A DNA stretch of 63,574 nucleotides, counting the filler. It is 21 parts of 21 records of this genome, joined end to end, with 100 filler letters (N's around TTAATTAATTAA, not from the genome) between each part and the next. Parts side by side here need not be neighbours in the genome. Positions count along the whole stretch, not along the records: positions 25,961 to 28,096 come from SRR36015645_29050; 20 more parts are not named here. One strand, 5' to 3'. The position numbers were made by a program, and so were the translations under genes. The notes under the pieces were generated by a model. That model was given only the letters and a program-made list of their open reading frames with translations, made no database searches and was not told where the DNA came from. Below, one piece after another: positions 1-63,574 of this stretch; within the stretch, counting starts at the first letter, position 1; the number at the start of each line of letters is the position of its first letter.

Positions 1-20593: not shown

Positions 20594-22244
20594 GCACATA
20601 CTTTCTCAGATTATAGACTGCATTAGGTTCTGCGGTGCTTTCGAATTGGCCTTGCGTGGACATGATGAATCAAAAGAGAGTCAAAATCCAGGGATATTTC
20701 GTGGTTTGATCGATTTGATTGCTGATATTGATATCAGAATGGCAGAACATCTAGAGTCGTCAGCCGTTTTCAAGGGCACGTCGAAAAGTATACAGAATGA
20801 GTTATTAGATTGCATGCTACAGGTGTACAACGCTCACGTAATGGCGGAAATTAGGAAAGCAAACTGTTTATCGGTGCAGGCAGATGAAACAACTGACATA
20901 TCCTGTCTTACACAATTTGTTATTATTTTGCGTTACATCACGTACACATGTAACCCAAAGATATGCGAACGCTTTCTTGGCTTCTTTGAAGTTGAAGAAA
21001 GAAATGCAGCTGGGCTATCAAAACTCATTATTCAGGAGTTGGAGGTGAAGAAAGTTAGCAAGGATCAGCTGATTGCTCAAACGTACGATGGGGCGAGTGT
21101 TATGAGAGGCAGTAATAACAGTGTCCAAACCATAGTGCGACAAAATTATCCAAATGCCCATTACTTACATTGCTATGCCCATCAGCTGAATCTCATTATG
21201 CAACAATGCTGCTCTCAAATTTCGGCACTGCGAATTTTCTTTGCTAACCTGGGAAGTATCGGAATATTCTTCTCATCATCACCAAAACGAATGGTAGTTT
21301 TGGATAATGTTTGCAAGAAGCGAATCCCTAGTGGATCCAACACCCGGTGGAATTTCCAAATACGTACCGTAAACGTAGTGTACGAACAGCGCGACCTATT
21401 GATGGAATGCTTGGAAGAAGTAGTGCAACTAAGGTGGGACAGTACGACGCTAAATGAAGCCAGTGGCTTGATACGCTTGCTCAGTGACAGCGACTTTTGT
21501 TTTTATCTAGAGTTCTTCCATCGTGTCATGCCCCACGTGGACATACTCTACAATGTGATGCAGAAGCGCAACATATCGGCTGATTATGTACAACAGGCAG
21601 TCTGCAATTTTCAAGTTGCCATACAACAAATCAGGGATAGCGTGGATACCCTTCCTGGAACAGCAGATAACCCACCGAAGCGGAAACGGGTGGCAAAGTC
21701 TGAACCACGCCATGTGTGTAAAGAGGCATGTGACATTATTCTACACCAAGCTAGCGAGAGGTATTCCAAAGCCAAACACCTTGAAGTGTTCCAGCTTGTA
21801 AACCCACCAAACTTTGCTGATTTTGACAATACATTTCCCACAGAAATTGTGTCTAAAGTACATATAATGTACCCTATGATTCTGTCAGCTAAGCTCAACA
21901 CAGAGTTACATGTTATTTATAGTAGGAGAGACTTCCGTGCTGCCAAAACGGCTTTGTCTTTGTATGAGTTTTTCACCGAGAACATGTTAACAAGTACATT
22001 TTCTGAAACATGCAAGCTACTTGAAATTGTAATCACTACACCACTGTCTTCGGCCGAACCAGAACGGTGCTTTTCAACACTAAAGCGCATCAAAACCTTT
22101 TTGAGAAACACAATGGCAAACGAACGCCTAAATGCCTTAGCGGTGTTGGCAATACAGAAGGAACTAATCAGAGAGATTCCCTCCTTTAATAGTAAGGTAA
22201 TAGAAATGTTTGCCTCGCTGAAGCACCGTAGGAAAGACTTGCTT
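20594..22244 (+). CDS. hAT transposase (ZMYM1-like, DUF4371 + C-terminal dimerisation domain), spliced 3' exon
   Basis: Acceptor TTTTTTTTTAG ends at 20593 and is followed by HILSQIIDCIRFCGAFELALRGHDE. Motifs QADETTD, TYDGASVM, HCYAHQLNL, TRWN, SAEPERCFSTLKRIKTFLRNTM..ERLNALA. Confidence 0.9.
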
Positions 22245-22344
22245 NNNNNNNNNNNNNNNNNNNNNNNNNNNNNNNNNNNNNNNNNNNNTTAATTAATTAA
22301 NNNNNNNNNNNNNNNNNNNNNNNNNNNNNNNNNNNNNNNNNNNN

Positions 22345-23808
22345 TTTGTAGAACTCATTTGTAATCCCATCGTAGCCGGGGGATGTGTTATTACTTGACA
22401 GCTTCAAGGCGCTAGTAAATTCGCTTAGTGATAATGGTCTTTCCAGCAGCTGGCGTTGTTCCTCTGTTAATGCTGGTAGGTCCGAAAGAATTTCATCCAT
22501 GGCTTCTTGCGATACTTGCTCATTCTGGTAGAGGGATGAGTAGTAATTAACCACGTGTTCTCTTATAAGTTCCTGATCATCTGTTGCTTCTTTTTTGTTA
22601 AGTTCCGGTATTATGAGACTTTGTATCGAGTTCTTCCCTACTTCTTCTTTTGCTAGAGAGTAGAAGTATTGTGTTGGCCTGTCGACTTCTTCTATATGCT
22701 TAAATCGAGACTTAATCAATGCCTTGTGTGCTTTACGTTTGAAAATCTGGTTTAGTTCTGATTTCTTTTGCTTGTATTCTTCATTATCCTGCAGGCTTGT
22801 CAGCCCTCTCTTGCTCAGGCAGTTGAGCTCATGCTGTAACTGTTCGGCTAACACTTTTTCTTCTCGTTGCCTTTTGTTAGCGTAGTTTGTAGAGATGCTT
22901 TTGATATTTGCCTTGCATATCTCCCACCATTCATCCAGTCTTCCTACGTAGTTGTTTCTGTTGTTTATCCAGTGTTCAAGACATGTTTTCATAATGTCCA
23001 TATATTCCACGTCCTCCAAAAGAGCATTGTTGAACCTCCAGATGAAAGTTCCTTTCGTTTTGGGTTTTTGTCTTGTCGACTGTAGCTTTAGAAGTACGGC
23101 ATCGTGATCAGATAAGCTGCACGCTTCGATTTCACAAGATTTCACAGCGTTTTTAATATCAGTCGTGCAATATATTCTATCAAGCCGTGCCTTTATTGAC
23201 GAATTTCCTCTTCTCGTTGTAAACGTATATTCTCTGTCTGTATCGTGTAATAATCTCCATACATCTTTTATTCTACTTTTGTTGATAGTGAGTTTCAGTT
23301 TGTCTTGTAGCCTTCTTCGTCTTTCAATTGCATCATCTTGCCGATCTAGTGAAGTATCAATTGTCACATTAAAATCACCCAGTAACAAACATTTCTCAAT
23401 GCCGTTTTCCAACTTGTGTTGTAACAAATTGTCTAAGACTTCGAAAGCTTTTTTATCTTCCTGTGGCATATATATATTGTATGCGTGGTATACACATCCA
23501 TTTGTCTCATATTCGGTATATAAAAGATGTCCTGCATTTAGTTCCGTTGTCTTCTTTATATTAACGTTGCTGTTTTTCTTAATAGCTAGCCCAACGCCAG
23601 AGAATTTTGTCGGTGCCGAATAAAAATAGAATGTATACGGTAGTGATTTCCAAAAAATGTCCTGTGATGCTTTTTGGCTGCTTATATTGGTTTCCTGTAT
23701 GAATACTATGTCTGTGTTTAATAGCAGGAAATATTCGGTGAACTGTTGTGCTCTAGTATGTTGTGAAATTCCGTGAGTATTGATGGTTAAGATATTGTGG
23801 CTAGCCAT
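22345..23808 (-). CDS. Tx1/L1-clade LINE ORF2, APE endonuclease and linker (RT cut off)
   Basis: ILTINTHG, FIQET, LGDFN, RLDRIY, SDHDAV, WRFNNALL, SPGYDGITNEFYK. Confidence 0.93.
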
Positions 23809-23825
23809 TGTAGTTAGTATTGTAG

Positions 23826-25860
23826 TCAGTCGATCTTCCCCTTCTTGTTGCTATCCTTCGTTCTCTTAAGGTATTTCAGTAGATAGTCAATCCGTCTCAC
23901 CACGTTTTTCACATCTCCATTTTCACATAATAATCTGTCCAGTCTTTTGTGACGTCGTTCAAATTCCAATTGTTCAATTAGACCGATGATGTTAGTGTTG
24001 GCAGATACCAATACATCATTTATAACAGCGTCCCTTTTCCTACCTTTGGCTGAATTTAAAAGTTCTTTCAACTCGTGCTTGGACAGCGGATGCACTTCAG
24101 CAAGATCAGCAGCACTCAGGTCCTGCGTCAGTATTGATTCTTGGGATAATTCTGATTCACAGTCACTTTCTTTTTCCCACTGTAATGATACACCGATATG
24201 TTCTTCATTTGCTTTCACGATTTTCTTTGCTGGTTCCGGTTTCTTGAATACACCGTCAATGACGTCACTTGTGTTTAGAACTTGCGTTAACGATACATCT
24301 ATATGTATAGGTTCCATACCCACTGGTGTGCTACATTTCTGCTGTATGCCTGTACCGCTCTGTTCATGTTCTTCCGAGACCTTGTCATCTATATTTACCA
24401 GAACACAGTTGTTCTTCTCTATATTTCTGTCAGGTGTTTCATGTACTTCGTTTGCGTTGCCAGTTTCCATTTCCTCCACTGTTCCTCCGATTCCTGCACA
24501 TGTGTCCTCATTGGCTTGCTTCACTATACATGATGCGTTGTTATCAGGAAAGTCTATTCTGTGAACATCTGCAAATGCTATATTTTTTTCTGTGGATGAC
24601 TTCTTTGTTTTCTTGGCCTTACTTTTTTGTTGCGTCTCCTTTCTCTGTGCATGTGTCTCATCTACCGAATCGTTGTCACATTCAATTGTCTGTGTATTTT
24701 CCAAAACTTCATATATGTTACTTGTTTCTAGTGCAGATTCTGTGGATGTCGATAATTCTGCTTGTTTGTGAGTTCTTTTACCTTTCCTGTCCTGTTCTTT
24801 CCACCCATCAGTTTGTGCGCAACCATTTTTTTCGACACTCTGCACATCACCTTCAACTCTGCCAGTTGTTGATTTGATGCTTTTTACTTCGTGTATATTC
24901 TCTGCACATTTACTGTGCGCCACGCCCCTTCCCGATACTCCTTCGTGGCTAGGGTGTATTTTATTGCCCACTGTGCTCACGTTTTCCTTATAATTTCTAT
25001 TTTCTTTCATTAAGTGATGATCATTTGTTGTTTTCTGTTGTTTTCCTGTCTCAGTTTCCTGTGTGCTTCTGTCATGACCGCCATTCTCGCCCATCCTGTT
25101 GTTGGTTGCTGCATGATGTTGCTGTTTGAAAATCCCCCGTCTTTCAAAATTTTTCCTTTTTTCTTTACATGATGTCTGAATGTGTCCAAACTCAAAACAG
25201 TAGAAGCACAGTGGTTTACCAGGTTCGGATAAATAGATTCTGTAATTCTCGCTTCCAAATTGAATGCTTATCTCGGCAGGGAAAGAAAAGTCATCATCTT
25301 GCGGTTTTATGTAATGAACTTCGCGCCTGAAAGACATTATGTGACGTAACTTCGGGTCCCTAAAACCTGCAGGCACCTGTCTGATTTCTCGCACTTCTAG
25401 ACCCAGTTGATCGGAAAGTGTTTCCACTAGTAAGTTGTCGGGTATTTCTGGGAAAACATTAGACAGAATGATCGAGCTGTACGGTGAGTGTAGCCTTCTC
25501 ACTTCGCGCAAATAACCACCGAAATGAACGCCTGTTGTAGTTAGCAGAGCAGCCTGTTGGACAGTTTTCAGATAGACGATCAGTTTACCTCTCATTTTTG
25601 TGACATGAGTGATCGCATCGCCCCCTACCACCGACACAAAAGCATTGGTGCAGACAATTATACCAAGGTTCTTTTGATCTTGTTCTGTTAGTCTTACAAA
25701 TACAGCCCTTTGTTTTTCCACAAAGTATCTTTCCTGCCTTTCTTTCGTAATCGCTGAGCGGTTATTCTTTACTGTGTCAGAAAATAGGACTGGCTGTGGA
25801 TTTTGATTTCCAGTAGACACCTCGCTGCTCGCATTCTGTAATCCATTCGCAGTTGCTGTA
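23826..25860 (-). CDS. Tx1-like ORF1p with CCHC zinc knuckle (open to the fragment edge)
   Basis: IILSNVFPEIPDNLL and LRHIMSFRREV (typical of Tx1 ORF1), CFYCFEFGHIQTSC and a long disordered tail. Ends 17 nt upstream of ORF2. Confidence 0.88.
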
Positions 25861-26011
25861 NNNNNNNNNNNNNNNNNNNNNNNNNNNNNNNNNNNNNNNN
25901 NNNNTTAATTAATTAANNNNNNNNNNNNNNNNNNNNNNNNNNNNNNNNNNNNNNNNNNNNTGGTGATGAAAAAGCGCTTGTTAGGAGAAAGAATAATAAG
26001 CACCAACAGAC

Positions 26012-27376
26012 ATGATAAAAAATGGTTGGTGCCATAAATTTTTCTTGGTTTTTCAGGCAACGTGTGGAAGTGATGTTGAAAGCTTACAGGAAAAAACTAT
26101 ACCAGTCGATATTAATTGTAACGGAAAAAATAGCGAAAATTTTAATTTTTGCCAAGGGTGTGGAAGGCAGGTGCAATCGGTACAAGGCTTGCTTCGGTCT
26201 ATAGATCAGACGGAAATTTTAAATAGAAAAAAATTTCTTTTTAACAAAGAAACCAAGTACAGTGGTAGGAAAAAAACCCTTAGCACAGAATTCAGTCAGT
26301 TCATCCGGTCTTGGGAACAAGGGAAGGATATGTATAACTGCACTGCAGATGATGTCATAAATTTTCTTATTTGGAAAGATGCGGGAGGGAAAACGCAGGT
26401 GCATGCAGAAAATTGTATTTATTTGGGTCTGCATGGTAAAAAGGAGTGTGATTGTCCGGTGAGATTAGCAGCCACTACTGTGGACTCAATGATAGGCATG
26501 TTACGGGCAATATTCAATGAGATAGGCAGAGAGGAAGATGGGAGGTTAGACTTACAAAATCCAGCGGCACATCCTAAAGTAAAGAAGTACAGAAAACTAA
26601 TGTTTGAAGAGCAGGCACAAGCTTCAATAACTCCAAAACAAAGTCCACCAATATTTATAGATAAATTAGCTGTCCTATCGCGGCATATTGAAGGGAAGAT
26701 ACAAACCTGTACTATTCCTATCCAAAGATACATTTATTCACGAGATCAGGCTTTTTTCAAGCTACAGCTATTCTCAGGAAACAGGCCAGGAGACTTATCT
26801 CAGCTCAAAACCCAAGAAATATTAAGATTCCCCCAGGATGATGGGCTGTTGTTTAACCAAACCTTTGGGAAAACACTTAGAGGTGGAAAATCAAACTTGT
26901 TCGGAGTAAAACGGTGCGGCAACACAACAGTATGTCCAATAAAGGGGGTAGAAGATTATATGTTCATGGCTCGTAGTATGGGGATCATGCTAACACCAGG
27001 TTTCCTTTTCCGGACAACAACAAAAAAGGGGGAAGTAGCAGACGACCCAGCCACCTCGTCCGGTATGAATGTCAGGTTGGAAACTTATCTGTCAGAAATA
27101 GGGATGAACGATGGCGAAACATTACAGGGGTTCAGAGGTGGCTGTGCTATAACTTTAGCGTTAATGGGCTCCGAACTTTCATCAATCATGTCACATGTAG
27201 GTTGGGAGAGGGCACATACAGCAAATTACTACACTAAGATATCCCAGGTCCTCTTTAATGATGCTCCAGCAGAGATGCTTCGCGCGGCAGCAGATGAGGG
27301 AAAAGCCACAGAAAGGAATGAGGAATATCTGCAGAAAGACAGGCTTTTGGCTTTCACTCGAGCTTTTACCCAGTAG
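26012..27376 (+). CDS. Tyrosine recombinase with N-terminal ALOG-type DNA-binding domain (DIRS-type retroposon)
   Basis: ALOG signature FLIWKDAGGKTQVHxxxCxxxGxxxxxxCDCPVRLAATTVDSMIGMLRAIF..NPAAHPKVKKY. YR catalytic motifs SGNRPGDL (R), GKTLR (K), LQGFR ([H]xxR), HVGW and NYY (Y). The start codon is uncertain. Confidence 0.85.
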   Translation: MIKNGWCHKFFLVFQATCGSDVESLQEKTIPVDINCNGKNSENFNFCQGCGRQVQSVQGLLRSIDQTEILNRKKFLFNKETKYSGRKKTLSTEFSQFIRSWEQGKDMYNCTADDVINFLIWKDAGGKTQVHAENCIYLGLHGKKECDCPVRLAATTVDSMIGMLRAIFNEIGREEDGRLDLQNPAAHPKVKKYRKLMFEEQAQASITPKQSPPIFIDKLAVLSRHIEGKIQTCTIPIQRYIYSRDQAFFKLQLFSGNRPGDLSQLKTQEILRFPQDDGLLFNQTFGKTLRGGKSNLFGVKRCGNTTVCPIKGVEDYMFMARSMGIMLTPGFLFRTTTKKGEVADDPATSSGMNVRLETYLSEIGMNDGETLQGFRGGCAITLALMGSELSSIMSHVGWERAHTANYYTKISQVLFNDAPAEMLRAAADEGKATERNEEYLQKDRLLAFTRAFTQ

Positions 27377-27463
27377 TATCGGTTTCGTTAGCAAAATGCA
27401 GGGAGTGACTAAAAAAGCTGGGTACAAAACAAATGGGTTATTTATTTATATTTGTAGCCATCA

Positions 27464-28033
27464 ATGTGGATTGTAGGAGACTCTATCGTTAGAGACCTGG
27501 TGAGCTCGCTGAGCTTCGGGGAAGGATATTGTTCATGCCTTCCGGGGGCGACTTTCAAAACGGTAAACGAGCAGTTTAACTCCCTATTTAATGGAAGGGA
27601 GGATTGGGCGTGCCCGTTAGTACTGCACATAGGAACGAATGAGTTTGGAAAAATTACAGGGCGAACAAGAGCCAGAGAATTGGGATCACTGCTACAAAAG
27701 TTCAGGGTCCTCGTAAAGAGAATAGAGGAGAAATGTCCAAAACTAACAATTTTTATTTCAGAAATACTTCCCCATGACAACTATGTATCCGACACCCCAG
27801 AGACTAATGGGTATATTAGAAAGTTCAACAAGCTATTACTGAAGAATTTTCCGGGAAGGGTGTTAGTTCATCACACAATAAGGGCCCCGATAAAGGCTGG
27901 TAAAGGCAGTGAGATCTTGAGGGATGGCCTACACCTTAGACCGGAAAAGGTATATCTGCTGGCACAACAGTTTGATCAATTGGCAAACACATACTACAGA
28001 GGCTTAAATGAAAACAAAGTAATTCGAATCTAA
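27464..28033 (+). CDS. SGNH/GDSL hydrolase-like protein
   Basis: Block I WIVGDSIVR, block II LPGAT, block III LHIGTNE, block V RDGLHL. Confidence 0.88.
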   Translation: MWIVGDSIVRDLVSSLSFGEGYCSCLPGATFKTVNEQFNSLFNGREDWACPLVLHIGTNEFGKITGRTRARELGSLLQKFRVLVKRIEEKCPKLTIFISEILPHDNYVSDTPETNGYIRKFNKLLLKNFPGRVLVHHTIRAPIKAGKGSEILRDGLHLRPEKVYLLAQQFDQLANTYYRGLNENKVIRI

Positions 28034-28072
28034 GGTGGGGGGCCACCCCATAAGGCACAAGGGCAACACGAG

Positions 28073-28096
28073 AAAAAAAAAAAAAAAAAAAAAAAA
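28073..28096 (+). repeat. Poly(A) run of 24 nt at the fragment end
   Basis: Pure A run starting 40 nt after the SGNH stop codon. Confidence 0.9.
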
Positions 28097-28196
28097 NNNN
28101 NNNNNNNNNNNNNNNNNNNNNNNNNNNNNNNNNNNNNNNNTTAATTAATTAANNNNNNNNNNNNNNNNNNNNNNNNNNNNNNNNNNNNNNNNNNNN

Positions 28197-30259
28197 AACA
28201 GGAGGGCAAGAGAGAGTGTAGAAGAAAGGGAAGTGCGATTAGCAGCAGGGAGAGAAGCTCAGCGAAGACGCATGCTTGGACGACAATCTACTACAGCAAA
28301 CTGTGGACGAGAAACAGATGTTACTGAAATTAGTGAGCAAAATTTGTCACAAATACTGCCAGTTCACTACGCTGGCAACTTTTATCAACAAACATGTAGT
28401 GACTGCAAGGCGTATCGCTGGAAAGATGAAGGCCAATCCATTTGTTGCTCGAAGGGTAAAGTTAAAATGTGCGCAGTGCCGGATCCGCCCAATTTAATGA
28501 AGATATATTTTGAGAGGCAGCACGCTAAAGAATTTCTAGATCACACACGAGCCTACAACAATGCACTGGCTTTGGCATCACTAGGCTGCAATCAAGAAAC
28601 TTCCCCTGGTTTTTCACCTGTGTTCAAGATATCTGGCAAACTCTGTCATAAAATTGGCTCACTGTTACATCAAAACAATGTTTTGCCAAATTTTGCTCAG
28701 CTTTATTTTTACGACACAGGCCATGAAGTGGATAATCGATTAGCACACATATCGAATTTGAACCGGAATATATTAGAATCATTGCAGAATATTCTTCATG
28801 AAAACAATATGTACGTAAAATCTTTTAAATGTGCAATGGAAATAGAAGTGGACGAAAATGTATCGATTACAATATCGGCCGATAAACAGAAAAAACCTGA
28901 TAATGAACACTGCAGGAAATACAATCTTCCACAGGCTTCAGAAGTTGCAGCATTATTGCCAGGTGAACGCTCAGACAAGTTTGATATTGTTGTCTACAAA
29001 CGAGATGGCACATTACAGCGCATCCATACAGTCCATCGGTCCTATGATGCACTTCATTACGTGTTGTTGTTCCCATACGGATCGGATGGCTGGCAGATTG
29101 GCCTCCAGAAGACAAACAAGGCGACATTAACAGCAACAGATTTCTACAGCTATAGGCTTCAGGTACGTGCAGAAGAATTCAACATAGTGATGAGGATGCG
29201 GAAACTTACTCAGCAGTATGCTGTGGACCAGTGGGCCAAGATTGAAAGCAGCAAAATGGCTTGGGTTGCCACGCATCAAAAAACAATCAAGGCGGAAAAG
29301 TACAGTGGCCTCTTTGATGCACAACAGCAAAACGATCTACAGAATGCTGGGACAAGAATCATACTGCCACCAACTATTTATGGTTCTCCTCGATTCTATG
29401 TACAAGCTTTTCAAGATGCAATGACCATCGTGAGAATTCTAGGAAAGCCTGACATATTTATTACGTTCACGTGTAATCCGAAATGGAAGGAAATCAAAGA
29501 TGGTTTGTTCCCAGGTGAAAGTCCGCATGATAGACCGGATTTGGCGTGTAGAGTGTTTCAAATCAAATTGCGTCAACTGATGGATGACATACTTAAGAAG
29601 AATGTGCTTGGCAAAGTCATAGGCCACACTGCTACCATCGAATTCCAAAAACGAGGTCTACCGCACTGCCATCTTCTGCTCATTCTAGATGACGCTAGCA
29701 AACCTCGCACACCTGATATCATCGACAAAATCGTGAGCGCAGAAATACCAGACGTTAATCGCAATCCCCAACTTCACAGTATCATTGTCAGCAATAACAT
29801 ACATGGACCGTGTGGAAACATCAACCAGAACAGTCCATGCATGGATGGCGTTGGTATGCAGAGAAAATGCACAAAGGAGTTCCCCAAAGCGTTCCAACAA
29901 CACACCATTATGACTGAAGATGCATACCCCGAATACCGTAGACGCTCTCCAGAACAAGGAGGCAACACTTACAAACTGAGAGTGAGGGGTAATGACTTCA
30001 CTGTGGACAATTCTTTTATTGTACCATACAATCCGTTGCTGTCACTTCGTTACAATGCTCACATCAATGTCGAAGTTGTACATACAGTCAAGGTGGTCAA
30101 GTATTTGTATAAATACATCACTAAAGGCCAAGATCGAATAATGATGACATTGGAAGGTGATGCCACTGTCCAAAATGAGATCGACAACTTTCTAAATGCA
30201 CGCTACATATCGGCAAGCGAGGCATACTGGAGGATTTACGGATTTAAAATCCATTACAG
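28197..30259 (+). CDS. Helitron RepHel protein, Rep (HUH) region, exon 1 of fragment
   Basis: CCSKGKV, RAYNNALALAS, FAQLYFYD, YDALHYVLLFPYG, ILPPTIYGSPR, FITFTCNPKW, HUH motif EFQKRGLPHCHLL, KYLYKYITKG, ARYISASEAYWRI. Confidence 0.95.
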
Positions 30260-30868
30260 GTAAATAAAACAGCTTAGAAAATTGTGGACTATCACTAATT
30301 AGTACACCTTATCTCTTTTATATATGCTAAACCTGTTTTATGGAAACTTTTGTTTTTATCCAAATGATGCGAAATCATCATCGTTATGAAATTGATAACT
30401 GCAAAACTGAGTTACTTCATGATTGAAGGTAAATTTTAATCAACTTTTTCATATGAAATGTATTTAAATAGGCTTCCATAAATATAACCTGATATCGTCA
30501 TTGAAATGTAGTATAGCCTAACAGAAACAATACTTAGAAATAAACGTGGGTCTAGCCATAAACCAATACTTGAATGTACATCCGTTGATGTTATATCATG
30601 GCATGGGAGCCTGGCCATTAACCATAACTTGGGTATATGACAACAATAATCACCATATTGGATCTAAGCTGAATATTGCAATCTGTTACGGCATTTATTT
30701 GAAAGTTAACTTTATACCGGTACACGGAATGTGAATTGCATATTTGATTCACACATTAACTAGCTGTAAAATATATTGAAATATATATGTGCAGTGGATT
30801 TGGCATTCTTACAATTTCCCCATGGGGCTGCAGTTGGAATCAGTAATTAATATTCTGTTGTATTTCAG
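30260..30868 (+). other. Spliceosomal intron (609 nt, phase 2) in the Helitron RepHel gene
   Basis: Donor AG|GTAAAT and acceptor TTGTATTTCAG|A. Splicing restores the conserved KIHYRYPAVEKLPCHLP. Confidence 0.88.
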
Positions 30869-31148
30869 ATATCCTGCAGTAGAAAAACTACCGTGTCATC
30901 TTCCAAATGAGCAGACAGTAATATTCGAACAGGAACAAGCGGAAGAGGCAATGGCTGCCGGACCACCAGTCACAAAGCTGATGGCATACTTCCAAATAAA
31001 TGCCACAGACCCACAAAGCCGTGATATATTGTATCCTGATTTTCCGAAACACTATGTGTGGAATCAGCCAGGTAAGAAGTGGAAACCACGTAAAATGGCA
31101 CAAATTTCAAGCCTAGGTAGAATACCCATCATCACATTATCAGCACAC
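30869..31148 (+). CDS. Helitron RepHel exon 2 (truncated before the helicase)
   Basis: YPAVEKLPCHLPNEQ..TKLMAYFQIN..LYPDFPKHYVWN..WKPRK..LGRI. Confidence 0.9.
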
Positions 31149-31248
31149 NNNNNNNNNNNNNNNNNNNNNNNNNNNNNNNNNNNNNNNNNNNNTTAATTAA
31201 TTAANNNNNNNNNNNNNNNNNNNNNNNNNNNNNNNNNNNNNNNNNNNN

Positions 31249-33349
31249 CCTGCAGTTTGAACCCAAACCACAACATTTACAACAATACAGTGGTGAACCA
31301 ATAAGCGTGGATAATGTTATACGAGTATATGGTACTCACCAGCTAGAAGTGCCTATTTGGGGCTATGTCGAACTACCAGTAATGGCCTTAGGTAAAACGT
31401 TTCCTGTCTGTTTTCTCATTATGAAACGTAAGGAGCCAGGATCCACTTCTGCACGTACGCCAATTCTTTTAGGATGCAATGCCTTACGGTACTGGCAGAG
31501 CACACCGGATGTAAAAGATGAAGATTGGCACATCACTTTAAAATGGTTAAATGTAGCCCAACCCGAAACTCTGACACGGAATGTGGAATCTAAACCTGTC
31601 AGTAGATATGACGTTAGAACTGGGTCCATACCATTAGTTTTGTGGCCTCAGCAGTTCCATAACGTGTCGGGCAAGTTACATCGACTACCTTATGAAGAAC
31701 AGGATGGAGACTGGATGATCGAAACCCTGGATTTTGCAACTATCGTATGTGAAAGCACTGGTAAAGATTTAGAAGACCAGCTATGTGACTTGCAGAAGAC
31801 TCCGTCCCTCTTGGAAAAGGATAGCAACTTGAGTTACTGCCATCCCAGCAGAGACAGTAAGGAAGAGGATTTCTTAGGTAATCAACCACTAGAGGATTGT
31901 GTTTCTTTCGATGTAGTGAATAAAATAAATGGCAGGACTACTTTGGTACCCATTGAAAACAACACTAGTCAATTATTAATCATTCCACCCTACACTAAGA
32001 TTGCGACAGCTACAAATTTAGTGGAACAAAAACAGATTCAGGTTGAAGCAAACGGAAGCAGCATGTGGATTTCTCTCACTCCATTTCTCTCGGAAAGTTC
32101 TATTCCGAGTAGAATCTGTGAAGCGAAGTGTAATGAAGAATTGCCAACAGGGACAGACAACACAGATACATCAGGCATATTATCGGTGGAAAGAGAGTTG
32201 AGACAAAATATTCCAGCACAGGACAATAAGGAGCAAACTGTTCCAGAACAGGATACTTATACTTTTCCCAATGGAGAGAAGTACACATTGCCACCGGGTA
32301 TCAAGCTCTCGGATGTGGGTGATGATGGAGTACAGTTGTCAGATCGATTTTTCGACAAGTTTTGTCGATTAATTCAACAGTTTGATGACGTATTTGTTAA
32401 AAGCGATCTGGACCTTGGGAAATGTAATATTATACCACATCGTATTAATTTGTGTGATAAAGACCAACCACCCGTGAATTTACTCTACCGTAGGATTCCT
32501 CCGAATCAATTACAAGAAGTCAGAGACCACGTGCAAGGCCTTTTGGATCAAGGAATCTTACGACCTAGCAAAAGTCCATTCGCTAGTCCTATTGTACTGG
32601 TACGGAAGAAGGATAGATCTCTGCGGATGTGCATTGACTATCGTTAGATTAATTACCGATCAATAGGAGACGCGTTCCCATTGCCAAGGATTACTGATGC
32701 TTTGGAGGCGTTGCTTGGAGTAAAAATGAGCACTTCAATGGACTTAGCACATGGTTATTTACAGGTTGCGATGGATGAGGAGTGTATTCCGATGACTGCT
32801 TTCCGGCTACCCTTTGGCCTGTACGAGTACCTGCGTATGCCATTCGGCCTGTCGGGAGCACCAAGTACATTTCAACGAATCATGGAATCTTGTCTTGGGG
32901 ACTTGAACATGACTGAACTCCTCGTTTATTTGGATGACATTGTGGTGTACTCTGTTGATGAAGATCAACAATTGGAACGCTTGGCAAAAGTGTTTCAACG
33001 GTTGCGCGATTTTGATCTCAAGGGGAAAGGGAAGAAGTGCAAGTTCTTCAAATCTGAGATGCCATTTCTGGGGCATGTCATTACTGCTGAAGGCATAAAA
33101 GTGGATCCGGATAAGACAGAAAAGGTAAAAGACTGGCCAATGCCACTGACCATCGATAAACTCAGGTCCTTTTTGGGGCTGGCTAGTTACTATCGAAGAT
33201 TCATTAATGATTTCTCGAAAATTGCCAAACCACTCACGGATATGCTAAGAGATGACTGCGCCAGGGAAGGTGGAAATCATAAGAAGCGGTTATTGAACTG
33301 GGATGATGCAGCTCGAGAATCATTTTCCCGGTTGAAAACCATGCTTATC
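31249..33349 (+). pseudogene. Ty3/gypsy pol fragment (protease C-half, long spacer, RT) with an in-frame nonsense codon
   Basis: PIWGYVEL and ILLGCNAL (protease), then SPFASPIVLVRKKD..MCIDYR*INYRSIGDAFPLPRI with TAG at 32645-32647. ORFs 31307 and 32681 share a frame. MPFGL, YLDD, LRSFLGLASYYRRFI. Confidence 0.9.
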
Positions 33350-33449
33350 NNNNNNNNNNNNNNNNNNNNNNNNNNNNNNNNNNNNNNNNNNNNTTAATTA
33401 ATTAANNNNNNNNNNNNNNNNNNNNNNNNNNNNNNNNNNNNNNNNNNNN

Positions 33450-34345
33450 AACTCACCAGAACAAACGAAGTGAGTAAAGAAGACAACACCAGCGAAGTAG
33501 GAATTGCAGAACAGAGTGAGCCAGTCCAGGAAATACAGGAAAATATGGGTCGGCCTATTGACCCAACGATTAGCGAAAATAGTATAGTCACACCAGAGAC
33601 ACCCAAAGACGTATCCAGTAGTAAACCAGTGGAAGGTTCCGTTGGAGAAAATGTAGCAGATCAAAAATCGGATTGCAACAATCATACAGAAACGCCTGCA
33701 GTATCTTACAACACAGTCATACAAAACTTCAAAAGGCAAATGGACCCAGAGACAGCTAGCATAAGCTCCCAGCAAAGTACTGATTATCAGTTTTTTGACG
33801 CAAGCGACAACCTGGAAAAAGAAACAGATAGAGAATCTCAGGATGCTACAAATGCACTGAATCAGGACAAAAATGAATCAGACGTTGCTGAAGCAAGACC
33901 ACAGAAAAGAAAGAGACTGGAAAAGGTAAACAAGAACGACAGCCTGGACAAAAATGAAATGAGTGATATGGAAACATCATCAATCTGCACATCCTTAACG
34001 AGTGTAGACTTGTCTAAAGAAGAGGAGACCGCGAAAGGAAATGAGGAAGCCAAACAAAATGATTCCGCCAGTAACTCCAAAAACAAAATACCTCCTGGTC
34101 TAAATCCAACCTATGTGCACCTCTCTTTCATGGAGCCCTTCATGACACAAGAAGGTTTGTGGCATTGGAGACGCAGAGACAATAAAGTAATCATCTGCAA
34201 AAACGTACTGACTATGGAGAAGATGAACGAGAGCGAAATGGAAGAACTGAAAAAATACAAGTCAAAAGAACCAATGTTCACGAAGGGCAGATACTGGTGG
34301 AGAAGTAAACGAACAGAAAAACGTAACAATGGATTACAGAACTAA
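33450..34345 (+). CDS. C-terminal part of L1/Tx1 ORF1p (low-complexity, acidic/basic)
   Basis: Long open frame directly upstream of, and overlapping, an APE-encoding ORF2. No diagnostic motif is present in the fragment. Confidence 0.65.
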
Positions 34346-35614
34346 ATCGAATGTAAAAAATCGCTCACACCCAGTAAGAAGAAGGTGTGATCGAGTAAAG
34401 TTAGCCTACCTTGTTATTCTGGCTTTATATGCAATGGCTCTGAAAATACAGACTTTAAATGTAAGAGGACTACAAAACTATGATAAGAGAACAGAAATAT
34501 TCGAATGGTTAAAACGGACAAAAGCAGAAGTTGCTGTGCTTCAGGAAACGCATTCGATAGCAAGGAACGAGGATCAATGGCGCAACGAGTGGGGAGGCCA
34601 AATATTTTTTAGCCATGGAGATAGCGATGCCAGAGGTGTATGTATATTGGTTAATAGCAAAAAGAACTTGAAAGCTTCAACACTGAAACGTGATCACCAT
34701 GGACGATTAATAAGCTTAGACATAGAATGGGACAAACAGCCTTTAAGAATAACAAATATTTATGCGCCAAACTCTGCAACAGAAAGAAATGAATTCCTTA
34801 AAAACTCTGTCCAACATGCCATAAGTGACCAAAGACTTAACATCTTAATTGGTGACATGAACGTGACGCTAGATGCATATAAAGACTCCCTTCATCCAAG
34901 AACAGGAAACGATATAAGCAGAAGAACATTACTTTCCATGATGAGCGATAACAACTTAGTTGACATATGGAGAACACGGTATCCAGATGAAAAACGATTT
35001 ACATATTACAATAGAAGTAAAACAATTGCCAGCAGACTAGACTACATACTACTGGATGGAAGGCTTACTTCTTCCGTGACGAGTATAGACATCAAACCTT
35101 TCGTATGGAGTGACCACAACAGTGTAACAATGAAGATAGAACCAATGGACGATATACAACGAGGTCCTGGAAAGTGGATAATGAATGAATCGCTACTTAA
35201 AGATAACCTGTATAAAACACAAGTTAACAATCTAATCAATAATTGGAAAACCGCAAAGCCTGAAGATAAGACGTGGCTAGAATGGTGGGAAAAGCTCAAA
35301 TGTGACATCAAAGAATTGAGCATAACATACAGTGAACAAAACTGCAGATCTGATAACCGAAAGTTAAAAAAACTAGAGAAGGACTATAAAAGAATTCAAC
35401 GCAAAATTAACGATGGACAATCGCGGTACTCAGAGTTATTGAATACCATTGAACAAGAAATTAAACGTTTAAATGAATTGAAAACGGAAGCCTCACGAAT
35501 GCGATCACGTATCCAATGGGAAGAGGAAGGGGAAACTCCGACAAAGTTCTTCTTTGGATTGGAAAAGGAAAGAGGAAAGTCAAAATTGATAAGAGGAATA
35601 ATTGGACGAGACAA
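34329..35614 (+). CDS. Tx1/L1 ORF2 APE endonuclease (alternative start ATG 34434), 3'-truncated
   Basis: TLNVRGL, LQETH, NIYAPN, GDMN, SRLDYI, SDH, RGPGKWIMNESLL, EGETPTKFFFGLEK. Confidence 0.93.
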
Positions 35615-35714
35615 NNNNNNNNNNNNNNNNNNNNNNNNNNNNNNNNNNNNNNNNNNNNTTAATTAATTAANNNNNNNNNNNNNNNNNNNNNNNNNNNNNN
35701 NNNNNNNNNNNNNN

Positions 35715-35915
35715 GGATCAGAGTGGCTCGCTTGGGATTAATAATATCAAAAATCTGAGAAAAGTGTCTGCCCGAGCTAGCGCAAGGTCTGTTTCCATCA
35801 AATTACGTTCGCATGATATGTCACAAAATGAAGCGTTGAGAGAGACGGACGCACGCACGAACAGACACTTCAGAAACTAGATGCCCCCGCGCTATCGCTA
35901 GCGGTGGCATAAAAA
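35715..35915 (+). mobile_element. Probable 3' end of a non-autonomous Helentron/HINE (DINE-1-like) element
   Basis: GACGGACGCACGCACGAACAGACA tetranucleotide microsatellite, then hairpin ATGCCCCCGC..GCGGTGGCAT (35881-35910) and AAAAA. This is the typical HINE terminal architecture. Confidence 0.6.
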
Positions 35916-37335
35916 CACAAATGGGCAGAGGTAGAAAAAAGTGACGGCAACGTACCCTTAACTGTTTGAATCTATGTCGGAAAGTGGCAATTGTTAATGT
36001 TTTTCGACCCCTGTCTGCTTGATACTCCCTAATATAAAAAATTTTGGAACTATAAAATTCAACCTTTCTACACTCATGCAATACATTACAGAGCATAATC
36101 CACCAATTTTCAGCCGCAGGCCTATAAAGTAAATGTTTTTTAAAAAAACTTGAGAGACACTGTTTTTGCTCAATGTTCTGTTACTTCGCACAGCACTGTA
36201 TACAATTAGCTACTGCTTTCGTAAACGTGGCATTCTCTTCTTTTTTAGGTGTTTCTGATAATGCTAAAATGTGAAAAGATTCCGTTTAAAAATAACCACG
36301 TTAACAAAAAACAAATGGGTAGATATAGGAATAATTAACGCCAACGTACCCGTACTCTTCTGTGCTTGTGTGTTCTCCTCTGGGACGTCGCCCACAAAAT
36401 TTAAGCTGCTGAATAAGCGCAGTGTGATACAACGAGTGCGCTCACAAACCCAAATGAACGCGTTGCAGTCCCGGAAAAAAGGGACCCCACCTGGCACAAT
36501 TTCATAGGCTATTTTTCACAAGCTAATACACGTGGCATATTGCCATAGGCCGCCGTACCGTTTTTCGGCCAGAGAGGCACACTAAACCATACGAGGGTAG
36601 TGGCGTCGCGGAAACTTAAACACCCGTCATAATTTCATTGGCTATACCCGGCAGAATAAGCGCACGTGGCGTGGTGGTATTGGGCACCAAAGCATCTACG
36701 AAGCAGCAATCCTATTGCACTAGCCGCCTAACAAACTCATTGTAGGGGCACTCGGGGATAGGGCCAGCGCAGTGCACGATTCGAACTAGCCTTTACCCAC
36801 GGCCGACTATAGGTGGTCTGGGCTGGCGGACCTTTAAACGCTGGAATGTGCACAAGAAAATGGCTATCACCTCACTTTTAGAGTACTGTATTAAATAGAA
36901 AAAATAGTGAAACTCCCGCAATTATTTTGGAATATCTCAAAAAATTAGTGGGTATAGCTGGCTAAAATTTTCAGCAGTTGTTCTCTATAGGAATAGGGCG
37001 GAAACCTGCCAATTCCGTTAACCATGAACACAAAAATAACAGGTTTACATAGGCCGCAAAGGCGAAATACCATACGGAGAAACACGGATTAACAAAGTAA
37101 AATGTGGAAACATCGTATTTTAGTAGCCATTTTTTGTTTAAAAAAAACTTACCAGTCATTTCAGAAACTTACCAGAAACTGATTTCTCAAATTTAGTGCT
37201 ATGCATGTTGCCCTACGGGACGAGGTATTTACATACTGTAGCTGCGTAGCGTGATTATTATAGCCGTTCTCTGTGCATCAGCTGGTACGTATGCTATCCA
37301 GACCAGCTATAAAGTCGTCCATGGTTTACCAGTGT

Positions 37336-37375
37336 GCTGCCACCACAGCATAGATATCTATGCTGTGGCTGCCAC
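37336..37375. repeat. 24-bp perfect palindrome flanked by 8-bp direct repeats
   Basis: GCTGCCAC [CACAGCATAGATATCTATGCTGTG] GCTGCCAC. Confidence 0.9.
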
Positions 37376-38288
37376 TCAGTAGAGATGACGAAATGGTCCA
37401 CGTGTTTAACTGTGCATCAATGGCATAGGGCTATAGTGATAGGCCCGGCGTTTTAATCACATTAGGCAATACATATCGCACAATTCTACCTCGTATACAG
37501 GTGTAGGTCTATTACTAGTAGGGCAACAAAAGCACTCTATTAATTCACTATTTATGCAACAATAATAGGCTATTTTAGCAATCAGGGACTCCCAATGAAA
37601 TTTGCTATTGTACAGGCATATTATATTATTATAATGAAATACCTTTTACACTCCTTTGAACATTAATTACTAGGCGACAGAGTTTCTTTCTATCAGATAG
37701 CCCTGTTACAATGCTGTTGTATTGGCTGACAGAATGCGGATTTTCTTGCGTCTATTTAGTGTTTCTCGATGCTGTTGCCTAAACATTACTATTGCTATGT
37801 CTATGGCAATGGTTTATACATTATAGCTTTCACTGACATATTCCTGTGTTTGTAACATATTCAGACCTATTTCACTTACCGACAGTTGGCACTGTACAAT
37901 GATTTATTCCATTCGCTATATAACATAGTGGGCGACTGCCAGGCCGTCTTCTTTATTCAAGAAGCTTAGTAATCCTATGTTTAACTTTGCAATGCCTATC
38001 AAGGTACCGCCTGTTCCTGCTTTCACGATTCATGAACACTACTATTTTTGAAGTCAGTAAAAATAGTTTTTACTGTATTACTAAGGAAAATAATTATGTT
38101 TGAGAAGCCACGGTTTAGCAAAATACGTCTTTCTTCTACATCCTGTTAATTTTTCAAAGTATTTTTTTCAACTAAACCGTGCGGGCCTNNNNNNNNNNNN
38201 NNNNNNNNNNNNNNNNNNNNNNNNNNNNNNNNTTAATTAATTAANNNNNNNNNNNNNNNNNNNNNNNNNNNNNNNNNNNNNNNNNNNN

Positions 38289-40330
38289 GGAAAAATTTGG
38301 ATGACAGCATTCCTCAACTGAGTTCTTGTCTTCAATATACTTCTTGCCAACAATGATAAAATCTCCACAGCAAACTTGTGTTGATGTATCATACGCCCAA
38401 ACTCCACAGCACTCTTGCTTTGGTGTTCTTGGAAACCTCTGCTTATTTTGGCAGCAAATATGGGACGTCGTGTTATAAAGAGAGCCTTTATCTTTGTTTC
38501 CACAACATTTAAAATCAGAAGACTGGTCGTGTATGTTACCGCCACAACAAAAACTCTTGGCATTGTCGTAGGGAACATTTTGGCAACAATCTGAATCTAG
38601 ATTAAGCAGCTGCGTTGATGCACTCGTGTTGGTTAGCGTGTTCATGCAACACTGTTTGGATGTTGGAGCTTGGTATCTGTTTTGTTGGGATGTGCAGCAC
38701 GACACAGGTGCCAGTTTCTTATCTGTGGACCTTTCGCAACAACTTTCCGTTGAGGAATTGTATGGAAGAATGTCCATGCAGCATTTGTCGTTTTCCCCTT
38801 TTTTGAGAACGCTTCTGTCGCAACAGTACTCATTTTGCTGGTTGTAAATTTTTCCAGCACAACAATCGCTTGTTTGTCTATCATAGGCTACTGCCCTGCG
38901 GTGACCATACAAGTACGATGAACAACAGCCTTGAGTAGCATTGTTAATTACTTTATCACCACAACAAACCATATTCCCATCGGCTGACACGTTATGAACA
39001 CTTCCGTAACAACATAATTGGCTAAAAGGATTATAGACCGATATCGTTGTCTCTGCAGAATCATGGAAAGGCACAAATGTATTTGATGCACAGCAGCCAA
39101 TATTGAATGTGTTCCTTTCAAAAATTCTTCCTTGACAACAAGTACTGTTTACTAAAAAGTAGGGAGCTGGCACAGTGTTTGATTTGCCGGTGACGTCATA
39201 ACAGCAAGAATCGTATAGAGATTTATCGTATGTTGCACTGCCACAGCAGCCATGTGTTGTGATGTTGTAGTTAACTGAGCCACATCGAGCTAGTGACGGG
39301 ATATTCTTATCGCAACTACTTTTCCAATCTGTGTAACCGAAATATATATATAATGGTATACTCTGTTCGCAACAAGACTCTGTTAATATGTTAAACGTTT
39401 TGTTGCCACAGCATGTGATGCCAAACTGATGTTCATATACTTCGCCATTACAGCACATATGCATCAAAGGATTATATGCAGAAATTCCAGCACTGACTGA
39501 GTATAACATTCGATTCATGCAACAGGAAGTGTTTAAGCCTTTTTCAAACACAGCTCTGCCACCGCAGCACATCTCTCTTGCAGTATTATATGGCAATTTT
39601 CCACAACATTTCACGTCCGCCGAACTCCTATTGTACAAACTACCTCCACAGCAAATATAGTCTTCCACATTATATGGTTTATCTGCGCAACGGTAGGTTC
39701 TAGGCACTAATGTGCGTCCCCCCGGATATCTGTACGAGCAACTCATTAATGTAGCGTTGTACGGTACACTATCACAGCAGGAAGTGGCATTGTTTTTATC
39801 ATATAACGTTCCTTGACAACATATTTCTGTCGCCAAATCATACGGTTTGAACTCTGAAGAGTTTCGGATTTTGCCGCAACAAGATGTGGTCGTCCCGGGC
39901 GGAATGTCGTGAATTAAATTACCGCAGCATGTTTTTGTATAACGATCATAAATCTCGTTTCTGCAGCAACCATGTGTCTTGTAAGAATATGTAGTGTTGC
40001 CACAACAACCGGTGTGATGCGGTGACTCCTTAATGATAAGGTTTTGTGACCTACAACACACGTGCCTACTTCTGTCGAATGGTATTCCATTACAACAGGA
40101 CATTTCGTCACTTGTTTTATTATACAGTCTTCTGTTGCAGCATATTGAAGTTTTGTCAGAATAGCATTCGTTACCACATTTTGATCTGCAGTGGACCCCA
40201 GAGTAGTGAGAACAATATTGCATTTCACTATCAAAGGGAACAATATCGTTACAACACTTTGTATTGCTCCCAATATCATATACCGTTCCATTGCAGCAGA
40301 ATTGCTTTTCTCCGTCAATCACTTTGCCAT
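38289..40330 (-). CDS. Galaxin/usherin-like di-cysteine repeat protein (internal fragment)
   Basis: About 680 open codons of ~25-30-aa units of the form Y(D/N)xxxxxCCxGxxYxxxxxxxCCG, with many N-glycosylation sequons. Confidence 0.85.
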
Positions 40331-40430
40331 NNNNNNNNNNNNNNNNNNNNNNNNNNNNNNNNNNNNNNNNNNNNTTAATTAATTAANNNNNNNNNNNNNN
40401 NNNNNNNNNNNNNNNNNNNNNNNNNNNNNN

Positions 40431-41222
40431 AAAGTATCGGCAACATCTGGGGAACCAACATCGGATGCGGCGCCGGCGTCTATCCATGAATTGCGCCAGA
40501 TTAAAGACTTACAGACAGAAGTAGAAAGACAGATGCGTCACGACCCAATTGTTGGTGAACAGTGTAAACAGAATGTGGATATTTGTTCTGCAGGTAATAA
40601 TGATTTTCTATACGCGTGTAAATCTGATTCTTGTGTAACAAAAGTTAAATCTGGAATTCAGCTAAAAGCATCTGACATAGTTAAGCGCCAAGAGAATTAC
40701 CCACATGCCTTTTTGCAGTATGAAGACCAAAATATCTCTTATAACAATTTAACAATGCCGCAGTTTGTTTCGGGGTTTATGTGTATTTTAAATTCGGAAA
40801 TTTCTGAGGTAGAAAGGCAAGGTAGAACTCAGCACTTAGCTAAATTAATGCACTATGCAAACAGTTATCCTTGGCATACAATTTTACAGTTGCATAAATC
40901 AGTTGTCTTGTCTATTGAGATGGGCCGAAAGGAATGGGACTCGGATTTCTCCGATATTGAGAACAGTGTCTTGCTAGGATTTGCCTTAAATAACAGGAAT
41001 GTAATGAATAATAGGGTGCCGAACAATGACAGTGTTTTCTATTGTAGTAATTTTCAAAACAATACTTGCAGATTCAAACAGAGAAGTCATTTTCAATTGA
41101 TAGCTGGTGTTAATAGAAATGTGTTGCACATTTGCAAGAGATGCTGGGTTTCTCAGCGCGAAAAGGCGTGGCATAGTGAGGGGTCCGAGTCTTGTCCTCT
41201 TCGGAATGAACACAACAAATGA
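40431..41222 (+). CDS. DIRS/Ngaro-type gag-like ORF with C-terminal Cys/His finger (5'-truncated)
   Basis: VKSG..YPH..YNNLTMPQFVSGFMCI..HLAKLMHYA..YPW..H..IEMG..W, then FYCSNFQNNTC..H..HICKRC..H....CP. Directly precedes a DIRS-type RT. Confidence 0.75.
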   Translation, partial: KVSATSGEPTSDAAPASIHELRQIKDLQTEVERQMRHDPIVGEQCKQNVDICSAGNNDFLYACKSDSCVTKVKSGIQLKASDIVKRQENYPHAFLQYEDQNISYNNLTMPQFVSGFMCILNSEISEVERQGRTQHLAKLMHYANSYPWHTILQLHKSVVLSIEMGRKEWDSDFSDIENSVLLGFALNNRNVMNNRVPNNDSVFYCSNFQNNTCRFKQRSHFQLIAGVNRNVLHICKRCWVSQREKAWHSEGSESCPLRNEHNK

Positions 41223-43057
41223 CTAGGCTTAGGGCGTGCATCAGGTAGACCTATTCCTTCTGTGACCAAAGCACGTGTGTATAACAAAAGATTTGTAAAC
41301 AACACCGGTACTATTAGTAAATGTTATAATTCTGATAATACATGTAACGTGTCTAATGTGGATAAAAGTGTTTGTTTGAAACAAGGCACAACTGTAATTA
41401 GTGCTAACACGCAAGCTTTGCGCCAGACATCAAAAATTTTGGCATTGGATGTTCAGTCACAGTCGGCTGAAGCTACTTGTAAACAGCCTAGTAAAGTTCA
41501 CAACCTGCAATCTAAAAACGAAGAGAGGCGGCATGTTAATAGTTTGGAACCAATACCTAATATTGATAGGCCTACTAATGTGCTTTTAAAGCAAAACATG
41601 GAAATCATTTACAGTGTACGGTTCTTGCTTATTATGTATGTTATGACAGTGTGTTTTATGCTTATGTGTTTTAGTGTTGCAAACGTCTCACTTCCTATCG
41701 CAGACACAGGCCTACTTCAGCACAGTGCTTGTAATACGTGTAGTTCTGTTTCAGAATGCCTTTTTGAGAGTCAGTGTGCAGGTATCGATTTTGGTCCCAA
41801 AGCGTTATTTTGCAGTAAAGGTAAAATTAATAAGGTTGCGGTGCCCACGAAGGCACAAAGCTTTACAGTTACACGTTCTGGCCTAAAGCATAAAACCTTC
41901 TTCGAAAGTACTTTACTGTTCGATATTATTAGTCAACGGCATGTAGATATGTCTGATGGATTAGGCTTTGTAAGTTACGCACTCTCCGATGAGTATGACC
42001 CAGTGAGTATTGCTAACCATGTAATACAAACCGAAAAACCTAATTTTATGATGGCTAAAATTCCAGTGAAATCAAATTTGAATATTTTAAATTGGCGTGA
42101 ATTGTTGGTTGAATATTATGATTATTCGATATGTGACTATCTAGAGTTCGGCTGGCCCATAGGCTTCAATTATGAGTTTTTTCCTGTAGGCAGCGAGCGT
42201 GGAGTAAATCACAAGGGGGCTACGCAGTTCCAGTCTCAGTTGGATTCTTATATCCAAAAGGAACGAAGTTTAGGTGCGGTATTAGGTCCGTTTGAAGACA
42301 ATCCGTTTATTTTGCAGTGTGTGACGTCACCACTTAATACAGTACCAAAAACCGACAATAAACGCCGTGTTATTCTAGATCTTAGCTTTCCGTTAAATGT
42401 TTCAGTGAACGATGGCATCCCAAAAAATACTTATTTGGGATCGAATTACAGTTTAACATTGCCAACTGTGGACAATTTTGCCAACTTGGTCTGTATGTCG
42501 GGCAGGGGGTGCTACTTGTATAAAGTGGATCTTGAAAGAGCTTACCGACAAATACCTGTTGATCCGCGCGACTACCCGTTATTAGGCTATTGCTGGGATG
42601 ACAAATTATTTTTTGACACAGTGTTAGCAATGGGCATGCGCTCTTCAGCTATGATAATGCAGCGTTGTACCGATGCAATAGGTCATATCATGTGGGAACA
42701 AAATTTTTGGTGTGAAAATTACATAGATGATTTTTTCGGAGTTCAGAAAACTTTTGAAACAGCTGTAAGCGCCAAAAACCATTTAAAGCAGACAATGCAT
42801 AAATTGGGCCTGGTGGATAAGCCAGAAAAAGAAGTTGGGCCCGTAACTAGTTTAGAAGTTTTGGGTGTAAACTTTGATTCACAAACTATGACGATTAGTA
42901 CGACCACAGTAAGGCTACAAGAGGCTTTAGAAATTATAGCGACTTGGCAGTGCAAAAAACGTTGTTCATTAAGGGAACTACAGGTGCTTGTGGGTAAGCT
43001 CATGTTCATATCAAAGTGCGTCAAACAAAGTCGCTTGTTTATGTCCCGATTAATTGA
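41223..43057 (+). CDS. DIRS/Ngaro-type reverse transcriptase ORF (3'-truncated), in frame with gag
   Basis: LEFGWPIGF, NHKGA, LGPF, SPLNTVPK, RRVILDLSFP, SVNDGI, KVDLERAYRQIP, LAMGMRSS, NYIDDF, LEVLGVNFD, LQVLVGKL. Confidence 0.9.
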
Positions 43058-43157
43058 NNNNNNNNNNNNNNNNNNNNNNNNNNNNNNNNNNNNNNNNNNN
43101 NTTAATTAATTAANNNNNNNNNNNNNNNNNNNNNNNNNNNNNNNNNNNNNNNNNNNN

Positions 43158-46100
43158 GTTCAGGTGCTGCTGGACCTTGTGTCATGATTGTTGGACGAAG
43201 AATGCCACTCTCGTCATCCTTTTCATAGCCAAAATCCGTTGGCTTTGGGAGTTCAGGACTTGGTATATTGGCGTGGCGCCATATGAACAGCTGGTATGTG
43301 GCACGTAAAATATGTAGCTTGAATGCATCCTCTGTTGGAGGAAGCCTCTTGGGTGACACGCATCTTGTTGAGGACATGCTAGCTCTCATCTCATTAAATG
43401 ATTCACTATCTGCAGAACCGTACATGGTTGCCACAAAGCGACGGGCGGCATTGTATACATTTTCTGGAAGTGATGGAGTGGTGCCCAGATTTTGAAATTC
43501 ACTGAACTCCGCAGCCTTAGTGATCATTATTTTGAAAGCCTTCTTTTTGCCAAGGCCAAAGAATGCACTAACTGTGTCACAGCCAGTGACACAATAACAT
43601 GATAGCAGAATCTTTCTTTGATCGATGGTAAGTGTATTGTAAATTTCATGCACTGGAACAAGCCTTGTTTTGTTCTCATGTATGGTCTGATGTCCTGTCA
43701 AAAAGTATACTTCTCGGGCATCAATAAGTGGTCTGTGATGGACTAAGAGCACAAGCACATCAGTATCAGGGCTGAAAATAACAATCCGTTGGGCCCCAGT
43801 GGAAGCAGCATATATCGCATGCAGCATAAGGCGTGTATCAGCTTCCTCTTGATCAGAATTCAGTTGTGTGATGTCTGGGACACTTTTGTCTTTTGCTACC
43901 AATGTAGTAGCATCCTCTGAACTACCACCAATGAAGAGTAGTTGATTGGGCATAAGTAGTTCAGGAGCTTTGCTTATCATGTGTTGATTTATGCACTCTG
44001 TAAGGTGGGTCTTGTTTTCTTCCACTGATAGAAATTGTTTCCAGTTTGCTGGAACACGTTGTTCTGCCTTAACTTGGTAGGTTGTTCCTTTGTGTCTTTC
44101 ACTTCGTTTGTTTCTTGTTTCAGATTTTATGCTCTCCTTCATGTACTTGTCAAACACATTATGTATTTGTCCAGATACACAACCAACACCTTGAACAAGG
44201 CTCATCACGCGTCCGAGATACTGAGAACATACGTTTGCGAAAGTTACAATTCCCAGTGCTGATTTTGGCTCTGGCATGGACTGAAGGAGCGCATTTCCAT
44301 CAATAATGAGAGCATCACTTGAAGAAACTGAGGGGTTGTGATTTTATCTTCCACTAGCTCCTCTAGTTTGTGCATAAAGTCAGATTTTTTGCAAGTGTGC
44401 ATCAGTCCTTCTTCAGTGAACAGACTTTGGGCAACCGGTGCATTTTCAAAGGACATCACTCTGGACAAAGGCACACTTTTCTGAGAATTCTTAGCCAGTA
44501 ACCTCATGTACATCTGTTCACCACTTAGGTTGACTGTTTTTCCTTGAACTTTCACCTTTCTTTGCATTGCAGCCATAGTTAAAACTTTAGCTCTGGGCAA
44601 AGGAGCATAGAAACTCTTCCTCTGCTCTGGGTCTTCAGTGCATAGTCGTTCATCCACAAATTTGTCAGCCATCTTACTTCCTTTGTCTAAGGCACCAAGC
44701 AGACTTTTTTCAACTTCAGGTGTGGCAATAACTCCAGAGGCAAAGTTGACCAATCTTTCTGGAGGATCAGACAGATCAAATGGATCTGTGTAGGAACCAT
44801 CAAACATAGCATCAAGCTTTTGGACATTCTCATTCCAGTGTCGCAATGACGCATAATTCATTGAATGATGACCATGATTTCTGGTTTCTGCCTGTGCCCG
44901 AGTTCGACAAACATTCTCCTTGAACATTGTTGCATACTGAGCTGTCACTGGACGGGCTAAAAACCAGCGCACAAGTGCCTTTCCGCGGAGTGTGAGCCCA
45001 ATTATGCCACCTTCTCCCTTAAGATCCTTGTTTTCTGTTGTTTCCAGAGCATAGTCAAGCCATACAGAATTAAACTGGCCATCGGTTAGCTTTGCAACAA
45101 AATTTCCATTTTCAAATTCTTCTTGAATTGCTGCTGGTAGGTCTTTCATGCTCAAGAGCATTGCAGGTAGATATCTTGCATAGTTGGTTCTGTCTGCAGC
45201 AAAGAGTAGAGGCAAGAACTCTGACTTTGCTGACTGGTAAACTTCCCAATTTGCTGCACGGGTGGAGCACATGAAGAGTTTCAGGGGACGCATCACCCTG
45301 TTCAAGAAGTCATCCCATAACCGAAATGTTGGGAAATCTTGACCTGCTCTTCTAAAGTCTGCTATCAATGGCGGAATATGGTTCTCGATGATGCAGTTGA
45401 GTTCTTCAATAATGGTTACAGCCAATTTATCCTGTTTTGCTTCAAAGGCATTCTCTAAATCCTGAAGTAAGGGTGATAGGGTGTCAGGCATGGATCTGTC
45501 TGTCCGCTGACACCATTCAAATAGGCCCTTGTAAAATCTGGCACTAAGTGCTTCATCTACAAGCCTTAGACCACGTAAAGCACGTTCAAAGTCCTTTCCT
45601 GCAAGCATCTGGCGAACTGTGCCAGCTGCAAATACACCCGACTCTTGGAGTAGCTGTGCCAGACCTGCCTCGCCGTACAGATGGCCTATTGATGAAAATA
45701 CCGACATCAAGAGGTGCATGCCTCCTTCACATAGTATTATGGACGAAAGTTCATTGGAATGAGACCATTTTACTTCCAGTGCTTTAGACAGAATACCTAA
45801 GTCAAATGTGACAGGTATGTACTTTTGACCAAGCTTGTCAGCCAGTTCAGCCATCCTCAGCAATAATGTGTAGATTGTCGACTTATCTGTTGGCGTTGCC
45901 ATCAAAAGAGGGTTGTATGCAACCAGCGTTGTTGGCTTCCCTTTAGTTTCAGGCATGTGGAAAGAATGATATGCACTCCAAGCAGGTATTGCTGTGCTTC
46001 CTGGCCCTGCATTTGTGTGCAATGATCGATAGCGAGCAAGATTGTACACGACTTCATTGTTTTGAAAGGCTCTGATTTCAAGACTGTTTGTTGCTGGCTC

Positions 46101-46737
46101 AATGCTCTCCTTTGTTGGCAAAGTTTGGAATACAGGTTCAGGCCTTTTTACTGGATTTTGATAATGAATGACCTTTGTAAGGCTTGTCGACTCTACAATC
46201 TGATCGGATAGGGATCTACTTGGGGACCTTTGTATTCTTCCAAACATATGCTGCTGTCCTCCGGGCTGCAGAACTATGCTAGACATTGCATGAGTTGTCC
46301 GTTTGCCATCTAGTGTACATTCATTGTGGTCCCAGTTATCGCCAACTCCTATTACTGGATTTCCTCCTGCAAAGGTAGGTTTTACTTCTGGTGGTATGTA
46401 GGTACCAGATTCAGTGTGGCCCTGTGTGTTGGTTACATGAATAGCAGCTGATGTCAGAAAATGTCTCAGTTCATCGTATGATATGCAGTATCCTAGGGAA
46501 TGCATTGTCTCTATTATGCGTCTGCTGCCAAACTGATGGTGCAGGAGAACCGCAAGCCCAATATGCTTTGGTGGTCGCTATTTTGTGGCAGCATTGATTA
46601 TATCACATGCAATGTGAAGAAAATTAAGCGTTCAATGGTATGTCCACAAGCTCCGCTGCTTCTCTGTACAGGTTTTCATCTGTTAACCATACCAATGCCT
46701 TGTACAAGAGCGGACTGACAAATTCTTTTTCAGCCTC
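43158..46737 (-). pseudogene. Decayed Academ transposase/XPG gene (third, divergent family)
   Basis: GDNWDH, FDLGI, GGMH, DRTNYARY, DYALETTEN, then a frameshift near 44330, then VFDKY, QEEADTRL, PDTDV, VTGCDTVS, LPPT. A further stop and frameshift lie upstream of 46505 (..AATK*RPPKHIGLAV). Confidence 0.85.
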
Positions 46738-46837
46738 NNNNNNNNNNNNNNNNNNNNNNNNNNNNNNNNNNNNNNNNNNNNTTAATTAATTAANNNNNNN
46801 NNNNNNNNNNNNNNNNNNNNNNNNNNNNNNNNNNNNN

Positions 46838-47488
46838 TCCGATAGTCACGTGGTCAAGGATTGTAGGGTGGACAAAGTTTGCTTCACCTGCAAGGCCACT
46901 GGTCACGTCGCACGTGATTGTATTGGGAGAGAGCGCAATGTGTTCAACGCCAATGAGTTTCCCGCACTTTCTAAGAAGCCGTCCAATCAGGTTAAAGATG
47001 TAGGCCTAGTGACGGGCGAAGGACCGGTGGTTAAGTCGAATCAGAATGACGCACAGCCGCACACGAGCAGCAACATAACCAACTTGGAAACGCCCGCTGG
47101 AGCTGCTGATGTATCCACGCCGAACACCGACAGACCTACATGTACGGGTGCTAACGAACGTGACGACGTGAACCCTGGTTCCCTACATGTAGAAAATGAT
47201 GGTTTTACTGTAGTTACCTCCAAGAAGTCGAAGAAAAGGAAGGGTAACCATGGTGCTAGTGACCAGTCTACTCTATCACCAGGTGCCGACGAAAAAGCGA
47301 AACCATCCAAAAAGAAAAAGCGAAAGGCCAACCAATCCGTTCCAATGGTTGAACCCAACACCCAGACCCCTATTGAGCAATTGACAGACAGTGATAATGA
47401 TTTGGAGACAACAGATGACGAAGCCTCAGAGGGAAGCGAAACAGAGGAAGAAAATGTGAATCAGATGAGAGAAAACACGAGGTTATGA
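46838..47488 (+). CDS. Tx1/L1 ORF1p C-terminal part with CCHC knuckle
   Basis: SHVVKDC and CFTCKATGHVARDC, a GFTVVTSKKSKKRK basic motif and an acidic tail. Confidence 0.85.
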   Translation, partial: SDSHVVKDCRVDKVCFTCKATGHVARDCIGRERNVFNANEFPALSKKPSNQVKDVGLVTGEGPVVKSNQNDAQPHTSSNITNLETPAGAADVSTPNTDRPTCTGANERDDVNPGSLHVENDGFTVVTSKKSKKRKGNHGASDQSTLSPGADEKAKPSKKKKRKANQSVPMVEPNTQTPIEQLTDSDNDLETTDDEASEGSETEEENVNQMRENTRL

Positions 47489-47552
47489 TAATTTGTGTCT
47501 TAAAATAGTAGTTTTAACTATATATATATATAGTAACTTTTAATGATCAATC

Positions 47553-49109
47553 ATGAACTGTGGTCCTATTTTACTTGCTACAATTTTTTACTGTGCAATT
47601 TTTTTAATGCATACATGCTTTGTATTTTATCCACCTGTTTCTTACATGGCTCAAACCATTAAAATTGCAACTTTAAATGTACGTGGTCTGAAAGGCAAAA
47701 TGGATAGAATCGTTAGCCTTATACAGTCTAAAAAGATAGACATCTTGTTGATGCAAGAAACACATGAACTTGACAACAGGCTCATTGATTATTGGAACCG
47801 GCATAGTAATGGTAACACCTTTTTCAGTTTCCAGGGTAACAAAGGTGGTGTTGGTATATATTTTTGTAACAAGATGAGCATCACTAGCTTTCAATCTTCT
47901 ACAATTTTTACTGGTAGATGCTTGGAGGTAAAATTTGAATTAACTGGTAAACTTTACACTGTATATAATATATATGGACCATGTGATTCTGCCAAGAGTA
48001 GGAAAAAGTTTTATAAAGAAATTTGTGAAAAACTTACCTGTAAAAATGATGGATTTGCAATTTTTGGTGGAGATTTCAATATGATTGAGGCCGCTGAAGA
48101 TAGAAAATCATGCAATGTAAAAGGTGTAGATCCATCTTTGTCTGGTTCAGCAGACTTTATGAGTTTTAAAAAAACACATGACTTGTATGACACATGGTTG
48201 AAGTTTACGAACACATCATCCAAAAATGCATATACATGGCGAAATCTGAGAGGAGCTGCCTCCAGATTAGACAGAATATATGTATGTGGTAATTTATTAA
48301 GATATGCATGTACCGTAAAAAAACTGCCCGTATGCCGTACACTGTCAGATCATGACTTAGTGCTGTTTTCGTTTCGCAACCCGTCTGAAGTAATACACGG
48401 CAAAGGTCATTGGAAATGCAATACGGAAATACTTGCGCACAAACAACTGCAAGATCAGATAGCCTATATGACAGAACAGTGGCGGAGCCAAAAGTGTCTC
48501 TTTAATGACCCTTTGGATTGGTGGGAAAAGTATAAGCAAAAAGCGAAACGCACAATTATTGCTTACAGCGTGGAAAAGTCAAAAGAACGAATGAAGCTGG
48601 AAAATGATCTTGAAGCCAAGCTAAAAATAGAAATGGAAAAGAACGACAACGAGCAACAGCCGTCTGCTGACATTTCTAAGTTAACGGAGTTACAAGATCG
48701 GCTGGACAATCTACAGAAGTACAAAATAGAAGGAAAAAAAATCCGTTCCCGTATAAAGTATGTTGAAGAAAACGAAAAAAACTCGCGCTTTTTCTTTCAA
48801 AAAGAAAAACAGCATGGAAAGAAAAAGGAAATGACATCACTGTTTGACAACACCGGCCAAGTAACGCATGACCACGAAAAAATGAAACAAACAGTCTTTG
48901 ATTACTATAAATCTCTATACAGTAGGGAGCGAGTCAATGAGGCCATACAAAATGAATACTTGGAAAAAATAACTACACGCCTAAGTGATGAGGAACGGAA
49001 TAAGTGCGAAGGATTAATGTCGGTTGACGAGTGTTTTAATGAACTCAGAAAGATGTCCAACCAGAAATCTCCAGGTATTGACGGACTTCCCAAGGAGTTC
49101 TACGTACTT
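47553..49109 (+). CDS. Tx1/L1 ORF2 APE endonuclease (alternative start ATG 47646), 3'-truncated
   Basis: ATLNVRGL, MQETH, NIYGP, GGDFN, SRLDRIY, SDH, GKGHWKCN, ENEKNSRFFF, KSPGIDGLPKEFY. Confidence 0.93.
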
Positions 49110-49209
49110 NNNNNNNNNNNNNNNNNNNNNNNNNNNNNNNNNNNNNNNNNNNNTTAATTAATTAANNNNNNNNNNNNNNNNNNNNNNNNNNNNNNNNNNN
49201 NNNNNNNNN

Positions 49210-52200
49210 GAAAAAACGTTGAAAAATCTGCTGGCTACTACAATGACACGAGAGGTTATGGCACAAATCCAAGGGATAGAAGTGGCAATGTGTTAAGATG
49301 TTACCACTGTGAATCTACGAAACATTTGGCAAACAGCTGTCCGCATGGTCCTGGGAAATCGATTAGTTCAAAAGATAATTCTAAAGAAGAAGTGCACATT
49401 ACGTTGTTCAACATTTCGAATGGACCCAGTGACATGTCTAAAGAAGAAGTGCACGTTACACTGTTCAACAGTAAACAAGATCTGGGGATGTCAACTCTCA
49501 TACATGAAACACTTGGTATGGCAGTGCTTGATAGTGCATGCACCAAAACAGTAGCGGGACGGATATGGTTAGAATCATTCTTGGAGACATTGAAAGAAGA
49601 GGATCGACAGTCAGTGGAAACCTTACCGTCTAAAACGAAGTTTGTCTTTGGAGATGGTGTTGAAGTAACATCTAAAAATGCTGTGAAGTTTCCTGTGTGT
49701 ATTGGTAAAACGAAAGCCTTAGTAGAAGCTAACGTTGTCGAGAATGACATACCCTTGCTGCTTAGTCGTGCATCAATGAAAAGAGCACAGATGATTCTAG
49801 ACTTTAACCATGATACTGTGAACGCATTTGGTGAACAAATAAAGCTGGGATGCACTTCATCGGGACATTATTGTATGCCACTGACGAATTTGTTATTAGA
49901 CGATGGGAACACAAAGAACATTGTTTTACACAGTACTGCAAATGTCCGTGATATGTCAGCCGCTGAAATGAAGGTGAAAGCATTAAAACTGCATAAACAA
50001 TTTTCACATGCCTCAAAGGAGAAGCTATGCAAACTAGTTAAAGACAGCAAAGACTTCAATGATGATGTTTTCCTGGAAGCTATAAGAGAGTGTTGCGATT
50101 CCTGTGAAATCTGTCAAAAGTTCAAACGACAGCCTTTACGTCCGGTTGTTGGTTTACCGTTGGCTGACAATTTCAATCAAGTGGTGTGTATGGACCTCAA
50201 AGAGCATATTCATAATGAGTCCTGGATATTTCACTTAATTGACACAGCGACTAGGTATTCTGCAGCATGTCTAATCAACACAAAACGCCAGGATGAGATA
50301 ATTAGTAAGATTTATCTAAAGTGGATCACTTACTTTGGCTGTCCAAGGAAATTTCTCACAGACAATGGAGGAGAATTTTCGAATGAGAGCTTTCGAGAAA
50401 TGAATGAGAAGTTAAATGTGGAAACAGCCACTACAGCAGCGGAGTCACCATTCAGTAATGGCATGGTTGAAAGACACAATTTGGTGATTTATGAAGCAAT
50501 GCAGAAGACAATGCAAGATGAAAAATGTGCTCCAGAAGTGGCACTAGCATGGGCAGTTAGTGCAAAAAACTCACTGCACAACCATGGAGGCTTCAGTCCA
50601 AACCAATTAGTATTTGGACACAATGTGAATATGCCATCGGTGTTGATTGACGAACTTCCTGCCCTAGAGTCTGTAACGTCCAATGATGTAATAAGAAACA
50701 ACATGAATGCGTTACACAAGGCGCGAGAAAACTTCATTCAAGCAGAAGCTAGTGAGAAGTTAAGGAGGGCACTGCGGCACAACGTCAGAAGCTATGCAGA
50801 TGAGAGATATGTCACTGGTGATAAGGTCTACTACAAGAGGAAGAACTTCAAAGGATGGAAAGGTCCGGGAGTTGTGCTTGGCCAAGATGGACAGTTTGTC
50901 TTGATTCGCCATGGTGGCGCATATTTCAGAATGCATCCTTGTCAATTGATGAAGATAAAAGGCTCTAATTCTGAAGAAGATAAAGATAAGAAGAACACAA
51001 CAGCTAAGGAAGAATCAAATCCTGCTAAGGATAAAGCTAAGATGAACAAACCAGACAAGAAAGGAAGGACTGCATTTCATCTTCCTGATCTAGATGAAGA
51101 TAGAAATCATGATGTGGAACAAAATGGCGCAGACACAGAAGAGAATGTGGAACAAAATGCGGCAGAGGCAATGCCACCACTGGATGATGAGTTAGAAGAA
51201 AATGCCGCAATTGACCAGAGGGAAGAGTTCATGAATAGTTCTACAAAGCCAAAACGTAATTCCTCTATCAGATTTAAATTGATGGAAAGCAATGAATGGA
51301 AGGAAGCAAAAGTAATTAGTTATCAGCCAAAGCAAACAGGAAAGTATCAAAATTGGATAAATATTCATGTCACAGGTCAAGAAGATCCTATATGTGTGAA
51401 CTGGGATCAAGTATATGTCTGGGACGCTTTGCCAGAAATTGAAAATGTCATTCTAATGACTGCAGAACAAGAGATGTCTCAGAAGGTAGTAGATGCCAAA
51501 GAAAGAGAAGTGAATCATCTCATAGAAAACAATGTTTTTGAAGTCGTCCCATCAAAGGAGCATCAGCCAATAGTGTCATCAAGGTGGGTGATAACAGAAA
51601 AGGTTAGCGCAGATGGTCAAAAGAAGATGAAAGCCCGACTAGTAGCCCGTGGTTTTGAAGAAGACTCCAGTGAATTAACTACCGACTCTCCTACTTGCGG
51701 TAGGGAGAGCCTGCGCATGGTTTTTACAGTTGCTGCAATGATGGAGTGGGATCTGCATTCCATTGACATTACGTCCGCATTTTTACAAGGCGAAGCAATA
51801 GATCGAGAACTATATCTGAAACCACCGAAGGACATATGCTCGTCCAATAATGTATGGCGGCTAAAGCGGTGTATCTATGGACTGAATGATGCTCCACGCT
51901 GCTGGTATGAACGGGTTAAGAAGGTTTTAGTAGATATTGGTGCTACTATAAGTACATACGACAATGCAATGTTTGAATGGCATGATGTCAGTGGCTCTCT
52001 CTTCGGGATACTAGTGAGCCATGTTGATGACTTTGTCTTTTGCGGTAATGCAAAGTTTCACAGAGATGTCATTAGCAAGTTGGAAGCAACCTTCAAAGTC
52101 AGTATGCATGTCAAAGGCACCTTCAAGTATCTTGGTCTCAACATTGTGCAAGATCGTAACGGCATAACAGTGAATCAAGAAAAGTACATTCCAAGTGTTA

Positions 52201-52952
52201 AGGAGATCCATGTGAACAAGAGTCGTTCTGCTAGAAGAACAGATGCACTTAACGATGAAGAAAAGGTGGAGCTTAAACGACTCTCCGGTCAAATGATGTG
52301 GGTAGCATCGCAAACTCGGCCAGACTTGAGCTTCGAGACATGTATAATGAGTAATGCAGGCAAGAAGGGTTCCGTAAAAGACTTGCACGAAGCAAATAAG
52401 GCTGTTTCTAAGATGAAGATGGAGAAAGTGGAAATAAAATTTCCAAATCTTGGATGTCCAAAGAAATTGAGCATTGAGACATATTCAGATGCAACGTATG
52501 CCAGTCTTAATGATGGGTCATCACAGGGTGCATTTATAGTATTTCTTAGAGGAGATAATGGACTCTTAGCGCCAATAAGCTGGCAATCGAAAAAACTCAA
52601 TAGAGTAACAAAAAGTCCATTGGCATCAGAAACCCTAGCTTTAAGTGAATCAGCAGACGCTGGATTTCTCGTGTCGGCCTTGACTCAGGAGATTTTTGGG
52701 CTACCTCATCTACCGCGTGTAGAATGTAATACTGACAATAAATCACTCGCAGAGACATTGCGAACATCTACGATTATTACTGATCGACGCTTGAGGGTGG
52801 ATGTAGCTCGTATCAGAGAGATGGTAAGAGAAAATGAAATAACAGTGACATGGATACCAGGAGAACAGCAATTGGCGGACTCTCTTACCAAACGCGGTGC
52901 TTCGACTAGACGTCTCTTAGAAGTGCTGCGAAATTCTACAACTGAAGCATAA
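49210..52952 (+). CDS. Ty1/copia (GalEa-like) gag-pol, 5'-truncated
   Basis: Domain order is knuckle CYHCESTKHLANSC, protease LDSACT, integrase (LHKQFSH..CEIC, CMDL, TDNGGEF, NGMVER), RT (KARLVARGFEE, YGLNDA, HVDD) and RNase H (YSDA, SET, TDN, QLADSLTK). Integrase before RT indicates copia. Confidence 0.95.
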
Positions 52953-53058
52953 ATGACTTCAGGCTTCTGTATATATGTAAATAGAGTATATAGTCTGTAA
53001 ATACATTCGTTAACTATTAATCGCAAGAAGAGAATAAAGAAGACTGACTATCAATCAC

Positions 53059-53113
53059 AAGAAGAGAAGAAAGAAGGCAGCAATGTTGATGTCTTCCTTC
53101 TACTTGTAGGAAC
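53059..53113 (+). other. Polypurine tract and probable start of the 3' LTR (TGTT at 53084)
   Basis: AAGAAGAGAAGAAAGAAGGCAGCAA followed by TGTTGATG, about 130 nt after the pol stop. Confidence 0.65.
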
Positions 53114-53213
53114 NNNNNNNNNNNNNNNNNNNNNNNNNNNNNNNNNNNNNNNNNNNNTTAATTAATTAANNNNNNNNNNNNNNNNNNNNNNNNNNNNNNN
53201 NNNNNNNNNNNNN

Positions 53214-55301
53214 GAAGTGCAGATAGCAGAGTTGCATCATTTCTGCGATGCCAGTGAGGTAGGCTACGGTACCTGCAGTTACGCTCGACTTATCAACGTA
53301 TTAGGGGAGATACATTGTTGCTTAATCACTGGACGAAGTCGAGTGGCACCTCTGAAAGTTCAAACTATTCCGAGACAGGAACTTCAAGCCGCGGTGTTAG
53401 CAGTTAGGGTGAATAAAGCGGTTGTTGACGCACTATGCCAGGAAATAACATGGCACAGAATCATCTACTGGACGGATTCCACAACTGTATTGAAGTTCAT
53501 TTCCAATGAAACTCGTCGTTTCCAAACATTCGTTGCAAACAGATTGGCAGAAATTCACCAAGGCTCTGATGTCTGTCAGTGGCGCTATGTTGACAGTGCT
53601 CAAAATGTGGCGGATGACGTTTCACGTGGATTACGAGGATCAAATTTGTCTTCCGACCACAGATGGTTCAGAGGCCCGTCGTTCTTGTGGGAAGATGAAG
53701 TAGGCTGGCCCGTTATGCCAGAACTGTCTCCTTTACCACAAGATGATGTGGAATATAAGTCACTAAAGTCAGCCAAAGTTCATGCTGTGATGGACAATCA
53801 GGATCCAACTGATGCACTACTACACTATTTCTCCTCATGGAGTAAAGTGTGCACAGCAGTAGCGTGGCTCATGAAATTCATCCAGTTTCTTCAACTGAAG
53901 AGAGGGAGTCAGATTCCAGACAGGTTCTGTAAACTAACACTTGAGAATCTTCGACAAGCCGAACAAAGAATTTTGCTTCTTGTGCAGAAAGATAAGTTTG
54001 CTGCCGAGCTTCCGCTGATTCAGGACGACGATGTTAAGAAGCATAAGATGAAAGGTAATGTACAGCTTAAAGGACTTCGTCCATTCTTAGATGATGATTG
54101 TATCATGCGTGTGGGTGGAAGACTTGCCCGAGCCGAGCTCGATTACAGTCACAAACATCCAATAATCTTACCTGCAGATCATCATATCACCAGATTAATC
54201 ATCAGGAATGCTCATGAAACCTTTGGTCACTGCGGCAGCAATTACGTTTTGTGCCAGTTGAGACTAAAGTACTATATCGTGAAAGGCAAATCAGCAGTTC
54301 GTGGTGTTCTCAGCAAATGCATTCCGTGTAGAAGATACAAAGCCAAGGTAGGAGAGCAACTCATGGCAGATCTTCCAGTTGATAGGATAACACCATATGA
54401 ACCGCCCTTCAGCCGGGTTGGGATAGATTTCTTTGGTCCGTTTTATGTGCGGCAAGGACGTGCGACAGTGAAACGTTATGGATGTATAGCAACATGTCTG
54501 GCGATTCGTGCAGTTCATGTTGAGATCACGTCGAGTCTCGAACTAGACTCTTTTATCAATGCATTTCGTAGATTGGTGTGTCGACGTGGACCTATCCTAG
54601 AAGCTAGGAGTGATCGTGGGACCAACTTAGTTGGAGGGGACAAAGCAATGAAAGTTGCACTACAACAGTGGAACGAAGAGCGTCTGGACCACAGTATGAA
54701 GCAAGCTGGTGTTAAGTGGACTTTTAACACACCTACAGCCAGCCATCACGGAGGAGTATGGGAAAGATGTATTCGCAGCTTTCGTAACATTCTCTGTCAT
54801 TTGTTGAATGAGCAGACAATCACAGATGAAGTTCTTCAAACAGTGTTCGCGGAAGCAGAATACATCATGAATAGCAGACCCCTCACCGAGTACTCCAGTG
54901 ATGCCAGGGATTATCGACCACTTACACCAAATGACATCTTGCTCCATCGTCCGTGCCCTAGTCTGCCACCAGGTGTCTTCCAACAAGATGACTTGATAGT
55001 GAAGAAAAGATGGAGACAGGCCCAGTATCTTGTGAACGTCTTTTGGCGTAGATGGATTCGAGAATATCTCCCGACTCTCCTGAAGAGACACAAATGGACA
55101 GCTGTCAAGAGAGATTTTCTCATTGGAGATTTGGTCCTGCTCGCAGATCCTAATTGCTCACGTGGTGAATGGAAGATGGGACGTATCACGAAGGTATTCC
55201 CTGGTGTGGATGGATTAGTTAGATCGGTCCAGCTAAAAACGGCAACTAGCGAGTTTATCAGGCCGATCACGAAGATTTGTTTGCTCGAGGAAGGTGTTTA
55301 A
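53214..55301 (+). CDS. BEL/Pao pol C-terminal half (RNase H, integrase, DUF5641-like tail)
   Basis: LHHFCDASEVGYG, SRVAPLK..TIPRQEL, WTDS, FVANR, NVADDVSRG, HPIILP, GIDFFGP, SDRGTNL, GGVWER, NSRPL, FWRRWIREYL. Confidence 0.95.
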   Translation, partial: EVQIAELHHFCDASEVGYGTCSYARLINVLGEIHCCLITGRSRVAPLKVQTIPRQELQAAVLAVRVNKAVVDALCQEITWHRIIYWTDSTTVLKFISNETRRFQTFVANRLAEIHQGSDVCQWRYVDSAQNVADDVSRGLRGSNLSSDHRWFRGPSFLWEDEVGWPVMPELSPLPQDDVEYKSLKSAKVHAVMDNQDPTDALLHYFSSWSKVCTAVAWLMKFIQFLQLKRGSQIPDRFCKLTLENLRQAEQRILLLVQKDKFAAELPLIQDDDVKKHKMKGNVQLKGLRPFLDDDCIMRVGGRLARAELDYSHKHPIILPADHHITRLIIRNAHETFGHCGSNYVLCQLRLKYYIVKGKSAVRGVLSKCIPCRRYKAKVGEQLMADLPVDRITPYEPPFSRVGIDFFGPFYVRQGRATVKRYGCIATCLAIRAVHVEITSSLELDSFINAFRRLVCRRGPILEARSDRGTNLVGGDKAMKVALQQWNEERLDHSMKQAGVKWTFNTPTASHHGGVWERCIRSFRNILCHLLNEQTITDEVLQTVFAEAEYIMNSRPLTEYSSDARDYRPLTPNDILLHRPCPSLPPGVFQQDDLIVKKRWRQAQYLVNVFWRRWIREYLPTLLKRHKWTAVKRDFLIGDLVLLADPNCSRGEWKMGRITKVFPGVDGLVRSVQLKTATSEFIRPITKICLLEEGV

Positions 55302-55334
55302 AGGCCTAGGTAATGTCTGTAGATATCAGACAAT

Positions 55335-55363
55335 AGGAGCCGGGTATGTTATGGCTCAATATT
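55335..55363 (+). other. BEL/Pao PPT and probable 3' LTR start (TGTT at 55347)
   Basis: AGGAGCCGGGTA followed by TGTTATGG, 46 nt after the pol stop. Confidence 0.6.
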
Positions 55364-55463
55364 NNNNNNNNNNNNNNNNNNNNNNNNNNNNNNNNNNNNN
55401 NNNNNNNTTAATTAATTAANNNNNNNNNNNNNNNNNNNNNNNNNNNNNNNNNNNNNNNNNNNN

Positions 55464-63574: not shown

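Follow-up and report, generated by a model that had tools for sequence, protein, structure and literature searches.

Two ORFs lie in tandem on the plus strand of a separate contig of 2136 nt (positions 25961–28096): a tyrosine recombinase (YR) with an ALOG domain (ORF1, 26012–27376) and, downstream of it, a predicted SGNH/GDSL esterase (ORF2, 27464–28033). The contig is one of 21 separate sequences, 2.0–5.9 kb each, that were joined with N44-TTAATTAATTAA-N44 linkers into the 63,574-nt stretch of DNA analyzed here (the window). Because it is bounded by N linkers on both sides, the adjoining window sequences are not its genomic neighbors. Most of the 21 segments are spanned over their whole length by a single long ORF, which is what transcripts look like. 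Several window segments encode retroelement or transposon proteins, and one encodes a galaxin-repeat protein.

The contig starts 51 nt before the ATG of ORF1, with a 5′ leader (25961–26011, plus strand) in which all three frames are closed and a short frame ending in TGA overlaps the ORF1 start codon (ATGA). No RT ORF enters from the 5′ end in any of the contig frames. Past ORF2, a 3′ untranslated tail of 39 nt (28034–28072, plus strand), in which AATAAA and ATTAAA are absent, leads into an A run of 24 nt at the contig end (28073–28096, plus strand), which is either a poly(A) tail or a templated A tract. A small GC hairpin in the tail was dropped from consideration, as its folding was no better than that of shuffled sequences (z −0.33), and a search of the contig with Rfam yielded a subthreshold snoRNA match only. 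Neither RT, gag nor a terminal repeat was found in the 2136 nt, nor was any repeat longer than 20 nt; at this length the contig could not include both ends of an element, and such repeats are therefore not excluded by their absence. Elsewhere in the window, tblastn detected no second copy of either ORF. An exact look-up of both proteins in the protein collection returned neither, and viral contigs contained relatives of neither.

Domain makeup of ORF1 and ORF2

ORF1 (454 aa; stop codon included in the coordinates) comprises a zinc ribbon, an ALOG domain and a YR catalytic domain. The N-terminal zinc ribbon (26108–26164, residues 33–51) was delineated from the family alignment and from weak matches to Pfam DZR and Zn_Ribbon_1. 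Its family consensus is CPxC...FCQxCG, of which ORF1 keeps C36, C47 and C50, the first Cys being replaced by Asp (D33). The ALOG domain (26249–26593, residues 80–194) matched Pfam ALOG_dom (PF04852) at 93 bits (E 2e-26, cut-off 26.6). Searched against solved structures, it matched the ALOG domain of plant LSH3 (PDB 8p5q) with an E-value of 1.4e-11 for ORF1 alone and of 2.6e-19 for the A1 profile. A zinc-ribbon insert within the domain carries the ligands H131, C135, C146 and C148 (HxxxC...CxC), which occupy invariant or nearly invariant alignment columns and are all four kept in ORF1. Residues 126–165, which include this motif, read GGKTQVHAENC...ECDCPVRLAATTVDSMIGMLRA.

The catalytic domain (26732–27241, residues 241–410) matched Phage_integrase (PF00589) with a score of 25.1 bits (E 1.8e-5), slightly short of the 27.1 cut-off, and a profile search of the PDB matched no solved YR structure by sequence at E 0.01. 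With catalytic roles that we presume for the alignment columns from the YR motif, ORF1 has five of the six residues of the R-K-H-R-H/W-Y set (R244, K287, R375, H395 and Y407). The sixth, the HxxR histidine, is nearly invariant in the family and is Gln (Q372) in ORF1. Change of this His to other residues is tolerated in some recombinases. In the family alignment, the first 30 residues of ORF1 are unlike those of its relatives. Because Gln stands in place of the HxxR His and Asp in place of one zinc-ribbon Cys, this copy of ORF1 may be weakened.

ORF2 (189 aa, pI 9.4) is, judged by its motifs, a divergent, stand-alone SGNH/GDSL esterase. All four blocks of the fold family are present, GDS (S7), PGA (G28), GTNE (N59) and DGLH (D155, H158), and, as blocks I, II, III and V, they line up with those of six SGNH proteins and of PDB 4c1b. 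The latter is the ORF1p esterase of the LINE ZfL2-1 (PMC3905857) and the only significant solved relative of ORF2 (E 7.2e-7). The match to Pfam Lipase_GDSL_2 (PF13472), at 23 bits, is below the cut-off of 32.9. Among 1.84 billion representatives, ORF2 had seven matches at E up to 0.001 (best E 1.2e-5); six of these are the SGNH proteins, two of which have coiled-coil-like N-terminal parts. A word-index search with ORF2 gave no match. The protein is nearly an orphan and, having no close relative, is not linkable to any YR element elsewhere. In a language-model atlas, the nearest clusters are GDSL proteins of ~190 aa, mostly from mollusks, which we take as a lead only. A structural model built from a 7-row alignment was weak (pLDDT 59.1, pTM 0.61), and the single-sequence fold was unusable (pLDDT 45). 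The best Foldseek match, obtained from the weak model, had an E-value of 1.8e-3, with none reaching 0.001; the leading rows were SGNH-family enzymes, the related OSK domain of Oskar, and design scaffolds built on GDSL-like proteins.

Inspection by eye showed neither a coiled coil nor a signal peptide or transmembrane segment in ORF2. Its first residues are MWIVGDS, and the open frame around it extends only two codons further upstream. Since it lacks a coiled coil and is followed by no pol gene, only the 39-nt tail and the A run lying 3′ of it, we ruled out that ORF2 is a piece of a LINE.

The initial annotation had called a YR bearing the zinc-ribbon signature found at residues 126–165, had assigned its N-terminal part to ALOG, and had placed a complete SGNH hydrolase 87 nt downstream on the same strand. 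The profile and motif matches bear out these domain calls, with the Phage_integrase and Lipase_GDSL_2 scores both under their cut-offs, and the distance is exact.

Relatives of ORF1 and their RT context

A homolog search with ORF1 returned 132 proteins, which are up to about 52% identical to it over most of its extent; those that bear a name belong to Porites, Actinostola, Paramuricea and Ptychodera (cnidarians and a hemichordate). All 22 family members that were aligned match ALOG, and 21 of them also match Phage_integrase (E up to 0.001, best 3.6e-12). In the Atlas, the catalytic half resembles clusters of eukaryotic YRs, Crypton-type DUF3504 proteins among them; this is a lead only and does not separate Ngaro from other YR groups. 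A quick maximum-likelihood tree with 62 rows places the ORF1 protein (P0001) inside the main clade, which holds the RT-linked members, on a long branch (1.46 versus a median of 0.25).

The long branch is one of several features that would suit a decaying or host-co-opted remnant, in which recombination has been lost and the ALOG part would bind DNA, if it acts at all. The Gln at the nearly invariant HxxR His, the Asp at one zinc-ribbon Cys and the divergence of the first 30 residues from those of the relatives point the same way. However, both ORFs are intact (454 and 189 codons), five of six catalytic residues and four of four ALOG zinc ligands are kept in ORF1, all SGNH catalytic residues are kept in ORF2, and the HxxR position is one at which some recombinases tolerate other residues. 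Most metazoan copies of ALOG-type elements are reported as inactive in the main text of PMC3537659, which speaks for a remnant; Iyer and Aravind there also suggested a DNA-binding role for remnants in Nematostella. On balance, we hold the remnant to be rather improbable.

The neighborhood of the relatives was examined in metagenome contigs, a scan of which gave 175 confirmed relatives; the best 80 of these were taken as related loci. Ten large ORFs that immediately precede the YR were tested: 8 matched RVT_1, and 9 are homologous to one another, with identities of 39–97%. The best-preserved family (L001, L002 and L009) has a CCHC gag-like ORF followed by an RT/RNase H ORF of 750 aa, a gap of 94 nt, a ZnR-ALOG-YR ORF of 450 aa and a tail of ~1 kb. 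Copies of this ~6.1-kb unit follow one another head to tail, and subrepeats of 141 nt lie where they meet. The RNase H match is weak in this family, and a search of the 750-aa pol ORF of the relatives, itself a weak test, found no methylase. Only two ORF1 homologs longer than the recombinase itself were found, both of them predicted RT+ALOG+YR fusions from sea anemone. The RT-ALOG-YR arrangement of the relatives matches the ALOG-type DIRS1-like retroposons set out in the main text of Iyer and Aravind 2012 (PMC3537659).

The window itself offers no cognate RT. One segment (40431–43057) was considered as the missing RT and rejected: it is only 21–25% identical to the ALOG-YR-linked RTs, which are 39–97% identical among themselves, and no close RT was found elsewhere in the 63,574 nt. 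This lack, together with a contig that opens 51 nt before the ORF1 ATG with three closed frames, would be expected if the contig were nearly a whole transcript of a Crypton-like or other RT-less unit, or of a nonautonomous deletion derivative, consisting of YR and SGNH only. The Crypton-type clusters near the catalytic half could be read likewise, as a lead only. Against such a unit, every relative with a readable context is RT-linked, both through the upstream ORFs (8 of 10 with RVT_1) and through the longer homologs (fusions in two of two cases). Moreover, the start of the contig is an assembly end and not a defined transcript start, and the short frame closing at ATGA may be the last piece of an ORF that begins further upstream. 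Such an RT-less unit or derivative is in our judgment distinctly unlikely.

Pairing of ORF1 with ORF2

Exactly 87 nt separate the ORF1 stop from the start of ORF2, which shares the strand and the reading frame of ORF1. The spacer (27377–27463, plus strand) is 34% GC and contains three more in-frame stops, making four between the ORFs, as well as a short ORF (ATG at 27396) that overlaps the start of ORF2. Fusion of ORF1 to ORF2 by read-through or splicing was rejected in view of the four in-frame stops and of candidate GT...AG joins that, by eye, are out of frame. In trinucleotide makeup, the ORF1 and ORF2 parts correlate at 0.80, whereas the ORF2 part correlates with any other segment at 0.69 or less. 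GC3 is 0.385 in ORF1 and 0.460 in ORF2. Within the contig, no repeat or target-site-like duplication flanks ORF2. The spacing, the shared strand and the trinucleotide correlation weakly support the unity of the two ORFs.

No SGNH sequence was detected by tblastn, with ORF2 and its six SGNH matches as queries, in the 80 related loci (best 80 of 175). An HMM built from ORF2 and these matches was run on 5433 ORFs from the 80 loci and the window and picked up nothing but ORF2. Of the 80 loci, 46 extend for 700 nt or more past the YR match, which in 39 of them runs as far as the YR C-terminus. Ten ORFs located downstream in related loci were tested as well, and none matched an SGNH family; small, unrelated downstream ORFs are common to subsets of the relatives. 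The two fused RT-ALOG-YR proteins have no SGNH part either.

These counts (0 of 80 and 0 of 2) are what one would expect if ORF1 and ORF2 were unrelated, either as YR and A-tailed SGNH transcripts joined by the assembler or as an SGNH retrocopy inserted downstream of the YR in one genomic copy. An AT-rich, stop-filled spacer, the unequal GC3 and the A run 39 nt after ORF2 without a signal would fit that origin too. Yet the two ORFs are on one strand with 87 nt between them, their trinucleotide correlation exceeds that of ORF2 with any other segment, and ORF2 is neither flanked by a repeat or target-site-like duplication nor, with no coiled coil and no pol after it, a piece of a LINE. YR followed by SGNH is, in addition, an established natural order by the published outlines of Ngaro. 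On balance, we consider it unlikely that the two ORFs do not belong together.

We see a slightly better than even chance that the contig is the 3′ portion of the RNA of an ALOG-clade, DIRS-order YR retrotransposon from a marine-invertebrate host, with ORF2 as an accessory esterase. ORF1 would then be the recombinase of the element, its zinc ribbon and ALOG domain binding the element ends and its catalytic domain joining the DNA copy to the genome. The RT/gag part would lie upstream of the contig. ORF2 would belong to the same element as ORF1, as a retroelement-type accessory esterase placed where Ngaro carries its hydrolase. By analogy with ZfL2-1, it would probably bind or cut membrane phospholipids and so aid the assembly or movement of the element ribonucleoprotein. 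In favor of this reading stand the ALOG match, the RT-linked relatives and the place of P0001 in their clade, the aligned SGNH blocks with 4c1b as best solved match, the trinucleotide correlation and the Ngaro gene order. DIRS or Ngaro RNAs are expected to end in terminal repeats, and the A run, only 39 nt past ORF2 and without a poly(A) signal, counts against the accessory-esterase reading. So do the missing RT, gag and terminal repeats of the contig, the absence of SGNH from the related loci and fusion proteins, the isolation of ORF2 in the sequence search, the YR and SGNH Pfam scores under their cut-offs, the poor ORF2 model and the long branch of P0001. A further possibility, which we entertain but would not expect to hold, is an acquisition separate from that of Ngaro, in which an ALOG-clade DIRS-order lineage, as yet absent from public protein sets, took up a LINE-type SGNH esterase as its 3′ ORF.

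The initial annotation had gone further and placed the two ORFs in one element that may define a little-described YR-retroposon lineage. That the pairing is unusual for the ALOG clade is upheld by its absence from the 80 related loci. The terms "one element" and "lineage" outrun a single contig of 2.1 kb with no RT, terminal repeats or second copy, and the pairing is less new than was implied, because an SGNH ORF behind the YR is the textbook order in Ngaro. Both ORFs are of known kinds, and their combination in the ALOG clade is possibly a new variant, known here from a single short contig.

Esterase ORFs recur in unrelated retroelements, and the sole biochemical lead to their role is lipid binding by the ORF1p esterase of ZfL2-1. 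A small, stand-alone, basic SGNH protein beside a recombinase would make an easy second test case for that role. If the pairing is real, the ALOG branch, the presumed source of the plant ALOG regulators, would have gained the same enzyme in modular fashion. If independent capture were true, the ALOG clade would join LINE, Ngaro, LTR and Penelope-like elements as recruiters of esterases, which would point to a shared pool of esterase modules for a common lipid or membrane step in retrotransposition.

Comparison with known retroelements

The ALOG-type DIRS1-like retroposons, as presented in the main text of PMC3537659, have the same recombinase order as ORF1 (zinc ribbon, ALOG with a zinc-ribbon insert, then YR) and likewise come from marine-invertebrate hosts. 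They also have RT/RNase H directly upstream, as do the relatives of the contig. The derivation of the ALOG domain from DIRS1-type recombinases, on which the initial annotation had drawn, is upheld by the same text (PMC3537659). The Ectocarpus element described there carries a methylase, whereas none was detected in the relatives of the contig. What the contig adds to this architecture is the 3′ SGNH ORF; the words SGNH, hydrolase and esterase are all absent from the main text of PMC3537659, Additional file 1 aside.

In published outlines, Ngaro shows the same order as the contig, a DIRS-order element whose 3′ end holds an SGNH ORF preceded by the YR; the two were compared by this gene-order description. 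Hydrolase cases also occur in fish. The passages on Ngaro-like elements in PMC9210276, PMC7192593 and PMC6681497 place an SGNH hydrolase ORF after the YR and give its function as unknown. They include hydrolase cases described from amphibian (PMC9210276) and credit the hydrolase-bearing elements to Goodwin and Poulter 2004 (via PMC9210276 and PMC7192593). The initial annotation had cited SGNH domains as cargo of Ngaro and as part of CR1/L2 ORF1, and both statements hold, by these passages for Ngaro (PMC9210276, PMC7192593) and by PMC3905857 for the LINEs. In the literature searched, no paper meaningfully links Ngaro with ALOG. There, the pairing of an ALOG-clade YR with SGNH appears undescribed, Ngaro being compared by description only.

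In the LINE clades CR1, L2 and RTEX, ORF1p has an active esterase that binds acidic phospholipids (PMC3905857). The ORF1p esterase of ZfL2-1, CR1 and RTEX has the same Ser, Gly, Asn, Asp and His as ORF2, and both are basic. In these LINEs, ORF1p starts with a coiled coil and precedes pol, whereas ORF2 is stand-alone and at the 3′ end. Compared with the LINE esterase, ORF2 starts four residues before GDS and carries 7 extra residues inserted immediately behind block III.

Rotifer LTR and Penelope-like elements have gained GDSL ORF3s, some lineages of a retroelement family acquiring the ORF and others not (PMC5408684). In the bdelloid Vesta LTR elements and Athena PLEs, the accessory GDSL esterase is an extra 3′ ORF, like that of the contig, from which they differ in retroelement class and host. 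With the Ngaro, LINE and rotifer cases published, an SGNH ORF behind a YR is therefore an arrangement already known. The LINE esterases represent a capture separate from the rotifer ones (PMC5408684), and it is with the LINE-type esterases that ORF2 groups.

ORF1 residue changes and related ALOG-YR elements

Two signature positions are altered in ORF1, the recombinase with an ALOG domain at 26012–27376 (+). Asp replaces the first zinc-ribbon cysteine (D33, window 26108–26110), and Gln replaces the nearly invariant histidine of the HxxR motif (Q372, window 27125–27127). The ORF1 transcript may derive from a weakened copy.

At two metagenome loci with ORF1 relatives, copies of an ALOG-YR retroelement occupy positions 6021–12865 (L001) and 1–7793 (L009). 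The unit is approximately 6.1 kb long and encodes a CCHC gag-like ORF, a 750-aa RT/RNase H ORF, and a 450-aa tyrosine recombinase. Copies follow one another head to tail, and subrepeats of 141 nt lie where two copies meet; a search for inverted repeats in this family found none.

Immediately 3′ of the recombinase, related loci (L019, L021, L032, L046, L062, and others) carry small ORFs, which are common to subsets of elements in groups of 5, 3, 3, 2, and 2 loci. These downstream ORFs match no Pfam family, the sole exception being a weak BEN match at L077. The 3′ slot of related elements seems to hold variable cargo.

Composition of the window

Each of the 21 window segments is a contig in its own right, 2 kb or longer; the linker N44-TTAATTAATTAA-N44 joins them, and the adjacency of contigs within the window is without meaning. 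A single unbroken ORF fills most of them, a pattern typical of transcripts. At 38289–40328 (−), a 680-aa ORF contains five galaxin-like repeats (Pfam 242 bits). It belongs to the host, not to a mobile element, and may point to a coral-like source or some other marine invertebrate.

Other mobile elements and candidates in the window

Terminal inverted repeats of 30 nt, perfectly matched, bound both segment 1–5933 and segment 6034–11815, and each of the two encodes one ORF of approximately 1550 aa; a Pfam search with these two ORFs returned no matches at E 1e-4. Both segments may be complete DNA transposons of an unrecognized kind, or transcripts of such elements. A Ty3/Gypsy-type pol with protease, RT, RNase H, and integrase lies at 11918–15280. 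Retroelement transcripts are also represented by an endonuclease/exonuclease/phosphatase ORF (34251–35612) and by an RT ORF (41223–43055), the latter bearing only a distant likeness to the RTs linked to ALOG-YR recombinases.
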